Source of the DNA: a virus
Lineage: Duplodnaviria; Caudoviricetes
Length of the DNA stretch: 64,000 nucleotides
Reading direction: 5' to 3' (one strand)
IMG/VR virus record: IMGVR_UViG_3300013121_000033
Location: 96,001 to 160,000 of that record
Shown here: in pieces, positions 1 through 64,000 of the stretch
How the letters are laid out: every line of letters begins with the position of its first letter
Position numbering within the stretch: position 1 is the stretch's first letter
Made by a program: the position numbers and the translations under genes
Notes under the pieces: generated by a model
The model's input: only the letters and a program-made list of their open reading frames with translations
Databases searched by the model: none
What the model was told of the DNA's origin: nothing

Positions 1-156
1 CAGATGGTCGGGTGGGTGCCGGAGAAGGCTCGCCCCAAGACGTCACCGGACCGTGTCGACGCCCTCGTCCACGCCCTCCGCGAACTCCTGTACCCCGAAG
101 GTGCGCCGTCACCGAAGCGGCCACGGGGCGCGTCCGAACAACTATCTCAGTGGTGA
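1..156 (+). CDS. Terminase large subunit, C-terminal fragment (truncated by window edge)
   Basis: Frame 1 reads QMVGWVPEKARPKTSPDRVDALVHALRELL...QW*, matching the 'QMxxWxP...SPDRxDALVxALxEL' end of terminase RNase H-like nuclease domains; not in the ORF track. Confidence 0.75.
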   Translation, partial: QMVGWVPEKARPKTSPDRVDALVHALRELLYPEGAPSPKRPRGASEQLSQW

Positions 157-184
157 CGGCAACGATCCGGTACGGTCAGATCGC

Positions 185-493
185 ATGGAGCAGCCCGCCA
201 TCGGCGACGTCGTGTCGAGCCTTGTCCGCGACCTCAGCCTCCGCCAAACGGCCGCCGTCGAAACGGCGGTCCGTGCCGCGATCTCGCAGATTCCGCGGCA
301 CCTGTGGGGCCTCATCGAGGTCGAGTTCTACGAACCGACCCTGTTGTGGGGGAAGCCGACCTCGACGAACGCGGTGCCAGTCACCCTTTCGGCGAAGGCA
401 CCGAAAGTGATCGTCCGACAGTTCCGCGACGTCGGCCCGGTCGAGTACCTGCGCCGCTACCGGGCGATCGCCGCGGCGATGAACGCCGCCTAG
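185..493 (+). CDS. Hypothetical protein
   Basis: ORF 53..493; ATG at 185 sits 8 nt after a TACGGT -10-like hexamer (probable leaderless start). Confidence 0.6.
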   Translation: MEQPAIGDVVSSLVRDLSLRQTAAVETAVRAAISQIPRHLWGLIEVEFYEPTLLWGKPTSTNAVPVTLSAKAPKVIVRQFRDVGPVEYLRRYRAIAAAMNAA

Positions 494-774
494 CTCTTCG
501 TCGTCTTGCGGCGGCGGAACCCTCGGGTCCGGCGCCACCCGAACTTCGGTTGCGGCAACGTCCGGCCGTGGGAGTCGACGATGACGTGCGGCCCGTAGTG
601 GAAGGCTGCGACGAGGACGTCGGCGACGTCGCTCTCGTTCTCGTACTGCTGCTTCGGTGGCGTCATGAGCACGGTGTCACCGTTCGAGTGCTTGACGACG
701 GCGTAGTAGCGGCCGTCGTCGTGCTGCATGATGGTCGCCGTGTACGCGTGAGCCGGTGGTGTTCGGATCGCCAT
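490..774 (-). CDS. Hypothetical protein
   Basis: 94-aa ORF with typical codon use; TAGCCT hexamer 6 nt upstream of ATG. Confidence 0.65.
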   Translation of the reverse strand: MAIRTPPAHAYTATIMQHDDGRYYAVVKHSNGDTVLMTPPKQQYENESDVADVLVAAFHYGPHVIVDSHGRTLPQPKFGWRRTRGFRRRKTTKS

Positions 775-812
775 GTGTCGAGGCTACCGGCCTCGTTGCA
801 TGACAGGTCGGA

Positions 813-2981
813 TCACCCGATCTCGACGTACGCCGCCTTGAACCCGGTGCCGGAGTGGGCGCCCGCCTGGACGACCGCGGCGTTCCACTGTGTGCCGACG
901 ATGCCGATTGGGCCGAGCGGATCAGGGAGACACACTTCCTTCTGGACTTCGCCCTCGGGGAGGGTGCAGGAAGCGACGAGCGTGTTGTTCCGGTAGAGGC
1001 CCCAGATGGTGTCGCCGCTGGTAGTGGTCAAGAGTTCCGCCGCGTCGATTCGGAGACGGACCACCTTGATCGGCTTCTTCGACCACCCCGCAGCCACCTC
1101 GGGGACCCCGACAGCGATCGTGGCGTCGCCGCCCTGCGACCACGACATCTCCTGGTCGTCGATCGTGCCCGCGTCCTGGACCGACGGCGACGACGGGGAG
1201 GCGAGCGACGTTTCCCCGCCGAGCGCGCCGAGCGCTGCCCTCTTGAGCCACCGGTCAACCTTGTCGGCCTCTTCCTCCAACGGTGACAGCAGCTTCGGAA
1301 CGGACAGGAGATGCCCTGCTGTTGCTTCGGATGCCGCCCAACCGACGCAACGGAGCGGGACCTCGACAAGGTCCGCGGTGACACAGTTGACGCGGTCGCC
1401 GGTGACGAGCGCAGCCCCGGGGACACCCGGGTCGCCGACAGGGGCTTCGTTCGCGACCTCAACGGCAGTCGAGAACGCGGCGAGCTTCTTCATCGTCTCG
1501 GTGCCGAGAACTCGGGCGGTGGTCAACTCGCGGGTGTCGTTGAGGGAGAGGAACCCTTCCTTGCGGTTGTAGGTGTTGACCGTGTCCTCGTTGACGATCT
1601 CGAAGTAGCCGCCGTCGTAGCGGACGCACAGGACGGTCTTGAGGGATGCGGCGCTGGCCTTGTGGCCGAGGTCGGTGGCGTTGACACCGATGGCGATGGT
1701 GAGGTCGCCGTCGTGTTCGACGCGGCCCGGCATCGTGGTGACACCGTCGCTGATCCCACGGGCGAACCAGCCGTCGAGGTAGCGGACGGTGTCGCCCGGT
1801 TCCATGTGCGCAGCGAACTCCAAGTAGCCCTCAGAGAACTGCTTGAGGACGTCGAGCAAGGACGCTCCGACACGGGTCGACTGCGCGCTGTAGCACTGCG
1901 CGATCGCGGTGGTGCCGCCGCTATCGACGGTGCCGTCACCACCCCAGCTTGACTCCCAGTTCTGGACTGTCGCGAAACCGGTGCCGAGGTCGCCGTAGCT
2001 GTCCCGTGCATGGGCTTCGTCGAGGACGATGTCGGCGACTTGGAGTGGCGTGAAGCCGGGGGGCTGGTCGGGGTAGGCGAGGCACAGCCAGTCGGAGTCC
2101 GTCCGGAACAGGAGTTGTTGAAGTCGCCCGAACACGGTGACGACGACTTCGTAGACGGCGCAGAGGAACACACTGATGTTCCCGGCGTTCGTGCCGGTCG
2201 TTTCGGTGCGGTCGTAGTTCTTGACGGCAGCGGACAGGACGTGGTCGCCTGCGGTGACGATGACCCGGACATACTTGCCGCGCTGCCACCCGTCGGCGCT
2301 GGGCGGCGAGTCGAACGATGCAAGGGGGACCCCGTCGAGACGGAGGTCGTAGGCGTCGTCGCCGCACACCCAGATGACGAGTTCCCGTGTTTCGGCGAGG
2401 GTGAAGTGGCGGCGCGTGTACCAGGTGCCGACAGGGTCGTGGTCGCCGGAGAGAACGCTCGGGGCGATCCACCAGCCGCTCGGGTCGACCCACGTCTGGG
2501 GTGCGCCGAACAGGCCGTCGGGTGGGACCTGGGCGGGGTTCTGGCACTGCTGGAACCGTTCGACTGCGGGGGTCCACGCGGAGTCGTCGAGGCGAGGTTC
2601 GGAGAAGTCCCAGTAGCGGATGTCGCTGTAGGGGAGGGACCCGAGGCCGCCCGGCGGGTAGACGAGGCAGCCTTCCAGTTCGGAGAGAACGCCGCGCCCA
2701 GCGAAGCTGCGCATCTCGCCTGCGAACTCGTCGTCGTCGATGGTCTGCTGGTCAATCGACTCGATGACCGTCCACGCTGAGGGGACCCCGTCGATCGACC
2801 ACTCGACGACGTTTGTTTCCTGCGGGGCGTCGGCTTCGGCGAAGTGCCGGTTGATCGAGAACGACCCCGCGCCGACGTCGTTGATGTCGTCGGACACCTT
2901 GGGGTCCTCGATGCGACCGATCTCGGCGCGGGTGTCGCCGTCGATCGTGATGATCGCTGCGGTGATACGACGGTCCGTCAT
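813..2981 (-). CDS. Minor tail protein (Tal/baseplate hub-like)
   Basis: 722 aa, follows TMP and the Dit-like gene; N-terminal 'DDINDVGAGSFSI' motif typical of actinophage minor tail proteins; beta-rich internal domain. Confidence 0.75.
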   Translation of the reverse strand: MTDRRITAAIITIDGDTRAEIGRIEDPKVSDDINDVGAGSFSINRHFAEADAPQETNVVEWSIDGVPSAWTVIESIDQQTIDDDEFAGEMRSFAGRGVLSELEGCLVYPPGGLGSLPYSDIRYWDFSEPRLDDSAWTPAVERFQQCQNPAQVPPDGLFGAPQTWVDPSGWWIAPSVLSGDHDPVGTWYTRRHFTLAETRELVIWVCGDDAYDLRLDGVPLASFDSPPSADGWQRGKYVRVIVTAGDHVLSAAVKNYDRTETTGTNAGNISVFLCAVYEVVVTVFGRLQQLLFRTDSDWLCLAYPDQPPGFTPLQVADIVLDEAHARDSYGDLGTGFATVQNWESSWGGDGTVDSGGTTAIAQCYSAQSTRVGASLLDVLKQFSEGYLEFAAHMEPGDTVRYLDGWFARGISDGVTTMPGRVEHDGDLTIAIGVNATDLGHKASAASLKTVLCVRYDGGYFEIVNEDTVNTYNRKEGFLSLNDTRELTTARVLGTETMKKLAAFSTAVEVANEAPVGDPGVPGAALVTGDRVNCVTADLVEVPLRCVGWAASEATAGHLLSVPKLLSPLEEEADKVDRWLKRAALGALGGETSLASPSSPSVQDAGTIDDQEMSWSQGGDATIAVGVPEVAAGWSKKPIKVVRLRIDAAELLTTTSGDTIWGLYRNNTLVASCTLPEGEVQKEVCLPDPLGPIGIVGTQWNAAVVQAGAHSGTGFKAAYVEIG

Positions 2982-4033
2982 GCGACCACCGCCCCGGCGG
3001 GCACATCCATGGTGAGAGTGGCGCGGCTGGCGGTTCGGTACTCGCCGTCACCCATGCGGGCCTTCGAATGGGCCGAGTTGAACCGGAGGGGGAACACACG
3101 GGCGTCGAACGGGAAGGGACCGTCAGGGGCGTCGAGTTCGCATTCGGTGGTGCCGTCACCGGTCGTGACCGGGCGAGTGACGTAGCGGCGGAGGTACATG
3201 ATGTTCGACCAGAACCCGGTCATTTCGTCGGGTGCCGCGGAACCGTCGGGGTACACGTCGTGCGCGACCCACAGGTCGAAGTCCAGGTCGTCGAGCATGT
3301 CCGTCTTGGTTGGGAACGTGGCGCGACCCGTTTCGCCGGACACGTTGCGGGAGTGGATTCTGTAGTTCGGGTCACGGGTGAGGTCCCACAGGTCGTGGAT
3401 GTTCCACGCCGGGGTGTGCATCGGGATGTCGTTGACGGTGAGTAGCAGCAGGTCGTCGCAGCAGCCGGGGGAGGGGCCGACAGGGTCGGGGATCGTCATG
3501 GTGGCGAGGTCGTCGGCGGTGACGAGCGTCCCGAGGGGCAGGAAGACGTCGAAGGTGACCATCCACGCGCGGCGAAAGATGCCGTCCCCCATCATGACCT
3601 GTGCTTTGCGGCGGCCGAAGACCAGGCTGCCGGGGATCACGGGGTGCGTGTAGTCACCTGTTGGGGTGGCGAGCGTCGCTGACTTGGTACCGTCGTCGCT
3701 GTCGTCGATCGTCGACACGGCCGACGTGATGAGCGTGCGGAACAGGTTGAGGTTCGCCCAGAACCCTTGCTCGTCGTCGCTGTACTGGACGCCGTCGGGG
3801 TCGACCTCACCGGTAATCCATGCGGTGAGGGTAACCGTGGCCGAGTCGAGGTTGAACGGGTAGGTGACCCGGCCGGACGCGTGAGGAACCACTGTTTCTT
3901 CGACCAGGTATTCGGGGTCGAGCGCGAGTGCCCACAGGTCGAGGACGTTCCATGCCGGGGTGTGCAACGACGTGGCCCCCATTGTGAGGGCGAGTCCTGA
4001 TCCGTCGCAGCATGGGTCCCACGGTGCGGCCAT
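2978..4033 (-). CDS. Distal tail (Dit)-like minor tail protein with internal tandem duplication
   Basis: Directly downstream of TMP; two homologous halves (LHTPAWNVLDLWAL / MHTPAWNIHDLWDL; GFWANL / GFWSNI; MGDGIFR / MGDGEYR). Confidence 0.7.
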   Translation of the reverse strand: MAAPWDPCCDGSGLALTMGATSLHTPAWNVLDLWALALDPEYLVEETVVPHASGRVTYPFNLDSATVTLTAWITGEVDPDGVQYSDDEQGFWANLNLFRTLITSAVSTIDDSDDGTKSATLATPTGDYTHPVIPGSLVFGRRKAQVMMGDGIFRRAWMVTFDVFLPLGTLVTADDLATMTIPDPVGPSPGCCDDLLLLTVNDIPMHTPAWNIHDLWDLTRDPNYRIHSRNVSGETGRATFPTKTDMLDDLDFDLWVAHDVYPDGSAAPDEMTGFWSNIMYLRRYVTRPVTTGDGTTECELDAPDGPFPFDARVFPLRFNSAHSKARMGDGEYRTASRATLTMDVPAGAVVA

Positions 4034-7000
4034 CAGCCGGACCTTTCATCGACCGGTCGACCGGTACGGCGGATGCGGCGCATCGTACGGGCGAGGTTGC
4101 GGGCATCGCTGCCGCGCGGACCGCCTTCGGGGACGACGACGTCTCCGAAGGTCAGACCGCCCTGGCCGTTCGCCGCGAGCAGCGACCGAATCGCCCGGAG
4201 CATCGCGACGACTTCCGGGTCGGTCGCTGGGACCGCTTGGACGACGGGCTGTGCGATGACGGTGATGTTGCCCTGACCGTCGCTACGGACAGGGGCGTCA
4301 GGCCACGACGGCAGAGCGTTTGTCGCCGGGGTCGCCGCCGCTGCGATCGCTTGTGCCGCAGCGTCGACAGCGGCCTGCTGCGAGCGGATACCGATAGCGA
4401 GGCCGCGTGACACGTTCTCGCCGATGTCCATGGTGACCTTCGACGGGGAGTTGATCCCGAGGGCTTCCCGGATGATGGCCGCTACGCGGGACGCCATGTT
4501 CGTGACAGCGACCTCCACATCGGGTTGGATCATTTCCAGCCCGGCGACGATGCCGCGGCCGATGGCAGTGCCGATGGCAGTGCCACCAGCGGCGGCGCGA
4601 ACGGTCAGAGCGAGGAACGAGACAGCGAGGACGGCCGCCAACGGGTCGGCCGCGGTCGCAGCCGTCACCGCTGCGGCGGCGAACCCCACCGTGAGCCCCC
4701 CGATGAACGCGGCGGTGATCCCGGCGGCTGCCGCCCCGGCCGTCACCGCTGCCGTCGCCCCGAACGATTGGAGCGCTGCGAGGAACAGGGGCTCGACGAA
4801 CACCACTCCACTGGTTGCCGCCGCGCCGAAAGCCCGGCCGATCCCCTCGCCCTGCGCGCTGGCGATGGGAATGGCAACGGAGGCGGCAGCGAGGAACCCG
4901 GAGGCGAGGCGGGCGGCCAACACCAGAGCGAAGACCGGTGACAGAGCCGCGCCGCGAACACCGCTAGCGAACTCGCCCCCGATGGCCTCACCGGCGGCAG
5001 CGGCGGCTCCCGATGCTTGAGCTTGGACCGACTGGAACGCGACGATCAGGGACAGGGACAGGGCCGCTCGGATCAGGGCGGCGGGAACCGCCGAATCACG
5101 GAGGGTGATAGCGAACGCCTGACCGATGCTGAACCCGGCGGCGGCTGCAACCGGGGCGACAACGGAGGCGATCGTTGCGTACTGCCCGATGAGAGTCGCG
5201 GTGGTGTCCGCCACGGCGATCCCGTAGCGGGACGATTCGACGACGGCCCCGCTGAACACCGACCCGATCGTCGATCCTGCTGTTTCGGCGAAGAGTGCCG
5301 ACTGCTCGGCGACGGCGACGAAGACGGCGACGACTTCCGCTGCGACGGCGTCGCCGTTCACGACTGCCGCGTCGTGCAGGTTGTCGGAGAACGACTCTCC
5401 GATGAGGGTTCCCGTTGAAACGGCTGTCGGGACGACCGAGTTGGCGATGACAACGAACCCGGCGATGAGCCCAACGGTGACGACGAACGCTCCGTTCTCG
5501 GTGACCGCCTCGCGCAGATTCGCAGCGAACGCTCCGCCGATCGACTGGCCTGCGGCCGAGGCGACCGGAAGGGTCGACGCTGCGATGTCGATGATGAACC
5601 CGGCGACCGCTGCATCGGCCGCTACAGCGTTGGCGTTGCCGCCGGACGTGATCGAGTTGAGCATCCCGGAGATGAATGTGCCTCCGAGGCTTGCGCCCGC
5701 TTCGGTCTGGCCGCCAGCAGACCCGACAGCGGCGACGAACGCGTCGGCGATCACCTTGGCTGCCGCCTCGATGTCCCCCTTGCGGGTCGTGATTGCCTGA
5801 GTGAGGGAGTCGATGAACGCGTCGGCGGTACCGGTGCCAGCGGTTGCTGCGGATGTCGCGACGCCGGGTGCCGCAGTGTCGATCGCGGTGGATGCCGCGT
5901 CGGCGACCCCGGTAGCGGCGCCGCTGACGGCGCCCTGGGAACTTTCGATGCCAGCAGCGAAGGACTCGCCAACCGCTGCGCCTTGGGATAGGACGCTGTC
6001 GCGAGCGGACTGCACCGCCGATGCGATCGCCGACTTCTGGCGGTCGGCGAGTTCCCCGCCCTCACGGGCGGCGTTGCGTTGCCCCGGTCGGATGTCCTGA
6101 CCAAGCTGCCGGTCGTCAAGGTTGCCAAGCACCTTGGACAGGTCGAGGGAGTTCCGAATGGCGTCAGCGATCCCGGACTGCGCCGCTGTGATCCGATTCT
6201 CGACGTTCTCCTTGGTCGCAGTGAGGGAGTCGTCGATGACCTTCACCCCGGCGGCACCCTGGTTGTTCAGGTAGGTCCGCATCGCGTCGAACTGTGCGGG
6301 GTCAGTGATCTTGGCGACGATCTCGGCGACGTTGCCGAACTGTGCGTCCTCCAAGAGCCGAACGAGTTCCAACTGCTCGGCCTTGAAGTTCAGGTCGTCG
6401 ACCGCCTTGCGGAACGCCCCCTCGATGTCGACCGCGTTCTTGAGGTCGAGGGCCTTCTGCAACTCAGTGTTGAACGACGCCTTCAACCCGGGCGACATGG
6501 CTTTGAGTTCCGCCTCGACCTGACGGAACGCTTCAACGGGGAGAGAGGCGACGGCGTCAGCGAACGCTTCCATCCCGGAGTCACGAAGGTTGAGAACCGC
6601 GGTCGCCTGACGGGTCGTGGTCTTGATGTCGTCGATGGCGAGCAGCAACGCGCCCTTCAAGTCCTTCGCTGACCGTTGTGCTTCGTCGGCGGCCTCATCG
6701 GCCTTTACCTTGGCCTTGTCGATGGTAAAGAAGTCCTCGGGGTCGAACGACCCGGTGATCCCACCCTTGGCCTTATCCTTGGACGTGTCGAGGAAGCTAG
6801 AAATGCTGAGCGGTTCGATCTTGAGGGACTTGGACAGGTCGAACGTCGGGCCTTCGGTAAGGCGCTTTTGGAGGTCGTCGATGAGCGCGAGGCTTTGCTT
6901 GAACGACTTAGTTGTTCCAGTGACCTGACCTGCGGTCCGCTGTGCCTGGTTCCCGAACTGAGCCATTCCACTTGTAGCCCCGTCAAGACTGGCCTGGTAC

Positions 7001-10000
7001 TTATCGACAATGGCTGAGATGTCGGAGGTCGTCGACCCAAACCCTGACATGGCAGCCTTGCCCTTGTCGATAGCTGCCGCTTCCTTGAGCATCGACTTCT
7101 CAAACGTCTTCGGAAGCGTGACGCCCTTGTCGGAGAACGCCTCTCGGATTGCCTTCAAGTATTCAGGCCGAACCTCGGCCGGGAGCGATTGCAGGGATTC
7201 CTTGGCGGTCTTAGTGGCGGCGTTGATGGCATCCCGTAGCGACGCGCCCGGGTCGAACTCTTTGGTCAGGTTGTCCTTGAACGAACCTGAACCGAATGCT
7301 GTCTTGAACTCGGCGACACCGATTCCGACGCCTGGCAGGAAGGCGTTGCGCCCCGAGCGAATCCCTTGCCCAAGGGTGTCCTGGAAGTCGGCCACGGCGT
7401 TGTCGGCGAGTTCCTTGGCCTGCTTGGAGAAGTCGCCCTTGCCCACTGCCAGGGCGAGCGCGTCGACCGAGAACTTCGTCTGGTCGATGTGGCCGGTGAG
7501 GGCGTCAGCGGCGGCCCCCATGAGTTCGTAGGCGCCGACCGCGAGGATCGCCGCCGTTCCGATCCCTCCGATCGCTGTGCCGAGTGCGCCGAACCCGCCT
7601 GCCGCCCCTGCCGCCCCAGCGCCAGCGTTACCGGCGGCGCCGCCGACCCCACCGAGGGCGCCCGTCGCCCCCTTCGCGATGCCGCTGATGGTGGAAAGCG
7701 CTTGCCCGACTCCGTTGATGACCTGCACGACGGAGCGGAGCAGCATGAACGCCTTGAACGCTGCGAACAGTGCTACGAGGATCGGGACGAGCCACGAGGC
7801 GTTGTCGCCGACGAAACGGATCACGTCGGCGATGGCCCGCAGGATCACCTCTACTGCGCCCAGCAGGGCCGCGTTGGTGACGATGTCGACGATGGCAGTG
7901 ATGATCTCGCTGCCCGCCCCCACGACGGCGTCGATGACGTCCTGGATAGCGGGGAGTAGCCGAACGAAGGCGTCGATGATCGGAGGGCCGATCTGTGCGA
8001 TCAACGACAGGAGGTCGACGAACACCTTTGCGAGGATCGGGGCGATGGCACCGAGAGCCTTACCGATGCCGTTGATGATGTCGCCGAACCCTGACAGGTC
8101 AACGTCGCCCAGGCCGGTGGAGACGGCATCGACGAAGATCGAGAAGGCTGCGGCTGCGTAGCCGAGCATGGTGACGATGCCGTCGATGAACGACGCGAAC
8201 CCAGAGGACGACACGATCCTGGTGAGAGCCGTGAACACCAGCCCGAGGGCAGCGTTCAGTCCGGTGAACAAGGTTGTCAGCGGCCCGGACAGCGCGACGA
8301 TCAGTGAGAGGAACGCCTTGAACGGTTCGACGAAAGCGCTGCCGACGTCGAGGATGACGCGTAGCAGCGAGTTGAGCGCCTGGAACAGAGGCCCGATGAT
8401 CTGGTTGACGACCCCCACGAACGGTGCGAGGTAGGAGGCGAACAGGTCGATCGTCGAGGCGAGGTTCCGGCCGAGGATGTCGAAGACCGGGTTGCCGTTG
8501 AGCACGGCGGAGAGTTGGTTCACCCATCGGAGCCCCGCTTCGGTCAGCGGGTTGAAGAACTGTGCCGCCATCGGGGCGACGGCGTCGGTGAGCCCGATGA
8601 GGCTCGACATGATCGGGCCGCGGAACCGGTTGACGAACTCGGTGGCGATCGGACCGACTGTCTGACCGATGACAGTCTTGAGTTGGCCGAGGGTTTCCTT
8701 GATCGAACCGAGTAGGCCCTTGTCGAGAGCGATACCGAGCCCGAGGACACCTGCGGCTGCGAACCCGGCGGCGCCACCGATGGTGAGCAGGCCGCCTGCG
8801 ATACCGAGGACGCCGGTGAGCAGCGACGCAAGCGAGGCGAACAGGGCGGGGAGGGCGAGCAGGGCGAGGCCCGAGGCGAGTGTTCCGAGAGCGGACCCGA
8901 TGGTGCTCAGTACGGTCTTGACGCCGGACGCGATCTGCGAGAGCAACGGCCCGACGGCGTCGGCGATGCCCCGGAACACGGCAGGGATTTCGCGGGCGAC
9001 GGCGGCGATGCGAGGGCCGATGGTGCCGAGGAACCGGGCGATGGGACGTGATACGGAGGCGACGAGCGCGGCGGCGCCTCGGCCGAGGGCAGCGACGTCG
9101 ATCGCCCCTCGGGTGTCGCTCTTGAGAGAGCGGAACAAGCGAGAGAGCCCCTTGACACCGAACCCGATCTCGGCGATCCCCTTGGTGGCATCCTCGCTGC
9201 TGCCAAGCCCGAGAGAGGCGAGTAGGCCGCGGCGGCCGCCGGACGCGATGGAACGCACCCCGGTGAACGCCTCGCGGAGTGTGCGCCCCATTCGTCGGAA
9301 GTTGGCGTCACCTTCGTCCGCGAGGTCGTTGAACAGGCGGGAGAACTTGGAGGTGTTGACGCCGTCGAACAGTCCGACGAGGGAGCGGCGAAGGCGCGTG
9401 CCGATGTTGATGCGACCCAAGTTCTCCAAGTCGATCCCGGCGGACCTGAGCGACTTGCGGAAGTCGGCGACGATCTTGTCGGCGGTCTTGGTGCCGTCGG
9501 TGATGGCCTTCACGGAGTCGATGACGGCTGACGGGTCGAGGCCGAGTTGGGTGGTGAGCCGTGTCGCGGTCGCGACTTCCCGTTGGAGCTTCGCCCCGAG
9601 TGTCCTGATCTGTGAGGGGTCGGCGTCGATCCGGGCGGTGATGTCGAGGATGCGGTTCCATGACGCTGCCGCTTCGCGGATGACCCGGTTCGCTCCGGAG
9701 GTGTCGGCGGTGAGGTCGATACCGGTGAGGTCGATCCACTTCGTCCGGGCGTCGGTGAGCGCTGCGGTGATGCGGCCGATGGGGCCGGTCGGGTCGACGT
9801 TGAGGGCGTCCTGGTCGACCTCCGCGGTGATCCCGATGTTGCGTCCGTCGAGCGCCGAGATGAAGGCTTCAAGCTCGGAAAGTAGAGCGAGCGCTTTGGC
9901 GATGTCGACGTCGGTTGAGATGTCGATGACGCGGTCGATCGAGTCGAGTTGGGCTCGGACGGCTTGCACCGCGGTGGTGACGCCGTCAGCGTCGAGGGTG

Positions 10001-13000
10001 ACCGACGGGTGAACGCCGTCGCGTTCGATCGCGTCGACCCGTTCACGGAGCAGCGCTTCGTTCGCTCGGAAGGTGTCGAGGTTGAGGACGGCCCGGATGG
10101 TCGCCTCGACGTCGGTCACCTCAGATTGGAGTTCGGCAATCCGGGCGAGGGCTTCGCCGTTGTCGACACCGACGCCGATGACGAGCGCCTGACGGAAGGC
10201 TGCGATCTCGGTTTGGAGAACCCCCAGGCGTTCCGAGGCGGCGTCGATGTCAGCGGTCGCCTTGACGGTGGCGACGAGCCGGTCGAGTTGGAACACCTGG
10301 TTGCTGACCTCGAAGAACCCCCGGTTGACGTCGTCGTCGTCGACTCGGACCTTGACGACGGCGTCACGGAACGAGGCGAGTTCGACGCGGAGTTCATCGA
10401 GGACAGCGCGGGCGGGTGACGAGTCGGCGTCGACCTCGGACGTGACGGTGCGTTCGAGGGCGTCGAGTGCCCGTTGGATCGACGCGATCTCGGTGAGCGC
10501 GTCGAACGCTTCAAGACCGAAGTCGGCGGTCCACTTTCGGGAGAGTTCATGGAGCCGGGCGACCAGGACGTCGACTGCGGTGACGGCGTCGCCGTCATCG
10601 ACGCCGATCTCGGTGAGGATCGGCTTCGAAGCGAGCGCTGTGAGGAACCCGAGGGACAGGGCGGCGGTGTCGATCTGTGAGGCGTCGACACCGACGGTGG
10701 TGTCGGGGAGCGCTTCCGTTTCGACGAGTACCTGGGAGATGGCTCGCTGGAACTCGGCGAGGTCGAGGCTGACCGACCCGCGGATGTCGCGGACGACGGA
10801 CTGTGCAAGCGCTGCGGCGGCACCGACCTCGTTGTCGAGTTCGGACGTGTCCGCGTGGACGTGTGCGGTGATGTCGGCGAGTTCGGTGAGGCCCGGCTTG
10901 GCCGACGCGATCCGGTCGGCTGTCTCGGACAGGTCGGGCGGGACGACATCGACCTTGATCTGAGCGAGGCGTTCGAGGTTAGCTGTGGCGACCCGGAGCC
11001 GGTCGGCGAGGTTCGACGTGTCAAGGGTGACGTCTCCGTGGACCTGTGCCGCTTCGCGCCACACCTCGGCGGCGTTGAGGATGTCGCCGGTCGCTCCGAT
11101 GGTGGCGATATCGACGGACCCGAGGACCGACGCGATGCGTTCCCACACTCCGCGTTCCCGGGTCAGGTCCCCGGTGACTCCGGACGTGTTCGCTGTGACG
11201 TTGGCGGTGACGCGGGCGGCGTCCTCCCACGCTGTCGTAGCGGTCGTTGCGATGTCCTCGGTGACCCGAGTCGTGTTGACACCGACGTCGACGGTGACGT
11301 CGCCTGCGGTCCCCTGCCAGATAGCGACCGCGGACCTGATCTGTTCGGCGATCGCTGGGACGTTGATGTTCGCGGTGACGTCGACGGTGACGCGGCGACC
11401 GTCGATGGCAGCAGCAGCGCCTTCGACAGCGGCCAGTTGGCTCGTGACCGACTTGGCGTTCGTCGAGATGCGGATGCGGGCCGTTTCGCCGTTGAGGTCG
11501 TCGAGCGCAGCTTTGAGGACGGCAAGGTCGTCGGCGGAGGCTGTCTCGACGTCGATGGTGATGGCGGCGCGGGTGGAGTCGACCGCCGCGACGAGCGCTG
11601 CGACGTCGGCGAGTCGCGTGGTCGCGTCGGCGCTGTTGAGGTCGATGGAGACGGTAGCGGTCGATCCGTCGATGGCAACGAGGCCCGCTTCGATCGCGGA
11701 GATGTCGGCGAGGTCGTTGGGGTCGAGGTTGATCGTGACCGTCGCGGACGCGTTGCTGATGACTGCGAGAGCGGCTTGGACTTGGGCGACACGGTCGAGG
11801 GCGGTGGCGATGTCGACATCGACTTGGACGGAGATCGACGCGATCGAGTTCCACTCGGCGATCAGCGCGACGATCGCAGCGTTGGCGTCGGCCGCGTCGA
11901 GGTCGACGGAGGTCGACACGCGGGCGATCGCTGCCCACAACTCTTGCGAGTCGAGCAGTTCCGCGGTCGCCTCCCGGGTGTCCATCTCGACGCGGGTCGT
12001 GATGGTCGACCCGTCGAGCGTGGCGACCGCCCCGGCGATCGTGGCGAGATCGTCGAGAGTGGAACCGAGGTTCGCTGAGACGACGATGTCGACGCTCTGC
12101 GCGTCGAGCGTGGCTGCCGCCCCGGCGACGGAAGCGAGGTCAGCGAGGGCGGCTTCGACGAGCGCCGCGACGTCGATCGAGACGGCGAGCCCGGAGACAG
12201 ATGCGGCCGCTCCGGCGATCGTTGCGAGGTCAGCGACGGCGGTGCCTGTGACGCTGGCGTCGATGGTGGCGGTGAGCGCATCGACGGTGGTGGCGGCGCC
12301 AGCGACGTCGGCGATGCCGTTGAGGGCGTCAGAGACATCGGCGTTGACCGTGACCGTCGCTGTGACCGCTCCGACTGTGACAGCGGCCCCTGCGATGTCG
12401 GCGAGGCGGTCGATGGCGTCGCCGGTGACGTTGACCTCGACGGTCGCTGTGATCCCGTCGACCTCTTCGGCGGCGGCCCGGACGGCGACCAGGAAGCCGA
12501 GGGAGTCCTTCCCGAGGACATCGACCTCGACGGCGACCGAGGCGACCTGTCCGTCCAGGGTCGACACCTGTGCGGCGAGCGCTTCGATCTGTGCGACGTC
12601 ACCGGGGTCAAGGGTGACGTCGAGGTTGACGGTGGCGTCGGTGAGCGTGTCGAGTGCCGTCGCCAGGGACACGACCTGTTCGAGCGCCCCCTCGCTGTCG
12701 ACGTGGACGGAGGCGGTCAGGTCGACGATGCGGTCCCACTCAGCGGCGAGCGCGGTGAGGGTGGGACCCACCCCGTCGGCGTCGGCGGCGACAAAAGCCT
12801 TGACCGCGGCGGCGGCTTCCCATTCGGCGACAGAGGCCCGCAGGTCAGCGAGGACCGCCTGCGTGGGGATGTCGATGGTGAACGACACGTTGATGCGGCG
12901 GCCGTCCAGCACGACGACAGCGCCGCCGACGTCGGCGAGCGCGGCGAGCGCTTCGGCGTTGTCAACCACGACGGCGACGGTCACGGATCGGGCGTCGAGG

Positions 13001-13710
13001 ATCGCTGTGGCACCTGCGACGTCTGCGAGGTCGTCGAGGGCGGAACCGTCGGTGCCGATCGTGATATCGGCGGTGGCGCCGTCGAGCGCGGCGACCGCGG
13101 CGGCGACCGCTTGCACCGTTGCGAGGGAGTCGGTGTTGAGGTCGATCGACACGACAGCGGTGAGGCCGTCGAGGGAAGCGATCTCTGCTGCGACAGCGGA
13201 GGTGTCGACCACGTCACCTGGGCTCAACCTCACGTCGACGTCGACGGTGACGTCGCCGATCGAGTTGAGGACTTCGCTCAGGGTGACAGCACGAGCGAAC
13301 GCGTCGCCGGTGTCAAGGTCGACAGTGGCTCGCACGTCGACGAGGCGGTCCCACTCTTCGGATTCGGCAGCGAGCCGTTCCGCCACCCCTGTCGTGTCGA
13401 CAGTCGCAGCGACTTCCACCCTCGCGATCGACGCCCAAAACTCTTGCGAGTCGAGCAGTTCCGCGGTCGCCTCACGGGTGTCCATCCGCACCTGGGCCGT
13501 GACCGCAGCGATCCCTTCCCACTCCGCGACCGTCCGCCGCAGTTCCGCCGTCGGCGCCGCCGTATCCACCGCGATCGACGCGACGATGTCGACGATCTCG
13601 TTCCAGTCCGCCGCGGCCCGCTGCAACTTCGCGTACGCACGGTCCAAGTCCCGATCCAACGGATCAAGGTCCAAATGCGCTTCGGCAAAGGCATCCCCGA
13701 GATTGGTCAT
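4033..13710 (-). CDS. Tape measure protein
   Basis: 3225-aa Ala/Val/Asp-rich ORF downstream of the tail chaperone; hydrophobic amphipathic middle; C-terminal 'ALGINSPSKV' motif common in TMPs. Confidence 0.92.
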   Translation of the reverse strand: MTNLGDAFAEAHLDLDPLDRDLDRAYAKLQRAAADWNEIVDIVASIAVDTAAPTAELRRTVAEWEGIAAVTAQVRMDTREATAELLDSQEFWASIARVEVAATVDTTGVAERLAAESEEWDRLVDVRATVDLDTGDAFARAVTLSEVLNSIGDVTVDVDVRLSPGDVVDTSAVAAEIASLDGLTAVVSIDLNTDSLATVQAVAAAVAALDGATADITIGTDGSALDDLADVAGATAILDARSVTVAVVVDNAEALAALADVGGAVVVLDGRRINVSFTIDIPTQAVLADLRASVAEWEAAAAVKAFVAADADGVGPTLTALAAEWDRIVDLTASVHVDSEGALEQVVSLATALDTLTDATVNLDVTLDPGDVAQIEALAAQVSTLDGQVASVAVEVDVLGKDSLGFLVAVRAAAEEVDGITATVEVNVTGDAIDRLADIAGAAVTVGAVTATVTVNADVSDALNGIADVAGAATTVDALTATIDASVTGTAVADLATIAGAAASVSGLAVSIDVAALVEAALADLASVAGAAATLDAQSVDIVVSANLGSTLDDLATIAGAVATLDGSTITTRVEMDTREATAELLDSQELWAAIARVSTSVDLDAADANAAIVALIAEWNSIASISVQVDVDIATALDRVAQVQAALAVISNASATVTINLDPNDLADISAIEAGLVAIDGSTATVSIDLNSADATTRLADVAALVAAVDSTRAAITIDVETASADDLAVLKAALDDLNGETARIRISTNAKSVTSQLAAVEGAAAAIDGRRVTVDVTANINVPAIAEQIRSAVAIWQGTAGDVTVDVGVNTTRVTEDIATTATTAWEDAARVTANVTANTSGVTGDLTRERGVWERIASVLGSVDIATIGATGDILNAAEVWREAAQVHGDVTLDTSNLADRLRVATANLERLAQIKVDVVPPDLSETADRIASAKPGLTELADITAHVHADTSELDNEVGAAAALAQSVVRDIRGSVSLDLAEFQRAISQVLVETEALPDTTVGVDASQIDTAALSLGFLTALASKPILTEIGVDDGDAVTAVDVLVARLHELSRKWTADFGLEAFDALTEIASIQRALDALERTVTSEVDADSSPARAVLDELRVELASFRDAVVKVRVDDDDVNRGFFEVSNQVFQLDRLVATVKATADIDAASERLGVLQTEIAAFRQALVIGVGVDNGEALARIAELQSEVTDVEATIRAVLNLDTFRANEALLRERVDAIERDGVHPSVTLDADGVTTAVQAVRAQLDSIDRVIDISTDVDIAKALALLSELEAFISALDGRNIGITAEVDQDALNVDPTGPIGRITAALTDARTKWIDLTGIDLTADTSGANRVIREAAASWNRILDITARIDADPSQIRTLGAKLQREVATATRLTTQLGLDPSAVIDSVKAITDGTKTADKIVADFRKSLRSAGIDLENLGRINIGTRLRRSLVGLFDGVNTSKFSRLFNDLADEGDANFRRMGRTLREAFTGVRSIASGGRRGLLASLGLGSSEDATKGIAEIGFGVKGLSRLFRSLKSDTRGAIDVAALGRGAAALVASVSRPIARFLGTIGPRIAAVAREIPAVFRGIADAVGPLLSQIASGVKTVLSTIGSALGTLASGLALLALPALFASLASLLTGVLGIAGGLLTIGGAAGFAAAGVLGLGIALDKGLLGSIKETLGQLKTVIGQTVGPIATEFVNRFRGPIMSSLIGLTDAVAPMAAQFFNPLTEAGLRWVNQLSAVLNGNPVFDILGRNLASTIDLFASYLAPFVGVVNQIIGPLFQALNSLLRVILDVGSAFVEPFKAFLSLIVALSGPLTTLFTGLNAALGLVFTALTRIVSSSGFASFIDGIVTMLGYAAAAFSIFVDAVSTGLGDVDLSGFGDIINGIGKALGAIAPILAKVFVDLLSLIAQIGPPIIDAFVRLLPAIQDVIDAVVGAGSEIITAIVDIVTNAALLGAVEVILRAIADVIRFVGDNASWLVPILVALFAAFKAFMLLRSVVQVINGVGQALSTISGIAKGATGALGGVGGAAGNAGAGAAGAAGGFGALGTAIGGIGTAAILAVGAYELMGAAADALTGHIDQTKFSVDALALAVGKGDFSKQAKELADNAVADFQDTLGQGIRSGRNAFLPGVGIGVAEFKTAFGSGSFKDNLTKEFDPGASLRDAINAATKTAKESLQSLPAEVRPEYLKAIREAFSDKGVTLPKTFEKSMLKEAAAIDKGKAAMSGFGSTTSDISAIVDKYQASLDGATSGMAQFGNQAQRTAGQVTGTTKSFKQSLALIDDLQKRLTEGPTFDLSKSLKIEPLSISSFLDTSKDKAKGGITGSFDPEDFFTIDKAKVKADEAADEAQRSAKDLKGALLLAIDDIKTTTRQATAVLNLRDSGMEAFADAVASLPVEAFRQVEAELKAMSPGLKASFNTELQKALDLKNAVDIEGAFRKAVDDLNFKAEQLELVRLLEDAQFGNVAEIVAKITDPAQFDAMRTYLNNQGAAGVKVIDDSLTATKENVENRITAAQSGIADAIRNSLDLSKVLGNLDDRQLGQDIRPGQRNAAREGGELADRQKSAIASAVQSARDSVLSQGAAVGESFAAGIESSQGAVSGAATGVADAASTAIDTAAPGVATSAATAGTGTADAFIDSLTQAITTRKGDIEAAAKVIADAFVAAVGSAGGQTEAGASLGGTFISGMLNSITSGGNANAVAADAAVAGFIIDIAASTLPVASAAGQSIGGAFAANLREAVTENGAFVVTVGLIAGFVVIANSVVPTAVSTGTLIGESFSDNLHDAAVVNGDAVAAEVVAVFVAVAEQSALFAETAGSTIGSVFSGAVVESSRYGIAVADTTATLIGQYATIASVVAPVAAAAGFSIGQAFAITLRDSAVPAALIRAALSLSLIVAFQSVQAQASGAAAAAGEAIGGEFASGVRGAALSPVFALVLAARLASGFLAAASVAIPIASAQGEGIGRAFGAAATSGVVFVEPLFLAALQSFGATAAVTAGAAAAGITAAFIGGLTVGFAAAAVTAATAADPLAAVLAVSFLALTVRAAAGGTAIGTAIGRGIVAGLEMIQPDVEVAVTNMASRVAAIIREALGINSPSKVTMDIGENVSRGLAIGIRSQQAAVDAAAQAIAAAATPATNALPSWPDAPVRSDGQGNITVIAQPVVQAVPATDPEVVAMLRAIRSLLAANGQGGLTFGDVVVPEGGPRGSDARNLARTMRRIRRTGRPVDERSG

Positions 13711-13833
13711 CGGTTACGCCTTGTGCTCACCCGCGAGAGGCGACGCCGTTCGGTTGTGTGAGGCGTCGCCCGGGTTGCTCATCGAGAGTCCGTGGGGGGT
13801 CAGGGGGTGGGGTCAGGATACGAGATGGGCGAG

Positions 13834-14180
13834 TCACGACTCGGAGGCGGCGGCTTGCTGTTTGGCTGCCCGCTTGGCCTTGATCCCGGCGACCGCCTTC
13901 TTGAGCATGTCCTCGCTCCACCCGGCCCCCTGGATGACGTCCATCGTGCGCTGCTTCCGCCCGGCGTCGGAGTCCTCCCACGGGGCGTCGAACGCCGCGA
14001 TGACCTTCGCCAGTTCCTCCGGGTGCCCTTGGAGGGGTTCGAGGATGTAGGCGAACGTGGCGTCGATCAGGTCTGTGGCAGACCAGCGGGAGAGGTCGAT
14101 TCCGCGGGCGAGGAAGGCTCCGCGGTAGCGGGGCCAGTCGTCACCGAGGACGGCTGCGACTCGCGCTCGCCGCCTGCGGT
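13834..14180 (-). CDS. Tail assembly chaperone, frameshifted C-terminal (GT-like) segment
   Basis: Open -1 frame (AVLGDDWPRYRGAFLARGIDL...) overlapping the 3' end of the chaperone ORF, no obvious own start, just before TMP; upstream boundary approximate. Confidence 0.65.
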
Positions 14181-14600
14181 AGGGGCCTCGGGGTCCTCGC
14201 CGTCGTCCTTCTTCGGCGAGTAGTGCGCCATGAGCCGCTTGAACACGTCCATCAACTCGTTGACGTCGATCGGTTCGGTTCGGCTCTTCACCCGCTCCGT
14301 CAGCCGGACGACGGAATCCTCGTAGAGGACCCCGCCGAGGGCGTTGAGGGCCTGACGGATGAACTCGCGCATCGCGTCGCCGACGGCGTTGAGGTCGTCC
14401 TTGTCGACCTTCTCCATGTCCTTCGCCGCGACGTTCACGGCGGACATGCGGGACGTGAACTCGCCGAACTCGTCGGCGGGGAGCGACGGGACCGCTTCGT
14501 AGCGGGTGCCGTCGATCGTGATGAACGCGACCCCGGCGGCCGCCTTGGTGGTGATGGACCCGAGGTCGATGCCTGCGCCCTGGTTGATGCTGTCGGTCAT
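14067..14600 (-). CDS. Tail assembly chaperone (G-like)
   Basis: Position upstream of TMP; helical protein ending in a low-complexity P/S/T tail typical of the overlap region; ATG 8 nt after TAGGGT. Confidence 0.75.
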   Translation of the reverse strand: MTDSINQGAGIDLGSITTKAAAGVAFITIDGTRYEAVPSLPADEFGEFTSRMSAVNVAAKDMEKVDKDDLNAVGDAMREFIRQALNALGGVLYEDSVVRLTERVKSRTEPIDVNELMDVFKRLMAHYSPKKDDGEDPEAPTAGGERESQPSSVTTGPATAEPSSPAESTSPAGLPQT

Positions 14601-14669
14601 GGGGCGGCACCCTACAGGCATCGTTGTGTTGGGCAACGGATGGTCGGTGCTCCCCGAGAGCGCCGAGAG

Positions 14670-15101
14670 CTACTGCTTGCCGTAACGGTGCTCGACCACG
14701 TTGCTCTCCCCGAACACGGCCACGAGGCCCCGCCGGAAGAACCGCTGCCCGACCTGCCCCTTCACCCTGCGGGCGAACACCCGGGCACCCGAATCCTGGT
14801 CGATCCACGACAGAACCTTCGCAGTCTGCGGAGTGATGTACCGCTTGAGCGGGCCGTAAAGGCCGGTGCCCTGATCGACGAACGGGGCGTGGCGAGAGCG
14901 GAACCACACCCGGAACGCCGGGCGCCCTTCGGCGTCAGTGAACGGGTCGACACCTGACTCCTGTTGAAGGCCCCCGGTACGCCGCGGCGCCGCGGCGACG
15001 ATGTGGGCGTGGGTGGCGTGGCCGACGTCGTGTTGCCAGCGTGACCCGATCTCGCGGACCAGTTCGTCGCGGGCGGCGGGGTTCCGGACGACACGGGCCA
15101 T
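14670..15101 (-). CDS. Neck/tail-completion protein (HK97 gp10-like)
   Basis: APRRTGGL, APFVDQGTGLYGP and FARRVKGQ..RFF motifs typical of this family. Confidence 0.75.
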   Translation of the reverse strand: MARVVRNPAARDELVREIGSRWQHDVGHATHAHIVAAAPRRTGGLQQESGVDPFTDAEGRPAFRVWFRSRHAPFVDQGTGLYGPLKRYITPQTAKVLSWIDQDSGARVFARRVKGQVGQRFFRRGLVAVFGESNVVEHRYGKQ

Positions 15102-15122
15102 CCCGACAGCGTAGATGTCGGG

Positions 15123-15368
15123 TCAGGCCGACCAGATGTCCGGGACCTCGACCTCGACCTGACCGTCAAGTTCAGGTTCAGGGTCGTCGGGGTGCCGATA
15201 GGACGCTGCCGGAACCCAATCGGGTTCGGAAACGTCGGCGGCTGTGACCTCACGAACGTAGGGGAGCATCATGTTGAACCGGCGACGGGAGATCGTCACC
15301 TTGTCGCCTTTGTCGCCCTCCGGGAACCGGAGCAACAGGACCGCATCAACCAGTTCGTCGTCGATCAC
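15123..15368 (-). CDS. Small hypothetical protein
   Basis: GTG start overlaps the upstream stop (GTGA); 81 aa. Confidence 0.55.
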   Translation of the reverse strand: MIDDELVDAVLLLRFPEGDKGDKVTISRRRFNMMLPYVREVTAADVSEPDWVPAASYRHPDDPEPELDGQVEVEVPDIWSA

Positions 15369-15925
15369 TCGTCGTCCTCGTCGTCCTCGGTTCCAGGCTC
15401 GACGCAGCAGCTTGGAAGCTCGACGGTGAACCCGACCCGGAACCCTCCGCACCCGCCTTCGGGGTCGAGGGGGATCAGGTTGTCGAGTCCGACCTTCGCA
15501 CGCAAGTTCTTGGAGATTTCGGGGAGGCAACAGATGATCGCCGCCCACGTCCGGGCCTCGGCCTCAGCGAGACGGAGGCCGTACTCCTCACGCTTGTCCT
15601 TGGGCGGCATCCCTCCCGACTCGGTGATCGTCGGCCCGCAGATGTAGTAGGAGATCGTGACCTTCTGCGCGGAACTGACCTCAGTGCACCCCTTCTGGAA
15701 CTCGCGTTGCTCGATCGTCTGCGACCGCGGCGGCCACGTCCCCGACGTCGGCCACCGTTCGCCGTGCTCCGCAGTGATGACCCCGGTGCCGCAGCAGTCG
15801 GCCGGGGGGACCCCGACGTTCGGGTAGCCGTAGCGAATCTCCGGCAGCGCAGCGTCGTCACCGTCAGCGATCCCGTTCGCGACACAGTCAGCGAGCGTTT
15901 CCATCCAGTCCCACACGGTGAGCAT
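15365..15925 (-). CDS. Putative tail terminator protein
   Basis: PADCC and PEGGCGG motifs as in actinophage terminator-like proteins; structural-module context. Confidence 0.55.
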   Translation of the reverse strand: MLTVWDWMETLADCVANGIADGDDAALPEIRYGYPNVGVPPADCCGTGVITAEHGERWPTSGTWPPRSQTIEQREFQKGCTEVSSAQKVTISYYICGPTITESGGMPPKDKREEYGLRLAEAEARTWAAIICCLPEISKNLRAKVGLDNLIPLDPEGGCGGFRVGFTVELPSCCVEPGTEDDEDDE

Positions 15926-15975
15926 GGGGGGTGACGCTAGCGGGCGCCCTACGCAACTCCCCGGAACCCTCCACC

Positions 15976-16026
15976 CGTGTTGACGCCACCACAACACGTC
16001 GGTATGCTGGCGGCATGGACAACGAC
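15976..16026 (+). promoter_or_regulatory. Conserved promoter/operator with leaderless start, copy 1
   Basis: TTGACG-17-TATGCT-6-ATGGACAACGAC; CGTGTTG-N9-CAACACG inverted repeat. Confidence 0.8.
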
Positions 16027-18327
16027 ATCACCCCGACCGACGAGCAGCAGGAAGCGATCGACCTGTACCGCAAGGGCGACACCATGGTCGTCGAAGCGCT
16101 CGCCGGGACCGGCAAGACCTCCACTGCGATCCTGATGTGCGAAGCGGAACCTGACCGCAAGGTCACCTACATGGCGTTCAACAAGGCGATCGTGACCGAC
16201 GTCTCCGGCGACCTCCCGTCGAACGCGACAGCGTCGACCGTGCACAGCCTCGCATTCCGGGTGACCGGCACCCGGATGCGTCACCGGCTCAACTCGCCCC
16301 GCATGCTCTCCAAGGACATCGCCCGCATGCTCGGCGTCCGGCCGATCACAGTCGACACCGGCGGCGGGTCCAAGTCGCTGTCCGACAGCTACCTCGCCTC
16401 GCTCGTCATGCGAGCACTCAAGGGGTTCGCCGCCTCGGCTGACACCGAGCCCGGACGCCACCACTTCCCCTACATCGACGGCGTCGACTTCCCCACCCCC
16501 CAGGGTCAGCGCGGCTGGCGGAACAACGACGCCATCCGAGCCGAACTGCTCCCCGCGGTTCGCAAGGCGTGGAGCGACGTCACCGACCCCCGCGGGAAGC
16601 TCACCTACGACCACGCCTACTACCTCAAGGAATGGGCGCTCGGGTCCCCCAAGATCAACTCCGACGTCGTCATGATCGACGAGCGACAGGACTTGTCCGG
16701 CGTCATGATCTCCGTCGTCACCGCACAAACCGACGCACAGGTCGTCCTCATCGGCGACAGCCAGCAGGCCATCTACTGCCAGCCGATTGGCACTTCGGTG
16801 CTCCTCGCAGGACGCCGCAAGGCTGATGCCCGGTCGACCCCGATCGAGAACCTGCGGGTTGGGGACCGAGTCGTGAGCTACGGGGTCTCGTCGTCTCATC
16901 TGCGATGGGCGGGTTCAGAGGTCACCGCCGTGCGTCGCCGCCACTACACAGGCGACCTCGTGGAAATCGAAGCAGACGGGTACCGGAGTTCCTACACAGT
17001 TGACCACCACGTCGTCGCTCGTCTGGGGCATCACAACGACAACCGTCACGTCGTCTACCTCATGCGACGGGACGGGCGATTCCGGATCGGCCGCGTCCCC
17101 TGGCGCTACACCTCGCAAGGTGGCATGTGGGGTCCGGGACACCGGGCATCCCGAGAGGGTGCCGACGGACTGTGGGTCCTCGGGATGTTCGACACACAGG
17201 CCGAGGCCGCCCTTCACGAGTCGCTGTGGTCCTACAGCTACGGGGTGCCACAGGTCTGCTTCGCCAAGCACGGCGACGTCGATCCCGCGGCCTTCTGGGC
17301 CAAGTACGATGGCGACGCCGCTGGGGCCGCCCGGCTGCTCGCCGACTTCGGCCTACTTGTTGACCACCCCCTCTGGGACCCCGCTCAGAGAGGTGTTGGG
17401 CTCCGGCGGCCGTTCGTAACCCGTGCATGCAACCTCGTGGACGGCATGATGGTCGCTGTCGCTGACCGGTTCGAATACGACGCCCACCATCGGCGATACA
17501 TGTCGTGGCCTCAGGCTTGGGTCCCGATCCAGGTCAGCCGGTCACTGTATGACGGAGACGTCGTGTCGATCTCCGTGGCCGACCATCACACCTACGTCGC
17601 CGACGGCATCGTCACTCACAACTCGTGGATGGGCGCCACGGACGCGACCGCTCACTTCCCCGACGCGCCCGTCACGAACCTGACCCAGTCGTTCCGGTTC
17701 GGTCCCGAGGTCGCAGACCAGGCGAACGTGTTCCTCTCGATGCTGACCGATCTGCGGCTCGTCGGGTCGCCGTACATGACGTCGGTCATCGGTCCGGTCG
17801 ACCGGCCTCGGGCGATCCTCACCCGAACGAACGCCAAGGCGGTCAAGATTCTGTTCACGCTGCTCAACCAGGGCGTGAAGGCTGCGATCGTCGGAGGGGC
17901 GAAGGACGTCCTCGCGTTCGCGAAGGCGGCGAAGTCGCTGATGGACACTGGGTGGACGAGCCACCCCGAACTGGCGTGCTTCTCGACGTGGATCGAGGTG
18001 CAAACCTACGTGGACGCCGACGAGATGGGCGGCGAACTCGCACTGCTGGTCAAGCTGGTCGACGAGTTCGGGGTCGACGAGATCATCGACGGGTTGGAGC
18101 GGCAGCCGAGCGAACGTCACGCCGAGACGGTCATCATCACCGCTCACCGGTCCAAGGGACTCGGATACGAGTCGGTCCTCGTCGCCGACGACTTCGTCGA
18201 CCTGACCGACCCCGAGGCGTCCGTGTCGGATGAGGAGATCAGGTTGCAGTACGTCGCCGTGACCCGGGCGAAGCAGGAACTCGACGTGTCGAACCTGCCG
18301 ATCCTCGCCGACGGGGACGACCTGTGA
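16015..18327 (+). CDS. UvrD/REP-like SF1 helicase containing an intein
   Basis: Walker A ALAGTGKT, MIDERQD, GDSQQAIY|SWMGA, LTQSFRFG, TAHRSKGLG, YVAVTRAK. Confidence 0.9.
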   Translation: MDNDITPTDEQQEAIDLYRKGDTMVVEALAGTGKTSTAILMCEAEPDRKVTYMAFNKAIVTDVSGDLPSNATASTVHSLAFRVTGTRMRHRLNSPRMLSKDIARMLGVRPITVDTGGGSKSLSDSYLASLVMRALKGFAASADTEPGRHHFPYIDGVDFPTPQGQRGWRNNDAIRAELLPAVRKAWSDVTDPRGKLTYDHAYYLKEWALGSPKINSDVVMIDERQDLSGVMISVVTAQTDAQVVLIGDSQQAIYCQPIGTSVLLAGRRKADARSTPIENLRVGDRVVSYGVSSSHLRWAGSEVTAVRRRHYTGDLVEIEADGYRSSYTVDHHVVARLGHHNDNRHVVYLMRRDGRFRIGRVPWRYTSQGGMWGPGHRASREGADGLWVLGMFDTQAEAALHESLWSYSYGVPQVCFAKHGDVDPAAFWAKYDGDAAGAARLLADFGLLVDHPLWDPAQRGVGLRRPFVTRACNLVDGMMVAVADRFEYDAHHRRYMSWPQAWVPIQVSRSLYDGDVVSISVADHHTYVADGIVTHNSWMGATDATAHFPDAPVTNLTQSFRFGPEVADQANVFLSMLTDLRLVGSPYMTSVIGPVDRPRAILTRTNAKAVKILFTLLNQGVKAAIVGGAKDVLAFAKAAKSLMDTGWTSHPELACFSTWIEVQTYVDADEMGGELALLVKLVDEFGVDEIIDGLERQPSERHAETVIITAHRSKGLGYESVLVADDFVDLTDPEASVSDEEIRLQYVAVTRAKQELDVSNLPILADGDDL
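16777..17622 (+). mobile_element. Intein (282 aa) in helicase motif III, possible GIY-YIG-like insert
   Basis: Starts Cys (CQPIGT..IENLRVGDRV), block B TVDHHV, ends HTYVADGIVTHN followed by Ser+1; removal restores QAIY-SWMGA. Confidence 0.9.
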
Positions 18328-18605
18328 ACGTCGAGTCGGTGATCGTCCTGCTCAAGTTCTGCCGGGACCGCAACCAGCCGGTCCAGCCGGTCCTCGCCGA
18401 ACTCGCGCTCGACACGATCGAAGGTCTGCTCGACGTGCTCACCGAAGCGACAGCGGTCGCCGAGACAGCCGTCACCGCGACTCGGGCGTTGCACTCCCGT
18501 GAAGTGCACCTCCTCGCAGAGAACGCTGGCCTCCGCGCCGACCTCATCAACCTTCGAGCCGAGACGGTCGAGATGAGGGCCAAGAAACGGCGAGGTGCGA
18601 CATGA
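18324..18605 (+). CDS. Hypothetical protein (coiled coil)
   Basis: GTGA-coupled to the helicase. Confidence 0.6.
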   Translation: MNVESVIVLLKFCRDRNQPVQPVLAELALDTIEGLLDVLTEATAVAETAVTATRALHSREVHLLAENAGLRADLINLRAETVEMRAKKRRGAT

Positions 18606-18832
18606 CCTGGTCGATTGTCGCGTTGCCGTTGCACGACGGCGACGAACCCGACGTCGTCGCGTTCGAACCGACAGGGGACGCACCCCTCGGTGACCGGTTC
18701 GAGGTGCGAGTCAAAGCGGTCAGCCTCGTTCTCGAACGGGCCGACGACGACCCCCGGTGGGCGTACAGCCGGGTCGAACTGCGGGACCCTGACGGCAAGG
18801 TGGCGGGCTTCATCCCAGCGAGGACACCATGA
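18602..18832 (+). CDS. Hypothetical protein
   Basis: ATGA coupling; GAGG RBS. Confidence 0.6.
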   Translation: MTWSIVALPLHDGDEPDVVAFEPTGDAPLGDRFEVRVKAVSLVLERADDDPRWAYSRVELRDPDGKVAGFIPARTP

Positions 18833-18969
18833 CTCCTGAACAGTGGAATCACGCCGAGACGACCGCGAACCGGGCAGCCGCCGCGTCGTTCACCCACGAC
18901 ATCTACTGGCTGCTGCTCGCAGCGGCCGTAGTCGCGGTCGCCGTGTACCTGTGGCGCACCCGGTCCTGA
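18829..18969 (+). CDS. Small membrane protein (46 aa)
   Basis: ATGA coupling; MTPEQW...IYWLLLAAAVVAVAVYLWRTRS has a single hydrophobic helix. Confidence 0.6.
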   Translation: MTPEQWNHAETTANRAAAASFTHDIYWLLLAAAVVAVAVYLWRTRS

Positions 18970-18980
18970 GACGCGGCGAA

Positions 18981-19011
18981 GCGGCCACGGGGGCTCGAAT
19001 CCCGTGACCGC
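18981..19011. terminator. Hairpin between convergent genes
   Basis: GCGGCCACGGG...CCCGTGACCGC inverted repeat. Confidence 0.5.
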
Positions 19012-19044
19012 CCCGCCAACATGACCGACCGGGGAAGGGTCAGA

Positions 19045-19728
19045 TCAGGAGCCGGTGCCGAACGCTGCCGGGTCGCTCGACGACTCGGGCAGCGTGACGT
19101 CGGCGCCGTCGAACAGGTACGTCGTGTACCACTCGTCGCTGTCGTAGACGTCGGTCCACTTGTCGAGGTCCGTCGGCAGGGCTTCGGGGTCGAGGCCGGA
19201 GGACTTGAAGCCCTTGCCCTGGAACCCGGGCTTCACCAGGTCGGTGCCGTTGATCGTCGTGGCGCCGTTCGGCTTCCAGTTCTTGACGAGCGGGAAGAGG
19301 ACACCGAAGACCGGTGCTTCCTCGCCGCCGCCAAGCTCACACGCGTTGGCGTCCAACTGGACCAGCACCTCGACGATCACGACGGCGTTGGCGTCGAGGT
19401 CGACACGGCCGTAGCCGACCGTCGACCCGGCGCGCACCTTGGCGTTCGACCCCATGAGGAAGTTGTCGAGCGCCGGGATGATCCCGCACGTCGTGAGCGT
19501 CACCTGCGTGTTCTGAAGCTCGTCCGAGCCCACGTCGGTGTGGCACTTGCGGCCCGTGAAGTTGCGCTCGACGTTGGTGTCGCCCTCGTCGATCTGCTCT
19601 TCCCAGGTGACCTCGCTGACCTCGTTCGTCGAGAGGCGACCGGTGGCGCCCTCGTCGGGCACACCGCAGCCGGTGGCGTCGAACACCGACACCATGCCTT
19701 CGCCCTGACGGATCTTGATGCTCGCCAT
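19045..19728 (-). CDS. Major tail protein
   Basis: 227 aa acidic; 'CGVP', 'ERNFTGRKC', 'LTTCG' pattern as in actinophage tail tube proteins; GGAGG RBS. Confidence 0.7.
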   Translation of the reverse strand: MASIKIRQGEGMVSVFDATGCGVPDEGATGRLSTNEVSEVTWEEQIDEGDTNVERNFTGRKCHTDVGSDELQNTQVTLTTCGIIPALDNFLMGSNAKVRAGSTVGYGRVDLDANAVVIVEVLVQLDANACELGGGEEAPVFGVLFPLVKNWKPNGATTINGTDLVKPGFQGKGFKSSGLDPEALPTDLDKWTDVYDSDEWYTTYLFDGADVTLPESSSDPAAFGTGS

Positions 19729-19804
19729 CGGTGACCTCCGACTCGTTGCCCTCTGTGGGCGGCTCGGCGGTCAGTATCAGGGGTGGACGTGTCAGCGGCG
19801 TGTT

Positions 19805-20791
19805 TCAGCCCGCTGGGAACCAGTAGACGGCGGCGTCCGGGGCGAGAGGATCGTGGAGGCGTCGAGGTTTGCTGCGCCCGTACTGCTCGATCATCGTGTC
19901 GATGAACTGGACGCCGACCTGGCCGGGTTCCCGTTGCCGCAACTGGACCGTCACCCCGTTGTGGGACACAGAGGTGGCGTTGGTGGGCAACGCGCATTGG
20001 TCGCTGCCGTCGAGTTGCAGGTGCATCTCGCATGCGAGGCGCTTCGCTGCACGGATGAGCGGGTCGGGGGGGGGTTCGCCGACGGCGATGTGGAACCACC
20101 ACGAGTTCTCGGCGCCGAGGGGTCGGTCCATGTCTTGCAGGGGCCACGGCAGCAGCGGTGATTCGTCGCCGTCCCAACCCTTCTGTGCGATGACGAACCG
20201 TTGGCGTTCGACCCGGTAGTAGTCGGGGGAGATCACCGTCCCGTTGACGTATACGCCGAGCACGGTGACCGGGCCGCGGACATAGTTGCGCAGGTCGATC
20301 TGGTCGGCGGGGGTGCGCCAGCGGCGCGTCGCACACCGGCGTGAGTCGGTGTACGGGCGGATCAGCGCTTCGCAGACCCCGGTCCAGTAGCCGCCGGTGG
20401 CGTCGAACAGCCAGCGTGTCGCCTCTGCGGCGAGGTCATCGGCGGTGTACCCGACGTCGTCGGGGATGGTGCAGTCGAGGTCGGAGCCGGTGATCCACGG
20501 GTCGCACGGGCCGCGGCGCAGCGCGTCGGGCGGTGCGACGGTGACGTCGACATCGGTGGCGGCCGATCCGGCGTCCGTGGCCGCCGTGACCGTGACGGGG
20601 TAGCGGCCGGGAATCGGGTAGGAGTGGGTGAACTCGTCACCGGGGGAGCCGGTCGACGTGCCGGTCCCCCAGTCGACGGTGATCGTGATGTCGCCGTCGT
20701 CGGCGTCGGTGGAGGTGATCGTCCACGCGACCTGTTCGGGCAGCGTCAGCGAAGTGGCGCCGGTGACGGTCGGGGCGGTGGGGACGGCCAT
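19805..20791 (-). CDS. Head-to-tail adaptor with N-terminal PKD/Ig-like domain
   Basis: N-terminal VDWG..THSY..PGRYPVTVTA (PKD signature); C-terminal 'AAKRLACE..CALP..TSVSHNGVT' adaptor-like motif. Confidence 0.7.
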   Translation of the reverse strand: MAVPTAPTVTGATSLTLPEQVAWTITSTDADDGDITITVDWGTGTSTGSPGDEFTHSYPIPGRYPVTVTAATDAGSAATDVDVTVAPPDALRRGPCDPWITGSDLDCTIPDDVGYTADDLAAEATRWLFDATGGYWTGVCEALIRPYTDSRRCATRRWRTPADQIDLRNYVRGPVTVLGVYVNGTVISPDYYRVERQRFVIAQKGWDGDESPLLPWPLQDMDRPLGAENSWWFHIAVGEPPPDPLIRAAKRLACEMHLQLDGSDQCALPTNATSVSHNGVTVQLRQREPGQVGVQFIDTMIEQYGRSKPRRLHDPLAPDAAVYWFPAG

Positions 20792-20817
20792 GGGGTCAAG
20801 TATCTACCGGGCGTGCG

Positions 20818-21030
20818 TCAGAACTCGATCCCGAGGCGATCGCACAGTTCACGGATCGCTGTGCGAGCGGCTTCGGCACGGGAGATGCGGCGGCCGCAGT
20901 CGGTGGTGAGACGGTCGGCGAGGCGGTCGAGAACGTCGGATTCGTCTTCGCTCATCGAGATCGACACGCCGACGCGTCGCTCTGACAGCGGCTTTCGAGT
21001 GCGGCGCGGTGGGGGCGGGGCCGTCATCAT
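20818..21030 (-). CDS. Ribbon-helix-helix-like DNA-binding protein
   Basis: RVGVSISMS strand followed by helices ..ISRAEAARTAIRE. Confidence 0.6.
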   Translation of the reverse strand: MMTAPPPPRRTRKPLSERRVGVSISMSEDESDVLDRLADRLTTDCGRRISRAEAARTAIRELCDRLGIEF

Positions 21031-21410
21031 TCGTCGTCGTCCTCGCCGAGCGCCATCCCCAAGAGCTTGTTGATGTGCAGGATGATGCCTTCGACGATGT
21101 GGAGCCACGGCTGTGCGGCGGCGACGGCCATCCACCAGATGAACCCGTAGACGAACCCGCCGCGTCGGTGGCGGCGAGTGGCGACAGTGACCGCAGCGGA
21201 GAACCAGACCCCGAGGCACCAGGGGCAGGTGATGAGGTCGAGGAACCAGCCGCGGATCGGGCCGCCTTTCTCGCACCATTCGTGGAGTGCTTCGCGTGGT
21301 TCGTCGAAGATCGTGTCCTCGATCGCCAGGCGGACGAGCCGGTAGGTGGCGCCGACGCTGAGCCCGTACAGCAGTGCTCGGTCAGCCGATGTGTTGCGTT
21401 GGGCAACCAT
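21027..21410 (-). CDS. DUF1360-like membrane protein
   Basis: ATYRLVRL..EDTI and LITCPWCLGVW motifs. Confidence 0.75.
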   Translation of the reverse strand: MVAQRNTSADRALLYGLSVGATYRLVRLAIEDTIFDEPREALHEWCEKGGPIRGWFLDLITCPWCLGVWFSAAVTVATRRHRRGGFVYGFIWWMAVAAAQPWLHIVEGIILHINKLLGMALGEDDDE

Positions 21411-21532
21411 GACGGAGGGAGGCTACCGACCGGGTTGCTGCGAGGCGCGCATCCTCGTCGAGGTTCGGACCGCCCGGCGCCACGCGCACGGCGCGGCGGG
21501 GAGGGAGAGGCGACGCGGGCAGCGCCGGACGG

Positions 21533-21913
21533 TCAGGGATTCCGCCGAACGGCGGCTTCGGTGTACCGCACGACGCCAGTGTCGTCGAGGTGGCGGTATG
21601 CGATCCACTCGGTCGTGCCGTCCTCGCCGATGTGGACAGCGACAACAGCGGGGAGGGCGGACGGGTCGGTGGCGAGGTAGTCGCCCCACTCGTCGGTGGC
21701 AGGGTGTCCCCAGGTGCGGTGCAGGACGGCGAACTCGCCAACTGCAATGTCGAGGTCGGCGAAGTAGCTGGCAGCCGTCGCCGCGGCCTCGACGGTGTCG
21801 TGGGTGTCGACCCCGGTGATGACAGACGTGGACGCGCCAACAGGGACCGCTGCGACGGCGTCGCGTCGGTCACCGGATGCGATGTAGTGCTCGATTGCCT
21901 CGACCACGTTCAT
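21533..21913 (-). CDS. Hypothetical protein
   Basis: TTGCCT-17-TATCAT promoter 7 nt upstream of ATG 21913. Confidence 0.6.
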   Translation of the reverse strand: MNVVEAIEHYIASGDRRDAVAAVPVGASTSVITGVDTHDTVEAAATAASYFADLDIAVGEFAVLHRTWGHPATDEWGDYLATDPSALPAVVAVHIGEDGTTEWIAYRHLDDTGVVRYTEAAVRRNP

Positions 21914-22006
21914 GGTGTTCATGATACGTCAACACCTTGTGTTAGGCAACATAACTCTGTGATGTGGAGCGGCCGCGTGACCGGTCCGCCCCGTACCCTG
22001 AACACC

Positions 22007-22447
22007 GTGCTGGCGACCCATCTATCCGTCGTGATCGCCGTCGGTGACCCCGGATTCCCGGAGTGGTTGTCGTCAGGTGGGTCGCTCGCTGTTCTCATCG
22101 GGGTCGTCGGCCTGTTCCTGTCAGGAAAGATCACCACGGCCAAGGACGTCGAAGAGCGGCTAGAGCAGCACCGTCACACCTGTGACGCTGAACTGCTTGC
22201 TGCAAGCACTCGCATCGAGTTGTTGTCCAACCACCTCGCCGACGTCACCCAGGACCGGGACAAGTGGCGCGAAGCAGCGGAGGAAGCCAACCGTGCTCTC
22301 GCGATGGCTGAGTCGACGACGGAGAAGGCGCTCGAATCGGGACGGATGGCGACAGCGCTTCTGGCCGCTCTGCAAACGGCGCTCGAACGTGGGTATCCCA
22401 AGGGTGAGTCTTCCATTCGAGGAACCGGAGATGGAGCCCCAACCTGA
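22007..22447 (+). CDS. Membrane-anchored coiled-coil protein (lysis cassette)
   Basis: N-terminal TM (GGSLAVLIGVVGLFLSG) then coiled coil; GTG 7 nt after TACCCT. Confidence 0.65.
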   Translation: MLATHLSVVIAVGDPGFPEWLSSGGSLAVLIGVVGLFLSGKITTAKDVEERLEQHRHTCDAELLAASTRIELLSNHLADVTQDRDKWREAAEEANRALAMAESTTEKALESGRMATALLAALQTALERGYPKGESSIRGTGDGAPT

Positions 22448-22628
22448 CATGGCAGCAGCGATCACACCGGCGTTGACCGCCGACCAGGCGCTCGCCCGCG
22501 CCCGCGCCTCCAAGGAACGTCTGACGGCCTGTGTCGAAGAGGTCGACCGGGTCCACGAAGCGACGACCCGGTTGACGAAGGCCAATCACTTCGTCGAGAT
22601 GTTCGAAGCCGTTCTCGCTGGGAGGTGA
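22431..22628 (+). CDS. Small helical protein (lysis cassette)
   Basis: GGAG RBS; C-terminal 'ANHFVEMFE' motif of the kind seen next to actinophage holins. Confidence 0.55.
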   Translation: MEPQPDMAAAITPALTADQALARARASKERLTACVEEVDRVHEATTRLTKANHFVEMFEAVLAGR

Positions 22629-22635
22629 CCAAGCC

Positions 22636-22998
22636 GTGATCGGGTTCCTTGATTGCGCCGTTCGTACCGGCGGGGGCTGCGCGCCTCAGGTGTACGGGTG
22701 GATGCTCGGGGCGGTGATCGCCTACGGGCTGGCCGCGTCGGTCGCGTTCCTCGTTGCCTGGTGGGGGGCAGACCCGCGCCGACCGTTGAAGTCGTCGTCG
22801 TATCTTGAGGTGTGGCTGACCCCCACCGTGTTCTCCGTCATCTACTTCCGCCAGTTGGTTCGCATCTTGCGAGCAGACACGGGGTTGGTGCTGATCGGAT
22901 GGTGGGACACCCTGTTCCAGGTTGCTGTCGTCGTGGGGATGACCACTATCGTCACGCTCCGATGGATGAACTGGCGGCGGACGACGGGACCGTCCTGA
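22636..22998 (+). CDS. Membrane protein (about 3 TM)
   Basis: Hydrophobic segments; operon context. Confidence 0.65.
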   Translation: MIGFLDCAVRTGGGCAPQVYGWMLGAVIAYGLAASVAFLVAWWGADPRRPLKSSSYLEVWLTPTVFSVIYFRQLVRILRADTGLVLIGWWDTLFQVAVVVGMTTIVTLRWMNWRRTTGPS

Positions 22999-23012
22999 AC
23001 GGGCTTCACCAG

Positions 23013-23342
23013 GTGACCGTCGGCGGGTGCACGTCGTATGGGGCGACGGTGTTGCTCGGGTTCGTGTGCACGCTCGGGTTCTTCGTCGCTCTCATCTACC
23101 TGGCCCGCCACCGGCCTCGCGGTGAAGCACTCCCCGCGTATGCGGCAGCGTTGGCGTCGCTGCTGTTCGACGCCAACGTGATCTGGCGTATCCAGTACGG
23201 CCCGGCGTCGAGGTTCGGGTCGTGGTGGCACTACGCGTCGTCGTTCGCGGCGTTCACGCTGGTGAACCTCTCAGTGGCGCTGCGTCTCTACAGGTGGCGG
23301 CTGAACCGTTTCAACTGGCCTACCGGCCCGCCGTCCGAGTAG
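23013..23342 (+). CDS. Membrane protein (about 3 TM)
   Basis: Hydrophobic segments; start uncertain. Confidence 0.55.
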   Translation: MTVGGCTSYGATVLLGFVCTLGFFVALIYLARHRPRGEALPAYAAALASLLFDANVIWRIQYGPASRFGSWWHYASSFAAFTLVNLSVALRLYRWRLNRFNWPTGPPSE

Positions 23343-23404
23343 CGGGGTCCCCCGGTTCGTGGGGGTTGCCTCGTATCCTCCGCGGTCAAGACGGAGGTGC
23401 ACAC

Positions 23405-23884
23405 ATGCTCGCTGAGACGACGGTAACGGCAGGCGCGGGGATGTTGACGGTGGCGGCAGCGACCGGCCTGGCTGCGACGGTGAAGAAGGCGTACGACTTG
23501 TCGAAGCAGGTCGCGAACCAGAACTGGCATGACGTGGTCGCGCAGCTACTCGCGTGGGGCCTCGGGGTGCTCGTGGTGTGGGCGTGGTCGAAGTCCGACA
23601 TCTACGGGGCCGCTGTGCAGTTGCCGGGTTCGGGGAACACGTTGGCGTCGGCGGACCTGTGGTCGGTCATCGTGATCGGCGTGACAGCCGGATCGACCGG
23701 TGGCGTCTTGTTCTCCGACATCCCGAAGGCGATCGACCGCACACAGACCGCAGCGATGCCGAAGCTGTTCCCCGGCGACAACGATCCGCTGGCGACAGTG
23801 CCGCCTGTCGCCCCCCCGGTCCCAGTGCAGACGGTCGGTCAGGTGGGGGTGCCCGCCCATTTCCCTCAGTGGCCCTCGGACTGA
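23405..23884 (+). CDS. Putative holin
   Basis: GGAGG RBS; about 3 TM segments; upstream of the endolysin. Confidence 0.6.
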   Translation: MLAETTVTAGAGMLTVAAATGLAATVKKAYDLSKQVANQNWHDVVAQLLAWGLGVLVVWAWSKSDIYGAAVQLPGSGNTLASADLWSVIVIGVTAGSTGGVLFSDIPKAIDRTQTAAMPKLFPGDNDPLATVPPVAPPVPVQTVGQVGVPAHFPQWPSD

Positions 23885-23919
23885 CCGGTTCGGGGGAACC
23901 GACGCCGACAGTGGCGGAG

Positions 23920-24063
23920 ATGGACGAAGTGGCCCTCTGGGCGTACGACGGCGTCGAGGGCGTCGCCATCGTCAACATCGACGACGAGGACACCCACGAG
24001 GACCGGGTCCCGAGGCACGGGTGGACCCCCCGCTTCTGGACCGACCCGAGGCGGTACGCATAG
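23920..24063 (+). CDS. Small acidic hypothetical protein
   Basis: MDEVALWAYD..., abuts the endolysin start. Confidence 0.45.
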   Translation: MDEVALWAYDGVEGVAIVNIDDEDTHEDRVPRHGWTPRFWTDPRRYA

Positions 24064-24801
24064 ATGCCGGTCCTGTCGCAGACGGGGCTCGCGAAGGCGT
24101 GGGGGCCGCCGTGCACTGGTGAACGCCTCTCGATCAAGCTGTTCGGCACCGGGGTCGTCACGGTCCGAGCGTCGCTCGGTGACGCCGTCCTCGCGTTCGA
24201 CGCGTGCTGCCGCTACTACAACTACCCGACCCGCCGCATCGACACCGGCGCCTACGCATGCCGCAAGAAGCGGGGCCTGTCTGGCTGGTCGAACCACGCG
24301 TACGCGACGGCCATGGACATCAACTGGCTGTCGAACCTGTACGGCCGGAAGCTCGTCACGGACATGCCCCCCGAGTTCCGGGCCGCGTTCAAAGCGATCC
24401 GCACGAAGAGCGGAGTCCAGGTGTGGGGTTGGGGCGGGGACTGGAAAGGCATCAAAGATGCCATGCATGTCGAGGTCATTTGTTCTCCCGCCGATATCTG
24501 GTCGGGGATCGACCCGGCAACGGTCCCGGGCGGGATGCAGTGGCCGCCGCCACCGCCAGTTACCGGCACGCCGGTCGAGGACGCTCCCCCCGAGCAGGAG
24601 GAAGAGGACATGGTCATCTACCAGCAGAACTACGGGAAGGGGTTCGCGGCGCTGTCGAACGGCGGCTACCTCGTGTACCTCGACTCAGAGCAGTTGGCGT
24701 TCTGGGAGGGCCGGATGAACGTCCCGAAGGAAGTCGTGATCGCACGCGAGTGGGACCTGATCCGTACCGTGCACATCAACGGCCAGTCGGTGCCCCGCTA
24801 G
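24064..24801 (+). CDS. Endolysin, M15-family metallopeptidase
   Basis: SNHAYATAMDIN (SxHxxxxAxD), WGGDW and DAMHVE zinc-ligand motifs. Confidence 0.88.
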   Translation: MPVLSQTGLAKAWGPPCTGERLSIKLFGTGVVTVRASLGDAVLAFDACCRYYNYPTRRIDTGAYACRKKRGLSGWSNHAYATAMDINWLSNLYGRKLVTDMPPEFRAAFKAIRTKSGVQVWGWGGDWKGIKDAMHVEVICSPADIWSGIDPATVPGGMQWPPPPPVTGTPVEDAPPEQEEEDMVIYQQNYGKGFAALSNGGYLVYLDSEQLAFWEGRMNVPKEVVIAREWDLIRTVHINGQSVPR

Positions 24802-24812
24802 CCCGGCACCAG

Positions 24813-24830
24813 GTGACCCTACGAGGTCAC
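24813..24830. terminator. Hairpin between the endolysin and the convergent tRNA operon
   Basis: GTGACC-CTACGA-GGTCAC. Confidence 0.4.
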
Positions 24831-24837
24831 TCGCCAG

Positions 24838-24911
24838 TGTCCCCAGTCGGATTCGAACCGACGATGACCGGAGTGAAAGTCCGGCGACTTGGACCGCTAG
24901 TCGATGGGGGC
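24838..24911 (-). tRNA. tRNA-Glu(TTC)
   Basis: Cloverleaf; CCGGA-CT-TTC-AC-TCCGG anticodon arm; TTCGAAT T loop; C2:A71 mismatch; no encoded CCA. Confidence 0.9.
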
Positions 24912-24912
24912 T

Positions 24913-24988
24913 TGGCACCGCGCACGAGATTCGAACTCGTAACCTCCGCCGTGAGAAGGCGGTGTGCTGCCAGTTGCACCAGCGCGGC
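24913..24988 (-). tRNA. tRNA-Glu(CTC)
   Basis: CCGCC-TT-CTC-AC-GGCGG anticodon arm; encoded CCA. Confidence 0.92.
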
Positions 24989-25018
24989 TCGAACTACAAG
25001 AGGCCATCGGGTGCAGCG

Positions 25019-25091
25019 TTCCGAGGGGAGGACTCGAACCTCCGGCCTCCCGATCCAGAGTCGGGCGTTCCGCCAACTGAACTACCTCGGA
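25019..25091 (-). tRNA. tRNA-Gln(CTG)
   Basis: TCCGAGG/CCTCGGA acceptor (U1-A72); CCCGA-CT-CTG-GA-TCGGG anticodon arm. Confidence 0.92.
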
Positions 25092-25093
25092 GC

Positions 25094-25136
25094 GGTGGGG
25101 GCTCCCCGAGGCGTGACGCGTTCGGGGAGCTACACC
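25094..25136 (-). promoter_or_regulatory. Putative attenuator/switch hairpin after the leader ORF
   Basis: GGTG-TA-GCTCCCCGAACGCG-TCA-CGCCTCGGGGAGC-CC-CCACC begins at the leader stop codon. Confidence 0.6.
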
Positions 25137-25189
25137 TGGCGCTGCGGCCGACGGCCGGTGCGCTCTCGATGTTCTCGACGCCGAAGCAT
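25130..25189 (-). CDS. Putative leader peptide MLRRREHRERTGRRPQRQV of the Gln/Glu tRNA operon
   Basis: ATG 7 nt after TGTGG-TACCGT; contains GAA, GAG and CAG x2. Confidence 0.55.
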   Translation of the reverse strand: MLRRREHRERTGRRPQRQV

Positions 25190-25194
25190 GCCGG

Positions 25195-25713
25195 TCACGG
25201 TACCACAGCAAGCGGCGACCACGACAAGTCATTCATGGCGTCGAGCAGGACGGCACGGGCAGGCGTCTCGACAGATGCCGGAGGGTCGAGCCAGCCGTCA
25301 GGGTTGAGAACGCTCTGTATCAAGGTGCGGCACCCGCGCTCGGCTGCCCATGCGCCGATGACGATGTGAGCGAGTATCGACGTCGACCCAGACCAACCGC
25401 CGCCCGTGTCGGTGATCCGGGTGTTGACCTCGATGAACGCTTCGCCGGGCCACACGCCGTCTGGTCGGCAGGAGGAGTCGTACTCGGCGAGGTTTCGTTC
25501 GAGCCCGGCATTCACAGTGAACCCCCAGCTTCCCCCGGCGTGCACCCCTTCCGGTATCCACCATTGCCAGGTGCCGCCGAGGTCCGGGTAGTCGTGGTGC
25601 GGGATCGGCTCGACACGGGGGCGGAGAGTGTGGAGCAGGCGGGCGACGGCGTCGCGTAACTCGACCGGGTTCACCGGGTCGAGGAACCGGACGGCGGAGT
25701 CGGGCGCGGTCAC
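25195..25713 (-). CDS. Hypothetical protein
   Basis: GTGA-coupled start. Confidence 0.6.
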   Translation of the reverse strand: MTAPDSAVRFLDPVNPVELRDAVARLLHTLRPRVEPIPHHDYPDLGGTWQWWIPEGVHAGGSWGFTVNAGLERNLAEYDSSCRPDGVWPGEAFIEVNTRITDTGGGWSGSTSILAHIVIGAWAAERGCRTLIQSVLNPDGWLDPPASVETPARAVLLDAMNDLSWSPLAVVP

Positions 25714-26294
25714 GTCCGTCCGAACCCGGGTACCGGGGTGGGCTGCCACGATGGGAGTTGTGGACGATGCGCGGCGATCCACGCCTTGACGCGCTCACGA
25801 ATCGTTGAAGCCGATGGCGGGGTGATGTCGAGCGCCCAGTACAAGGTGCAGTAGTAGGCGACGTCGGCGACGACGCCGACCACTGTCGCAGTACCGGTCA
25901 TGACCGTCTCGTGTCTCGCCGCCATGACCGTTGTCCATGCGTAGAAGAACAGGTCGATGACGAGGAACACGGGTGCGGCGCGCCGGGCGGCGTGGACGAT
26001 GTTGACCGGGATCATGCCGTGACGGTTGGCTTGCCGTTCGACATCACTGAGATGCCGCCAGTAGAGAACACACACGCCGGACCACGCGGCGAACAGGACC
26101 CAATCGCCGACCGAGTCCCAATACTCCGGGGTCATGGCGGTACGGGCTGTCTCGCAGGCGAGGTACACGGTCATCGACACGCGGGTGAGCGTGAAGTTCG
26201 ACCAGCCCGTCACCCGGTGCGCGGCTCGGAGTGCCCGATGGAACCACGGTGCGACGGCGCGGTCGACGCGAGGCAGGTACGGGTGGAGCCTCAT
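25710..26294 (-). CDS. Membrane protein
   Basis: ATGA coupling; about 4 hydrophobic segments. Confidence 0.65.
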   Translation of the reverse strand: MRLHPYLPRVDRAVAPWFHRALRAAHRVTGWSNFTLTRVSMTVYLACETARTAMTPEYWDSVGDWVLFAAWSGVCVLYWRHLSDVERQANRHGMIPVNIVHAARRAAPVFLVIDLFFYAWTTVMAARHETVMTGTATVVGVVADVAYYCTLYWALDITPPSASTIRERVKAWIAAHRPQLPSWQPTPVPGFGRT

Positions 26295-27244
26295 GACACC
26301 TGCCGTTGGCGAAGCTGGTAGGCGGATGTCTGGCAGGACCGCGAGCAGTAGCTCGGGACGCGGCCGCGGCGGCCGGTCGGGTGCGGCGGGAGGGTGTTCG
26401 AGCAGTCCGGGTGGGCGCAGGGGCGTTCGGGGGCAACGATCGCCGCGTTGGCGCGCACGGGGAGCGGCACGGGGACAGCGGCGCTTTCGCGGTGGCTGGT
26501 GGCGAACATGACGTCGCGTCGGTCGTCGGGGCAGAGGCGGCACGTCACACAGGCGCCGACGCCGTCGTCCATGAGGGAGAGGCGCCGGTTGTTCTCGGGG
26601 CATGCGACGGCGTCGTGGCCGGGGACGAGAGCGCGGGCAGTCGAGTAGTCGACGGCGCACAGCGCGAGACGGACCCCGGGATGGCGTGCCCGCACCGCTT
26701 CGGCGTCGGGGGCGTTCTCGGCGTCGACGGACAGGTAGAGGGCGAGGTTGGGGAGGCCGACGAACTCGGCGACAACGTCAACCGGTGGGCGGAAACTGCG
26801 GGTGTACGCCCAGAACTGGATGTCGCGGTGCCGGTCGATCACCGTCGCCCACGCTCGGGCGTAGTCAACGGAGAAGAAGTCGCCGTCCCAGTGGATGCGG
26901 AACAGGCGAAGTTCGGGGGGGAGCGCGGCGCGTGTCGCTGCCCGGTCGAACCTGCCAATCATCTCGTCGAGCAGGCCGGTCATCGCGTCGACGGTGCCCG
27001 CGGCTTGGAGGACGCGCAGGTTGTACTCGACCGCGGCGCGGACCCCGGCGGACTGCTCCGATCGGGACGCGTAGCAAGACCGGCAGAACTCGGTGGCGCC
27101 GGGACATGACGTGCCGGAGGGGAGGCCGAAGCTGTTGTGGATCGTCGCGAGCCACCGGCGGCGCGACGGCTGATAGATGCCGAGGGGGGCGACCTTGCGG
27201 TCCCGGCTGAGCTTGAGCTTGTCGTTCACGGTGTCGCTCTCCAC
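26291..27244 (-). CDS. Mycobacteriophage gp88-like Fe-S (radical SAM-like) protein
   Basis: SCPGATEFCRSCYA cysteine cluster, FRIHWDGDF, FWAYTRS, NLALYLSVD; additional C-terminal Cys motifs. Confidence 0.8.
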   Translation of the reverse strand: MESDTVNDKLKLSRDRKVAPLGIYQPSRRRWLATIHNSFGLPSGTSCPGATEFCRSCYASRSEQSAGVRAAVEYNLRVLQAAGTVDAMTGLLDEMIGRFDRAATRAALPPELRLFRIHWDGDFFSVDYARAWATVIDRHRDIQFWAYTRSFRPPVDVVAEFVGLPNLALYLSVDAENAPDAEAVRARHPGVRLALCAVDYSTARALVPGHDAVACPENNRRLSLMDDGVGACVTCRLCPDDRRDVMFATSHRESAAVPVPLPVRANAAIVAPERPCAHPDCSNTLPPHPTGRRGRVPSYCSRSCQTSAYQLRQRQVS

Positions 27245-28497
27245 ACTTGCATGCCCTCGGCCGGACGGCCGCCCTCAACGAACACGGGGGCAATCCATCG
27301 TGTCTCGTACCACCAGTCGTCGCGCGGACCGCATCGTGCCCGCCGGAAGTGGCCGCGCCGCCAATGGGACTTCACGGTCCGATCGGCGGAGTGCTCCGAG
27401 TCCCGGGTTCGTTCCGACGGGGTCAGGTCGATGACCCGCACCTTCGGAGCGAACCGGCCGCGGGTGGCGTCACGGCGTGCGGACGATGTCCCCTTGCGGG
27501 CCGCCTTCGCGTCGGCTGCGGTGAACGGTTCGGCGTCACCGAAGATTGCTGACGGTTCCGGCGCCTTGAGCGACACGAGCGCCGCGACGCCGTGAGCGAA
27601 CCCACGAAGGTTCGACCGGGAGAGACGCCCTGGGATCGGGGCGACGCAGAGGAACTGTGCAGCGTTGTCCATGTCGGGGAAGGCGCTCGCGCCTTCGATC
27701 GTACGACCGAGGGCAGTGGCGGGTTTGGTGAGGTCGACGCCGCCTTCGATAATCCAGATGACCTCGTCAGCGAGGCCGACACCGCCCGGCCCGGCAGAGA
27801 GGACGATGCCGACGATCCGCCAGTCGTTGTCGACAAACGACATGTGCGCGGCGAGCATCCGAGGGAGCGGGTCCCTGGCCCCGTGTTCCGGCGTCCGGAA
27901 GTAATGCGGGTGGTAGATGGTGGCGTTGGTGGGGCGGAACGGGACAGACAGGGTGACGCAGACCCGTTCGAACGGGAGGTGGATGTTCTCGACTACGTCC
28001 GGGGGTGGGGCGTCGGTGTGGTCGAGCGCGTCGCACAACGATGCCGTCATGAACACGTCGTGGGCGGTGGACAGCGCGCCGCTCAACGGGGGGTCCCACA
28101 CGGTCGCCATGCGGCGGAGGTAGAGACAGTGAACGGGGGCGAGTCGGCCGGTGGCCGAGTCTGGCGTGATGATGCCAGCGACGGCGTCCTGCTGGTCGAC
28201 GTCGGGGGCATCAGGCAGGTCGTCGAGCGGGAACGGCCCCTGTTCTTCCCCAAACGTCGAATCGCCGTCATCGGCGGCAGCAGCAAGGTCAGCGTCATCG
28301 AGGGCGTAGAGCCGGACCATCACCCAACCTTGGCGTTCCAATGCAGCCTGGCGAGCTTCGATTTCTTCCAGTTTCGACTGTGCCGCTGCCACCTCGCTGC
28401 CAGCGAGTTGGAGCAGAAGATCGTCAACGATCGACGACGACTCGACTCGTGGGGGGATCAGGGCGAACGATTTCAGGTTGTCCGGCAGGTCGATCAT
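27226..28497 (-). CDS. Hypothetical phage protein with C-terminal HWRRGHFR motif
   Basis: VKSHWRRGHFRRARCGP..RWIAPVFV motif recurrent in phage proteins of unknown function. Confidence 0.7.
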   Translation of the reverse strand: MIDLPDNLKSFALIPPRVESSSIVDDLLLQLAGSEVAAAQSKLEEIEARQAALERQGWVMVRLYALDDADLAAAADDGDSTFGEEQGPFPLDDLPDAPDVDQQDAVAGIITPDSATGRLAPVHCLYLRRMATVWDPPLSGALSTAHDVFMTASLCDALDHTDAPPPDVVENIHLPFERVCVTLSVPFRPTNATIYHPHYFRTPEHGARDPLPRMLAAHMSFVDNDWRIVGIVLSAGPGGVGLADEVIWIIEGGVDLTKPATALGRTIEGASAFPDMDNAAQFLCVAPIPGRLSRSNLRGFAHGVAALVSLKAPEPSAIFGDAEPFTAADAKAARKGTSSARRDATRGRFAPKVRVIDLTPSERTRDSEHSADRTVKSHWRRGHFRRARCGPRDDWWYETRWIAPVFVEGGRPAEGMQVWRATP

Positions 28498-29003
28498 GCT
28501 GCTTCGATCGAGAGGGACACAACGACTCCGCCGCCACGGGCAGAGAGATCGGCGCCGTAGGGGAACTGGGTGTCGAACATGTTGACGGTCGGTTGGATCA
28601 TCTCGGGGACAGCGCCGGGGTGGAAGCGGAGCAGCCCGCGGTAGGGGCCTGCACCGTTGAGCGTGACGACGACCGGAGTTGGGGGCTTGCCGTGACACTC
28701 GACGTAGCTGACCGTTCCGCAGTAGCGGAACCGGTTCTGTTCGTCGCACCACGCGTGCATCTGCCACGGTTCACCGCGGTTCGAGATCAGCGGCCACGCC
28801 GCCGCTGCGACACCGTGGACTGTCGCAAGGGACGTCGACGCGATGTCGAGCATGGTGGCGTCGTTGTAGCCGACCCGGAACCGGTGGCGTCCGCCGGGGT
28901 GGGCGCGGTGGAACTCGGCGAGCCCGTCGGCGCGGGTGTAGCGGCCGTCGTTGCCGTCCGGGGCGAGGAACCAGACGGCGAGGAACTGGTCGACGTTGGT
29001 CAT
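28494..29003 (-). CDS. Hypothetical protein
   Basis: 3' portion of ORF 28494..29873; coupled to neighbours. Confidence 0.6.
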   Translation of the reverse strand: MTNVDQFLAVWFLAPDGNDGRYTRADGLAEFHRAHPGGRHRFRVGYNDATMLDIASTSLATVHGVAAAAWPLISNRGEPWQMHAWCDEQNRFRYCGTVSYVECHGKPPTPVVVTLNGAGPYRGLLRFHPGAVPEMIQPTVNMFDTQFPYGADLSARGGGVVVSLSIEAA

Positions 29004-29005
29004 CG

Positions 29006-30232
29006 TCACGCTGCCTTGCATCGGGTGAGGACCGTCTCGTGGCGGCCCTGGTAGGTGTCGTGCTTCTTGACGGTGCCGGTGAAGGTGATCGGCTCTCCGG
29101 CCTCTCGGGCTTCGTCGGCGGCGTCGGCGAAGCTGGTGGTGCAGCCGGTGAACACCTTGACCCACCCGGCGGTCGTGGCGACCACGATGACCGCCTGTGT
29201 GCCCCACTGGTTCTCGAAGCAGGAGAACCGGGTGACTCGACCGGTCAGCGTGACCCGCTCGCCCTCGGCGCCGACCCAGGCGTCGGGCACCTCGGCGTCG
29301 GCGGCTTCGCGGGCCTTGCGTTCTGCGATCCGGCCCTGCTCCCGGTCCCACGCCGACACTGCCGACACCGCCAGGCCCAGGCCCTTCGGGCGGACCCAGT
29401 CGTTGTCGAGGACGGCGACCAGGTTGGCGAGGTAGTCGTTGCCTTCGGGGTCGATGCTGCGGACCCAGTCGACGATCCGCTGCGCTTCGGCGGCGTGAGT
29501 GCCGCTGTGCAGGTCGTCGCGGGCGGCCTTGACGTCGTCGTCGTCGTAGCTCCTCGGGGTCAGGATCGAGGCGACGTCGGCCTTGGTGGGGGCTTCGAAG
29601 CTGGCGGGCTTCCACCCCCACCGGCGGACCGCGACGATCGCTGCCTCGATCACCACGTTGGTGTCCCACCCCCAGTCGACGTGACCGCCGCCCCAGCCGT
29701 CGTCGGGCTCGTCGAGCAGGTCGGCCGTGACGTCCATGTACCAGATCAGCCGGGCGGGGTCGACACCGAGGTAGTCGCGGACGCAGGTCGTGCCGACCCG
29801 GACCAGGTTGCCGTCGGTGTCGGCGACGACGATGAGCTTGTTGCGGCGCAGGTGGCGGTCGCAGTGGTCGCACACGCTGACGGTGCGGAACGCCTCGGGG
29901 AGGGTGAACCCGTTGACCGAGTTGAGGAGGACGTTCGGGGCGGCGGTGGCGAAGTCGATGGTTCCGGCGAGCTTCCAGTCGCCGGGGAGGGCGACGGGGG
30001 CGACGGTGATGGTGACGTCGTGGACGATCTCCCAGCGGTCGACGGGGTCCGTCTCGGCGCTGACCTTGACGCTGCGGGCGTCGCTGACGGTCAGGGTGAC
30101 GTCGCCGTCGAGGCCCTTCTTCGCGATGCGGTCGTGGAGCTTCGCGACCCGTTCGCGGATCACAGCGACACCGGCGGCCGAAACGGTGGCCGTGGTGACG
30201 CCTTCCTGGTCGGTGGTCTGGTCGTTGTCCAT
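29006..30232 (-). CDS. Hypothetical protein with Zn-binding motif and C-terminal OB-fold-like domain
   Basis: CDHC...VGTTC; C-terminal ITFTGTVKKHDTYQGRHETVLTR; MDND start after the conserved promoter. Confidence 0.75.
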   Translation of the reverse strand: MDNDQTTDQEGVTTATVSAAGVAVIRERVAKLHDRIAKKGLDGDVTLTVSDARSVKVSAETDPVDRWEIVHDVTITVAPVALPGDWKLAGTIDFATAAPNVLLNSVNGFTLPEAFRTVSVCDHCDRHLRRNKLIVVADTDGNLVRVGTTCVRDYLGVDPARLIWYMDVTADLLDEPDDGWGGGHVDWGWDTNVVIEAAIVAVRRWGWKPASFEAPTKADVASILTPRSYDDDDVKAARDDLHSGTHAAEAQRIVDWVRSIDPEGNDYLANLVAVLDNDWVRPKGLGLAVSAVSAWDREQGRIAERKAREAADAEVPDAWVGAEGERVTLTGRVTRFSCFENQWGTQAVIVVATTAGWVKVFTGCTTSFADAADEAREAGEPITFTGTVKKHDTYQGRHETVLTRCKAA

Positions 30233-30270
30233 GCCCACAGGATACCGCCCTGTTGTGGTCACGTCAACAC
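30221..30270 (-). promoter_or_regulatory. Conserved promoter/operator, copy 2
   Basis: TTGACG-17-TATCCT-6-ATGGACAACGAC. Confidence 0.8.
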
Positions 30271-30271
30271 G

Positions 30272-30493
30272 TCAGAGCGGGCCGCAGAGTTGCCGGAGGA
30301 CAGCGCCGGGCCACAACCGGCACTGGCGGCACAGGAAGTAGCGGCGTTCGCCGTCGATCACCGGGTCGTGCCGGAACCCGTTCCGGGAGCGGCGTTCCAT
30401 CATCAGCACCGACATCTCGTGGACGGAGACGGCCGGGTTGTCACAGCACGAGCACCGCTCACCGCTGCTCAGGGGCGTGAGATGAGCGCCCAT
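30272..30493 (-). CDS. Small Zn-finger-like protein
   Basis: CSCC...CRQC; start uncertain. Confidence 0.5.
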   Translation of the reverse strand: MGAHLTPLSSGERCSCCDNPAVSVHEMSVLMMERRSRNGFRHDPVIDGERRYFLCRQCRLWPGAVLRQLCGPL

Positions 30494-31041
30494 ACGGCAC
30501 GAGCCCAGCGTGCCCGGCCGATCGCCGAGTAGCGGTCGTCGATGTCGATGTCGAGGTAGGTGACGAGATCGTCGAGAGTCCAGGGGATCGGGAGAGCGCG
30601 GCCATGGGTGATGAGCCAGGTGACTGCTGCCGACGAGAGGTCGATGGGGTGAAGGGGCGTCTCGACAGGGAGGGGGGGTGTGGGGGCGGGACCGCAGGTG
30701 AGATCGACCGCGGCTGGGGTCGAGTCGAGAGATACAACGTTGCGGTACTGGGTCCACTGGAAGTACGCGGCGGCGGCGTCGCCAACCTCGACGGCTGTCT
30801 CTGCGTCGTAACGGTCGTGGAAGCCGCTGTAGTCGAGGTAGGCGGCGTCGGCTGCGTCGAGGTCGGCCGGGCGGAGGCGGGTCTGCCAGGTGTGCTCGGC
30901 GCCGTCGAGGATCACGGCCCACTCCCAGATCGTCGACGTTGAGGTCGGTGGGTCGACGGTGGCGGTGACAGCAGCGAACGCGAGGCGGTTCTCCACGGCT
31001 TGCTGCGCGTAGAACTGGTCGGGCGTGGGGATGTTGGACAT
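30469..31041 (-). CDS. Hypothetical protein
   Basis: 190-aa ORF with GGAG RBS. Confidence 0.65.
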   Translation of the reverse strand: MSNIPTPDQFYAQQAVENRLAFAAVTATVDPPTSTSTIWEWAVILDGAEHTWQTRLRPADLDAADAAYLDYSGFHDRYDAETAVEVGDAAAAYFQWTQYRNVVSLDSTPAAVDLTCGPAPTPPLPVETPLHPIDLSSAAVTWLITHGRALPIPWTLDDLVTYLDIDIDDRYSAIGRARWARAVWALISRP

Positions 31042-31180
31042 GACCGGGGCTCCGTTCGGGGGTCAGCGTCGTACTTCGACGGGGTCGGAGGCGACGTTCG
31101 GGTAGGAGGACGTGAGCCCGTTCCCGCTTCCCCTCGGGACGAGCGGTTGCCCATCTGATGCGAGGCGGCGCCCGAGTCGG

Positions 31181-31561
31181 TCACGTTGCATCGGTGTCTC
31201 CCAACTGCTGTAGGTGGTGCACGAAGCGGCGGGCTTCGAGTTCGGAGTGGCCCGCCATCATGTACTCGTGGGCGGCGAGCGCGGCGACATGGTCGGGTGG
31301 GACGAAGCTCAGCCACCAGGTGCCACCGACGTCGACGGTGTAGGGGGTTCCTTCGGCGCCGAACGTGAACCCCCAGCACTGCATGGACCCGTCACGGGCG
31401 CGTGTGTCCTCGTCGAGTTCGTGTGTCCACCCGACTCGGCCGTTCGATCCCATCGGCCACCGGCAGCCGTCGCCGTCGGCGCCGAGTTCCTGCCACGTCG
31501 GGATGCGTTCCCAGCCGTCGGGGATGACGGCGTCGTCGGGGATGGTGAACGATTCGATCAT
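31181..31561 (-). CDS. Hypothetical protein
   Basis: ATGA-coupled start MIESFTIP. Confidence 0.65.
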   Translation of the reverse strand: MIESFTIPDDAVIPDGWERIPTWQELGADGDGCRWPMGSNGRVGWTHELDEDTRARDGSMQCWGFTFGAEGTPYTVDVGGTWWLSFVPPDHVAALAAHEYMMAGHSELEARRFVHHLQQLGDTDAT

Positions 31562-31815
31562 GGGAGTTTCCTGAGGATGTCGTGGGCTTTGGCGCCTTCG
31601 ATGGTGGGGCAGTACCGGCGGGGGGTGTCGGTGAGGGCGATCACCCATTCGTTCGACACGAGGCGGTTGAGGCAGCCGTGGACGTACCTCTCTTCGAGGC
31701 GTCCCGCGGCGTGCAACACGATCTGTTCGGCATCGAGTCCGACGCCGTCGGAGCCGTGTTCGACGAGCACTTGGAGTGTCGTCCGCATCATCGGGGTGAC
31801 GTTGACCGTCAACAT
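31558..31815 (-). CDS. Winged-helix-like protein
   Basis: VHGCLNRLVSNEWV..RRYCPTIEG wing pattern. Confidence 0.55.
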   Translation of the reverse strand: MLTVNVTPMMRTTLQVLVEHGSDGVGLDAEQIVLHAAGRLEERYVHGCLNRLVSNEWVIALTDTPRRYCPTIEGAKAHDILRKLP

Positions 31816-31817
31816 CG

Positions 31818-32240
31818 TCAAGTCCAGGTCCGGGCGGGTGGGAGCCCGGCGGCGAGCGCTTCGAGGACCGCGACATGCCAGCGGGCGTGGAGGTCGCCCA
31901 TCGGGGTGCCGGTGCCGTGGCTGGCGAGGTTCCACAAGACCTGCTGGTGCGGCGAGTAGTGAACGTTGTCGCCGCCGTGGGCGTACACGAAGCGGCTCTC
32001 CCACACGTCGTTGTGTCCGTGCGCTTCGAGAAGCGCCTTGACGGTCGGGTAGACGTCGAACTCGCCGGGGCCGATCTTGACCGCTGGGAGGAACCCGAGT
32101 TCCCGCCACGTCGGCACATAGATGGACCACAGTCCGCCGTTGTTGATGATCGACGCGATGAGCGAGTCACCGATCCGTGCGGTGGGCGGAGCTTCGTCCT
32201 GCTCGGGTAGCCGGAACGAGATGAACGTGTCGTTGTCCAT
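31818..32240 (-). CDS. Hypothetical protein (MDND start)
   Basis: Follows conserved promoter copy 3. Confidence 0.7.
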   Translation of the reverse strand: MDNDTFISFRLPEQDEAPPTARIGDSLIASIINNGGLWSIYVPTWRELGFLPAVKIGPGEFDVYPTVKALLEAHGHNDVWESRFVYAHGGDNVHYSPHQQVLWNLASHGTGTPMGDLHARWHVAVLEALAAGLPPARTWT

Positions 32241-32280
32241 GGCGTCGAACCCTACCCTTGCGTTGTGGTCACGTCAACGC
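32229..32280 (-). promoter_or_regulatory. Conserved promoter/operator, copy 3
   Basis: TTGACG-17-TAGGGT-8-ATGGACAACGAC; GCGTTG-N9-CAACGC. Confidence 0.8.
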
Positions 32281-32328
32281 TTCGGAAAGTCGGGCGGTGG
32301 GGTTGACTCGGGTGGTACCGTGGCCCTC

Positions 32329-32376
32329 GTGCGTTCCCGTCTCCAACAGCGTCGCTGGCCTCAGCCACCGCTCTAG
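32329..32376 (+). CDS. Putative leader peptide MRSRLQQRRWPQPPL of the Pro/Trp/Gln tRNA operon
   Basis: GTG 7 nt after GGTGG-TACCGT; contains CAA, TGG, CCG (also CAG, CCT, CCA). Confidence 0.55.
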   Translation: MRSRLQQRRWPQPPL

Positions 32377-32421
32377 CTCCACCGGAACGCGCCCAAGATC
32401 ACCCGAGCGTCCCGGCGGAGC
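32376..32421 (+). promoter_or_regulatory. Putative attenuator hairpin after the leader ORF
   Basis: GCTCC-ACCGG-AACGC...GCGT-CCCGG-CGGAGC starting at the stop codon. Confidence 0.55.
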
Positions 32422-32488
32422 GGAAGCCCGCACGGGGCTCTCTTGGAGTGGTGGCCGAAGCCAGCCGACAAGGGACCCCCGGACACCA

Positions 32489-32564
32489 CGGGGTGTAGCC
32501 CAGCGGCCAGGGCACCTGCTTCGGGAGCAGGGGATCGGGAGTTCGAGTCTCCCCACCCCGACCA
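32489..32564 (+). tRNA. tRNA-Pro(CGG)
   Basis: CGGGGTG acceptor; CCTGC-TT-CGG-GA-GCAGG anticodon arm; encoded CCA. Confidence 0.93.
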
Positions 32565-32583
32565 GGTCGCCCCACCGAAACGA

Positions 32584-32656
32584 AGGGGTGTAGCTCAGCG
32601 GCGAGAGCAGCGGCTTCCAAACCCGCGTGTCGGGGGTTCGAATCCCTCCACCCCTG
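32584..32656 (+). tRNA. tRNA-Trp(CCA)
   Basis: AGGGGTG/CACCCCT acceptor with G73; GCGGC-TT-CCA-AA-CCCGC (C31:C39 mismatch). Confidence 0.9.
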
Positions 32657-32660
32657 CTGA

Positions 32661-32733
32661 TGGCCCGTAGTTCAACTGGCGGAACGCCCGACTTTGGATC
32701 GGGAGGTTGCAGGTTCGAGCCCTGCCGGGCCAG
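32661..32733 (+). tRNA. tRNA-Gln(TTG)
   Basis: TGGCCCG/CGGGCCA acceptor; CCCGA-CT-TTG-GA-TCGGG anticodon arm. Confidence 0.93.
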
Positions 32734-33132
32734 CTACACCGACGCTGCGCGTGCGCGGTCGTTCTCGTGGGTGACGTCGCAGGCGGGGCACTGGCCTTCG
32801 GGTTTGATGTCGCGGGTCAGGTGGTTGTGGCGGGTCGGGTCGACCCTGCCTTGGATCGAGATGGGGACGGCGCTCTTGAGGAACGAGAGCAGCTTCGCAG
32901 CGGTGTGTTCCATGTCGCTGACGCTGCGCCTCTCCTCGATGTCTATGGACAGGCGGCGGGCCTTGCGGAACGCGGCACCGAGGGACGCCATGTCGAGGGC
33001 GCCGTGGACGACGACGTTGCGGCCGAGGGGGGCGTCACCGGGGTCCTCGTTGATCGCGGCGGCCAGGTCGCGTGGCGACCAGGGACCGGGGTCGTCGACC
33101 TCGATGAGCAGGATGCGGCGGGGCTTGTCCAT
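32734..33132 (-). CDS. Hypothetical protein
   Basis: MDKPRRILL start 8 nt after TAACGT; C-terminal H.H..CPACD motif. Confidence 0.6.
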   Translation of the reverse strand: MDKPRRILLIEVDDPGPWSPRDLAAAINEDPGDAPLGRNVVVHGALDMASLGAAFRKARRLSIDIEERRSVSDMEHTAAKLLSFLKSAVPISIQGRVDPTRHNHLTRDIKPEGQCPACDVTHENDRARAASV

Positions 33133-33143
33133 GGGCGGTGACG

Positions 33144-33404
33144 TTACAGGTCCGGGTCGTCCACTGCGCCGCCTTCCCATGAGGCGATGTCGGATGCGAC
33201 GTCGAACAGTCCCATGGCGACGTGGTCGGAGACGTTCGGGGTGTGGTAGTGGGTTGTGTAGTAGGTGGAGCCGTCCGGCATCACCCACGCTGCGATCACG
33301 GCGTAGTCGCCGAGCAGGCCATCCTCCGGGGTGGTGCCGTAGGCGGCGGCGTGGTTGACGATCGCGGTGCGGAGCGCTTCGTCGACGATCGGCTGCTCAT
33401 CCAT
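33144..33404 (-). CDS. Hypothetical protein
   Basis: 86-aa ORF; TAGCGT 8 nt upstream. Confidence 0.65.
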   Translation of the reverse strand: MDEQPIVDEALRTAIVNHAAAYGTTPEDGLLGDYAVIAAWVMPDGSTYYTTHYHTPNVSDHVAMGLFDVASDIASWEGGAVDDPDL

Positions 33405-33442
33405 CCGCAGGGACGCTAGCGGCGGTCGACTAGAACGACGGG

Positions 33443-34432
33443 ATGGTCAACCACGTCATCTATCACGGCGGCTGTGTCGACGGGTTCACAGCAGCGGCGC
33501 TGCTCCGCCAGGTGTACCCGTATGCCGTCTTGCACGCCGCCCGGTACCAGGAGGCGCCGCCTGATGTGTCCGGCGAAGTCGTGATCGCCGATTTCTCGTA
33601 TCCGCCCGCCGTGCTCACGGAGATCGCTGCTCGACCGAACGTCGACCGGGTCACGATGCTCGACCACCATCAGACCACCCGCGATCAGATCGCCGAGCAG
33701 GGCATGCCGGAAGGGGTTGACGTCGTTCTCGACATGGACCGGTCCGGGGCGCGGATCACGTTCGACTGGCTGCGCGACGTCCGAACCGCTGACGTCGCGT
33801 TGTCGGGGTCGGGGGTCGCCGGGTGGGAGACACTGGTCGACTACGTCCAGGACCGGGACCTCTGGCGGTTCGCTCTCGACGATTCCCGTGAGGTGACGGC
33901 GTACATCAACGCTGCGCCGATGACGTTGGACCGGTGGGCGGCGCTCGCTGTCGAAGTCCGCGACGAGCACGACATCGTGGTGCGATGCGGGCAAGCGGTC
34001 CTCGACAGGAACCGGGTGCTGCTCGACCAGATGCGCGAGACGGTCGCTGTCGCGGAGATCGGCGGGTTCCCTGTGCCGGTCACGGCGTCGCCGTACGGGC
34101 TCGGCTCTGACTTCGCTGGTGAGGTCGCAGCGACGTCACCGCACGGGATCGGCGGCTACTACATCGACTACCCGGGGTTCCGGCAGTTCGGGCTGCGGTC
34201 CACCGACACCGGCCCCGACGTGCAGGCGATCGCCCGGACGTTCGGCGGCGGCGGCCACGTCCACGCCTCCGGATTCAAGATCGACCGGGCCACGGGCCAC
34301 CCGCTGCTCGCCGACTTCCACGCTTACGGCGGCGGGAGCGGCGGTGGCGGCGGTGGCGTCGGCGGGAGGACGGGCAGCGGCGTCGGCGGGAGGACGGGCA
34401 GCGGCGGGTCGAGCTACGCGAACCTCACCTAG
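33443..34432 (+). CDS. DHH/DHHA1 phosphoesterase (NrnB/NrnA-like)
   Basis: YHGGCVDG, ADFS, LDHH, DRDLW and GGGGHVHASG motifs. Confidence 0.9.
   Translation: MVNHVIYHGGCVDGFTAAALLRQVYPYAVLHAARYQEAPPDVSGEVVIADFSYPPAVLTEIAARPNVDRVTMLDHHQTTRDQIAEQGMPEGVDVVLDMDRSGARITFDWLRDVRTADVALSGSGVAGWETLVDYVQDRDLWRFALDDSREVTAYINAAPMTLDRWAALAVEVRDEHDIVVRCGQAVLDRNRVLLDQMRETVAVAEIGGFPVPVTASPYGLGSDFAGEVAATSPHGIGGYYIDYPGFRQFGLRSTDTGPDVQAIARTFGGGGHVHASGFKIDRATGHPLLADFHAYGGGSGGGGGGVGGRTGSGVGGRTGSGGSSYANLT
34355..34405 (+). repeat. 24-bp tandem repeat (about 2 copies) in the Gly-rich tail of the DHH gene
   Basis: GGCGTCGGCGGGAGGACGGGCAGC x2. Confidence 0.8.
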
Positions 34433-34599
34433 GCCGCGACGGGGACGGAGGTACGGCGTCCGAGCGGCGGGCTCTCCGTGCCGTCGGCGTACACGAGGAC
34501 GACGTGGCTGCCGTCGACGAGGACGTCGATCACGAGTCTCGGGCCGTGCCGGGTGAGGACGACGTCGCCGGGGTCGATGAGCCAGGCGCGGCGAGTCAC
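34429..34599 (-). CDS. Small hypothetical protein (56 aa)
   Basis: GTGA-coupled to the SNF2 gene; VTRRAWLIDPGDVVLTRHG...; not in the ORF track. Confidence 0.55.
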   Translation of the reverse strand: MTRRAWLIDPGDVVLTRHGPRLVIDVLVDGSHVVLVYADGTESPPLGRRTSVPVAA

Positions 34600-37500
34600 C
34601 GGAACAACGGGATGACGTTGCCGCCATCATCATCGCCTTCGTCGGGTTCGGCGGGCGTCGTAGGGATCGGTTCCCCCGCCTGTTCCAACACGGCACGAGC
34701 GAGCATCTTGACGCGGTCGGCGTCGACCTCCATGAGCGGCGTGATCCGCTCGATCGACGGGTCCTCGATCGGTTCCGCCTGCTGCTTCTTCACTCCCAAC
34801 ACCTCGATCATCGGCAGGTCGGACCCGACATCGGACGTAAGGAAGTACGCGAGGACCGGATGGTTCTCCTGACCGGGCCGATTCAATCGGCCAATGCACT
34901 GCGCATGCATCGACGGTGTCCAGTCGAGTTCGCCGAACACGCCGACGTGGCAGACGTCTTGGAGCCCGTTGAGCCCGGCACCGGACCGCAAGCTCATGAT
35001 GAACACGGCGGAGCCGCCTTCGTTGTTCGGGCGGCGGAACCTGTCGAGAGCGTCGCGTTTCTGTGTGTCCGACTCTGCACCAGTGAACTTGACCGGCCGA
35101 TGCTTCGCCAACCGTTCCATCCAGATGTCGTAGCACGCGTGGTGCCATCCCCAGAGGACGACTTTGTCGACCGATTCGAGTAGTAGCTCAACGAACGCTG
35201 CGACGTATGGGGCCTTCGCGATGCCGGTTGCTTGGCGGAGGCGGACGTCCAACTCGCCTGCGGCCTGCCACCGGTCCGTCGTGGGTGTCTCTTGGGAGAG
35301 GATGAACCGGGCGAGTTCCGCGGCGTTGCCGGAGAGTTGGTCGTAGACGTCGATGTCGTGGTCGACGACCTGTTCGATGCGGAGCGGTTCGATCCCGGGG
35401 AGTTTCACCCCGACCATGACCCCGGAGTCCCGGAGGAACGAACCGAGCGCAGCGGGGTTGGCGACACGGGGCTTGCCGCCGTAACTCGACCCGCACCATT
35501 CGCGCAGGAACTCGTGTCGTTCGCCGAGCGCGTCGGGGCGGACGATGCTGTAAATCTCCCAGAGGTCGCCGCCGTAGTTCGTTACTGGTGTCGCGGTGTT
35601 GTGGACGAGCACTCCGTCAGCGACGAACGAGGGGTGTCCTACCATCTCTAGGTCGTACACCACGTCCGGGCTTTCGAGGTCGGCCTCAACTGAGCGGACA
35701 GCGGCTTCTTTGAGCTTGTTTCGCCCCCAGTCGTATCTGACTCGGTTACCTCGCCAACCGAAATTGTCGCCGGACTCGGCATGCGCTGACCAGTTGACTG
35801 AGAACGCGTTTCTTGTCCCTACGATCTTCCGTCCATGGGCGTCAGCCCCGCCCGCTCCTGTCCCGGTCCGGCAAGACAGGCTGCCTTGGGCGCCCAAGCT
35901 TCGGAGCAGGCTGAGCAGGGACGTGGCGAGGGGTTTCGAGACGGTCGTGTAGTACCGACGACCGTCTCGACCCACACTGCCGTCGCTATCAACCAGTCCT
36001 CGGAGTAGTTCGCGACGAGCCGTTTCGGGCCACGAGATGATCCACTCACCTGGGATGAACTTGTCGTAGCAGTTGGCGCCTCTGGTCGTGCGGCGCAGCA
36101 TCTCGGAGAACAGAGGATGACTGAATCGCACTTCGACGCTTCGGCCGTTGCCCGGCCGCAACTTGGGTTCGAGGGCGACATGTGGCAGGTTGGCGACCAT
36201 GTCCATCATGTGCTCAGCAAGGGCGTCCTCGACGGCGAGCCCGACGCGGGTGCCGTCCAACCAGCCGTCGCCGAGGTAGAAGCCCAAGAGGTAGGCCCAG
36301 TCGCTCAAGTTCACAGATGCGGCGATCCATCGGTGCCCCCGACCGATGCCCTGGTATGCGCCGGTCGGCGGAGGGAGAAGTGCCGCATGTTGGCGGTAGA
36401 TGTCGGCTGGCAGACGGGGGCCGAACTTGGCTTCTTTGTGGAAGTTCTGCCATTGCCACGCTGTGACGCCGATGTCGTGTCGGGTGATACCAGCGGTGTC
36501 GACGACGACTTGGCCTCGGACGAGGTCGGCAGCAAGGTCGGCGAAATCGAAGGGCTGTTCCGCTACGGCAGCCCAGCCGTTCCCGTCGTCGCCAGCGAGC
36601 CGGTCCCCGGGGGTGAGCCCGTCAGCGCGGACAAGGTCGAGCCCGCGAGCGGCAACGCGGTACACAGAGTGTTCATCGGTGAGCGTAAGGCGACCACTCG
36701 GAACGCGGAGCGTCGTCGTGGTGGTGTCGCACCGGTGGCGGAGGAAGGTGCGAACTGGCTTCCAGCCGAACCTCTCCCCAGTCCACCCCCGCGACCTGAC
36801 ATCAAGGTGTTCCACTCGAAACAGTTCGTGGATGCCCCAACATTCTGGCGCCACTTCTTTCGCCACAAGTCGCGTCGCTTCCTCGATAGTCCCTACCCAC
36901 CCCGTGCCGAACGGACCACCTATCATCTCGACCACGCTGTCTGGACCGACGCTCAGGCCGACGACGTAGTTGGCTTTGTCGGCGATCGTCGCGGCGGCGG
37001 TGCCTTTCACGGTCGAGGTGCCGTTGCGGAGTTCCTGGACTTCGTCGAACACGACGGAACGGATCGCCCCTGCGAGATGCTGCGACCAGCCGCCGAGCTT
37101 CGAGTAGGTCGTGACGTACACGTCGGGTGGCCGGACGTGGCGTCGTCCGAGCCGGGTGCGCATCGGGTCGTACGGTGTGCCCTTCGTGACGACGTGGACG
37201 TGGAAGTCGGGCCACGTCGCCTTGATCTCGTTGTACCACTGGTGTTGGAGGTGGGGGGCGGCGACCACCAGGCCGGGGAGGGCGTCCGGGTTCCGGAACG
37301 TGAGCGACCCGCTATAGGACTTACCGGCTCCGAGTGAATCGGTGATGAGTAGCCGCTTGACGACCGAGACGATGTCGGCGTTCGTCCGCTGGTGATCCCA
37401 TCGTGGGGCGCGGGCCGGGATGCGGAAGTCGCCGTCGACGGGGTGTCCAGCGAAGATCGAGACGATCTGGTCGCCGATCCATCGTTGCCGGTCGGCTACC

Positions 37501-37721
37501 GCGGTCAGGTGCGCTAGGTCGTCGGCGCCGACGTCAAGCGGCCAGCGGATCAGGGACCACTCGATGTCGAGCGCGACATCGTCGGACTCGGCGACAACGA
37601 TCGTCCCGGAACGAGTCGCTAACGCTCGTGGGAACAGGCGCTTGAGACGGACCGCGACGTGTGGTTCGACGTCGAACACCCAATAGGTGTCCTCGCGGGT
37701 GAGGGTCCCGTAGGTGCGCAT
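34596..37721 (-). CDS. SNF2-like SF2 helicase containing an intein
   Basis: DSLGAGKS, VFDEVQELR, L|TATP, SLRSGAGLNGLQ, QCIGRLNRPGQ. Confidence 0.9.
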   Translation of the reverse strand: MRTYGTLTREDTYWVFDVEPHVAVRLKRLFPRALATRSGTIVVAESDDVALDIEWSLIRWPLDVGADDLAHLTAVADRQRWIGDQIVSIFAGHPVDGDFRIPARAPRWDHQRTNADIVSVVKRLLITDSLGAGKSYSGSLTFRNPDALPGLVVAAPHLQHQWYNEIKATWPDFHVHVVTKGTPYDPMRTRLGRRHVRPPDVYVTTYSKLGGWSQHLAGAIRSVVFDEVQELRNGTSTVKGTAAATIADKANYVVGLSVGPDSVVEMIGGPFGTGWVGTIEEATRLVAKEVAPECWGIHELFRVEHLDVRSRGWTGERFGWKPVRTFLRHRCDTTTTTLRVPSGRLTLTDEHSVYRVAARGLDLVRADGLTPGDRLAGDDGNGWAAVAEQPFDFADLAADLVRGQVVVDTAGITRHDIGVTAWQWQNFHKEAKFGPRLPADIYRQHAALLPPPTGAYQGIGRGHRWIAASVNLSDWAYLLGFYLGDGWLDGTRVGLAVEDALAEHMMDMVANLPHVALEPKLRPGNGRSVEVRFSHPLFSEMLRRTTRGANCYDKFIPGEWIISWPETARRELLRGLVDSDGSVGRDGRRYYTTVSKPLATSLLSLLRSLGAQGSLSCRTGTGAGGADAHGRKIVGTRNAFSVNWSAHAESGDNFGWRGNRVRYDWGRNKLKEAAVRSVEADLESPDVVYDLEMVGHPSFVADGVLVHNTATPVTNYGGDLWEIYSIVRPDALGERHEFLREWCGSSYGGKPRVANPAALGSFLRDSGVMVGVKLPGIEPLRIEQVVDHDIDVYDQLSGNAAELARFILSQETPTTDRWQAAGELDVRLRQATGIAKAPYVAAFVELLLESVDKVVLWGWHHACYDIWMERLAKHRPVKFTGAESDTQKRDALDRFRRPNNEGGSAVFIMSLRSGAGLNGLQDVCHVGVFGELDWTPSMHAQCIGRLNRPGQENHPVLAYFLTSDVGSDLPMIEVLGVKKQQAEPIEDPSIERITPLMEVDADRVKMLARAVLEQAGEPIPTTPAEPDEGDDDGGNVIPLFR
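35598..36953 (-). mobile_element. Intein (452 aa) with LAGLIDADG homing endonuclease
   Basis: Starts Ser (SVGPDSVV), TDEHSV block B, LLGFYLGDG and LRGLVDSDG, ends FVADGVLVHN followed by Thr+1; removal restores VVGL-TATP. Confidence 0.92.
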
Positions 37722-37738
37722 GCGGGCGGCGATGCTAC

Positions 37739-38335
37739 CTACAACCCGCCGCCGACATAGATGACGGTGAGGGTGCAGGGGCCGACCGTTCCGGGGAGAC
37801 GCCGGTGCGTGACGCGGGTCGTGACAACGACCAGGTCGGTGAGCCGCGGGTCCTTCGAGTAGCGGAGTAGCTGCGCGAGTAGCGTCGTGTCCGACCCTTT
37901 GACCTTCACCTCGACGCCGACGGTGCCGTCGACGACGAAGTCGATGCGGTCCCTCGGGGTGAGGCGCACTTCGCGTTGGTAGGGGAGCGCGGCGGCGTCG
38001 AACGCTTCGGCGAGCCCGGCTTGGAGGTCGTGTTCGCTGGCGTAGCTGTACTTCCACGAGCGCACCGCGGCGACGACCGCCGCACGGGGGTCACCGGCGA
38101 GGTGGGCGGGCCGGTGGGTGTCGTCGACGTACGCGCCATAGATCGACGCGACCGACCGGCGGAAGTCGATCCAGTCGGACAGGGTGGTCGGCCCGGGGCG
38201 GCAGTCGAGGCACCCGTCCGCCGTGGCGGTGTGGATGTCGACGCCGAGCAGTGAGAACCGGGCGACGGTGTACCCGTCCGGGGAGTCGACCCACACGGTA
38301 CGACCATCGGACCGGATCAGAGGGTCGATCGCCAC
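37739..38335 (-). CDS. PD-(D/E)XK nuclease-like protein
   Basis: SEHDLQ..YQREV..RIDFVV..VGVEVK. Confidence 0.7.
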   Translation of the reverse strand: MAIDPLIRSDGRTVWVDSPDGYTVARFSLLGVDIHTATADGCLDCRPGPTTLSDWIDFRRSVASIYGAYVDDTHRPAHLAGDPRAAVVAAVRSWKYSYASEHDLQAGLAEAFDAAALPYQREVRLTPRDRIDFVVDGTVGVEVKVKGSDTTLLAQLLRYSKDPRLTDLVVVTTRVTHRRLPGTVGPCTLTVIYVGGGL

Positions 38336-38679
38336 GCTTCCTCACGTTCGGGGAGGTCTGCGACGGGATGGTCGCCGCCGTGGCGGAGCAGGCCGTCGAT
38401 GAACGCGTTGGCAGCATCGACCTGCGCGGCGAGGGCGACGTTCTCGGCTTCGAGTTCGGAGTAGGTGGCGCACCACCGTGCGAGTAGGTTCGCCGCGGTT
38501 TGGAGGGCGTCGGCGGCGTCACGGCGACAGCGGGCTTCGTCGGTGAAGGTGGAACGGTGGCCGAAGCCGCCCATCACGTCCACCTTGGCGGCGACGTCGC
38601 GCAGCGTCGCCGTGATCGTTGTCGTAGCGGCCTCGGTGAGAGGGTCCGCCGCCACGATCCGGTCGGTCGTGTTGGTCAT
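38317..38679 (-). CDS. Hypothetical protein
   Basis: ATGA-coupled MTNTTDR. Confidence 0.6.
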   Translation of the reverse strand: MTNTTDRIVAADPLTEAATTTITATLRDVAAKVDVMGGFGHRSTFTDEARCRRDAADALQTAANLLARWCATYSELEAENVALAAQVDAANAFIDGLLRHGGDHPVADLPEREEAWRSTL

Positions 38680-39149
38680 GGCACTCTCGCTTCCGGGCAG
38701 ACGGCGCACAGCGCCTCGTACCGTTCCGGGGTCCACGAACCGAACTCGGATTCGGGGTCGACGCCGTACAGGTCGGTGACGCCGAGCGGGAGCGACGGGA
38801 CCCGCTGGTCCTCGGCGATCTCGCCGCTGAGCCACGCTACGGGGACCTCCCAGTCGGCGTACCCCTGTCCACGTCCCGTCTCTGCGAACTGGCGGTAGAC
38901 GTCGGGGTGGCGGCGGATCATCGCTGCGAGGTCGCAGGTCACGTCGATCTCGACGGTGACGCGGCCGTCGAGACGGAACGAGCCGGGCGGGTTGCACTCG
39001 GGGCAGGCGCACGGTTCACCGTGACCCGATTCACAGCGGTGAACCCATCGTCCTCCGTGCGGCGGGGGGTCGCGTTCCTCGGCGTAGCGGCAGGACTGGC
39101 ACCACGTCTCGATCGGCGGGGGGCCAGGGTCGAACAGGTGGTCAGACAT
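38676..39149 (-). CDS. Hypothetical protein, Cys-rich N-terminus
   Basis: CQSC, HRC, CACPEC. Confidence 0.65.
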   Translation of the reverse strand: MSDHLFDPGPPPIETWCQSCRYAEERDPPPHGGRWVHRCESGHGEPCACPECNPPGSFRLDGRVTVEIDVTCDLAAMIRRHPDVYRQFAETGRGQGYADWEVPVAWLSGEIAEDQRVPSLPLGVTDLYGVDPESEFGSWTPERYEALCAVCPEARVP

Positions 39150-39669
39150 CGGCGGGGTCCAGGCGGGTCAGGTCGGAGTCGGACAGCAGGACCCGGTGGT
39201 GGCCTCCGGCCGGGTCGGTGACCTCGACGTCGGTGCCGCCCCGGCCGCGGTCGATCACCTGGCCGACCGATCCGGCGAGATATGCCGGGGTGTAGGCGTC
39301 GCTGATCTTGACGGGAGTGCCGACCATGAACGGGTGGTAGATGCCGTCGGGTGTCTCGTCGTCGTCCAGGGAGCACCAGCCGCCGTCAGCGTCGGCGACC
39401 TCGATGATCGTCATGTTCGAGTAGTCGGGCTTGATCCGGTTGTGGAACTGGAACAGGTCGTACGCCACGAGGACGGCGTCGAGTCGCTTCGCGGTGTCGT
39501 AGTCGGGGACACCGACCGCGAACGCCGGTCCGGGGACCTGCGGGATGTGGAGGACACGGATCGCGCCGGGGACGCCCGGCGCGTCCGTGTCGACGTACGC
39601 GCCGAGGCCGTCGGTGGCGTCGAGCACTCGACGCCACGCCTGGTCTGACGGGTTGGGGGTGTCGGTCAT
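39142..39669 (-). CDS. Hypothetical protein
   Basis: HIPQVP..YDLFQF.NRIKPDYSN conserved phage-like motif; C-terminal SH3-like segment. Confidence 0.7.
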   Translation of the reverse strand: MTDTPNPSDQAWRRVLDATDGLGAYVDTDAPGVPGAIRVLHIPQVPGPAFAVGVPDYDTAKRLDAVLVAYDLFQFHNRIKPDYSNMTIIEVADADGGWCSLDDDETPDGIYHPFMVGTPVKISDAYTPAYLAGSVGQVIDRGRGGTDVEVTDPAGGHHRVLLSDSDLTRLDPADV

Positions 39670-39681
39670 CGTTCGGGCCTT

Positions 39682-40311
39682 TCAGGGGGTCGGGTTGGGG
39701 TCGGTGACCCCGAGCGCGACGGACGCGACGAACGTCCCGTCGGCAGGGTGGTCGCCGTGGTCGCTGTCCCACAGGATCGTGTTGCCCCGGGTGCCGTACG
39801 TCTCGATCTCCCACGCTCCGCCGAGCGAGGAGCCGGGGTTCCACCAGGCGGCGAACCCTTCGGGGTCGACGCCGTTCTCGACGTCGGGGGCGTTGTGGAC
39901 GGCGCGGACCTCGACATGCGGGGTCGAGTAGACGGTGGACATCGCGACGGTGACGTGCCACGTCCGCCGCTCGGGGTCACGTTCGGTGAGGGTCCGGGCG
40001 ACGTGCGGGACAGCGGCGACGGTGACCGCGATCTGCGGTTCGCAGAACCCGAGCGGGTCGCTGTCGTTGTGCTCGACGAACAGGCGGCGGGCGGACGGAC
40101 CGAAGTAGCCGATGACCTGGCCGTTGTAGGTGCCGATCACCGAGTCGTTGCGGATGCCGACGCTCGGGTCTGCCGGGTCGACCTCGGCGTCGCGGAGGAC
40201 CGCCCCGGCGGGGAGGAACACGGACGGTTCCCGGTCCGGGTCGACCGGGTCGTCGGGACCGGGGTCGACGTTGTCGTAGAACGCGACGGGTTCGAGCAGT
40301 CGCAGGTCCAT
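39682..40311 (-). CDS. Hypothetical protein
   Basis: AAGGAGG RBS; TGATG coupling. Confidence 0.65.
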   Translation of the reverse strand: MDLRLLEPVAFYDNVDPGPDDPVDPDREPSVFLPAGAVLRDAEVDPADPSVGIRNDSVIGTYNGQVIGYFGPSARRLFVEHNDSDPLGFCEPQIAVTVAAVPHVARTLTERDPERRTWHVTVAMSTVYSTPHVEVRAVHNAPDVENGVDPEGFAAWWNPGSSLGGAWEIETYGTRGNTILWDSDHGDHPADGTFVASVALGVTDPNPTP

Positions 40312-40448
40312 CACTTGGCCTCCTTCGGCGGATGCGCTTCCGCGGTCCATCGCGTGAGGACACTGCGGGGCCGTTGGCAAGGGCAGTGGGAGGTGCGACC
40401 ATCGAGCCAGTCGACCACGATGGGGTGGAAGTTGGTGCCGTTGTCCAT
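40311..40448 (-). CDS. Small protein MDNGTNFHP... (45 aa)
   Basis: Starts at conserved promoter copy 4; stop overlaps the next ATG; not in the ORF track. Confidence 0.6.
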   Translation of the reverse strand: MDNGTNFHPIVVDWLDGRTSHCPCQRPRSVLTRWTAEAHPPKEAK

Positions 40449-40486
40449 GCCCGCACCCTACCGTCACGTTATGGTCACGTCAACAC
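40437..40486 (-). promoter_or_regulatory. Conserved promoter/operator, copy 4
   Basis: TTGACG-17-TAGGGT-6-ATGGACAACGGC. Confidence 0.8.
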
Positions 40487-40873
40487 CGTGGCGAGGTGGA
40501 GCATCCCGGACTCGGGGGCGTTCTCGCAGACCCGGACGATCAGGTCTGAGTCGCCGAGCCTGATCCAGCCGTGCCGCTGGTACCAGGCGTGCAGCGACGT
40601 CGCGTCGAGTCCCCCGTGTTCCTCGTCGAGTGGGAGGACCGCGGCGTACAGGTGACGCCGGTAGCGGTCCGCCCAAGTATGGACCTCGGCGAGTAGCGCT
40701 GTGCCGTGCCCGCGGCCGCGGTCGTCGGGTGCGGTGAACACGAGGACGAGGCATCCGAGATGGGGGTGTTCGACCTGAACGGCGGCGTGGCCGTGGACGG
40801 TGGTGAACGTCTCGACGTCGAGCGGGCGCGGTTTGGGGAGAAGGTCACCTTTGTTGATCCCGGTCATCTTCAT
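40475..40873 (-). CDS. GNAT-family acetyltransferase
   Basis: VFTAPDDRGRGHGTALL acetyl-CoA motif; LHAWYQRHGW. Confidence 0.8.
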   Translation of the reverse strand: MKMTGINKGDLLPKPRPLDVETFTTVHGHAAVQVEHPHLGCLVLVFTAPDDRGRGHGTALLAEVHTWADRYRRHLYAAVLPLDEEHGGLDATSLHAWYQRHGWIRLGDSDLIVRVCENAPESGMLHLATVLT

Positions 40874-41196
40874 GACCCACCCCCGAGCGCCGACGCGGTA
40901 GCGGGCGGTGGAGTCATCCGGTCCCATTCGTCCTGGTCCGGCCAGAAGATGATCCCCGGCTGGATCAACGCGACCCGCCCCTCGGCTACGAGGCGGTCCC
41001 GATAGTTTTCCGCTCCCTTCTCGGAGCGGAACTCCCGGGTTCGTTCACCCTTCACGACCCACGGTTCGGTCCGGTCGCCGAGAACACCGACCACTTCGAC
41101 CACCCGCCAGATCGACCTGATGCGCGGCAGGTTGTAGCGGTCCGAGAGGATCGGTTTGCCATCGAACCAGGCGGCGAGGTCACCGGGGACCGTCAC
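40870..41196 (-). CDS. Hypothetical protein
   Basis: GTGA coupling; GAGGAG RBS. Confidence 0.6.
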   Translation of the reverse strand: MTVPGDLAAWFDGKPILSDRYNLPRIRSIWRVVEVVGVLGDRTEPWVVKGERTREFRSEKGAENYRDRLVAEGRVALIQPGIIFWPDQDEWDRMTPPPATASALGGGS

Positions 41197-41939
41197 GACC
41201 GCTCCTCGGACGGCCACACCTGGACGCCGTCGGTGTTCCACGCCCGGTACAGGCGGTCGGCTTCGATCTTGCCGGAGCAGCCCAACTCGGCCCACGAGAC
41301 GGTCTTGCGGTTGACCTTGGTTACGGTCCACTTCCGGCGGCGGCCGTCCTTGTACCACTCCTCGACCGTGAACCCGGGGGCCAGCAGGTCGAGCGGGACG
41401 GGCGTCGCTTCGGCGACAGCGGCCCGGTGCTCGATGCGCCGTTCGGCGGCCTCGGCGCGCCGTGCGAACGTCTTGGCGTCGTCGCCTGCCTGGACGATCG
41501 TGCTCAGCGCCCGGTCCATGCGGTCGAGGTCGCGGCGGTGGCGGCGCTCGGAGTGGTGGCCGACGAGGATGGGCTGCCCGATCGGGATGGCGTCGCCGAT
41601 CTGACGGAACGTCGCTTCGGCGGCGTCGCGGGTGGCGGTGGCGGCTTCGGCTCGGGCCTGGTTGCGGGCGGCGATTGCAGCGTCGCGTTCGTCGGCGTCG
41701 CGGTCGTCCGCTGCGGCTTCGCCGGTGACGGTGGCGCCGTGGGCGGCGGCGATCTGCTCGGCTCGCCACTGGACCGTCTCGGGGCGGATGTTGCGTGCCC
41801 AGACGTAGCAGCCGCGGCGAGGGGACCAGACGAGGCCGTAGCTGCGCCAGTTGACGCCGTCGCCCTTGCTGGTTCCGTGGAGGGTGCGCTCGGTGAGGTC
41901 GATGACCAACTCCGGGTCGGTCGTGGTGTCGTTGTCCAT
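41193..41939 (-). CDS. DUF3560-domain protein
   Basis: IPIGQPILVGHHSERRHRRD signature. Confidence 0.8.
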   Translation of the reverse strand: MDNDTTTDPELVIDLTERTLHGTSKGDGVNWRSYGLVWSPRRGCYVWARNIRPETVQWRAEQIAAAHGATVTGEAAADDRDADERDAAIAARNQARAEAATATRDAAEATFRQIGDAIPIGQPILVGHHSERRHRRDLDRMDRALSTIVQAGDDAKTFARRAEAAERRIEHRAAVAEATPVPLDLLAPGFTVEEWYKDGRRRKWTVTKVNRKTVSWAELGCSGKIEADRLYRAWNTDGVQVWPSEERS

Positions 41940-41978
41940 GGACACACCATACCCGCCACGTTGTTGTCACGTCAACAC
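41928..41978 (-). promoter_or_regulatory. Conserved promoter/operator, copy 5
   Basis: TTGACG-18-TATGGT-6-ATGGACAACGAC. Confidence 0.8.
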
Positions 41979-41980
41979 GG

Positions 41981-44107
41981 CTAGTAGATGCCGCCGCTGC
42001 CAGCCCCGGTCATGCGTCGGGGGCCTCGGACGATCTCGCCGCCTAGTGGCAGCCCGCAACGCACGATCCAACTAGCACCGTTCAACGTCGCAGCGACGGG
42101 GAGGACGATGGTCATAGCCACCCATGTGATCGCGTCGTTCGAAAACTGGATCACCCAGTTGGTCGACGTGGTCGAGATGTTCTCCATGCGGTAGAACGCG
42201 CCGTCGGCCGCCATCGGCCGGGCGTTCCCGGCAACCGTGTCTCTGATCGTGAACACACTCGACCCGACCGTCGCAGCAGGAACAGTCAGGTACCGGTTCG
42301 TCGAGGTCGACGAGTTGAACCCGTGCAAGCCGAGCAGCTTGGAGTCCTTGGCGTACGACAGCGTCCACGACGGGTTCGTCGTGGTGATCGTCTGACCGCC
42401 GTAGTTCGCCGACGATTCGGTGAGCACCTGAGTCCAGTTGACACCGTCGGTGCTGGTGAACAGACCGCGTGTACCTGACCCGGCCGACCCGTAGCGAAGC
42501 TGGTAGAACGCCGTGTCGGTCGCGACTGTCGTCACGATACGGCTGTTCGCTACCGCGTAGAGCCCGCTGGTGAACACGAGGCCGGGGACCGTGACCTTCT
42601 GCCACCCCGCGCTCGTAAACGAGAACCAGGCGTTGAGCCACTTGGCGTAGATCGTCCCTTGAGCGGTTGTCGTTGACCACCCGGACCCGTTGGCGGACCA
42701 CTTGAAGAAGTCGCCGGTCAACTCGGCCGCGGCGAAGATGCCGCCGTCGCGGTCGGCTCTCACGGTACCGAGTTGTCGTTGGAACATCCCCTGTACGGAC
42801 GGATGCACAGTCTCCACTGTCGACCACACGGTGCCGCCGCCGGTTCGGACCTGTAGAAGTTGGTCGCGCGGCTGTGTTATCGGGCCGTAGTCGGCGTCGA
42901 TGAACGAGTTGCATGTGACAGGGAAGAGAGCGGTCCAGTTCACGCCGTCCGACGAGACGTACAGGGTCTTGGCGCTGGGCGGGACGGACGGGTAGTAGAA
43001 GCTACGGTAGAAACTGCCGTCGGCCGCAGCCTTGATGAAGCACGATCCGACGCTCGTATATGTGGCGTCGGTGGTCCAGGAGAGCCCGTCTGTCGAGTGG
43101 TAGAGGGTCTGGTTGGCGCTCGGCCCGGAGGTGGAACCTTTCGACCTGACAATCACTGAACCGTTCGACGCGATGCACTGGTTTGACCGTTGAGCGCTGG
43201 TTCCAGTCGACGTGTAGGTCCATGTCGCGCCATCGAGTGAGGTGGCGATGAAGTGGTCGTAGACGGACCCGGTGTAGACGACCCCGACTCCGACGAATCT
43301 CCCGGCGATGTAGGCGACGCCGTCCCAGTAGGGGGTCCCGGCGACGTGGTAGGTCTGCGCGACGGTCGCCCATGTTCCCGCAGCACCGTTGCTTGTCGAG
43401 CGCCACACGGCGCTTGCGTTGTTCGCTGGCACGGCGACGACGGTGCCCGTCCCGTCGTACGCGGTGTACGGGTAAAAGCCGGTGACGACGTCGGCCGCTG
43501 TCGTCATCCCAGTCGGCGCGGCTCCGGTGCCGACGACGGTGTAGGAGGCGGTGGGGTCGAGAGCGTAGATCGTGACCCACCGGTCGGTGTAGAGCATCGG
43601 GGCGAACACGGCGGTTACGCCGCCGATCTGTTGGGCGTCCCAGACGACGCCGTCAGCAGACGAGGCGAGCGCCACGATGCCTCCGCTGATGTCGTGGTAC
43701 TCGACGACCCACATGCCGTTCACATAGTTGACGCGCTGTGATCGGGCGATGCTTGCCACCCCGCCGGGGGCGTGCGTCCAGAGGGCAGCGCCGGTGGTTG
43801 GGTCGCGGTACGAGAATGCCCCGTAGAAGGTGCCGAAGCCGTCGCGGTACGGGGTGGTCGTCATGAGACGGTTCACTGGCGACGGGAAGGCGTCCCACTT
43901 CCAGCGTGCCGCTGTCCCGAGTGCTGACTTCATGGCGCCCGACCCTGCGGCGGATGCTGCGGTCACACCCTGGTCGGTGTCGGGGGAGAGGTTCTGCGCT
44001 CCGGCGGTGACGGTGCCGCCGATCTCGCCGGACGCGAAGAAGAACCGGGGCGGCACACTCCGGTTCCCTACCCCCATGTGGAACGCCTCGAAGTAGCTGG
44101 CCGCCAT
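41981..44107 (-). CDS. Putative tail fibre / receptor-binding protein with Asp-box (BNR) repeats
   Basis: Repeated S.DG..W (SADGVVW, SLDGATW, STDGLSW, SSDGVNW, STDGVNW); Ser/Thr/Gly-rich beta-propeller-like. Confidence 0.7.
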   Translation of the reverse strand: MAASYFEAFHMGVGNRSVPPRFFFASGEIGGTVTAGAQNLSPDTDQGVTAASAAGSGAMKSALGTAARWKWDAFPSPVNRLMTTTPYRDGFGTFYGAFSYRDPTTGAALWTHAPGGVASIARSQRVNYVNGMWVVEYHDISGGIVALASSADGVVWDAQQIGGVTAVFAPMLYTDRWVTIYALDPTASYTVVGTGAAPTGMTTAADVVTGFYPYTAYDGTGTVVAVPANNASAVWRSTSNGAAGTWATVAQTYHVAGTPYWDGVAYIAGRFVGVGVVYTGSVYDHFIATSLDGATWTYTSTGTSAQRSNQCIASNGSVIVRSKGSTSGPSANQTLYHSTDGLSWTTDATYTSVGSCFIKAAADGSFYRSFYYPSVPPSAKTLYVSSDGVNWTALFPVTCNSFIDADYGPITQPRDQLLQVRTGGGTVWSTVETVHPSVQGMFQRQLGTVRADRDGGIFAAAELTGDFFKWSANGSGWSTTTAQGTIYAKWLNAWFSFTSAGWQKVTVPGLVFTSGLYAVANSRIVTTVATDTAFYQLRYGSAGSGTRGLFTSTDGVNWTQVLTESSANYGGQTITTTNPSWTLSYAKDSKLLGLHGFNSSTSTNRYLTVPAATVGSSVFTIRDTVAGNARPMAADGAFYRMENISTTSTNWVIQFSNDAITWVAMTIVLPVAATLNGASWIVRCGLPLGGEIVRGPRRMTGAGSGGIY

Positions 44108-44143
44108 CCGCGCCACCCTACCCGAACGCTGTCTCAACACACA

Positions 44144-44183
44144 TGTTGACTCGCCTCAACACGCTAGTTACGGTAAGGGCATG
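44144..44183 (+). promoter_or_regulatory. Variant promoter/operator upstream of the HTH gene
   Basis: TTGACT-17-TACGGT-6-ATG; TGTTGA-N6-TCAACA inverted repeat. Confidence 0.7.
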
Positions 44184-44801
44184 TGGATCGAAGCCGCCGA
44201 CATCGCCACCCAACTCGGGATGACCACCCGCTCGTTCGAGACGTCCCGCTCCCGCGCAGCCGGGAAGTGGGCGACCTTCCCCCACCCGGCCCGCAAAGGC
44301 GACCGCTGGCAGCCAACCGTCTGGCGGTCCGAAGACGTCGACCGCTGGGTCCGGCACCACGAACGCAACTCGCGTCTCGTCGCCCACGCCCTCACGCTCG
44401 TCCCCGGGGCGACCGTCACCCACCCGAGACGCGACGACGTCGCCGACCTCGACTGCCCCGCCGACGACCTGGCCGGGTTCATCACCGCCAAGGGACGCAC
44501 GTTCGCGGTCGTCGTCGAACCCACAGCGGCCTACGCCGACGGGACGATCCGGGCGTGGCTCACGGTCCGGCCCGTCAAGGTCGACACCCGGCCGACGGTC
44601 GCCGACCAGTTGAACGACGCCGCACAGGTCGTCGGGTTGACGTTCACCTCACCCGAACTGTCACCCGGCGGGTGGACGTGGAAAGTCGTCGACTTCGACG
44701 AACGCCTCCGTCGGCTCACGATCCACACGGTCGACACCGAGACACCCCACGAGGCGTGGGTCGGACTCGACGAGCGCGTCAGCATCAGGAGGACCCCATG
44801 A
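44181..44801 (+). CDS. HTH (AlpA/excisionase-like) DNA-binding protein
   Basis: AADIATQLGMT..FPHP..VWRSEDVDRW pattern. Confidence 0.65.
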   Translation: MWIEAADIATQLGMTTRSFETSRSRAAGKWATFPHPARKGDRWQPTVWRSEDVDRWVRHHERNSRLVAHALTLVPGATVTHPRRDDVADLDCPADDLAGFITAKGRTFAVVVEPTAAYADGTIRAWLTVRPVKVDTRPTVADQLNDAAQVVGLTFTSPELSPGGWTWKVVDFDERLRRLTIHTVDTETPHEAWVGLDERVSIRRTP

Positions 44802-45850
44802 CAGCCACGACCTCCACTGCTCGGGTCCCGGCGCTCGACGGCTACCGCGGCGTCGCGGTGTCGCTCGTGCTGTGGGCGCACCTGTTCGCCGGGGTGTCGC
44901 CGAAGAACCGGCCGTTCACGTCGTGGTCTGCCGGTTGGCTTCCCGGTGGCGGGCTCGTCGGCGTGCAGATGTTCTTCGTGCTGTCCGGCTACCTCATCAC
45001 CGGCATCCTGCTCCGGTCGACCGGCGGCCGGGGTCGGCTCGTCGGGTTCTGGTGCCGCCGGTTCGTGCGCCTCGTCCCCGCCCTCGCCGTCGTGTGCGCT
45101 GGCTACATCGCGATCGGGGGGATGCTCGGGTTCTCGTCGGACCTTGTGCGTGCCGACGTGCGATCGGCGCTCACCTGGTCGGCGAACTTCGCGCCACCGA
45201 CCGGGTACGGCTGGCTGGGCCACACATGGTCGCTCGCCGTCGAGGAGCAGTTCTACCTTGCCTGGCCGCTGCTGGTGGCGGTCGGATGGCGGGTGTCGGG
45301 GCGCCGCGGTGTCGCCCTGTTCGCCGCCGCGGGGATGGTCGCCACGATCGCGTTCCGTCACCTCGCCGACGTGCCCCACGAGATTGCCTACACGCAACTC
45401 CGGTGGGATGCCCTGTTGGTCGGTTGCCTGCTCGCGTGCGTCCTCGATCCGGCGGCGAGGTTTCGGGGCCAGCGGTGGGTCGGGGTCGCGGGCGCTGCCG
45501 TCCTCGGGTGGTTCTCGCTCGCCGAAGTGACCTACTCGCCGGTGTCGTTCACGCTGCTGACGGTGGCCGGTGCGGCTGCGCTCGCCGGTGGACTCCACGA
45601 GCGGGTGCTCACGGGGCGGTGGCTGCGCTACCTCGGGCGCGTCTCGTACAGCCTGTACTTGTGGTCGATCCTGCTGTTGCGCCTCGGCTGGCCCGGGTGG
45701 GTGTCGCTCGCCGCGAGCCTCGCCGTTGCCGACGCCTCATACCGCCTGGTCGAGCGGCCCCTCATCGCCCTAGCCGCAAGGCGTCACGCCCGGCAGACAT
45801 CCACTTCGAACAGGATCAACACGTCGTCGTTGGCTGAGGTGTCGTTGTAG
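44798..45850 (+). CDS. Acyltransferase-3 (OafA-like) membrane O-acyltransferase
   Basis: LDGYRGVAV..H, GVQMFFVLSGYLIT, RRFVRLVP, HTWSLAVEEQFY, SYSLYLW. Confidence 0.92.
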   Translation: MTATTSTARVPALDGYRGVAVSLVLWAHLFAGVSPKNRPFTSWSAGWLPGGGLVGVQMFFVLSGYLITGILLRSTGGRGRLVGFWCRRFVRLVPALAVVCAGYIAIGGMLGFSSDLVRADVRSALTWSANFAPPTGYGWLGHTWSLAVEEQFYLAWPLLVAVGWRVSGRRGVALFAAAGMVATIAFRHLADVPHEIAYTQLRWDALLVGCLLACVLDPAARFRGQRWVGVAGAAVLGWFSLAEVTYSPVSFTLLTVAGAAALAGGLHERVLTGRWLRYLGRVSYSLYLWSILLLRLGWPGWVSLAASLAVADASYRLVERPLIALAARRHARQTSTSNRINTSSLAEVSL

Positions 45851-48621
45851 AGGTAGGCCGTGCTGCTGGTCACCTTCCACACCGGCCGGAACCCGTGCGT
45901 CCCGGCCTCGGTGGCGACAAACTCGGCGACGCAGCACACCGTCTGCCGGGCCGTCGTCGACGCGTGCACCACCCCCGACCGCGACCCGGCGATGTAGACG
46001 TTGGCGCTGGTCGGCTGGTCGACCTCGTAGTCGAAGTGGACGTTCTGGCCGTTCGCTGCCATCGCCGCTGAGCCCGCGAGGGTGCATCGCACACGGTCGC
46101 CCACGGCCAGGTCGACGGTCTGGTAACCCAAGTTTGTGGAGTCGATCGGCGTCTTGGAAGTGCTGTTCGTGGACTTGGTCGTCGTGCCCGACAGGGTGAC
46201 CGACGCGACCCGCTGCCACACGCCTGCCAGGTTCGTGGCGTTCCACCGCACCCACGGCACCGCTCCCGCCGTGAGCTTGCGCCACACGTCGCCGCTCGTC
46301 GTGTTGAACCACAAGCTCCCGACCGGAAGGTCAGCGCTGCCGGGGTCGGCATCGGCGTAGAACAAACCGAACCCGCCGCCGTCGCCGAACCGGACCGCGC
46401 CTGCGTCGAGGTCGTCGTCGCGGGCAACGACGACACCGGCCTCAGAGTTGCCGAGAGAGATCGTGAACGACTTGCCGTCGGTGTAGTGCGAATCCACCGA
46501 GCCGAGCGCGGACGAGAGGAACTCGCCGTCGCCGTCGAGTACCAGCAGCGGGTGATACCAGAGCGTCCCCGTCCACGTCAGGACGAGCCCGAAATAGTTC
46601 GGGTTCTTCCACGTCTCCCCGGCGCTCGGGGAGCCCGGCACGTCCGTCCCCTCGTAGGTGACGGCGATCTGCGCCCCAAGGTACTCAAGATTCTCGATGA
46701 GCGTCGCGAGGTCAGCCACCGTCTGGACATCGACGTAGTGCCACTTCAACCGGAGCGTGAACGTCACCGGGTCGGAGAGGACGGGGGCGGCGTAGGGGGC
46801 GGCGAGCCCGACTGCGTAGCGGACGGTGGCGACGTCGGCGTCGGTCGTGCGAGGGTTGGTCAGGCGCAGGTACGCCCCCGGATCAGCTTCCGGTGCCCCG
46901 TTGCCATTGCCGATCGTCATGCACTTCCCCGAGAACGAGCCGGGCGGCGAATCGGTGAAGGTGTCGACGATCGCCCCGTGGTCCTGCGTCGTCAGGTCTG
47001 ACGGGTCGACACGCTGGCCGTCGAACGCTTGCGTAGCGGCGTCGGGGTCAACGAGGTCGCCGTCGAACAGGCCGGTGATGAGCGCGAACTGGTATGTCTG
47101 ATCGCCGGGGGTGCCGCCGACCTGCTCGGGGAACTCGACCAGATCAGCCGAGATACCCTTGAGCCAGCGGGTCGGGTCTGGCAGATGATCTGGGTGGGCG
47201 ATCTGCGCGACGTACATGTTGTTCGTCTGGTCGCCAGCGGGCATCGTGAAGCGGTACAAGCCGTCGCCCAGGTACTCCGACGCCATGCCAACCGCCCCGC
47301 TGGACGGGTTGTAGAGCGAATGCTCAGCGACGGCCCTGAGGTTGTTCGTGGCGGCGTCGTCGGAGAAGTCGCCGGTGACCAACTCGACCGCGGCGTCAAG
47401 CTGCGCCTGAGTGACACCACCACCGTCCGGTGCTTCGGGCGATTCCCAGAGGGGGACAACGGTCGCTTCCCACTCCATGCCCGGGTTCGTCGCCGCCGGG
47501 TTGCCTTCGGTGATCGTGACGTGCACGTCGGCGATGTCGGCCGGGTCGGTGAGTGGCGTGTCGAGCAGAACGGTGACCGGTTCCCACGGCTCACCCCACT
47601 GTGCGAACGCCTTGCCGGACGTGCCGATCGCGACGCTGTCGTCGACGGACACGCCGAGGGAGTCGATGAACCGTGACCCGGCGAGCAGGTTGCCGCTCCC
47701 GTCGACCAGAGCGATGCCGCCGCCACGGGTGCCCGACACGCCGTCCGTCTTGCGGCCCACCGAGAACCTGACCCCGTAGAGGGTGCGGCCGTCGTCCGGT
47801 TCGGGGATCGTGGCCTCGGCCCTGTACAGCACCCCGAGCCCGGCGGCTGGCACGCTGAACACATACGGCTCGCCGGTCGCGGCGACGCCGCCCTCGATGG
47901 GTTGCAACCCGGCCGGGTTGCCGCCGACAAAGAAGATGAGCAGCGAATCCCACGCCACGTCGTCGTCGGAGAACTCCAACAGTTCGTCGACGCTTGCCCG
48001 GATGTTCTGCTCCGCTACCTCCCCAGCGAACCACGTCACGTCCGGGCCGTTCAACCGTTCCCAGTCGGTGTCGTCCTCCCCGAACTTGAACCACACCTTC
48101 GCACGCGACGAGCCGTCGACCTGCACGCCGATCGTGCCCCTGTCGGCGGCGATACCGGCGTTCGGGTCGGCGTCGGCGTCGATGGAGATGATGCTGCCGC
48201 CCGTGTTCGGGAACCGCGTGACGCCGTACCCGGAGTGGGTGACCTCGACGAGCACCCACTTGGTCTGAGCGGCTTCCGCTCCGTCGCCGACGCCGAGGGA
48301 CGAATAGAACCCGTCCTCGACGTCGGGTGGGTCGTCGTCGCTGCCGGGCTCAACGATCGACACCGGGACGGAGAGAACGAGGATGGTGGCGCCGCCGAGG
48401 TCGTCGCCGGTCATCTCGATCGTCTCGCCGTAGGTGTTGGTCGCGAGGACGAACGTGTCTGAACCCTCGTCGTAGGAGAGCGCGATCGCGTCGACGGTCG
48501 TGTACGACTGGTCGTCGCTTCCGCCCCCGCCACCGCCGCCGGTGTCAGGATCAGGCCACCAGTAGTTGCCATCCTCATCCGCGACGCTCGCGACGGGGTA
48601 GGGAGCGGTCGGGTTCGCCAT
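45784..48621 (-). CDS. Large acidic virion/tail-associated protein
   Basis: 945 aa, acidic and beta-rich; 'GETW' and 'GSLWFNTTSG.VW' segments typical of tail fibres. Confidence 0.6.
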   Translation of the reverse strand: MANPTAPYPVASVADEDGNYWWPDPDTGGGGGGGSDDQSYTTVDAIALSYDEGSDTFVLATNTYGETIEMTGDDLGGATILVLSVPVSIVEPGSDDDPPDVEDGFYSSLGVGDGAEAAQTKWVLVEVTHSGYGVTRFPNTGGSIISIDADADPNAGIAADRGTIGVQVDGSSRAKVWFKFGEDDTDWERLNGPDVTWFAGEVAEQNIRASVDELLEFSDDDVAWDSLLIFFVGGNPAGLQPIEGGVAATGEPYVFSVPAAGLGVLYRAEATIPEPDDGRTLYGVRFSVGRKTDGVSGTRGGGIALVDGSGNLLAGSRFIDSLGVSVDDSVAIGTSGKAFAQWGEPWEPVTVLLDTPLTDPADIADVHVTITEGNPAATNPGMEWEATVVPLWESPEAPDGGGVTQAQLDAAVELVTGDFSDDAATNNLRAVAEHSLYNPSSGAVGMASEYLGDGLYRFTMPAGDQTNNMYVAQIAHPDHLPDPTRWLKGISADLVEFPEQVGGTPGDQTYQFALITGLFDGDLVDPDAATQAFDGQRVDPSDLTTQDHGAIVDTFTDSPPGSFSGKCMTIGNGNGAPEADPGAYLRLTNPRTTDADVATVRYAVGLAAPYAAPVLSDPVTFTLRLKWHYVDVQTVADLATLIENLEYLGAQIAVTYEGTDVPGSPSAGETWKNPNYFGLVLTWTGTLWYHPLLVLDGDGEFLSSALGSVDSHYTDGKSFTISLGNSEAGVVVARDDDLDAGAVRFGDGGGFGLFYADADPGSADLPVGSLWFNTTSGDVWRKLTAGAVPWVRWNATNLAGVWQRVASVTLSGTTTKSTNSTSKTPIDSTNLGYQTVDLAVGDRVRCTLAGSAAMAANGQNVHFDYEVDQPTSANVYIAGSRSGVVHASTTARQTVCCVAEFVATEAGTHGFRPVWKVTSSTAYLYNDTSANDDVLILFEVDVCRA

Positions 48622-48669
48622 GCGGGAAGGGTACCGGGTGGGTGTGTCGCCGCCCCGGACCGGCGGTGG

Positions 48670-49446
48670 CTACACCGTCAACGGAGTCGGCGGATCATAG
48701 ATGACGTCCTGTTCGTGCTCGGGGTCCTGCCGCACCCACCGGGAGAACAAGTTTGTTGCCCCAGCGTCGAGTTCGGCGGCCATGTCACGCCAGTGGTACC
48801 CGTAGCGGCGGGACAGGCCCGGGGCTGCGGCGTACGCGGCTGCCCCTTGGCGCACCTTCCGTTCGACTTGCTCAGGTGACCGGTACGGGTAGTGGTGGAT
48901 GACCAAGCGAGGTTCGCCGTGGGGGATCACCACGCGGTCGACGGTCGCCCAATGGTTGCCCTGCTCGATCGTGAGGCCCGGCACACACCGGGCGGCGGTC
49001 TTGGGGATCGCTGAGACAGTGGTCCGCCACCCCATCCGTTCGATGATCGTGCCGTCGGCGGGGTCGAGAACGGTGGGGAAGTGGTGGTAGAAGTCCGCCT
49101 CGATCGCCCCGATGCCGTCGGGGAGGCCGTTTATGACGTCGGAGATGAGTCCCCGTCCGGCGGTCCACAGTTCGTCGGCGTCGAATGGGACAACCCACGT
49201 CGCACCCATGTCAGCGGCGCGGGCAGCGAGCGCGGTCATCTTGGCCGACTGGTAGTAGCCGGGTTCGGGGTCGTCGACGACGGTGACACGGCCGGTGTCG
49301 GCGGCCGCCTGTTCGATGATCGCTCGGGTGCCGTCGACTGAGCCGTTGTCGGCGATGAGAACATGATCGACGTTGGCGAGCATGTGGCGCAGGGTGACGT
49401 CGAGGATGTCGTCCTCGTCGCGGACCATGCTGATCCCAAAGATCAC
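48670..49446 (-). CDS. Glycosyltransferase family 2
   Basis: MVRDEDD, ADNGSVDGT, PFDADE (DxD), HHYPYRS. Confidence 0.9.
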   Translation of the reverse strand: MIFGISMVRDEDDILDVTLRHMLANVDHVLIADNGSVDGTRAIIEQAAADTGRVTVVDDPEPGYYQSAKMTALAARAADMGATWVVPFDADELWTAGRGLISDVINGLPDGIGAIEADFYHHFPTVLDPADGTIIERMGWRTTVSAIPKTAARCVPGLTIEQGNHWATVDRVVIPHGEPRLVIHHYPYRSPEQVERKVRQGAAAYAAAPGLSRRYGYHWRDMAAELDAGATNLFSRWVRQDPEHEQDVIYDPPTPLTV

Positions 49447-50225
49447 AGCGCCTCCATCAGGGTCGGGGGGTCGTAGATGAGCGACGGTGACGCCTCGGGG
49501 TCAGCGACGTAGTACCGGAAGAACTGTTCGGCAATCGCTACGTCGCTGCGGTTCCCCCAGTCTTTCCAGTGGCCGCCCATCCAGTCGGGCAGGTCCGGGG
49601 CTGCGGCATATGCGGCTGCCCCTTGGCGGAGCTTACGGACGTACTGCTCGACGGTCCGGTACGGGTAGTGGTGGACCTTGAACAGCGTCCCTGTCCACGT
49701 CAGGTCACGGGCCGTGGAGTAGGCGGCGTGGTTGCCTTGCTCGATGACGAGGCCCGGGACAACCCGGCAGATGACGTTGCGGGGACCGGGGATTGTCTGA
49801 CGCCACGGGTAGCGGGCGATCGCGTGGCCGGGCGCGGCGAGGTCGCCGGTCGGGACGTGGTGGTAGACGGTTGCCTCGACGATGTCGACTTCGTCGGGGA
49901 GAGCGGCGAGGACATCGGCGATCCGGCCGGTCGGCGGGACGAACACTTCGTCGGCGTCGAACGGGACAACCCACGTCGCGGCCATGTCTGCGGCCATGGA
50001 AGCGAGTGCGGTCATCTTGGCCGACTGGTAGTAGCCGGGTTCGGGGTCGTCGACGACGGTCAGGCGGTCGCAGCCGTCGGCGATCCGGTCGATGATCGGG
50101 CGAGTGTCGTCGGTCGAGAGGTTGTCGGCGACGATGACGCGGTCGCAGTGGCCGAGCATGTGGCGGATGACTGGCTCGATGATGTCCGCTTCGTCGCGGA
50201 CCATCGTGATCCCGACGACGGTCAC
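49443..50225 (-). CDS. Glycosyltransferase family 2 (paralog of the adjacent gene)
   Basis: MVRDEAD, ADNLSTDDT, PFDADE, HHYPYRT. Confidence 0.9.
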   Translation of the reverse strand: MTVVGITMVRDEADIIEPVIRHMLGHCDRVIVADNLSTDDTRPIIDRIADGCDRLTVVDDPEPGYYQSAKMTALASMAADMAATWVVPFDADEVFVPPTGRIADVLAALPDEVDIVEATVYHHVPTGDLAAPGHAIARYPWRQTIPGPRNVICRVVPGLVIEQGNHAAYSTARDLTWTGTLFKVHHYPYRTVEQYVRKLRQGAAAYAAAPDLPDWMGGHWKDWGNRSDVAIAEQFFRYYVADPEASPSLIYDPPTLMEAL

Positions 50226-50947
50226 CGGTTGAGCGCCCATTCGTACAGGGTGGGGTGCACGAGATAGTTGCAGGGGTCGAGGTCGTCGGGGAGCCCCAGT
50301 TCTTCGATGACGTCGGTCAGGGTCGCGGCGGGGGCGAACAGCATGAGGTTCTGCTGGTACCACCACTCGACACGGGGATCGCCCCAGAACAGGTGGCGGA
50401 GAGCGCCGGAGCCGGACAGGCCGTGCTGTGCGAACAGGTCGCGCCAGTAGGTCGGCGGCTGGCAGTTGACATGGTTCGTGCCGGGCTGCCCGGGGACAGC
50501 GGCGGAGAACAGGATGAGGTCGGAGAGGTGAGCGAGTTCGGCGACGAAGCCCGCTGCCCGTTCGGGTGGCAGGTGTTCGGCGACCTCCAAGCAGATGACA
50601 AGGTCGACGTACTTGGGGGTGTCGGGGTACAGGTCGAGCGGCTGGTTGAGGTCCCGAGGGAGGAACGGGACGACGTGCTCGGCGACGTGTTCTCCGTCGA
50701 CACAGAGGGCAGCGCAGTCGCCGGGGACTTCGTCACGGAACGCTGCGGCCCAGTGGCCTTCACCGCCACCGACGTCGACGACGTAGAACGGACGGCTCGT
50801 GGAGCCCGGCAACAGCAGCGGCTTCGGAGTCGCCGCTGCGGCGAACACCTTCGCGAGTTCCTTTGCGACGGCCGCCGCGGAGTTCACGGCGGCCGAGCGA
50901 ATCGTGTCGTAGAACTCGCCGTTATACAGCGGTGCGGTATCGGCCAT
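50222..50947 (-). CDS. Class I SAM-dependent methyltransferase
   Basis: VVDVGGGEG, DLVICLEVAEHL, FSAAVPGQPGTNHVN. Confidence 0.9.
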   Translation of the reverse strand: MADTAPLYNGEFYDTIRSAAVNSAAAVAKELAKVFAAAATPKPLLLPGSTSRPFYVVDVGGGEGHWAAAFRDEVPGDCAALCVDGEHVAEHVVPFLPRDLNQPLDLYPDTPKYVDLVICLEVAEHLPPERAAGFVAELAHLSDLILFSAAVPGQPGTNHVNCQPPTYWRDLFAQHGLSGSGALRHLFWGDPRVEWWYQQNLMLFAPAATLTDVIEELGLPDDLDPCNYLVHPTLYEWALNR

Positions 50948-50949
50948 CG

Positions 50950-51630
50950 CTAGTACCCCTTCGCTTGTCGATGTCGTTCGTTGCCGATGTGGGTGACCCA
51001 CGGGCCATCATCGCGTGCACCCCAGTAGCCGACGGTGATGGTCGGGTCTGCGAACAGGCGGGTCGTCCATGCCGACTCAGACTGCGGGTCGGGCGGCCAT
51101 CCTTCACGGCAGACGATGGAGCGGTGCAGCGACGGGTTCGTCGTCCAGAACCGGCGGTGTTCAAGCCACGGCCACCCGGCTGTCTCACGGTCCGTGAACG
51201 ACTCGGGGGCGAGTTCGACGACGCCGCCAGCGGCGATCTCGTCGCCGTTGACCGGCTGGCGGCGCAACGCGATCTGCGCGACGTGAGGGTGGAGTTCGAG
51301 TAGGTGCGCGACGGCGTCGAGGTTGACCGCCCGGTTGTAGATGAAGTCGTCCTCGGTGGAGAACACAAAGGGTTCTGGGACGTGGCGGGCGATGTGGGTC
51401 CAGGCGTGCCGGTAAGCGCCACCGAAACCAGAGCGACCAGGGGTCGTGACGACACCCCACCCCGGGTAGCGAGACGTGAGCATCGCGGCATGTTCGGGGT
51501 CGCCGGAGTCGTCGTGGATCAGGCGACGGGTGATGCGGCCGTGGATGTTGTCGAGCAGGGACGCGATCGACTCGTGGAGGTACCGGTCGCGGCCATCGGT
51601 CATGACGACGAGACAGATCGACGGGACCAT
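50950..51630 (-). CDS. Glycosyltransferase family 2-like
   Basis: VMTDGRDRYL, IHDDSG, STEDDF, HIG. Confidence 0.8.
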   Translation of the reverse strand: MVPSICLVVMTDGRDRYLHESIASLLDNIHGRITRRLIHDDSGDPEHAAMLTSRYPGWGVVTTPGRSGFGGAYRHAWTHIARHVPEPFVFSTEDDFIYNRAVNLDAVAHLLELHPHVAQIALRRQPVNGDEIAAGGVVELAPESFTDRETAGWPWLEHRRFWTTNPSLHRSIVCREGWPPDPQSESAWTTRLFADPTITVGYWGARDDGPWVTHIGNERHRQAKGY

Positions 51631-52280
51631 CAGTTGTGGACCATGAGGACGTTCTTGAGGACGGCGCAACGGGGAGGTGGGATCGAGGATGCCATGACGT
51701 CCTCGATGAAGTCGCCGTCGCTGTTGGCGTCGAGGTTCCGCCAGCCGACCCGCTTCGCGATGCGGGAGGTGACGACGAGCGATCCGGCGTCGCAGCGGTT
51801 CCGCTTAGGGGCCACTTGGAGTACGGAGTAGGCAGGGTCGCTCGGCCGGTTGATCCGCTCGTAGTTGTGGACGCACGGGAAGATGACGAGTTTCGCTCGG
51901 GTCCTGTCGAACGCATCGAGGACAAACTCGACGTAGCGCGGCATCAGATAGTTGTCGGCGTTCTGTGTGGCCCAGAATGCGGTGGTGGTCGCTGCGATGC
52001 CGTGGCGGCGGAGGCTGTGCCCCCAGTTGTTGTGCCGTTCTGGTGTCTCGGCGTATGCGAAGTGTTCGGGGTAGCGGTCGGCGTAGGAGCCGCAGATGAG
52101 CCGCGCCCGCGGGTCGGGGCCGTCGTTGATGAGGTGCGCAAACCAGCGGTTGTCGGTCTGCAACAGCAACGAGTTCACGATGATGTGCCACTCGGCTTCG
52201 AACCCGTAGCCGACGACGGTGATGGTGATGCGGGCGCCGTCTGGGGCTGGGGGGAGCCCCAGGGTGTCGTCATCGGTCAT
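51630..52280 (-). CDS. Glycosyltransferase family 2-like
   Basis: SLLLQT, INDGPD, NWGHSLR, NADNY, DGDF. Confidence 0.8.
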   Translation of the reverse strand: MTDDDTLGLPPAPDGARITITVVGYGFEAEWHIIVNSLLLQTDNRWFAHLINDGPDPRARLICGSYADRYPEHFAYAETPERHNNWGHSLRRHGIAATTTAFWATQNADNYLMPRYVEFVLDAFDRTRAKLVIFPCVHNYERINRPSDPAYSVLQVAPKRNRCDAGSLVVTSRIAKRVGWRNLDANSDGDFIEDVMASSIPPPRCAVLKNVLMVHN

Positions 52281-53020
52281 CGTTTCGGCGGGTCCTCTCC
52301 CCATAGGTGGGCTCGACTTCGGTACAGCTTGCGTCCTGCGGGGATGCGGCGGCCGGATGCCATGTAGCTGGCGTCGTTCGGGGCCTTCCCGAACCTGGGG
52401 TGCAGGTGCTCGACGTGACTGTCAACGGCGTACGCCCACGCGTCTCGGTGCCGGGCGGTGCCGGTGAACTCGTCGTCAACGAACTCGTGGGGGTATGCGG
52501 GGTTGAGGACCCCGGTCGGCTCGTGGGGCGGGTCGTCGATGAGGCCGAGGCTGGTGTACCAGCGGGCGACGAGGCAGTGGGTGGCGTGCTCGCCTGCGGC
52601 GACAGCGTCGCGGCTTGGCGAGTCGGGGCGCCACGGGCCGAGGTCGTTGGTGCCGACAACGCCGACGGTGGCGTTCATCGGGGCGAGCGCTGCGTCGAAC
52701 CAGCCGGGGTGGAAGCTGAGGTCGTCCGCGCCGAACAGGAGGTACGGCTCGTCGGTTTCAGCGACTCCACGGTTGATCTTGCGGGCGTAGTCACCGATGC
52801 CGGGCGGGTCGTCCATGACGACAGCGTCCACCGCGCAGCCTTCCGGGACGGGCAGGTCGAGCACCTGGTGGATCGCTGCGAGTTCTTGCCTCTTCCCGGG
52901 CGACGCGAGGAACAGGATGGTCCACGGCACGTCGGTCGCTGCGGCGACCGAGTCGACGATGGGCCGGACACGGTGCGGCCGGTTGAGGACCGGGACGAGA
53001 ACAGCGACCATGCCAGTCAC
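52277..53020 (-). CDS. Glycosyltransferase family 2-like
   Basis: VLVPVLNRP, GADDL, VDDEF, VEHLHP. Confidence 0.85.
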   Translation of the reverse strand: MTGMVAVLVPVLNRPHRVRPIVDSVAAATDVPWTILFLASPGKRQELAAIHQVLDLPVPEGCAVDAVVMDDPPGIGDYARKINRGVAETDEPYLLFGADDLSFHPGWFDAALAPMNATVGVVGTNDLGPWRPDSPSRDAVAAGEHATHCLVARWYTSLGLIDDPPHEPTGVLNPAYPHEFVDDEFTGTARHRDAWAYAVDSHVEHLHPRFGKAPNDASYMASGRRIPAGRKLYRSRAHLWGEDPPKR

Positions 53021-53262
53021 GAGTCGTCACCGCTCATGATGCGGGCCAGGAAGGCGGGGTCGAGGTGGGCGAGGCGGCGCAACGCCCTCGTCTGGTAGTA
53101 GACCCGGATCGCGTTGAACGCCGCGGTGACGGCGAACAGTTGGGTCGGGTCGGAGAGCGGGGCGTCGTCGCCGTCTGCTTCGACCTGGTCGAACAGGGCG
53201 AGTGCTGCGGCGTTGAGGCCGAGGCACATCTGCCGGACCTTGAAGTCGTTGTCGTCAGACAT
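53017..53262 (-). CDS. Hypothetical protein
   Basis: 81-aa ORF, coupled to neighbours. Confidence 0.6.
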   Translation of the reverse strand: MSDDNDFKVRQMCLGLNAAALALFDQVEADGDDAPLSDPTQLFAVTAAFNAIRVYYQTRALRRLAHLDPAFLARIMSGDDS

Positions 53263-53488
53263 CGGGTTCCTCGTAGGTGGAGTCGATCAGGTCGTCGGCC
53301 TGGTGGCATGGTCCGCAACGGCGCCGCGTCGCCGGTTCGTCGCTGCTGGTGGGCCGGTACATGTGGCCGCAGGATAGGAACTCGACACCGGTCGACTGGG
53401 ACACGACGTCACGCCACGGTGCGAGCAGCGGCCGGGCGAGGGGGAGGGGGTCGTCGTGGCCGGTGGGTCGTCGGCGGCGGGCGGTCAC
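53255..53488 (-). CDS. Small Zn-ribbon-like protein
   Basis: GTGA start; LSCGH..CGPC. Confidence 0.55.
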   Translation of the reverse strand: MTARRRRPTGHDDPLPLARPLLAPWRDVVSQSTGVEFLSCGHMYRPTSSDEPATRRRCGPCHQADDLIDSTYEEPDV

Positions 53489-55194
53489 GGGAACAGGTTG
53501 GGGTGGGCGGCGACTTCGTTGCCGTCGGTGACGGCGCAGTCGTTCGACACGAGCCGCGACAGGTACGTCCCGAACGTGCCGCCGCTGCGGGCGACGCCTG
53601 CGGCTTCGGCGAGTTCGTCGCGGGTGACGTAACGGGGATAGACGTCGACGAGGTGGTCGAACATGCGGAGCGCGCCGCCGGAGAACCTGGCACGCCAGAA
53701 GTCCTGTAGCTCGGCGGCGGACTTGGGGGGGCGTCGGCCGCCTGCGGCTTCGAGCCCGGCGTCGGTGATGTCGACCTTGTCGCCGTCGACGGTGACGTAG
53801 CCGCTCGTGCGGAGCCGCGACAGGTAGGTGCCGAACGTGCCGCCACGTTTCTTGAGCCCGGCTTGGGTGGCGAGTTGGCTGCGGGTGAGGCCGTTGGGCC
53901 ACTCGGCGAGCGCTGCGAGCATGCGGCCTTCGCCGCTCGATTCGTTGATGCGGGCGGGGGGCCGTTCCGCGGGGGCGGCGGGAACCGGTCGCGGCCGTGG
54001 CCGCGGCGGGGCAGACGCGGCTGGTGCGGTGGTGTGCTCATTGAGCTTGCCGAGCAGTCGGGTCGCTTCCACCTGTGCGTTCGCAGCTACCCCGACGGCG
54101 TCCTCTGCCGCCTTCGCTGCCGCTGCGGCGTAGTCGGAGGCCCTGGTGGCGCACTCCCGCAACTCGTCGGCAGCGATGGTGACCCAGTCGGGAACGACCT
54201 CTCGCACCTCGACCTCGGTGCTCGGGGCGGCGGCCGAGAGCAGCGCTTCGAGTTCGGCGACACGGCGTCGGAGCGCCTTCGGGTCGTCCTGTTCGGCTTC
54301 GGCTCGGACGTCGGACAGCAACGTCTCGATCTCGTCGAGGTCGATCTTCGCGGTTGACCGGGGCGCTGCCATCTTGCCGAGCGTCGGGGTCGCGCCCGAG
54401 TCGAACGTCGATCGGCGTCGCCACTGGACGCGGAACGAGCGGCCGAGGAACCCGGGTGACAGCACCCACGCTTCGCCGGGGGCGAGGGACGACAACGACG
54501 CCTTGACCTCGGTGCGGAACGCCGGGTCGTCGACCCAGTCGGAGACTGCGTTCTTGTCGTGCGGGGAGGTGGTGCGGTGCAGGATCAGCGTCTCGGTCTG
54601 TGAGAGCGCGTCTTTCGACACGGACGCGGACCGTTGGGTGACGAGCGTGACGCCGAGGCCGAAGCTGCGGCCCTGCTTGGCGAGCTTCGCGTACATGCCG
54701 ATCATCGCCGGGACTTCGCCGCCGCCGCGTTCGCGTTGCACCTGCGGAAGGAACTCTTCGGCTTCTTCGAGGAACAGGTGCAGCGGTTGGGGGGTGCGGT
54801 GGCGGATCAGCTTCCACAGTTCGCGTGCGAACGCGGTGACGAACCGGACCTGGTCGGCCTTCGTGTCGAAGTCGGAGACATCGAGGACGCAGGTCATGTT
54901 GCGTTCGACGACGAGACGGGCCATGAGCGGCCCGGCCGCGGGGGTGAGGGGGAGGTCGCCGTGGAGGCCGCCGAACACGGGGACGGGGAGGCCGGGGCGG
55001 TCGCCGTCGGAACGGATGCCGTGCCAGTCCCCCTTGGGGTCGATCGCGACCCACGGGATGCCAGCAGCGTGCATCTCTTCGGCGAGCACGACCGCGGTCG
55101 AGGACTTGCCAGCGCCGCGTTTCCCGAGGATGGCGAACGTCTCGGTGGCGGCCTCGTCGGGCAGTGTGAAGTCAGGGGCGACGTGGAGCGGCAT
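53485..55194 (-). CDS. HerA/DUF87-like P-loop ATPase with coiled coil and tandem C-terminal wHTH-like repeats
   Basis: GKRGAGKS, IDPKGD, LEEAEEF, VTQRSA; GGTFGTYLSRL x2. Confidence 0.85.
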   Translation of the reverse strand: MPLHVAPDFTLPDEAATETFAILGKRGAGKSSTAVVLAEEMHAAGIPWVAIDPKGDWHGIRSDGDRPGLPVPVFGGLHGDLPLTPAAGPLMARLVVERNMTCVLDVSDFDTKADQVRFVTAFARELWKLIRHRTPQPLHLFLEEAEEFLPQVQRERGGGEVPAMIGMYAKLAKQGRSFGLGVTLVTQRSASVSKDALSQTETLILHRTTSPHDKNAVSDWVDDPAFRTEVKASLSSLAPGEAWVLSPGFLGRSFRVQWRRRSTFDSGATPTLGKMAAPRSTAKIDLDEIETLLSDVRAEAEQDDPKALRRRVAELEALLSAAAPSTEVEVREVVPDWVTIAADELRECATRASDYAAAAAKAAEDAVGVAANAQVEATRLLGKLNEHTTAPAASAPPRPRPRPVPAAPAERPPARINESSGEGRMLAALAEWPNGLTRSQLATQAGLKKRGGTFGTYLSRLRTSGYVTVDGDKVDITDAGLEAAGGRRPPKSAAELQDFWRARFSGGALRMFDHLVDVYPRYVTRDELAEAAGVARSGGTFGTYLSRLVSNDCAVTDGNEVAAHPNLFP

Positions 55195-55300
55195 CACGAA
55201 CCTTGTGTTGGGCAACTATCTGGCGAGACGGTACCGGGGGGCTACTGGCCGGACGGGGATGGTGGATGGTGGACGGTCGGTGAACGAGTCGAGGGTCGCC

Positions 55301-55675
55301 TCATCGGCGGAGCCTCCACGAGCGTGGCGGGGCCATGGCCGCAGCGGCGACGGGCGACGGGCTGGTCGGCTTCGGCGGCCGAGACGGTTCGGGCATCGGG
55401 CCACGGGCCGCGAACTCGGTGATGGCAGCGTCGAGGCCCACGGTGTTCGCCGTGACGCAGAACCGGCATGCGCAGCCCTTGGTGTGGGTCGGGTAGCGGT
55501 TGCCGTGGCTGCGCATCACCTGCTTCGAGTGGCAGCCGTCTGTGCCGTCGTGGGGGACGCCGTAGTAGCCGTGACACGACACACACCAGTAGTGCGGGTC
55601 GTGCCACTCGCACTCCCAGGGGTAGACGGGTTCACCGGGATGGCACCGGTGCAACCCGTCGCTGTCGATCCTCAT
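55301..55675 (-). CDS. Cys/His-rich hypothetical protein
   Basis: Multiple CxxC/CxC/H motifs; ATGA coupling. Confidence 0.55.
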   Translation of the reverse strand: MRIDSDGLHRCHPGEPVYPWECEWHDPHYWCVSCHGYYGVPHDGTDGCHSKQVMRSHGNRYPTHTKGCACRFCVTANTVGLDAAITEFAARGPMPEPSRPPKPTSPSPVAAAAMAPPRSWRLRR

Positions 55676-55872
55676 GCCTCGACCACGGTGAGTTCCGCGG
55701 CGTTGACGTTGATCGTGGTGAACGAGCCGGGCTGGCCGGGCTCGGGGCGGATCGTGACGCACGCCTCTCCCCACGGGCACGGGGGGTGACCGCAGCGTCC
55801 GACGTGGACGACGGTCCCGGTGCGGCCCTTGTGGTGGGTGACGCGGCTACCAACGGTCGGTGTCGTCGCCAT
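55672..55872 (-). CDS. Small SH3-like hypothetical protein
   Basis: VGSRVTHHKGRTGTVV pattern. Confidence 0.55.
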   Translation of the reverse strand: MATTPTVGSRVTHHKGRTGTVVHVGRCGHPPCPWGEACVTIRPEPGQPGSFTTINVNAAELTVVEA

Positions 55873-56158
55873 GATGGGTCCCTTCGGTCGTGAGCGCCGC
55901 GACGGCGGCGTCGAGAGTTGGATAGGTGGTGTCGTCTCGTGACCAACCGTCGGGGTCGGGCCAGATGAGCATGTCGACGTCGCCGGAGGTGAGGACTGCG
56001 TGGGGGCCGTCCTCGCGGTCGACACCGATCGTGAGGCCCCAGCCGTCGGGAACGTCGACTGCGAGCACTGCGACCGCGATGTCGGCGATGAAAGGCAACA
56101 TGCCGTGGACCAGGTCCCGGTCTGTCACCTCGGTGGGGACTGCTTCGTCGTTGCCCAT
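55847..56158 (-). CDS. Hypothetical protein (MGND start)
   Basis: Follows promoter copy 6. Confidence 0.65.
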   Translation of the reverse strand: MGNDEAVPTEVTDRDLVHGMLPFIADIAVAVLAVDVPDGWGLTIGVDREDGPHAVLTSGDVDMLIWPDPDGWSRDDTTYPTLDAAVAALTTEGTHHGDDTDRW

Positions 56159-56196
56159 GGCCGCACCATACCCTCGTGTTGTTGCCACGTCAACGC
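56147..56196 (-). promoter_or_regulatory. Conserved promoter/operator, copy 6
   Basis: TTGACG-17-TATGGT-6-ATGGGCAACGAC. Confidence 0.8.
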
Positions 56197-56231
56197 TAAG
56201 GAGTGGGGGTGGCCGCGCCGATAGGAACGGC

Positions 56232-56387
56232 ATGGACAACGTGTCGAACCTTCACGAGGAAGCCAGGGCGCTCGGCGTCCTCGAATGGGCGAGGGACCTG
56301 TGTAACTGCGCTGTCGACGAGTGGGAGGGGTGTCTCCGGTTCGTCGTCGAAGCGGCCCGCCTGATCGCAGGTGATACCCTGCGGTGA
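56232..56387 (+). CDS. Small hypothetical protein (MDNV start)
   Basis: Divergent from promoter copy 6; starts ATGGACAAC. Confidence 0.45.
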   Translation: MDNVSNLHEEARALGVLEWARDLCNCAVDEWEGCLRFVVEAARLIAGDTLR

Positions 56388-56471
56388 ACTGCGGCGACCG
56401 CATCAACGGTCTCCGGCTGGATGGCGGCGTCTGCAAACGCCGCCATCCGCATTCTTGTGGGGGGAACGGTC

Positions 56472-56504
56472 ACGGCCCCCGGGTGTGAACACCGCGGGGG
56501 CCGT
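56472..56504. terminator. Strong GC hairpin between convergent genes
   Basis: ACGGCCCCCG-GGTGTGAACACC-GCGGGGGCCGT. Confidence 0.65.
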
Positions 56505-56540
56505 TCGCTGAACCCATCGCTGGGCAAGCGGCGACGGACG

Positions 56541-57986
56541 CTACTTCGTGAGTTCGCGCACCCAGGCGATGTCGAGCGAGTAGACGGCCTTGGGGTCCTG
56601 CTTCCACAGCGTCATCGGGAGTTCCTTCCCGACCGGGCACATGTAGCTCGGGGACGACCCGTCTTTCTGCTTGCCGTCGTAGTCGAGCAGCGGCTTACCG
56701 TCGACAACGGTTCGGGCTCGGGACTCGCCGCCGACCCACAGGTCAGCGCGCAGGTCAAACGCGTGAGCGTCGTCACCGGAGACGTACCACGGTGGGGTGG
56801 TGCGCCCCGGCGGCAACGTCTCTTCCCATGTGACGCAGAGGACACCGTCGAGGTAGTAGCGCACCCCGAGCTTCCACCCGGACGCGCCGACGGGGATGCG
56901 GTAGCGTTCGATTTCGCAGAGGTGCCAGCCGGAGTGCCCTGGGGTTGCGCCGTTCTCGGAGCCGTCAGAGAACGCATAGTCGGCGATCGACGCACGCGAC
57001 GTCGCCGCCTTCACCGGCCGTGGGGTTGTCTTGCGGTAGGCGATCGCCGACCGGACGCCGGAGGTGCCGTCGCCGGGACCGCGGACCAGGTTCTTGCCGT
57101 AGTGGTCGGGGCTGTGCACCTGGAAGCGTGTGCAGACCCCGTCAGCCTGGTCGGGGAACCGTTCGCAGCCGTCGAGTTCAAGTTTGGCTGCGGCACCGAG
57201 GTAGTTCATCCATACCGGGTCGGACCACAGCGCCCAGCCGCCCGGCGCACGGAAACACACTTGGGTGCGACCGAACAGTGGGAACCGGTCGGCTGCGCTC
57301 GATCCGATGCTCATGTAGGCGGACGAGTACGGGAACTTCCGCCCGGACGCGCTGGTCGGTTCGATCTTGGCTTGGAGGCGGAGCGCCCCGAGGGTCGAGT
57401 CCTCGTACACGTTGCGGGCGAGACTGATGCTCTCGGTGCCGTTCTGATAGTGGCCGTCGCGGGCGTTGACGCGGCGGGGAAGCGGGCGCCCCGAACCGAA
57501 GTCGAGGGTGAACAGTTCACGCCACCCGGAGGGGGCAGCGTTGGGGGGCGGCGCCTGGCCCGGGGTGGGGGCGGGCGCGACGATCTTGACCGTGAAGTGG
57601 TTCGACTTGGAGACACCGCGACCGTCGACGACCGTGACCGTGATGTCGTAGTCCCCGGGCGTGGTCGGCTTCCCGCCGACGACGCCCTCGACGATCGTGA
57701 GTCCAGGTGGGAGGCCCGACGCTGACCACTTGTAGGGGGCGGCTCCGCCCGTCGCTGTCAGCGGGACGGGCGAGTACGCCGCCCCGGCGACTCCGTCGCC
57801 GAAGTTCGCGTCGCTGATCGCGAGGGACTTGACTGCCGTGGCGGCGAAGGGACGGTCGGCTGGCAGGTCGATCTCGCCAGGTGAGCCGTCGGGCCTGCGC
57901 CACACGATCGCGAGGTCAGAGTTGTCGTCAAGGTCGAACACTGACCCGATGATCGTTCCGTCAGCGGCGGTCACCACGATGTCCAT
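56541..57986 (-). CDS. Putative Ig-domain + GH16-like glycoside hydrolase
   Basis: ATGGAAPYKWS..GLPPGL..GKPT.PG.Y (putative Ig repeat); GWRELFTLDF and ELDGCE (GH16 E-x-D-x-x-E catalytic motif). Confidence 0.7.
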   Translation of the reverse strand: MDIVVTAADGTIIGSVFDLDDNSDLAIVWRRPDGSPGEIDLPADRPFAATAVKSLAISDANFGDGVAGAAYSPVPLTATGGAAPYKWSASGLPPGLTIVEGVVGGKPTTPGDYDITVTVVDGRGVSKSNHFTVKIVAPAPTPGQAPPPNAAPSGWRELFTLDFGSGRPLPRRVNARDGHYQNGTESISLARNVYEDSTLGALRLQAKIEPTSASGRKFPYSSAYMSIGSSAADRFPLFGRTQVCFRAPGGWALWSDPVWMNYLGAAAKLELDGCERFPDQADGVCTRFQVHSPDHYGKNLVRGPGDGTSGVRSAIAYRKTTPRPVKAATSRASIADYAFSDGSENGATPGHSGWHLCEIERYRIPVGASGWKLGVRYYLDGVLCVTWEETLPPGRTTPPWYVSGDDAHAFDLRADLWVGGESRARTVVDGKPLLDYDGKQKDGSSPSYMCPVGKELPMTLWKQDPKAVYSLDIAWVRELTK

Positions 57987-58025
57987 GCCACCACCCTAGA
58001 GCGGTAGACGGCAGATGGCAGCGGA

Positions 58026-58322
58026 TCACCCGATGAGCGTCTGGTGTCGCCTGCGGCGGCTCACAGCGCGGAACGTGCGCGCCCGACGTACGAGCGCTCC
58101 GGAGACGAGGTGGCGGGTCACCGGTGACGGGGGGCGGACGTCGGCGAGCATGGCCGCGAAGTTCCACATCTGGTCGTCCCAGGTGGAGGTGGCGATCACC
58201 GCGGCGGCGTAGTCGTGGTCGGCGAGCGCTTCGGCGACGTCGGCGAGTGCTTCGGCCTTGGCGTGCCGGGCAGCTTCGATCTGTGCTTCCTTCACCATCT
58301 GCTCGCAGCGGTCGCTGTCCAT
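58026..58322 (-). CDS. Hypothetical protein (MDSD start)
   Basis: Follows promoter copy 7. Confidence 0.6.
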   Translation of the reverse strand: MDSDRCEQMVKEAQIEAARHAKAEALADVAEALADHDYAAAVIATSTWDDQMWNFAAMLADVRPPSPVTRHLVSGALVRRARTFRAVSRRRRHQTLIG

Positions 58323-58361
58323 GCCTTGCACCCTACCGCCACGTTGTCGTGGCGTCAACAC
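58311..58361 (-). promoter_or_regulatory. Conserved promoter/operator, copy 7
   Basis: TTGACG-17-TAGGGT-7-ATGGACAGCGAC. Confidence 0.8.
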
Positions 58362-58363
58362 AT

Positions 58364-58405
58364 GGCAGAGCCTCCGTCACCCCGTGGGGATCAGGAGGCT
58401 CTGCC
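58364..58405 (-). terminator. Hairpin downstream of tRNA-fMet
   Basis: GGCAGAGCCTCC...GGAGGCTCTGCC 12-bp perfect stem. Confidence 0.7.
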
Positions 58406-58449
58406 CGCCGTGTCTATTTGGTATGAGGATGGCAGGCGTTCCTGCCAAG

Positions 58450-58525
58450 TGGCACGAGGGGGATTCGAACCCCCGACCTCCGGGTTATGAGCCCGGCGAG
58501 CACAACCAGACTGCTCCATCGTGCT
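58450..58525 (-). tRNA. Initiator-type tRNA-fMet(CAT)
   Basis: CCGGG-CT-CAT-AA-CCCGG (three G-C pairs); 1:72 mismatch (A:C); TATCAT -10 just upstream. Confidence 0.9.
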
Positions 58526-58562
58526 CCGACGGATGATAGCGGTTCCGTCACTTCGTCACTCG

Positions 58563-59087
58563 TCATTTCCACTTCGGGGTGTTCAACTCCGCCATCCGGC
58601 CGAGACAGGCGCCTTGGCCGATCTGTGTCCAGGTGACCGGCCCGTACGTCGTGACCGGGGCGACGGCTCGGACGGCGCTGTCGGCGGCTTCGATGTCGTC
58701 GGGGATGCCCTCGAAGAGCCGGTAGTACCGGGCCGACACGATCTCCTGAACCCATGGTCCCGGTGGGTCGATCAGGCGGCGACCGGCTACTTCGATCGGT
58801 TCCACGATCGGGGTCGGCGGCCTGGCTTCGTAGTGCACCCAGAACCGCAGCGGTCGGTCCAGGTCCGTGATCCCGTTGTGGACGACCAGATCGTCGAGGT
58901 CATCGGCAGGGATACGGATGCCCCACACCTCTCCGGCGAGGTAGACGGGAAGGTCACCGGTCGGGGCGACGCCACGACAGACTCCACACGCGCCAACGGC
59001 GAGCGACGACGGGTCGGTGAACGCCAGGCTTGTGACCAGGCATGTGCACCGGTGGAACGGCACAGCGAGCCCGTACCTCGACTTCAT
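58563..59087 (-). CDS. Hypothetical protein
   Basis: TGATG-coupled to rtcB. Confidence 0.6.
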   Translation of the reverse strand: MKSRYGLAVPFHRCTCLVTSLAFTDPSSLAVGACGVCRGVAPTGDLPVYLAGEVWGIRIPADDLDDLVVHNGITDLDRPLRFWVHYEARPPTPIVEPIEVAGRRLIDPPGPWVQEIVSARYYRLFEGIPDDIEAADSAVRAVAPVTTYGPVTWTQIGQGACLGRMAELNTPKWK

Positions 59088-60253
59088 CAGGTCCCCTTGT
59101 AGTTGAGCAGAGCGGTGAGGCGGTGCAACGGGCGGACCAGGTCGGCCTGTGCGTCCATCACGTTCTCGATGTCCTTGTAGGCGCGGGGGTCCTCGTCGAT
59201 CAGCTTTGCAGCGTCGCTGTCGTTCCACGCCTTCCCGGCCATCGCGTCGCGCAACCCGTCGAGATCGAGGTTGCGGCGCGCCTGGTTGCGGGACATGCGA
59301 CGCCCGGCGCCGTGCGAGCACGACTCGTAGCTGGCCGGGTTCCCGAGCCCTTCGACGATGTAGCTCCCGGTCGCCATCGACCCGGGGATGATCCCGAGGT
59401 CGCCGACCCCGGCACGGATCGCGCCCTTCCTTGTGACCCACAGGTCGACACCGTGGTGGTGCTCGCGGGTGCAGTAGTTGTGGTGGCACTGGATCGTGCG
59501 GACGGGTTCGAAGTGGTAGCCGACCGCTCCGGCGACCTGAACGAGGACGGCGTCGAGCATCATCTGCCGGTTCAACGCGGCGTAGTCCTGCGCCCACAGC
59601 ATCGCCGCGATGTACGCGTCGAACTCCGGGGTGCCCTCTACGAGGTAAGCGAGGTCAGGGTCGGGGATGTCCGCGAGCGCAGCGCCCATCGCCCTCTCTG
59701 CGGCGGCGACGTGGACGTCTGCCAACTGCTTGCCAACCCCGCGGCTCCCCGAGTGCAGCACAACCCACACCCGGTTGCGTTCGTCGGCGCACACCTCAAC
59801 GAAGTGGTTGCCGGACCCGAGCGACCCGATCTGTGTGTCCATCGCCGTTTCCATCCGGTCGGTCATCCCCTCAGGGCGGCGGGCGAACAGGTCGGCAACT
59901 TCGGCGCTGTGGGTGCGCCGGTCGTGACCGCGGCCCGCCCCGGCAGGGACGACAGCGGCGATCGCCGAGTGGAGCTTCCCAAGGTCGTCGGGGAGCAGGT
60001 CCACCGTGAACGGACACTCGACGGCCCCCATCCCACATCCGATGTCGACGCCGACGGCGGACGGGATGACCGCGGCTTCGGTCGCGATGACCGATCCGAC
60101 GGTCGCGCCAAACCCGAAGTGTGCGTCGGGCATGAGCGCGATCGGTTCGTGGACCACGGGGAGTGACGCGCTGTCGGCGGCCTGGCCGATCGTCTTGTCG
60201 TCGAGGTCGGCTGCCCAGGAGAGGACGTTCGGGCGGATGAAGGTGGGGGCCAT
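59087..60253 (-). CDS. rtcB: RNA ligase RtcB
   Basis: MPDAH, VGVDIGCG, GSGNHF, HSGSRG, HHNY, RKGA, PGSM, SCSHGAGR, DEDPRAYK. Confidence 0.95.
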   Translation of the reverse strand: MAPTFIRPNVLSWAADLDDKTIGQAADSASLPVVHEPIALMPDAHFGFGATVGSVIATEAAVIPSAVGVDIGCGMGAVECPFTVDLLPDDLGKLHSAIAAVVPAGAGRGHDRRTHSAEVADLFARRPEGMTDRMETAMDTQIGSLGSGNHFVEVCADERNRVWVVLHSGSRGVGKQLADVHVAAAERAMGAALADIPDPDLAYLVEGTPEFDAYIAAMLWAQDYAALNRQMMLDAVLVQVAGAVGYHFEPVRTIQCHHNYCTREHHHGVDLWVTRKGAIRAGVGDLGIIPGSMATGSYIVEGLGNPASYESCSHGAGRRMSRNQARRNLDLDGLRDAMAGKAWNDSDAAKLIDEDPRAYKDIENVMDAQADLVRPLHRLTALLNYKGT

Positions 60254-60270
60254 CTGGCGAGCCTTGCAGG

Positions 60271-60852
60271 TCAGGTCGGTTCGGTTCCGAGTGATTTGAC
60301 GGTCGCGTGGACGGTCGTCATGTCGACTGTCCAGCGTGCCGGGGCGGTGGGGACGGTCCCGGGTTGCTCGGGGCGCCACACCCACGAGACGTTCTTGTGG
60401 GTGACGGTGGCGTCCGTGGATGCCGGGTCGTCCGGCGCGAACGAAGGACCGAACACGAGCGCGAGGCACGCTGCCTCTGTTTCGAGCGCGCCAGCCTGCG
60501 CTCTCGACGCGGCGAGGTGCGCGGTGAGCTTGGCGACCTGATCCGAGAGGTCCGCTACGACCGCTTCCGTTTCGGACGCCTTGATGCGCTCAGCCGCGAG
60601 GGCGCCGATCATCGCTTCGTACACGTCGTCGTACTCGGTGAGAGCACGGCGCATGGCGCCGATCAGCGCCTCTCTGTCGGCCACGAACCCGTTGCGGGCA
60701 ACGGTCGGCTTGTACCGCTCCCACAGCGTCAGCAGGGCGTACTTGAGGTCGCTACGGGCGTGGGCTTCCTCCGGGTTCTTCTCGGGGACCGCTGGTATCG
60801 CTGGCGCCTTGAACCCCGTACGAAGGACCGCTTTGACGTTGTCGTTGACCAT
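60271..60852 (-). CDS. Hypothetical coiled-coil protein (MVND start)
   Basis: Follows promoter copy 8. Confidence 0.7.
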   Translation of the reverse strand: MVNDNVKAVLRTGFKAPAIPAVPEKNPEEAHARSDLKYALLTLWERYKPTVARNGFVADREALIGAMRRALTEYDDVYEAMIGALAAERIKASETEAVVADLSDQVAKLTAHLAASRAQAGALETEAACLALVFGPSFAPDDPASTDATVTHKNVSWVWRPEQPGTVPTAPARWTVDMTTVHATVKSLGTEPT

Positions 60853-60890
60853 CGCACCAGCCTACCGCGGCGTTGACGTCACGTCAACGC
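60841..60890 (-). promoter_or_regulatory. Conserved promoter/operator, copy 8 (perfect palindrome)
   Basis: GCGTTGACGT-G-ACGTCAACGC; TTGACG-17-TAGGCT-6-ATGGTCAACGAC. Confidence 0.85.
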
Positions 60891-60943
60891 TCGGAAAGTG
60901 ATTGACGAGGGTTGGGGGAACCCGGCAAGGTGGATACCTCAAT

Positions 60944-61017
60944 GGGCCGGTAGCTCAAGTTGGTAGAGCACCTGCTTTGCAAGCAGACGGTTGTGGGTTC
61001 GAGGCCCATCTGGTCCA
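60944..61017 (+). tRNA. tRNA-Ala(TGC)
   Basis: G3:U70 pair; TT-TGC-AA loop. Confidence 0.9.
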
Positions 61018-61034
61018 CTAGCTAAGGAAACTTT

Positions 61035-61107
61035 GGGGTTGTAGCTCAGACGGTAGAGCGCTCGCCTGGCTTGCGAGAGGTCCCCGGTTCGACTCCGGGT
61101 AACTCCA
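61035..61107 (+). tRNA. tRNA-Ala(GGC)
   Basis: G3:U70 pair; CTCGC-CT-GGC-TT-GCGAG anticodon arm. Confidence 0.88.
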
Positions 61108-61108
61108 C

Positions 61109-61181
61109 GGACGTGTAGCTCAGCCGGTAGAGCAGCACCATGACAGGGTGAAGGCCCCCGGTTCGAACCCGGGCATGTCCA
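61109..61181 (+). tRNA. tRNA-Val(GAC)
   Basis: GCACC-AT-GAC-AG-GGTGA anticodon arm; A73. Confidence 0.88.
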
Positions 61182-61186
61182 CTCGC

Positions 61187-61261
61187 AGGCGCGTAGCTCA
61201 GATCGGCTAGAGCAGCACTCTCACATGGTGAAGGTCGACGGTTCGAATCCGTCCGTGCCTA
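61187..61261 (+). tRNA. tRNA-Val(CAC)
   Basis: GCACT-CT-CAC-AT-GGTGA anticodon arm; A73. Confidence 0.88.
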
Positions 61262-61831
61262 CTTGACGGCGGGAGATCGTCGTTCGTGCACGGTGTAGAA
61301 CTCGGACAGCGGGACGTTCGTCCACATCGACGCGTCGAACACGGTCGACGTGAACCCGGGGTGGGGGTTGGGGTTCTCGACGGTGGACCGGTCGCAACGC
61401 CACCGGCACCACAGGTACCCGTCGGAGTCGAACACCTCGGCGGGGTAGTGGATCGTGTAGGAGCCGTCGCGTCGACCGCTCGGAACCCACAACTCGTCGG
61501 GCATCCCGACGAGGTCACGGACCGATGGCCGGGGGGGCATGTCGCGGAGGCGCCGGTCGTTCGCCTTCCCCGTCTTGGTTCGACGGTCCGGGACGACGTA
61601 GTAGCTGCCGTCGGCGAGTGGTCCGGCGCGCCGCCACCCCTGCGGGATGGTGCCGTCGTCGGATGCAGGGAACCCTAGGAGGCGGTCGGCGCTGCGGGTG
61701 ATGCCGTCGGCGCCGACCTCGGCAGCCCATCCGAACGCTGCCTCGTTCCAAGCGTCGAGGTCGGCGTGGAGTTTCGCCCACCCGTCGAGTACGGCAGGGT
61801 GGTTCGACTTGTAGGCGCTGTCCTCGTTCAT
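61259..61831 (-). CDS. Hypothetical protein
   Basis: GGAGG RBS; ATGA coupling. Confidence 0.7.
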   Translation of the reverse strand: MNEDSAYKSNHPAVLDGWAKLHADLDAWNEAAFGWAAEVGADGITRSADRLLGFPASDDGTIPQGWRRAGPLADGSYYVVPDRRTKTGKANDRRLRDMPPRPSVRDLVGMPDELWVPSGRRDGSYTIHYPAEVFDSDGYLWCRWRCDRSTVENPNPHPGFTSTVFDASMWTNVPLSEFYTVHERRSPAVK

Positions 61832-63555
61832 GATCCGCCTCCGGCGCGTCCGGCGAGCGCTCGGGTGAACTGTTCGATGCACGAGGCGAGGTCTGCTGTG
61901 GCGATCTGGTCGGGAGGTGCGCCACACCCTGCGGCCGGGGCGGCTGCGGGGCCTTCGGTCGGAGCGGGGCCAGTCGAGGGAGTGACGTCCTGGTCGGCGC
62001 CGGTGCCGTTCGGGTCGATCTTCACGAGACGAGTCGGGACTTCGGCGTCGGCGGAGATGTCGAGCCGATAGATGACTCGGCCGTTCAGTTCACCGAACGC
62101 CCGCCACAGGGTGCCGGTGATCGGGGAGAACTCGACGAGCTTCCCGCCGTTCGGGACGAACTGCCCGGCGTTCGTCGCGAGATAGTTGCGGGCGTCGACT
62201 TCGAGGTTGTCGATGTTGATGCGGCGCGGGTCGTTGACGTCGAGGACGTAGACGCGGAGCGGGTTGAGGCGCCCGGCGTTCGCTGTGTCGGCGGGGGTGA
62301 CGGCGTAGGCGACGAACACTTCGCTCTTGGACGACCGGAGAGTGAGCGGGGTGACCCATTCCAGGCGGCCGGTCTTGGCGTTCTTGAGCAGGTACTCCGA
62401 GACGTTCCCGGCTTGGACGCTGCTCGACGCAGGGTCGAACCCGAACTTGTTGCGGTTCATGTTCTGACGTCCCGCGGCCCACATCGAGTTGCGACGTTGG
62501 CGGGCGACGAGGCTCATCGGGTAGACGGGACCGGGGTACTCGCCGGGGTCGGCGGACGTGTGGAGCGACGTGGTCGTCTTGCCGTTGTCGCCACGGACGA
62601 TGATGAACCCGCCGTAGGTGTTCACGGTCCGGGACTTGGTGGCGGCCTGGCGGACCGTGGGGATCACGACGACGGGTTCGTCGGTGTCGGTGCAGTAACC
62701 CCACACGTCGCCGAGGGTCCAGATCAGGTCCGGGTACCGTTCGGCCAGGAGGTTCCGCAGGTTGTTCATGCGGCTGCCGCGCAGGGCGCGGTCGAGGGCG
62801 TACTTCCCTTCGAAGAGGCATTGGTGGGGCTTGCCGCTGCCCACCCATTCGGCGATCCCGCCGATCGGCTGTTGGATGCTGCCGCCGTCGAGGACCCCGG
62901 ACCAGCGGGCTGGCTGCTCGTGCCAGTCGTTCAGGTAGGTGAGGGTCGAGTCGACGAGGGACACGCGTTGGATGTCGACAGCGGTGCGGTCGATCGCGAT
63001 GTTGGCGCCGTCGAGTGACCCGATGCGAGGCTCCCACCCGGTGTCAGGGAGTGAGCCTTCGGTGATGCACGACGGGACGTCGTGGACGCCGCGGAGAGCG
63101 CATCGTCCGTTGCTGTGGGTCGCGTCGGCGGCGAGCCGGGAAAGGGGGGCGGGGACCTTGCCGAGGTCGGGAACAACGAAGGTAACGGACCCGGCGTCGT
63201 AGCGGGCTTCGTCCTTGTCGTTGTCCCACTCGCCGGTGACGACGTTGACTGCGCACCACACGAACACCACACCAACCACGGCGGCGGCGGCGAGGCCGAA
63301 CCCGACGGGTTGGATCGCGACGAGCAACACGAACGCGGCGAGGGCACAGATCGCGAGGACCCACCACAGGGTCGTCGTCGTCGTCGTCGCGGAGAGCAGG
63401 TTGCGGTCGAGCCACCGGTCGTAGGAGTAGGTCGAGTCGAGCCCGCCTGCGAACAGATGCAGGACCGCGGCTGGCAGCCCGAAGATCGCTACTGCGGCGA
63501 CGAACGGTGAGATGATCGAACCGATGATCGGGACGGCGTCGATGTCAGAGTCCAT
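61828..63555 (-). CDS. Membrane protein with large extracytoplasmic domain (MDSD start)
   Basis: Three N-terminal TM segments; follows promoter copy 9. Confidence 0.75.
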   Translation of the reverse strand: MDSDIDAVPIIGSIISPFVAAVAIFGLPAAVLHLFAGGLDSTYSYDRWLDRNLLSATTTTTTLWWVLAICALAAFVLLVAIQPVGFGLAAAAVVGVVFVWCAVNVVTGEWDNDKDEARYDAGSVTFVVPDLGKVPAPLSRLAADATHSNGRCALRGVHDVPSCITEGSLPDTGWEPRIGSLDGANIAIDRTAVDIQRVSLVDSTLTYLNDWHEQPARWSGVLDGGSIQQPIGGIAEWVGSGKPHQCLFEGKYALDRALRGSRMNNLRNLLAERYPDLIWTLGDVWGYCTDTDEPVVVIPTVRQAATKSRTVNTYGGFIIVRGDNGKTTTSLHTSADPGEYPGPVYPMSLVARQRRNSMWAAGRQNMNRNKFGFDPASSSVQAGNVSEYLLKNAKTGRLEWVTPLTLRSSKSEVFVAYAVTPADTANAGRLNPLRVYVLDVNDPRRINIDNLEVDARNYLATNAGQFVPNGGKLVEFSPITGTLWRAFGELNGRVIYRLDISADAEVPTRLVKIDPNGTGADQDVTPSTGPAPTEGPAAAPAAGCGAPPDQIATADLASCIEQFTRALAGRAGGGS

Positions 63556-63596
63556 GGCGTCGCACGCTACGACCGACGTTAGGGTGGCGTCAACAA
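63544..63596 (-). promoter_or_regulatory. Conserved promoter/operator, copy 9
   Basis: TTGACG-18-TAGCGT-8-ATGGACTCTGAC. Confidence 0.75.
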
Positions 63597-63764
63597 CCAG
63601 TTGCGGCGATGGGGCGGCTAGGGTCCGGCAACTATGCGCAACGACAACGGCTCGGCGATCGGTCGGATGCTGCGGCGAGCGTTCCACGGGATGTGGGGTC
63701 ACCCGAAGCCGGTGACGACATCACGGGACGGCCGCAGGTACACGTCGAGGTGCGACCGGTGCAG

Positions 63765-64000
63765 GTGAACAAGCGGGTCGTGAAAGCGGGGGAGTCCCTG
63801 GTCGGGGCGCGGGCGTTGATCGCTGTCGGCGAGAAGGTCAACGCGACAGTGAAGTCAGCGGCGCGGAAACTCACCTACCGGGTCGCTGTGTCGGACCGTG
63901 ACCCGCTGTACCGGCTGGTGGAACGGGAGTTGGCGCCGTACGTTCCGAACTGGTCGAGGCGGGTGCTGCGCGCCGGGTTCGAACGGGACGTGAAAGCACC
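63765..64000 (+). CDS. N-terminal fragment of a protein running off the window
   Basis: Open frame VNKRVVKAG...TYRVAVSDRDPLY to the window edge; start uncertain. Confidence 0.45.
   Translation, partial: MNKRVVKAGESLVGARALIAVGEKVNATVKSAARKLTYRVAVSDRDPLYRLVERELAPYVPNWSRRVLRAGFERDVKA

Follow-up and report, generated by a model that had tools for sequence, protein, structure and literature searches.

Codon-matched short reading frames precede phage tRNA operons and are candidate leader-peptide sensors

Five of the eight tRNA clusters of an uncultured, high-GC phage (67% GC DNA, 225 kb) are each preceded by a short reading frame that contains codons read by the tRNAs of that same cluster. We propose that each of these units acts in cis as a leader-peptide sensor of its tRNA operon, and on the sequence evidence given below we assign this reading a probability of about 0.7. 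The window refers to the whole 64,000-nt stretch of DNA that was analysed (positions 96,001 to 160,000 of IMG/VR record IMGVR_UViG_3300013121_000033). It includes a unit in front of tRNAs for Gln, Glu and Glu and a second unit in front of tRNAs for Pro, Trp and Gln.

Leader frames lie at predicted transcript starts

The five clusters with leaders account for 21 of the 26 tRNAs in the whole genome. Each is preceded by a -10 box of the TANNNT type, exactly 7 nt, and an ATG or GTG frame of 15-36 codons. The initial annotation had counted only two examples; the whole genome holds five. The motif TANNNT-N7-RTG occurred 20 times in the genome (both strands, 450 kb), and for 5 of these 20 a tRNA cluster followed, in sense orientation, at less than 250 nt (Poisson P 4e-8). 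Several of the leaders share the N-terminal residues M/V-R-S-x-L.

About 25 real phage genes (GC3 0.8-0.94) begin with TANNNT-N6-8-ATG, and therefore such a start architecture is functional in this phage. The leader start codon coincided in 5/5 units with the predicted transcript start, 5' ends being predicted from the -10 spacing, and the five frames thus appear to be positioned where leaderless transcripts would begin. Two clusters in the window, tRNA-Met and Ala-Ala-Val-Val, have no leader frame:

58449..58538, minus strand: tRNA-Met, without leader; TATCAT at 58538-58533, 7 nt, then the first tRNA base
60944..61262, plus strand: Ala-Ala-Val-Val tRNA cluster, without leader; first tRNA directly abutted by a promoter-like box

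With its first base 7 nt past TATCAT, the tRNA-Met is an internal control of the rule that a -10 box plus 7 nt marks the start.

The Gln/Glu/Glu locus

The features of this locus are as follows, from the upstream gene to the gene beyond the last tRNA:

25195..25782, minus strand: upstream ORF of 195 aa, no family; GC by codon position 0.68/0.56/0.80
25222..25227, minus strand: weak -35-like hexamer TTGTCG, 19 nt 5' of the -10 box, read from the sequence
25197..25205, minus strand: extended -10 box TGg-TACCGT, TANNNT type; identical 9-mer at the second locus, 32313-32321
25130..25189, minus strand: putative leaderless leader ORF, 19 codons plus TAG; ATG at 25189, TAG at 25132-25130
25094..25136, minus strand: stop-codon hairpin; 9-bp perfect core stem plus outer pairs, 12-nt loop
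25018..25091, minus strand: tRNA-Gln(CTG), first in the operon; ARAGORN; Rfam 67.3 bits
24913..24988, minus strand: tRNA-Glu(CTC); ARAGORN; Rfam
24837..24911, minus strand: tRNA-Glu(TTC), last in the operon; ARAGORN; Rfam
24064-24801, plus strand: peptidase M15 gene, convergent, past tRNA-Glu(TTC)

The initial annotation had described the -10 box, the 7-nt spacing, the 19-aa frame, the hairpin and the three tRNAs, and base for base its description was accurate. It had also placed the -10 box inside the end of the upstream coding sequence, and indeed the box shares bases with the TGA (25197-25195) that ends a real gene (GC3 0.80). The 195-aa product of that gene had no Pfam or PHROG match. The -35-like hexamer has suboptimal spacing and lies in a stretch that is not kept in the relative R1 (see below). 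Between the -10 box and the ATG the spacer reads GACCGGC. A longer in-frame ORF from GTG 25222 was considered and rejected; it overlaps the end of the upstream gene and lacks promoter logic.

The leader peptide of 19 aa is MLRRREHRERTGRRPQRQV, and its frame carries GAA, GAG and two CAG codons, as had been claimed. Arg makes up 42% of the peptide, and for half of the codons the decoding tRNAs belong to another cluster. The caveat that no Arg tRNA accompanies this Arg-rich leader applies to the window; three Arg tRNAs are encoded elsewhere in the phage genome. In the hairpin, the core stem is formed by GCTCCCCGA (25130-25122) and TCGGGGAGC (25109-25101), extended by outer pairs of GGTG (25136-25133) with CACC (25097-25094), and the G of the leader TAG is the first base of the stem. 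The 3' tail, CCCCACCGC, runs 9 nt to tRNA-Gln, and a U-tract is absent. There is no ORF or ribosome-binding site between leader and tRNA, and the downstream genes are the tRNAs.

A second unit in the window

Recurrence of the layout at a second locus with other matched codons, also claimed initially, was confirmed by the frame that starts at GTG 32329 before tRNA-Pro(CGG), tRNA-Trp(CCA) and tRNA-Gln(TTG):

32313..32376, plus strand: leader of the second unit; TGGTACCGT at 32313-32321, 7 nt, GTG at 32329
32377..32488, plus strand: structured spacer, 112 nt; leader fold z = -4.64
32489..32734, plus strand: tRNA-Pro(CGG), tRNA-Trp(CCA), tRNA-Gln(TTG); ARAGORN; Rfam

Its 15-aa leader, (V)RSRLQQRRWPQPPL, contains CAA, two CAG, TGG and CCG, with 5/14 codons matched against 1.2 expected (P 0.004). 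Folds computed with a ribosome footprint masked predict that a long helix, in which the latter half of the ORF pairs with a distal strand, alternates with a local hairpin beside tRNA-Pro.

Leader codons match the tRNAs of their own cluster

Pooled over the five units, 38 of the 110 leader codons are read by own-cluster tRNAs, where about 15 are expected (Fisher P 2.4e-8 with a six-frame background, 6e-9 with a coding background). At the amino-acid level, the pooled match gave P values from 1.5e-9 to 1.7e-12. Every tRNA (21/21) has at least one readable codon in its own leader (joint null probability 2.4e-8), and the exact Watson-Crick codon is present for 18 of the 21 against 8 expected (P ~1e-6), the rare AAA, CAA, ACA and AGG among them. 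The match is specific to the frame, with 38 codons matched in frame versus 6 in +1 and 20 in +2. A permutation test of leader codons against cluster anticodons had been suggested initially; applied to the five units of this genome, it ranked the true leader-cluster pairing best among 120 permutations.

Taken singly, the Gln/Glu/Glu leader has the weakest match of the five, with 4/18 codons matched versus 0.8-1.1 expected (P 0.008-0.025) and an unbiased empirical p of 0.037. Tested against random sites of the genome by an unbiased best-ORF procedure, the five units gave p 0.037, 0.014, 0.089, 0.011 and 0.004, and jointly they lie far beyond chance.

We considered whether the frames might be chance ORFs behind ordinary tRNA promoters, since 67% GC DNA has few stop codons and abounds in codons for Arg, Pro, Gly and Ser. 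Short ORFs are plentiful in this genome, and the Gln/Glu/Glu leader by itself reaches only P 0.008-0.037 and is Arg-rich like random GC-rich frames. However, the joint statistics of 2e-8 to 1e-12 were obtained against backgrounds drawn from the same genome's own random frames, no permuted pairing surpassed the true one, and the leader is identical at 60/60 nt in R1 beside spacers that are only 32-46% identical. On these three grounds the chance reading was rejected as barely credible, and the evidence supports the short frame as a real, selected element.

The Gln/Glu/Glu leader is conserved beyond its surroundings

The only relative in the collections searched was R1, a 210-kb contig (NCBI GCA_040384245.1; L098 is the same phage as R1). 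R1 carries the same Gln-Glu-Glu cluster behind TATGGT-N7-ATG, with TANNNT kept at the same distance. All 60 nt of the leader are identical, and the longest identical run is 76 nt. Both hairpin arms and the outer CACC are likewise identical, compared with 67% identity in the loop and 46% in the tail. The tRNAs themselves are 76% (Gln(CTG)), 68% (Glu(CTC)) and 83% (Glu(TTC)) identical to those of R1. Because the leader is more conserved in this lineage than the tRNAs that it precedes, it presumably matters to the phage.

Upstream, the gene end is only 32% identical in R1, and the 195-aa protein has an orthologue with 55% identity. Flanking R1 orthologues show about 59% amino acid identity, with identical codons at 64% of identical residues. 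Nineteen unchanged codons would have a probability of 7e-9 under the evolution of the flanking genes and of 3e-4 with the peptide fixed. The complete lack of synonymous change exceeds what codon sensing by itself needs and points to a constraint at the RNA level, which would also be expected of a non-translated element.

The leader could accordingly be read as a non-translated, structured 5' RNA of the tRNA precursor, whether a determinant of processing or stability, a protein-binding site, or a decoy for the 5' strand of the first tRNA, with its codons incidental. Identity in R1 at every third codon position fits such an RNA, as do the strong fold z-scores, the cUUCGg hairpin at the 5' end and a complementarity between leader and tRNA 5' end that exceeds shuffles in three leaders (next section). 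It would leave unexplained why ATG or GTG stands exactly 7 nt past the -10 box in 5/5 units and why the match is confined to one frame (38 versus 6 and 20). Moreover, five unrelated leaders each fit their own cluster, with AAA, CAA, ACA and AGG just where the matching tRNA is encoded, and no known RNA family other than tRNA was recognised: at gathering thresholds, the Rfam matches in the window and L003 were all tRNAs, with no T-box and no other family. We therefore consider this reading quite improbable.

A further reading takes the frames to encode trans-acting micro-proteins, basic or Ser/Thr-rich, that are co-expressed with the tRNAs and act, for example, on the translation or tRNA machinery. 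The sequence kept in R1 and the M/V-R-S-x-L start common to several leaders would suit it. Past these first residues, however, the five peptides have no common sequence, and their composition follows the tRNAs of each cluster. At 15-36 aa they have no predicted fold and offer no other functional hint, and the absence of synonymous change points to a constraint on nucleotides. This makes a trans-acting peptide very improbable.

Further relatives were not found. No GenBank phage was closely matched at the nucleotide level, and walking 53 kb of the R1 contig revealed no further tRNA cluster. Four flanking proteins were compared with IMG/VR; three had no relative there, and GP88 had only ~40%-identical matches on low-GC contigs. 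A search of 1.84 billion representatives with the 195-aa upstream protein recovered the protein itself and R1 and nothing else, and one protein-based metagenome scan found nothing. Contigs with homologues of a 1038-aa protein had no tRNAs. Pattern scans for a degenerate leader, the hairpin and the Glu-Glu junction gave 0 matches in viral, metagenome and genome contigs.

RNA structure and the output step

Leader RNAs were folded and compared with dinucleotide shuffles, giving z values of -2.6, -4.6, -3.8, -4.1 and -1.25 for the five leaders. For the Gln/Glu/Glu leader the fold was -46.7 kcal/mol (z = -2.57). A small cUUCGg hairpin lies at the very 5' end of its RNA. Leader complementarity to the tRNA 5' end beat shuffles in 3/5 leaders (1/500, 16/500 and 43/500).

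The initial annotation had interpreted the Gln/Glu/Glu locus as a sensor of tRNA depletion. The selected frame, the start architecture, the codon match in five units and the conservation in R1 all speak for this interpretation, while the hairpin without a U-tract and the missing antiterminator speak against it. An alternative antiterminator helix was sought by folding of this leader and none was found, and a terminator scan detected no terminator-like site there, nor any enrichment of such sites in the phage. Mycobacterial RNA polymerase has been reported to require a U-tract for termination. In R1, an extended hairpin is followed by UUCAUU and is partly terminator-like.

In the models, the Gln/Glu/Glu stem was melted only with the ribosome A site at the second CAG, GTG or TAG. 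A ribosome stalled at GAA or GAG is predicted to leave the hairpin intact, the second CAG being the only matched codon from which it would be reached. Among the five units, the Phe-Thr-Arg-Asp-Gly leader alone is predicted to have the classical 1:2, 2:3 and 3:4 layout with UUCUC; single-sequence thermodynamics suggests a 13-bp 2:3 helix when segment 1 is masked, and modelled stalls on ACA, TTC or ACC favour this antiterminator. Modelled acceptor-stem probability as a function of ribosome position was suggestive for Gln/Glu/Glu and Ser/Ser and uninformative for the other three. Overall, the thermodynamic models gave contradictory signs among leaders.

The position of the hairpin also accommodates a translated leader that works as a feed-forward gate. 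Well-coupled translation would keep the stop-codon hairpin, acting as a terminator or as a block to Rho entry, open, and stalls would uncouple ribosome and polymerase and shut the operon. The 5' arm begins in the stop codon, so that a ribosome on the last codons or the stop would melt the stem and one stalled at GAA or GAG would not; the hairpin of R1 with its UUCAUU is more terminator-like; and the arrangement resembles pyrBI, which is under coupling-type control. Set against this, no obvious advantage follows from positive feedback when a tRNA is scarce, the Phe-Thr-Arg-Asp-Gly leader is classical in its predicted response to ACA, TTC and ACC stalls, and the cultured phage phiCbK has canonical units of leader then terminator. 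We regard a gate as unlikely.

Proposed mechanism and its significance

In the sensor that we favour, a host-type promoter (-10 TANNNT; TGgTACCGT at Gln/Glu/Glu) would initiate a leaderless transcript on the first base, A or G, of the ATG or GTG. A 70S ribosome would then translate the 15-36-codon frame, written largely in codons of the operon's own tRNAs; at Gln/Glu/Glu these are GAA, GAG and two CAG for Glu(UUC), Glu(CUC) and Gln(CUG). The speed of the ribosome over the matched codons would pick among alternative folds of the leader RNA, and the chosen fold would set the yield of mature tRNAs from the operon. Homeostatic logic, by which scarce tRNAs slow decoding and slow decoding yields more tRNA, is the most likely; we infer both translation of the frame and the sign of the response.

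The conserved hairpin that starts at the stop codon is the only switchable feature visible in the Gln/Glu/Glu leader, and its formation would be physically blocked by a ribosome stalled on the second CAG or the last codons. Output could be set by transcription termination or by gating of tRNA folding or RNase P processing. In the gating variant, base pairing would take place between segments of the leader and the first tRNA's 5' strand.

A broader form of the proposal sees a bank of independent, codon-barcoded sensors of the tRNA pool, each operon raising its output when its own codons run slow. Such a bank would let the phage respond inducibly, and isoacceptor by isoacceptor, to host defences that cleave tRNAs or to shocks in codon demand. 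At least some units (Gln/Glu/Glu and Ser/Ser) would work at the level of tRNA folding and processing and not of termination, with a decoy in the leader letting go of the first tRNA's 5' strand. We hold this broader form to be tentative, with the odds somewhat against it. A gene in the window offers circumstantial context of tRNA damage and repair and bears in this way on an anticodon-nuclease trigger, for which codon demand and amino-acid supply are the alternatives:

59087..60469, minus strand: RtcB RNA (tRNA) ligase gene; PHROG 1075 2.8e-127; Pfam RtcB 2.8e-110

Genes for a CCA-adding enzyme and a peptidyl-tRNA hydrolase were looked for in the genome and not found.

Whether phage tRNA genes serve as codon supplements or as counter-defence against anticodon nucleases has been under debate for 50 years, and to our knowledge almost nothing is known about the control of their expression. 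Our literature searches found no published description of codon-matched leader control of tRNA genes, in agreement with the statement in the initial annotation that such control had not been described for phage tRNA operons. If the sensor reading is true, phage tRNA supply is under ribosome feedback, isoacceptor by isoacceptor, and leader-peptide attenuation extends from amino-acid and synthetase genes to tRNA genes. It would also provide a simple sequence signature by which to find sensors and to read which tRNAs a phage treats as limiting or attacked.

Comparison with known systems

The units resemble the classical ribosome-mediated attenuators found in operons for amino acids and for aminoacyl-tRNA synthetases (trpL, hisL, pheL, thrL, ilvL and pheM) in having a short 5' frame rich in regulatory codons and a structured leader. 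In those systems the position of the ribosome selects the RNA fold, and the same is proposed here; leaders for several amino acids are similar to the multivalent ilv (mixed Ile/Leu/Val) and thr leaders. Unlike classical attenuators, the units are phage-borne and the regulated products are the tRNAs themselves, so that it is the tRNA pool, and not amino-acid synthesis, on which the loop would close. They also differ in that the codon match is at the isoacceptor level, including rare NNA codons and AGG, in a predicted leaderless start with no Shine-Dalgarno sequence, and, at Gln/Glu/Glu, in lacking a U-tract or a recognisable antiterminator. Like T-box riboswitches, they would be cis-RNA leaders in which a codon-like specifier is used to gauge the state of a particular tRNA. 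T-boxes, however, bind uncharged tRNA directly, without translation, and control synthetase or amino-acid genes, whereas the triplet match here is specific to the frame.

Leaderless short ORFs of mycobacteria act as stalling sensors, as in the polycysteine 'Cys ribulon' (Canestrari et al., 10.1101/834739). The settings are alike in being of actinobacterial type, with an mRNA that opens (here by prediction) directly with the start codon, AUG or GUG, of a short unannotated ORF (10.1101/834739). Ribosomes stalled on the sensing codons of the Cys ribulon remodel the downstream RNA, and several independent units respond to one signal; its output is translation of the next gene through unmasking of the ribosome-binding site, whereas only tRNAs lie downstream here, and it senses one amino acid, whereas each unit here has its own 2-7 codon families (10.1101/834739).

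A comparative scan of related phages had been proposed initially. R1 has an identical leader before the same three tRNAs; the spacers between the tRNAs of mycobacteriophage Bxz1 show no codon-matched frames. A parallel in layout came from the Caulobacter phage phiCbK, which has three leaders; an annotated rho-independent terminator stands between each of them and its tRNAs. Each downstream tRNA of phiCbK has a codon in its leader (Fisher P 2.5e-5); the leader frames are unannotated as such. Both phages combine a leaderless-type promoter, a frame (20-45 codons in phiCbK) with a codon for each tRNA, and a tRNA block, yet they have no sequence homology and their hosts belong to different phyla. 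The phiCbK units have canonical terminators with U-tracts, whereas most units here close with a U-tract-free hairpin 5-10 nt before the tRNA. As phiCbK is a cultured phage, the presence of the design there makes it testable at the bench.

Structure of the Gln/Glu/Glu leader unit

The sequence description of this unit in the initial annotation proved correct in every detail when its positions were re-read in the window. The elements are as follows.

25205-25197, minus strand: -10 region TGG-TACCGT, followed by a 7-nt spacer and the ATG at 25189
25189-25130, minus strand: leader ORF MLRRREHRERTGRRPQRQV, 19 codons, read from the sequence, with ATG at 25189 and TAG at 25132-25130
25130-25122 with 25109-25101, minus strand: stop-codon hairpin, 9 bp, perfect, with a 12-nt loop; its first base is the G of the TAG

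Outer GGTG:CACC pairs lengthen the hairpin, which is followed by a U-free 9-nt tail and then by tRNA-Gln(CTG), tRNA-Glu(CTC) and tRNA-Glu(TTC). Upstream lies a genuine gene (GC3 0.80) whose stop codon shares bases with the -10 box. The second reported locus was likewise as described, with an identical 9-mer TGGTACCGT, 7 nt, a GTG and the frame (V)RSRLQQRRWPQPPL before tRNAs Pro(CGG), Trp(CCA) and Gln(TTG).

Leader units and probable leaderless starts across the genome

The record IMGVR_UViG_3300013121_000033 comprises 225,159 bp (67% GC), with the window as bases 96001-160000. ARAGORN identified 26 tRNA genes in eight clusters genome-wide, four of them inside the window. Few genes were recognisable; a GP88-family protein, DUF3039 and short stretches matching genes of mycobacteriophages and Streptomyces phages at the nucleotide level indicate a phage of actinobacterial type. 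We read the 350 nt upstream of every tRNA cluster and then performed a formal motif search. Five clusters were preceded by a TANNNT box, exactly 7 nt, and an ATG or GTG opening a short frame. The genome thus carries five such units, three more than were first noticed.

Leader units upstream of tRNA clusters (cluster; -10 box; leader; location). L003 is a genome segment; L003 position + 160,000 = genome position.
Gln-Glu-Glu; TACCGT; MLRRREHRERTGRRPQRQV; unit under study
Pro-Trp-Gln; TACCGT; (V)RSRLQQRRWPQPPL; window 32329-32376
His, then Asn-Arg-Lys-Lys-Arg; TACCGT; (V)TSADAFAAALRDKLVDAAARRKRRRGLRHRNPAGA; L003 5363-5253
Phe-Thr-Thr-Thr-Arg-Asp-Gly; TAGTGT; MRSTLTIRTFPTAGPRGITDTTGIGGGRCR; L003 8250-8158
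Ser-Ser; TATCGT; (V)IRSSLSSSSPEGSS; L003 17454-17407

The motif TANNNT-N7-RTG occurs only 20 times on both genome strands, and five of these fall in the 2 kb of sequence preceding tRNA clusters (Poisson P 4e-8). About 25 real protein genes start with TANNNT-N6-8-ATG, the box usually being TAGGGT, and many of their products begin MDND; this suggests that leaderless starts are the phage's normal gene start. MDND-type starts lie at window 30232, 32240, 40448 and 41939 (minus), and outside the window at genome 46649, 166666, 171328 and 193848, among others. The MDND(T) N-terminus, encoded by ATG GAC AAC GAC, is common to unrelated proteins and could reflect an optimal leaderless-initiation context or a processing signal. 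A conserved box of ~23 nt, GTCACGTCAACGCT(T)CGGAAAGT, lies upstream of two tRNA clusters (window ~32262-32290 and ~60870-60900, both plus); it is the reverse complement of the -35 region (TTGACGTGAC) of divergent MDND-type promoters and is probably the phage's main promoter consensus.

The tRNA-Met gene (window 58449-58538, minus) has no leader; TATCAT and 7 nt are followed directly by the first tRNA base. Its transcript appears to start at the mature 5' end, in which case RNase P would be unnecessary for that end. The Ala-Ala-Val-Val cluster has no room for a leader either.

The His and Asn-Arg-Lys-Lys-Arg genes are split by a small opposite-strand gene (L003 4726-5124, plus; genome 164726-165124). 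This Cys/His-rich gene of 132 aa has its own leaderless start (TACCGT-N7-ATG) and no Pfam match, and looks like an inserted homing-endonuclease-type gene. The ARAGORN-called tRNA-Asn and two tRNA-Ser (L003 4613-4687, 17181-17373) scored below the Rfam tRNA gathering score; for the Ser tRNAs, which have a long arm, a limitation of the model is the probable cause.

Leader codons match the tRNAs of their own cluster

Anticodons were converted to readable codons by standard wobble rules, leaving out start codons. Over the five leaders, 38 of 110 non-start codons were readable by the leader's own cluster, compared to ~15 expected (Fisher-combined binomial P 2.4e-8 against a six-frame triplet background and 6e-9 against a coding background; at the amino-acid level, 1.5e-9 and 1.7e-12, respectively). 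When leaders and clusters were permuted, the true pairing ranked top of 120 permutations. All 21 tRNAs have at least one readable codon in their own leader, with a joint probability of 2.4e-8 in random stop-free genome stretches. Exact Watson-Crick codons were present for 18/21 (8 expected, P ~1e-6), including the rare AAA (2.2 per 1000 coding codons), CAA (5.5), ACA (5.8) and AGG (9.1); wobble-read synonyms stand in for the three that are absent.

In a test free of frame choice, the best ORF within 220 nt upstream was compared with 3000 random sites; the five units had p values of 0.037, 0.014, 0.089, 0.011 and 0.004, and the two leaderless clusters gave no signal. In-frame matches numbered 38 and the two shifted frames gave 6 and 20; this frame specificity argues for decoding and against RNA-RNA triplet recognition.

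Taken alone, the Gln/Glu/Glu leader is the weakest of the five (4/18 codons matched, P 0.008-0.025). Eight of its 19 residues are Arg, and the tRNAs of the Arg/Lys/His/Asn cluster could read half its codons. Arg is abundant in every leader but Ser/Ser, and three share an M/V-R-S-x-L start. These features may stem from constraints on RNA structure, from an effect of the nascent chain or from cross-sensing of phage Arg tRNAs.

Conservation of the leader in a relative

Searches of GenBank phages and IMG/VR and a protein-based JGI metagenome scan yielded no relatives. A homologue of the 418-aa protein (29006-30262), 56% identical, is encoded on an NCBI contig of 210,569 bp (GCA_040384245.1, JAWVHA010000179.1; R1 hereafter). 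R1 is syntenic through GP88 and the 195-aa gene, beyond which lies the same tRNA cluster, Gln(CTG)-Glu(CTC)-Glu(TTC). Searched exhaustively against 1.84 billion representative proteins, the 195-aa gene turned up only in these two genomes. Upstream of the R1 cluster are TATGGT and, after 7 nt, a frame that matches the window's leader at every base.

Agreement between the phage and R1 across the unit.
Upstream gene end: 32% identity
-10 hexamer: 4/6, TANNNT retained
Spacer: 6/7
Leader ORF: 60/60 nt
Hairpin arms: 9/9 and 9/9
Hairpin loop: 8/12
Outer CACC: retained
Tail: 46% identity
tRNA-Gln(CTG): 76% identity
tRNA-Glu(CTC): 68% identity
tRNA-Glu(TTC): 83% identity

The longest run identical between the two genomes is 76 nt (25195-25120). 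Flanking orthologues share 59% amino-acid identity and use the same codon at 64% of identical residues; given this divergence, 19 unchanged codons have P ~7e-9, or ~3e-4 with the peptide taken as fixed. As the leader is unchanged while tRNAs and flanks have diverged, purifying selection is stronger on the leader than on the tRNAs, and from the aligned codons it appears to act at the nucleotide level. A conversion tract could also produce such identity, but its confinement to the leader would be an odd coincidence.

No further tRNA clusters were present in the 53 kb of R1 walked; therefore, covariation rests on the five paralogous units of our phage. R1 (pieces L088 and L095), the only relative found, is a contig binned in a MAG and is rearranged with respect to our phage; past the 418-aa-gene homologue it carries homologues of the phage's 187-202 kb region. 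The Pro-Trp-Gln and Ser-Ser clusters are missing from its syntenic places.

RNA structure and possible output steps

Four of the five leaders folded much more stably than dinucleotide shuffles (z = -2.6, -4.6, -3.8 and -4.1; Ser/Ser, -1.25), and every leader has a hairpin ending 5-10 nt short of the first tRNA. Each leader was refolded with a ribosome footprint blocked out at one codon after another. The Phe-Thr-Arg-Asp-Gly leader has, by prediction, a textbook attenuator layout. Segment 1 pairs with segment 2 in the predicted fold; masking segment 1 (A site at ACA, TTC or ACC) would free a 13-bp 2:3 helix, the competitor of a 3:4 hairpin that has UUCUC behind it. No such alternative helix was found for the Gln/Glu/Glu leader in this refolding, its hairpin being lost in the model only with the A site at the second CAG, GTG or TAG. 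Canonical hairpin plus U-tract sites were absent at this leader and not enriched in the phage; in R1, UUCAUU follows the extended hairpin.

Control of tRNA folding or processing is a possible second output. In the predicted Ser/Ser structure, CGACCCC can pair either with leader GGGGTCG or with the same heptamer at the tRNA-Ser 5' end, and the Gln/Glu/Glu leader 5' end is predicted to pair with the tRNA-Gln acceptor strand. Complementarity to the tRNA 5' end exceeded shuffles in 3/5 leaders. Ribosome-position models disagree between leaders.

Interpretation and comparison with known systems

We conclude that the units are probably codon-matched, cis-acting sensors, putatively translated. The original observation is confirmed and is much stronger than could be known from the window. 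Its proposal of a tRNA-depletion sensor is partly supported: a selected, codon-matched leader stands, and we infer the sign of the response and the output, whether by termination or otherwise. An RtcB RNA ligase gene (window 59087-60469, minus) between the tRNA-Met and Ala-Ala-Val-Val clusters suggests phage repair of cleaved tRNAs; for the proposed link to anticodon nucleases it is only circumstantial. Neither a CCA-adding enzyme gene nor a peptidyl-tRNA hydrolase gene was found in the genome.

Full-text literature searches returned no description of leader peptides or attenuators before tRNA genes in phages or cells, in agreement with the initial annotation's view that this was undescribed for phage tRNA operons. 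The paper that proposes phage tRNAs as counter-defence is silent on how they are regulated (PMC10264068). Among published systems, classical attenuators and mycobacterial leaderless polycysteine short ORFs (10.1101/834739) come closest. For the proposed design, ribosome-mediated attenuation logic on tRNA operons with isoacceptor-level codon barcodes, we found no published description.

Mycobacteriophage Bxz1 showed nothing comparable to codon-matched leaders. The genome paper of Caulobacter phage phiCbK mentions neither leader peptides nor attenuators before tRNA genes (PMC3556154). In that genome we found three frames, each leading into an annotated rho-independent terminator with tRNAs beyond it.

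Leader frames in phiCbK (start; frame; tRNAs).
48081; MTHLLTRYEREATGLDTTTA; Glu, Asp
49540; gp083, 45 aa, S/L/P/K/A-rich; Pro x2, Lys x2, Leu x3, Ala, Ser x2
51341; MSKTYRQFVRQIQVV...; Phe, Val, Ile x2, Val, Gln x2

Every one of these phiCbK tRNAs has a codon in its own leader (Fisher P 2.5e-5).

Follow-up and report, generated by a model that had tools for sequence, protein, structure and literature searches.

Can a phage tRNA operon be switched by a ribosome that translates a short leader ORF and thereby decides whether the 5′ strand of the first tRNA is free or is captured by the RNA upstream of it? This question is raised by the minus strand of a 64,000-nucleotide stretch of DNA (the window), which comprises positions 96001–160000 of a 225,159-bp virus record (IMG/VR record IMGVR_UViG_3300013121_000033; GC ~67%; 26 tRNA genes). 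The first-pass annotation had proposed that two mutually exclusive RNA folds gate the folding of tRNA-Gln(CTG) at this locus. Its elements, from the upstream gene to the downstream one, are as follows:

25782–25195, minus strand: orphan gene upstream of the leader, with GTGGTACCGT in its last codons
25206–25197, minus strand: promoter-like, extended −10-like box GTGGTACCGT (TGG + TACCGT), within the final codons of the upstream gene
25189–25130, minus strand: putative leaderless leader ORF of 19 codons, MLRRREHRERTGRRPQRQV, plus UAG stop; ATG at 25189, UAG at 25132–25130
25130–25122, minus strand: segment 1, GCUCCCCGA, the 5′ arm of the minimum-energy hairpin, beginning with the G of UAG
25112–25101, minus strand: segment 2, GCCUCGGGGAGC, the shared partner that can act as hairpin 3′ arm or as anti-acceptor
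25093–25084, minus strand: segment 3, GCUCCGAGGU, pre-tRNA positions −2 to +8, i.e., the 5′ acceptor strand of tRNA-Gln plus U8
25091–25018, minus strand: tRNA-Gln(CTG) (ARAGORN; Rfam RF00005, 67.3 bits)
24988–24913, minus strand: tRNA-Glu(CTC) (ARAGORN and Rfam)
24911–24837, minus strand: tRNA-Glu(TTC), the final gene of the operon (ARAGORN and Rfam)
24064–24801, plus strand: converging peptidase_M15 gene after tRNA-Glu(TTC)

The box and the leader ATG are separated by 7 nt. Judged by its sequence, the arrangement TGG-TACCGT, 7 nt, ATG fits the leaderless pattern of mycobacterial-type short ORFs, and transcription would start at the A of the ATG at 25189. The 10-mer GTGGTACCGT occurs twice in the 225 kb, each time 7 nt ahead of the leader of a tRNA operon (Gln and Pro). 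The leader ORF ends 38 nt before tRNA-Gln, with 9 nt left between the 3′ arm of the hairpin and the tRNA. The D-arm stretch that follows segment 3, AGUUCAGUU, is the most U-rich one nearby.

The same start geometry was found throughout the genome. An ATG or GTG placed 6–8 nt behind the motif TANNNT is strongly enriched (43, 20, and 24 cases, compared to 3–11 at other spacings), and the starts spaced in this way mostly open ORFs of at least 100 codons. This over-representation, mostly before long ORFs, indicates that leaderless mRNAs are in wide use by the phage. Actinobacteria use leaderless mRNAs widely. The gene-end hairpins of the phage are GC hairpins without a U tract, and its large terminase is closest to those of Streptomyces phages such as phiBT1 and phiC31 (~33% identity). 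The host is therefore probably actinobacterial, as suggested by the leaderless genes, the U-less gene-end hairpins, and the terminase together. The clearest gene ends carry stems of 13–17 perfect base pairs, and 36% of gene ends reach a hairpin energy of −18 kcal/mol or better. Intragenic controls fold almost as well as the gene ends, which means that a hairpin alone proves little either way.

Short ORFs of the kind found ahead of tRNA-Gln precede five tRNA operons of the phage: Gln/Glu/Glu; Pro/Trp/Gln; His with Asn/Arg/Lys/Lys/Arg; Phe/Thr/Thr/Thr/Arg/Asp/Gly; and Ser/Ser. All five (5/5) have a TAnnGT box, a gap of exactly 7 nt, and an ATG or GTG that opens an ORF of 15–36 codons. With standard wobble pairing allowed, each of the 21 tRNAs in these operons finds at least one cognate codon in the leader of its own operon, and no leader fully covers the tRNA set of another operon. 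The joint chance of full coverage at the five loci is ~5 × 10⁻⁸ when codons are drawn with the codon usage of the genes and ~1 × 10⁻⁷ with that of short ORFs. On the diagonal (each leader with its own operon), cognate codons were enriched relative to gene usage at P = 0.033, 0.0035, 0.0035, 0.021, and 3 × 10⁻⁶, and relative to dinucleotide shuffles of each leader at a combined P = 1.4 × 10⁻⁵. The signal is specific to the reading frame, with 38 cognate codons in the leader frame compared to 6 and 20 in the other two, which favours reading by a ribosome over direct binding of tRNA. Of the closed frames in each upstream region, the leader frame alone covers all tRNAs; at the Gln locus, a longer form of it that starts with GTG is closed as well. 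Most striking among the leaders are those of Ser (VIRSSLSSSSPEGSS) and Phe, the latter with seven Thr codons and the rare codons AGG and ACA. No leader precedes the Met and Ala/Val clusters of the phage.

The Gln leader contains the cognate codons GAA6, GAG9, CAG16, and CAG18 (4/18 codons), which cover 3/3 downstream tRNAs. This enrichment gave P = 0.033 against gene usage, 0.001 against short ORFs, and 0.059 against dinucleotide shuffles; taken alone, the codon enrichment at the Gln locus is weak. As a negative control, the ORFs before 12 tRNA sites of Streptomyces phage MeganTheeKilla showed no cognate enrichment, and a codon match as a generic trait of ORFs that precede phage tRNAs was rejected on this ground. 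Since the same design of promoter, leaderless ORF, and codon match heads all five leader-bearing operons, the leader at 25189–25130 is very probably a genuine, codon-matched decoding sensor.

What such a sensor could act on was analysed at the level of RNA folding. The minimum-energy fold contains a hairpin of 9 bp between GCUCCCCGA (25130–25122) and UCGGGGAGC (25109–25101), and the 61-nt stretch that holds it folds with −26.8 kcal/mol (z = −2.67), an energy reached by 2/200 shuffles. No U tract follows this stop-codon hairpin, as the first-pass annotation had said, and no consensus intrinsic terminator was found in 24500–26000. When the 5′ arm was forbidden to pair, RNAfold instead populated a helix between GCCUCGGGG (25112–25104) and CUCCGAGGU (25092–25084), together with the pair G25102-C25094. 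This segment 2:3 helix captures positions −1 to +8 of tRNA-Gln by 9 bp, including two G-U pairs, plus the one extra pair. Thus, the positions, sequences, and alternative pairings first described for this locus were confirmed; the alternative helix drawn there is slightly shorter and less favourable than the actual one. That the two folds exclude each other is supported.

Complementarity between the 38-nt spacer and the first ten nucleotides of the tRNA exceeds expectation, the best duplex having −14.0 kcal/mol compared to −8.5 ± 1.8 kcal/mol for dinucleotide shuffles (P = 0.009). Five further tRNAs of the genome that lack such leaders gave P = 0.09–0.6, and on the basis of these five we rejected the idea that pre-tRNA leaders generally tend to pair with the acceptor strand. 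At the Gln, Phe, and Ser loci, the anti-acceptor finds its best upstream partner at the stop codon or beside it, a coincidence that is not individually significant (11 nt tested). The acceptor stem of tRNA-Gln(CTG) differs from that of the paralogous tRNA-Gln(TTG) at 5/7 base pairs, compared to 8/58 positions in the body. Such divergence would fit co-adaptation of the stem with the leader and is not proof of it. The 2:3 helix is much weaker than the long gene-end hairpins of the phage and has no U run behind it. Searches with the Rfam covariance models in 20000–30000 and in the 160–180 kb stretch (E ≤ 1) returned tRNA only, plus weak, sub-threshold chance matches over tRNA genes. A T-box or another catalogued cis-regulatory RNA was rejected, as there was no Rfam match.

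The effect of ribosome position was then modelled. To represent the ribosome, positions −15 to +12 relative to the first base of the A site were kept unpaired, and partition functions were calculated on the full pre-tRNA. Nucleotides 1–7 of the tRNA were paired upstream with a probability of 0.02 without a ribosome and of 0.00–0.03 with the A site at any of codons 2–16. These nucleotides were captured with probabilities of 0.44, 0.92, 0.73, and 0.89 when the A site was placed at codon 17, codon 18 (CAG18), codon 19, and the stop codon, respectively. The difference between the stop codon and stalls at GAA6, GAG9, and CAG16 amounts to a switch amplitude of 0.88, which was reached by 0/150 shuffled leaders. 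Without a ribosome, or with one stalled at GAG9 or CAG16, the hairpin and the intact acceptor stem win. With the ribosome on the stop codon, the captured state lies 4.8–6.0 kcal/mol below the most stable state that keeps the native cloverleaf, and this equilibrium preference of ~5 kcal/mol leaves out the tertiary structure of the tRNA.

These results bear on the logic that had been proposed for the switch. A ribosome at the stop codon was expected to mask the 5′ arm, and its modelled footprint indeed extends ~12 nt beyond the A site, to 25120. Masking was expected to sequester the 5′ end of the tRNA, which agrees in silico with capture at 0.89 compared to 0.01–0.02. Stalling at the upstream Glu and Gln codons was expected to free the tRNA; in the model this is the case for GAA6, GAG9, and CAG16 and fails for CAG18. 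A stall at this last codon, two codons before the stop, masks segment 1 and leads to the captured (OFF) state, a behaviour that in the model is a weakness of every version of the switch.

The direct-path barrier from the captured state to the hairpin plus cloverleaf is ~9.4 kcal/mol, and that of the reverse path is 32.8 kcal/mol. An earlier estimate of 18.5 kcal/mol had used an over-complicated OFF structure, and clean states give ~9 kcal/mol. By a rough rate estimate, the captured state should therefore relax within seconds of ribosome release. Because of this fast relaxation, after which the native state is locked, the OFF decision would need an irreversible event such as termination. Ribosome-selected, mutually exclusive helices at the Gln locus are plausible in silico and statistically unusual.

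We next compared the sister loci. The one that shares the promoter box is the Pro/Trp/Gln operon:

32312–32376, plus strand: box GTGGTACCGT, 7 nt, and the leader VRSRLQQRRWPQPPL of 15 codons with its UAG
32376–32421, plus strand: hairpin GCUCC...GGAGC, which begins with the G of UAG, as at the Gln locus

The Pro leader covers Pro(CGG), Trp(CCA), and Gln(TTG), with 5/14 codons cognate (P = 0.0035), and another ~67 nt of structured spacer separate its hairpin from tRNA-Pro at 32489. When the Gln and Pro leaders were aligned, they were clearly similar at the promoter box and at the TAG-CTCC junction only; this is suggestive of paralogy and does not establish it. Spacer–tRNA complementarity was significant at the Phe locus (P = 0.004; 9 + 4 + 3 bp, reaching into the D arm), borderline at the Ser locus (P = 0.066), and absent at the Pro and His loci. 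In the model of the Ser locus, the tRNA strand was free (captured at 0.00–0.03) with the ribosome at codons 3–9, which include four cognate Ser codons, and was captured at 0.59 without a ribosome and at 0.5–0.6 with the ribosome at codon 10 up to the stop codon; 4.7% of shuffles matched this pattern. The Ser locus thus resembles a four-segment attenuator in the model. The Phe and Pro tRNA strands were captured in every modelled state, and the His locus behaved inconsistently, leaving the Gln and Ser loci as the only two with a ribosome-dependent switch in the model. Overall, a role of the tRNA strand in the switch finds support from the modelling and the complementarity at two or three of the five loci, so that this part of the design does not appear to be universal.

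Taken together, we favour the reading that positions 25085–25136 are the expression platform of a ribosome-operated, three-segment attenuator of the Gln(CTG)/Glu(CTC)/Glu(TTC) operon, and we assign this full model a probability of about 0.42. Transcription from the A of the ATG would yield a leaderless mRNA, on which 70S ribosomes would translate the 19-codon leader. Slow decoding of Gln and Glu codons would keep the ribosome waiting upstream, where it would allow segment 1 to pair with segment 2 (25112–25101). This pairing would leave the 5′ strand of tRNA-Gln free, the cloverleaf would form, and RNA polymerase would read through all three tRNAs (ON). When decoding is fast, the ribosome would reach the UAG and cover segment 1, and segment 2 would take the nascent strand 25092–25084 before the 3′ strand of the tRNA has been made (OFF). 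The OFF output would most likely be premature termination or arrest, possibly aided by a factor, in the U-rich stretch of the D arm, which would silence the whole operon, with blocked maturation of tRNA-Gln by RNase P as a by-product. The stop-codon hairpin would act as an antiterminator, and perhaps also cause a pause by which ribosome and polymerase are kept in step. The transcription start, translation of the leader, the timing of these steps, and the nature of the OFF event all belong to the proposed, conditional part of this scheme, whereas the sequences, the two helices, their response to ribosome position in the thermodynamic model, and the genome-wide codon match are results of the analysis.

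Premature termination in the D arm is the preferred OFF output, and an output that reaches the whole operon is favoured because the leader contains one codon for each tRNA-Glu and because all leaders represent every tRNA of their operons. The captured helix ends at nucleotide 7–8 of the tRNA and is followed by (U)AGUUCAGUU, the weakest RNA–DNA hybrid in the neighbourhood. If the end of the helix is taken as tRNA nucleotide 7, the 10-nt tail UAGUUCAGUU has five U, and at least five U were found behind 0/135 gene-end hairpins. For this genome, AGUUCAGUU after the 2:3 helix is thus U-rich, yet it is not the U run of a canonical terminator. A canonical intrinsic terminator as the OFF element was rejected, as none was found in 24500–26000.

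A different output has been considered for the same sensor, namely that the pairing with the tRNA strand is incidental and that control lies either in the stop-codon hairpin alone, as a pause site or as a U-less "I-shaped" terminator suppressed by a nearby ribosome, or in Rho, loaded on the C-rich spacer after the ribosome leaves. It would agree with the apparent terminators of the phage, which are GC hairpins without a U tract, and with Mycobacterium tuberculosis, where conditional termination is tied to Rho and translated uORFs (bioRxiv 10.1101/2022.06.01.494293). The sister loci lend it some weight, as the stop-codon hairpin recurs at the Pro locus, where the tRNA is ~67 nt away, and the His leader has no anti-acceptor. 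The sign of the response is a difficulty, however, because stalls at GAA6, GAG9, and CAG16 would permit a hairpin terminator to form and would lower the tRNA supply when tRNA is scarce, which is the wrong direction for homeostasis. With its 9 bp, the hairpin is also much weaker than the 13–17-bp stems at gene ends, and incidental pairing leaves both the spacer–tRNA complementarity (P = 0.009) and the switch amplitude (0/150) beyond what shuffles produce. We regard this explanation as unlikely, though worth keeping in view.

The first-pass annotation had assigned the switch a narrower effect, a gate on the folding of tRNA-Gln and on its processing by RNase P; taken as the only output, such a gate would leave transcription unaffected. 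The switch itself remains plausible; it is the restriction to one tRNA that did not hold up well. It would control just the first of three tRNAs, yet each tRNA-Glu has its codon in the leader, and none of the five leaders omits a tRNA of its operon. With a barrier of ~9 kcal/mol, the trap should dissolve soon after the ribosome is released, and the ON fold, once formed, is effectively irreversible (32.8 kcal/mol). The captured strand is exactly the substrate strand of RNase P, the 2:3 helix has no canonical U tract, and mycobacterial leaderless short-ORF attenuators do not terminate transcription but sequester a site downstream (bioRxiv 10.1101/834739), all of which would suit a folding gate. 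As the sole output, we nevertheless consider it quite unlikely. That nothing here is regulatory, with the hairpin as a terminator, 3′-stabilising stem-loop, or processing landmark of gene 25782–25195 and with the ORF and the 9-bp complementarity as chance products of 67% GC DNA, is improbable: the hairpin does lie 65 nt behind the stop of that gene as its only end hairpin, GC-rich hairpins after genes are common, and the codon enrichment is marginal at the Gln locus alone, but the design recurs at five leader-bearing operons with complete and specific codon coverage, the exact 10-nt box is common to the Pro locus and found nowhere else in the genome, intragenic controls fold nearly like gene ends, and the tRNAs would be left without a promoter of their own.

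No relatives of the Gln locus were found in isolate phages, IMG/VR, JGI metagenome contigs, or the protein collection. Megablast and blastn against isolate phages returned distant tRNA matches only, and an exact 46-mer and a degenerate 29-mer of tRNA-Gln matched nothing in IMG/VR or the JGI metagenome contigs. The upstream orphan protein had no match in IMG/VR and found only itself among 5.8 billion proteins; a 1038-aa neighbour of other tRNA loci had no match either. One neighbouring gene was assigned to the Pfam family GP88, and its matches were set aside as belonging to unrelated phages (GC ≤ 51%, ~40% identity). Homologues of the adjacent peptidase (≤54% identity) were likewise discarded, as they lie on contigs without a nearby tRNA and are not syntenic. 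Relatives of the terminase with 66–98% identity occur only on fragments of 5–17 kb.

The attenuator favoured here would share its principle with trpL, hisL, and the multivalent thrL and ilvL leaders of enterobacteria (modelled in PMC1183508). In both, a short leader ORF has codons tied to the product of the operon, the position of the ribosome picks one of two exclusive helices, a stall means ON and complete reading means OFF, and the multivalent leaders also list several amino acids. In contrast to these systems, the phage locus would control tRNAs rather than enzymes, from a leaderless mRNA and with three segments instead of four. The 3′ arm of its OFF helix would be the 5′ acceptor strand of the first tRNA, with no GC hairpin followed by a U run, and its regulatory codons are scattered rather than arranged in runs.

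Leaderless mRNAs in actinobacteria have been described (PMC4633059), and the mycobacterial polycysteine attenuators (Canestrari et al., bioRxiv 10.1101/834739) are the leaderless counterpart. There, as proposed for the phage, the short ORF lies at the 5′ end of the transcript, stalled ribosomes decide whether an RNA duplex sequesters a downstream site, and several loci operate in parallel. In the phage, however, the captured site would be the 5′ strand of a tRNA and the next gene is a tRNA gene, the signal would be the decoding of the codons of the operon itself, and these codons do not form tracts. T-box riboswitches resemble the proposed element in that they sense the state of a specific tRNA and control genes of the translation apparatus. 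They differ in binding tRNA directly and without translation, whereas the cognate codons of the phage are enriched in the frame of the start codon.

A similar arrangement was observed in the cultured Caulobacter phage phiCbK (JX100813; leader at 51341–51439), where TTGACA-17-TAGGGT-7-ATG opens an ORF of 32 codons with 10/31 codons cognate. This leader covers every tRNA of a Phe/Val/Ile/Ile/Val/Gln/Gln block and is followed by an annotated rho-independent terminator and then by the tRNAs; the other tRNA blocks of phiCbK looked weaker. The two phages thus share a promoter box, a gap of 7 nt, an ATG, and a codon-matched leader before a tRNA block. In phiCbK, the terminator is canonical (GC stem and UUUU) and well apart from the first tRNA, whereas the present phage has no such terminator and the tRNA strand would be the alternative partner. 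We found no published description of the codon-matched leader of phiCbK.

In the literature, we found no account of leader peptides that control tRNA genes and no published account of how phage tRNA genes are regulated. There is still debate over the reason for tRNA genes in phages; among the proposals are codon compensation and the replacement of tRNAs destroyed by host defences (PMC10264068, PMC11555353). The new element at the Gln locus would be the use of the tRNA's own strand as a switch arm, in leader-peptide attenuation that is otherwise of a known kind. In a wider and more tentative reading, which we regard as possible rather than likely, the phage carries a set of tRNA-shortage sensors in which a leaderless test ORF, composed with the codons of the tRNAs behind it, stands at the head of each operon, and at the Gln/Glu locus, and probably at the Ser and Phe loci, the 5′ acceptor strand of the first tRNA is the third arm of the switch.

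If the proposed mechanism is true, a tRNA gene is at once the product of its attenuator and, as terminator or sequestor, one half of it. A leader that gauges the decoding of exactly those codons that the tRNAs behind it serve would let the phage sense tRNA shortage directly, and the circuit would switch on the phage tRNAs once the host tRNAs run short, for instance through anticodon nucleases or phage-induced host shut-off. Attenuation, known for amino-acid and synthetase genes, would thereby be extended to tRNA genes, with the Gln locus as a compact version for a high-GC phage in which the acceptor strand of the tRNA takes the place of the terminator arm.

A sister of the Gln locus, the tRNA-Gln(CTG)/Glu(CTC)/Glu(TTC) operon on the minus strand, was found in the window:

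32312-32734, plus strand: sister operon, comprising box, leader, hairpin and the tRNAs Pro(CGG), Trp(CCA) and Gln(TTG)

The box GTGGTACCGT is common to both operons. In the sister (Pro) operon, it is separated by 7 nt from the 15-codon leader VRSRLQQRRWPQPPL, which contains the cognate codons CAA, CAG, UGG, and CCG. The hairpin begins with the G of the UAG stop and is followed by a further ~67 nt of structured spacer, then tRNA-Pro(CGG), Trp(CCA), and Gln(TTG). Predicted pairing joins the leader's Trp, Pro, and Gln codons to a segment ~70-95 nt downstream. The two tRNA-Gln paralogues (25018-25091 and 32661-32734) are ~86% identical in the body, with acceptor stems replaced at five of the seven base pairs.

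Beyond the window, the 160-180 kb stretch of the same genome (L083) contains three further codon-matched leaderless leaders, all on the minus strand:

Genome 165363-165253 (L083:5253-5363), minus strand: His leader ...RRKRRRGLRHRN..., preceding His/Asn/Arg/Lys/Lys/Arg
Genome 168250-168158 (L083:8158-8250), minus strand: Phe leader MRSTLTIRTFPTAGPRGITDTTGIGGGRCR, preceding Phe/Thr x3/Arg/Asp/Gly
Genome 177454-177407 (L083:17407-17454), minus strand: Ser leader VIRSSLSSSSPEGSS, preceding Ser/Ser

The motif CGTTC(G/C)NCG(C/T)T(C/G) recurs close to the 5' ends of the Pro, Phe, and Ser leaders, which suggests that these leaders have a common ancestor.

Genome-wide, the gene-end hairpins are perfect, long GC stems that reach 17 bp, with energies of -30 to -38 kcal/mol; a U tract accompanies 0 of the 135. 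One such hairpin, at genome about 177456-177491, has the Ser leader's -10 box in its loop.

At 58526-58538 on the minus strand, a -10-like box, TATCAT, precedes the first base of tRNA-Met(CAT) by exactly 7 nt. Transcription of this tRNA may start at its mature 5' end, leaving RNase P no leader to remove. The 11-mer GTCACGTCAAC occurs in 20 copies in the 225-kb genome, including:

32268-32290, plus strand: copy a short distance ahead of the Pro leader's promoter
60872-60899, plus strand: copy within GTTGACGTCACGTCAAC, a palindrome that precedes the Ala/Val tRNA cluster

Since its complement includes TTGACG, this 11-mer may act as a promoter or operator element specific to the phage.

Two further tRNA or tRNA-like features are:

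L083:4428-4513, minus strand: tRNA-Lys(CTT), 86 nt, with a long extra arm and a weak tmRNA-like match in Rfam
L083:7279-7397, minus strand: sub-threshold tRNA-like match (119 nt, 28.5 bits) directly downstream of tRNA-Gly(CCC); this match is possibly a tRNA that is degenerate or interrupted

In the His operon, a 455-nt gap separates tRNA-His from the Asn/Arg/Lys/Lys/Arg block and holds an antisense gene:

Genome 164726-165124 (L083:4726-5124), plus strand: leaderless gene of 132 codons

Read-through from the His leader into the Asn/Arg/Lys/Lys/Arg block would run antisense to this gene.

Follow-up and report, generated by a model that had tools for sequence, protein, structure and literature searches.

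The tRNA-Pro(CGG), tRNA-Trp(CCA), and tRNA-Gln(TTG) genes of a phage genome are preceded by a 15-codon frame that is rich in proline, tryptophan, and glutamine, and the same design recurs at four further tRNA operons of this genome, each with a leader frame that matches its own tRNA set. The match between frame and operon is far beyond chance. On balance, we consider it probable that these leaders act as gauges of decoding capacity, read by the ribosome, that set the output of the tRNA operon. We favor on-demand control, with slow decoding yielding more tRNA. The genome, an IMG/VR virus record of 225,159 bp and about 67% G+C, has 26 tRNA genes, which are grouped into seven or eight clusters. 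The window analyzed here is a stretch of 64,000 nucleotides (bases 96001 to 160000 of the record), and coordinates below are positions in it.

Anatomy and recurrence of the leader units

The Pro/Trp/Gln unit lies on the plus strand. Its promoter has a -10 box, TACCGT (32316 to 32321), contained in GGTGGTACCGT at 32311 to 32321; TGG stands ahead of the box, forming an extended -10 element, and there is no good -35 element. Seven nucleotides separate the box from a GTG at 32329, the first codon of a leaderless frame of 15 sense codons that runs to a TAG (32329 to 32376, with the stop codon at 32374 to 32376). Seven of the 14 residues after the start are Pro, Trp, or Gln, clustered in the last 10 codons. 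CCG, TGG, and CAA occur once each, which confirms the claim of an earlier note on this DNA that all three downstream anticodons have a cognate codon in the frame. The first tRNA begins 112 nt past the frame. The three genes are those for tRNA-Pro(CGG) at 32489 to 32564 (ARAGORN; Rfam, 65.4 bits), tRNA-Trp(CCA) at 32584 to 32657, and tRNA-Gln(TTG) at 32661 to 32734 (both ARAGORN and Rfam).

Two hairpins are predicted between the frame and the tRNAs. Hairpin 1 (32376 to 32421), identified by sequence and folding, has a stem of about 13 pairs, with two A-C mismatches, and a C-rich loop of 16 nt; the first base of its 5' arm (GCTCC...) is the G of the stop codon, and its 3' end is GGAGC. Hairpin 2 (32426 to 32445) is short, with 4 to 5 GC pairs ahead of a TCTCTT. 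No other element resembles a terminator, and hairpin 2 itself is weak and was not called by the terminator scan. All of the parts that the earlier note had described within 32311 to 32733 (box, 7-nt gap, GTG, 15-codon frame, TAG, hairpin, and three tRNAs) were found in place.

The genes flanking the unit on both sides are on the minus strand, and the gene after the tRNAs is convergent with them. Upstream, a consensus phage promoter on the minus strand (32249 to 32277; TTGACG, 17 nt, TAGGGT, 8 nt, ATG) serves a divergent leaderless gene at 31818 to 32240. This promoter belongs to the upstream gene, so the tRNA unit is transcribed separately and both needs and has a promoter of its own. An RtcB-type RNA ligase gene lies 26 kb from the tRNA unit and is the sole link to tRNA damage, a circumstantial one.

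The leader frame is open upstream as far as an ATG at 32122 (84 codons), and the 15-codon reading therefore depends on the predicted promoter. About 25 more consensus promoters in the genome (TTGACG, 17 to 18 nt, TAGGGT) have the ATG of an ordinary gene 6 to 8 nt after the -10 box, so this phage as a rule uses leaderless starts at such a spacing. For this reason, the predicted start at the GTG is in character.

The DNA upstream of every tRNA cluster was read for the leader layout. The layout was found five times: a TAnnnT box is followed after exactly 7 nt by the start codon (ATG or GTG) of a 15- to 36-codon frame, and structured RNA lies ahead of the tRNAs. The five units precede Gln/Glu/Glu (leader L1); Pro/Trp/Gln (L2); His, followed by an opposite-strand ORF insert and then Asn/Arg/Lys/Lys/Arg; Phe/Thr/Thr/Thr/Arg/Asp/Gly; and Ser/Ser. 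No leader was found ahead of the Met and Ala/Val tRNA clusters. The -35 elements are fair in three of the five leaders (spacing of 17 to 18 nt), and the other two have an extended -10 element instead. The first half of the His leader is rich in Ala and Asp, a content that the tRNA match does not account for.

The unit preceding Gln/Glu/Glu is a sister of the Pro/Trp/Gln unit on the minus strand (25130 to 25206). Its -10 box (25197 to 25206) is followed by 7 nt, an ATG, and a 19-codon frame (25189 to 25130) that contains two CAG codons, one GAG, and one GAA. A hairpin of nine GC-rich pairs (25101 to 25130; fold z = -2.57) begins at the G of the TAG, and the genes for tRNA-Gln(CTG), tRNA-Glu(CTC), and tRNA-Glu(TTC) follow at 24837 to 25091 (ARAGORN; Rfam). 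The 10-mer GTGGTACCGT has exactly two copies in the 225-kb genome, one in each of these two leaders, on opposite strands. The observation in the earlier note that both leaders share one box thus holds, and the box is specific to them.

Match between leaders and tRNA sets

Across the five leaders, a cognate codon is present in the operon's own leader for 21 of 21 tRNAs when wobble is allowed and for 18 of 21 under strict Watson-Crick pairing; the other leaders contain one for 21% of the same anticodons. When the tRNA sets were permuted over the leaders in all 120 ways, the true pairing alone scored 21, and the runner-up scored 18. In frame 0 the count is 21 of 21; it is 5 in frame +1 and 9 in frame +2. 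When the nucleotides of each leader were shuffled (20,000 trials), the mean was 9.6 and the maximum 18, and none reached 21. These pooled data bear out the argument, made earlier for two leaders, that matching to their own tRNA sets speaks against coincidence. The chance computation proposed for those two leaders was also performed: under phage codon usage, a strict match of three of three has P = 0.0065 for the Pro/Trp/Gln leader and P = 0.036 for the Gln/Glu/Glu leader. Fisher's combined P for all five leaders under phage codon usage is about 1e-4.

The same result is seen in amino acid content. Pro, Trp, and Gln account for 7 of 14 residues in the Pro/Trp/Gln leader versus 11% expected (binomial P = 4e-4). 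Enrichment is stronger in the Ser leader (8/14; P = 1.5e-7) and the Phe/Thr leader (20/29; P = 1.6e-4), and the two remaining leaders have P values of 4.6e-3 and 0.046. As an unbiased control, all ORFs within 250 nt upstream of each of the seven clusters were listed with promoters ignored (n = 15). The Ser and Phe/Thr leaders stand out from this listing after correction.

Open frames do arise in GC-rich DNA, and one could suppose that the match was noticed post hoc. The long open frame of 84 codons at the Pro/Trp/Gln leader would suit such an origin, as would a codon-level match that is not significant taken alone. However, the frame controls, the permuted tRNA sets, the 20,000 shuffled versions, and the full listing of upstream ORFs all reject coincidence (P < 5e-5 with the five units combined), and the design recurs in the contig L011 and in phage phiCbK, described below. 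We regard coincidence as extremely improbable.

Whether codon choice contributes beyond the peptide was assessed by synonymous redraws with the peptide held fixed. The strict score averaged 16.5 versus 18 observed (P = 0.24), and with wobble the P value was 0.08. Because fixing the peptide leaves no significant match at the codon level, the matching is mainly at the amino acid level; codon choice is compatible with tuning but does not demonstrate it. Codon-level tuning, including the argument from a rare CAA codon, was therefore rejected. The earlier note had placed weight on the rarity of CAA, and that weight is not borne out by the nonsignificant strict test or by the Pro codons of L011, which its tRNA-Pro(CGG) does not read. 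Its proposal of a modular cassette of leader, hairpin, and tRNAs survives as to the cassette, which recurs five times, matches its own set each time, and is found again in L011; the codon-level part of the proposal is unsupported. The leaders do use rarer codons overall (GC3 of 0.57 to 0.79, with 0.57 in the Pro/Trp/Gln leader, versus 0.86 in genes), and this fits either a slow-decoding design or simply weak selection on codon usage.

Arginine is a further feature of two of the peptides. Of the 18 residues in the Gln/Glu leader, 8 are Arg (P = 0.003), an excess that the tRNA match does not account for, and the Pro/Trp/Gln leader has 4 in 14 (P = 0.06). Neither the Gln/Glu/Glu nor the Pro/Trp/Gln operon contains an Arg tRNA. 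The arginine content in operons that lack such a tRNA, together with the hairpin that adjoins each frame, would suit a scheme in which the frames encode functional basic peptides, e.g., arginine-rich binders of the hairpin or of tRNA precursors, and the tRNA match is secondary. However, the Ser leader has a single Arg and is more than half Ser, the five peptides have no common motif past the first 3 to 5 residues, and GC3 in the leaders is far below that of genes. This scheme also leaves the match of 21 of 21 unexplained, and we judge it very unlikely.

A second scheme without sensing is that constitutive translation of the leader merely shields the nascent pre-tRNA transcript from Rho or from 5'-end-dependent RNases. 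Leaderless frames at transcript 5' ends are common in the genome, and the Met and Ala/Val tRNA operons manage without a leader, both of which are in keeping with it. Yet protection of this kind does not explain why the frame of each operon is rich in the amino acids of that operon's tRNAs, and so we hold it to be improbable.

In the Phe/Thr leader, three ATC and four GGT/GGC codons are not accounted for by the seven tRNAs that ARAGORN called. A 90-nt gap between the Asp and Gly genes can fold into a cloverleaf with GCC in the anticodon loop, a weak call. Past the last gene of the operon there is an Rfam tRNA match of 28.5 bits (cutoff, 29), with a loop of CTGATAA that corresponds to anticodon GAT and an interrupting insertion, which is likewise a weak call. 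The anticodons GCC and GAT fit the GGT/GGC and ATC codons of the leader. A count of 10 tRNAs behind the Phe/Thr leader was rejected, since ARAGORN and Rfam together give seven plus one borderline match and one tRNA-like fold.

Counterparts in other phages

No close relatives were found among cultured phages by megablast or blastn, or in IMG/VR in a search with three neighboring proteins. A 1,038-amino-acid protein was used as the marker of the lineage. The phage host is probably an actinomycete, because the best genomic relatives of this protein are almost only from Actinomycetota (including Actinomadura, Kribbella, Actinotalea, Cellulomonadaceae, Nocardioides, and Arthrobacter). The search of the marker family gave distant relatives only. 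Low-GC jumbo phages share the marker at 24 to 32% identity and have many tRNA clusters; they are too distant to be relatives. A HerA-like ATPase was rejected as a lineage marker, as it is widespread in temperate actinophages.

Among the GC-rich relatives, within the DNA examined, only L011 has tRNAs. L011 is a 118-kb GC-rich Logan contig with a marker protein that is 39% identical. In its unit, TACGGT is followed by 7 nt and a GTG that opens a frame of 13 codons, the last eight of which include three for Gln and three for Pro. A G5/C5 hairpin directly follows the TAG, and tRNA-Pro(CGG) and tRNA-Gln(CTG) come next. The promoter and spacing align with those of both the Pro/Trp/Gln and Gln/Glu/Glu leaders. 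The L011 unit has neither a Trp tRNA nor a Trp codon, and leader content therefore follows the tRNA set. Its tRNA-Pro(CGG) can read none of the Pro codons in the frame (CCT, CCA, and CCC); this points to matching by amino acid rather than by codon. The L011 leader is not unusually structured (z = +0.9), and no further tRNA cluster was found in the 42 kb of the contig examined.

The cultured Caulobacter phage phiCbK has two such units. In the first (NC_019405, about 51340 to 51710), TTGACA, 17 nt, TAGGGT, 7 nt, and an ATG lead into a 32-codon frame with two Phe, three Val, two Ile, and three Gln. An annotated rho-independent terminator follows the frame, and after it come tRNAs for Phe, Val, Ile, Ile, Val, Gln, and Gln. 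In the second, which is annotated as gp335, Ser, Leu, Pro, and Lys are abundant, and it lies ahead of tRNAs for Pro, Pro, Lys, Lys, Leu (three), and Ser (two). In our reading, a segment of the phiCbK leader copies the 3' arm of the terminator, which would be the classical on-demand wiring. No sequence similarity between phiCbK and the present phage was detectable outside the tRNAs. Judged by sequence, then, the matched-leader design is present in two unrelated lineages, and the present phage is a variant without canonical terminators.

The cultured actinophages Phendrix and BRock have large tRNA arrays, and no matched leaders were found in them. A candidate in Mycobacterium phage StAugustine (PV251870, about 81900 to 82050) consists of TATGCT, 7 nt, an ATG, and a 23-codon frame that runs into the first tRNA. 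The frame contains Trp, three Gln, Asn, Tyr, four Arg, and Val, and the array after it is Trp/Asn/Gln/Lys/Lys/Val/Thr/Ile/Arg/Tyr/Arg/Arg. The enrichment, roughly estimated, is only marginal, and we treat this candidate as suggestive.

RNA structure and a proposed gauge of decoding capacity

The Pro/Trp/Gln leader and spacer have a predicted fold of -79.8 kcal/mol (z = -4.14), and none of 200 shuffles was as stable. In this fold, the last nine leader codons (32351 to 32376) pair with a 3' strand at 32440 to 32469, forming a long-range helix that closes a three-way junction containing hairpins 1 and 2. Among those nine are the single Trp codon, the three Pro codons of the frame, and one Gln codon out of three. 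The z values of the other four leaders are -2.6, -3.8, -4.1, and -1.25; four of the five leaders in total are unusually structured, and leader L5 is not when its fold is compared with shuffles. In L1, L2, and L011, the 5' arm of the hairpin begins at the stop codon; in L3 and L5, it begins within the last codons. All of the units have a helix that includes the stop codon or the final codons, and a ribosome that has reached the end of the frame must therefore open it. The matched residues are mostly in the 3' part of the frames, about 1 to 8 codons from the stop in most leaders.

No intrinsic terminator, defined as a GC hairpin with a U-tract, was found by the terminator scan between 32376 and 32489, and a U-tract is absent after the leader hairpins in all five leaders. 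Because no U-tract terminator lies between leader and tRNAs, we infer the polarity and the mechanism of the switch, as we do translation of the frame and its coupling to RNA structure. No alternative antiterminator pairing could be convincingly defined, and folds with the ribosome-covered portion masked gave no consistent pattern. We dropped a decoy model, by which the first tRNA would misfold through pairing of its 5' acceptor strand with the spacer unless the leader hairpin forms, since native leaders performed no better than shuffled ones. The predicted acceptor-stem probability with native leaders was 0.00 to 0.28, and the fractions of shuffles at or below the native value were 0.57, 0.72, 0.40, 0.03, and 0.47.

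From these features, we propose the following sequence of events. A host-type promoter would start transcription at the GTG, producing an RNA in which a leaderless mini-mRNA is joined to a structured spacer and the precursors of three tRNAs. The speed of the ribosome over the Pro, Trp, and Gln codons would decide whether it occupies the final codons and the stop codon, and its position would in turn decide whether the stop-adjacent hairpin and the leader-spacer helix form as RNA polymerase enters the tRNA genes. A ribosome on the Trp, Pro, and Gln codons would open the helix between 32351 to 32376 and 32440 to 32469. The leader structures could then set the yield of mature tRNA through read-through, pausing, or precursor processing and stability. 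We favor a polarity in which slow decoding leads to more tRNA, both because a ribosome stalled at the matched codons would mask the stop-adjacent helix and because the phiCbK counterpart appears to be wired classically.

The opposite polarity is a licensing, feed-forward switch. Here the hairpin would be a pause site or a U-less terminator that only a ribosome at the last codons melts, so that good decoding turns the operon on, an early stall leaves it off, and the switch is autocatalytic. Its appeal is that a terminating ribosome must unwind a hairpin whose 5' arm lies at the stop (L1, L2, and L011) or in the last codons (L3 and L5), and that the search for an alternative antiterminator pairing found none that was convincing. 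The missing U-tract argues against it, however, as does the apparent copy of the terminator 3' arm in the phiCbK leader. Moreover, a ribosome stalled at stop-proximal matched codons masks the hairpin too, and on-demand control fits this geometry equally well. We consider the licensing switch unlikely, though a serious rival.

The proposed gauge resembles classical leader-peptide attenuation, which is known from the trp, his, leu, thr, ilv, and pheA operons and, for a synthetase, from pheST. As in those attenuators, a short upstream frame is enriched in the relevant amino acids, and an RNA structure overlaps the end of the frame, with translation being predicted here; as in ilvGMEDA or thr, the leader names several amino acids. 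In contrast, the targets here are tRNAs rather than genes for biosynthetic or charging enzymes, the mRNA is leaderless, and there is neither a terminator of hairpin plus U-tract nor a clear 1:2/2:3/3:4 set of pairings. The pyrBI and pyrE leaders are similar in that a hairpin at the end of the leader frame is blocked by ribosome position alone, with no separate antiterminator needed. In pyrBI and pyrE, nucleotide pools are sensed through the speed of the polymerase and the terminators are true ones, whereas the proposed signal here is decoding speed at specific codons.

Leaderless short ORFs rich in cysteine reportedly act as cis-regulators of Cys genes in mycobacteria. They share with the present units the actinobacterial setting, a 5'-terminal ATG or GTG as the sole initiation signal, and the use of amino-acid-enriched mini-frames as sensors; their targets, however, are protein genes. 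Leaderless small ORFs in general have been surveyed in a landscape paper (PMC4633059). The phiCbK units agree with ours in the -10 box, the 7-nt gap, the leaderless start, the enrichment of the frame in amino acids of the downstream tRNAs, and the presence of several units per genome, but they have canonical annotated rho-independent terminators between frame and tRNAs, and the present phage has none. T-box riboswitches bind uncharged tRNA directly by means of one specifier codon and a conserved T-box motif and are untranslated. They, too, tie expression to the state of a specific tRNA; no T-box family is present here, as Rfam at its gathering threshold returned tRNAs only in the window.

tRNA genes are usually regarded as constitutive or growth-rate controlled. 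Full-text searching of the literature found no description of leader peptides ahead of tRNA genes, and, with the caveat that absence is not proof, the action of leader-peptide attenuation logic on tRNA genes is apparently undescribed in the literature searched. A broader and more tentative proposal, which we put forward as possible, is that at least two unrelated phage lineages (the present phage with L011, and phiCbK) autoregulate each tRNA operon through a translated "amino-acid barcode" that signals how well ribosomes decode the codons served by its tRNAs and that, in the lineage of the present phage, a terminator-free, ribosome-dependent refolding of leader and spacer gates pausing, Rho access, or pre-tRNA processing.

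Why phages carry tRNAs is debated, with codon supply and escape from tRNA-cutting defenses as the competing explanations. If the proposed gauge is real, the phage would be measuring decoding capacity separately for each tRNA and adjusting the supply, and the debate would become directly testable. The phiCbK unit offers a culturable system, and the StAugustine candidate might be a second. Counter-defense, which the earlier note had named as the function of the cassette, may be one use of the gauge, which would provide a built-in means of restoring tRNAs depleted by the host or by a defense system. Leader-peptide attenuation would extend to RNA genes and to leaderless transcripts, and the terminator-free readout would be a new output mechanism for leader-peptide sensing. 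Annotators would also gain a rule for spotting such units in many tRNA-rich phages.

Arginine content of the leaders and a repeat in the Ser unit

The Gln/Glu/Glu leader (window 25130-25189, minus strand) is rich in arginine, which makes up 8 of its 18 residues (P = 0.003 versus shuffles), despite the absence of an Arg tRNA from that operon. Arginine also supplies 4 of the 14 residues in the Pro/Trp/Gln leader. The Arg codons used in the leaders are the ones decoded by the phage-encoded Arg tRNAs of the His/Asn/Arg/Lys operon.

In the Ser unit, the 9-mer GAGGGGTCG is shared by the final leader codons and the 5' terminus of tRNA-Ser(GCT) (positions 874-954, minus strand, of L004, a stretch of the same genome outside the window; genome 177374-177454). 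In predicted folds, the spacer of this unit is able to pair with either copy. When native leaders were compared with shuffled ones in a general test for tRNA misfolding, the result across leaders was not above chance.

Additional tRNA-like sequences and an apparently interrupted operon

Two tRNA-like sequences on the minus strand of L003, another stretch outside the window, were missed by ARAGORN. The first is a cloverleaf (3482-3571; genome 167482-167571) whose unusual anticodon loop contains GCC and has C at position 33; the second is an Ile(GAT)-like gene (3279-3397; genome 167279-167397; Rfam, 28.5 bits) interrupted by an insertion of ~55 nt. In the same stretch, the His tRNA is separated from the Asn/Arg/Lys/Lys/Arg tRNAs by an opposite-strand Cys/His-rich ORF (688-1142; genome 164688-165142). 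This ORF appears to be a mobile insertion that has split a formerly unbroken His/Asn/Arg/Lys/Lys/Arg tRNA operon.

tRNA arrays in other phages

Mycobacterium phage StAugustine carries a candidate leader (L130 5855-5939, plus strand; PV251870 ~81900-82050) composed of TATGCT, 7 nt, and an ATG that opens a 23-codon frame. The frame contains Trp, three Gln, Asn, Tyr, four Arg, and Val, and it extends into the gene that heads an array of 12 tRNAs, the first three being Trp, Asn, Gln. StAugustine is a possible culturable example of a matched leader, as a statistically weak candidate. Separately, a low-GC jumbo phage that distantly shares the marker protein (the IMG/VR record behind L022; L035-L039) has 229 kb, 33% G+C, and 56 tRNA genes, whose clusters follow amino-acid identity (Leu, Ile, Lys, Thr, His/Asn, Pro, Trp, etc.).

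Leaderless protein genes and an RNA ligase

Across the whole genome, ~25 near-identical promoters drive leaderless genes: TTGACG, 17-18 nt, TAGGGT or similar, 6-8 nt, and ATG (for example, window 32238-32277 and 30232, minus strand, and 16015, plus strand). Because most of the products share the N terminus Met-Asp-Asn-Asp, conservation also extends to the initial 12 transcribed bases; these bases are perhaps a leaderless-initiation signal or a promoter component.

An intein carrying a LAGLIDADG domain (Pfam) interrupts an SNF2-type helicase gene in the window (34596-38057, minus strand).

A gene for an RtcB-type tRNA/RNA ligase (window 59087-60469, minus strand; PHROG 1075, E = 3e-127) lies with the Met tRNA cluster on one side and the Ala/Val cluster on the other. 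This repair enzyme would fit a phage exposed to tRNA cleavage.
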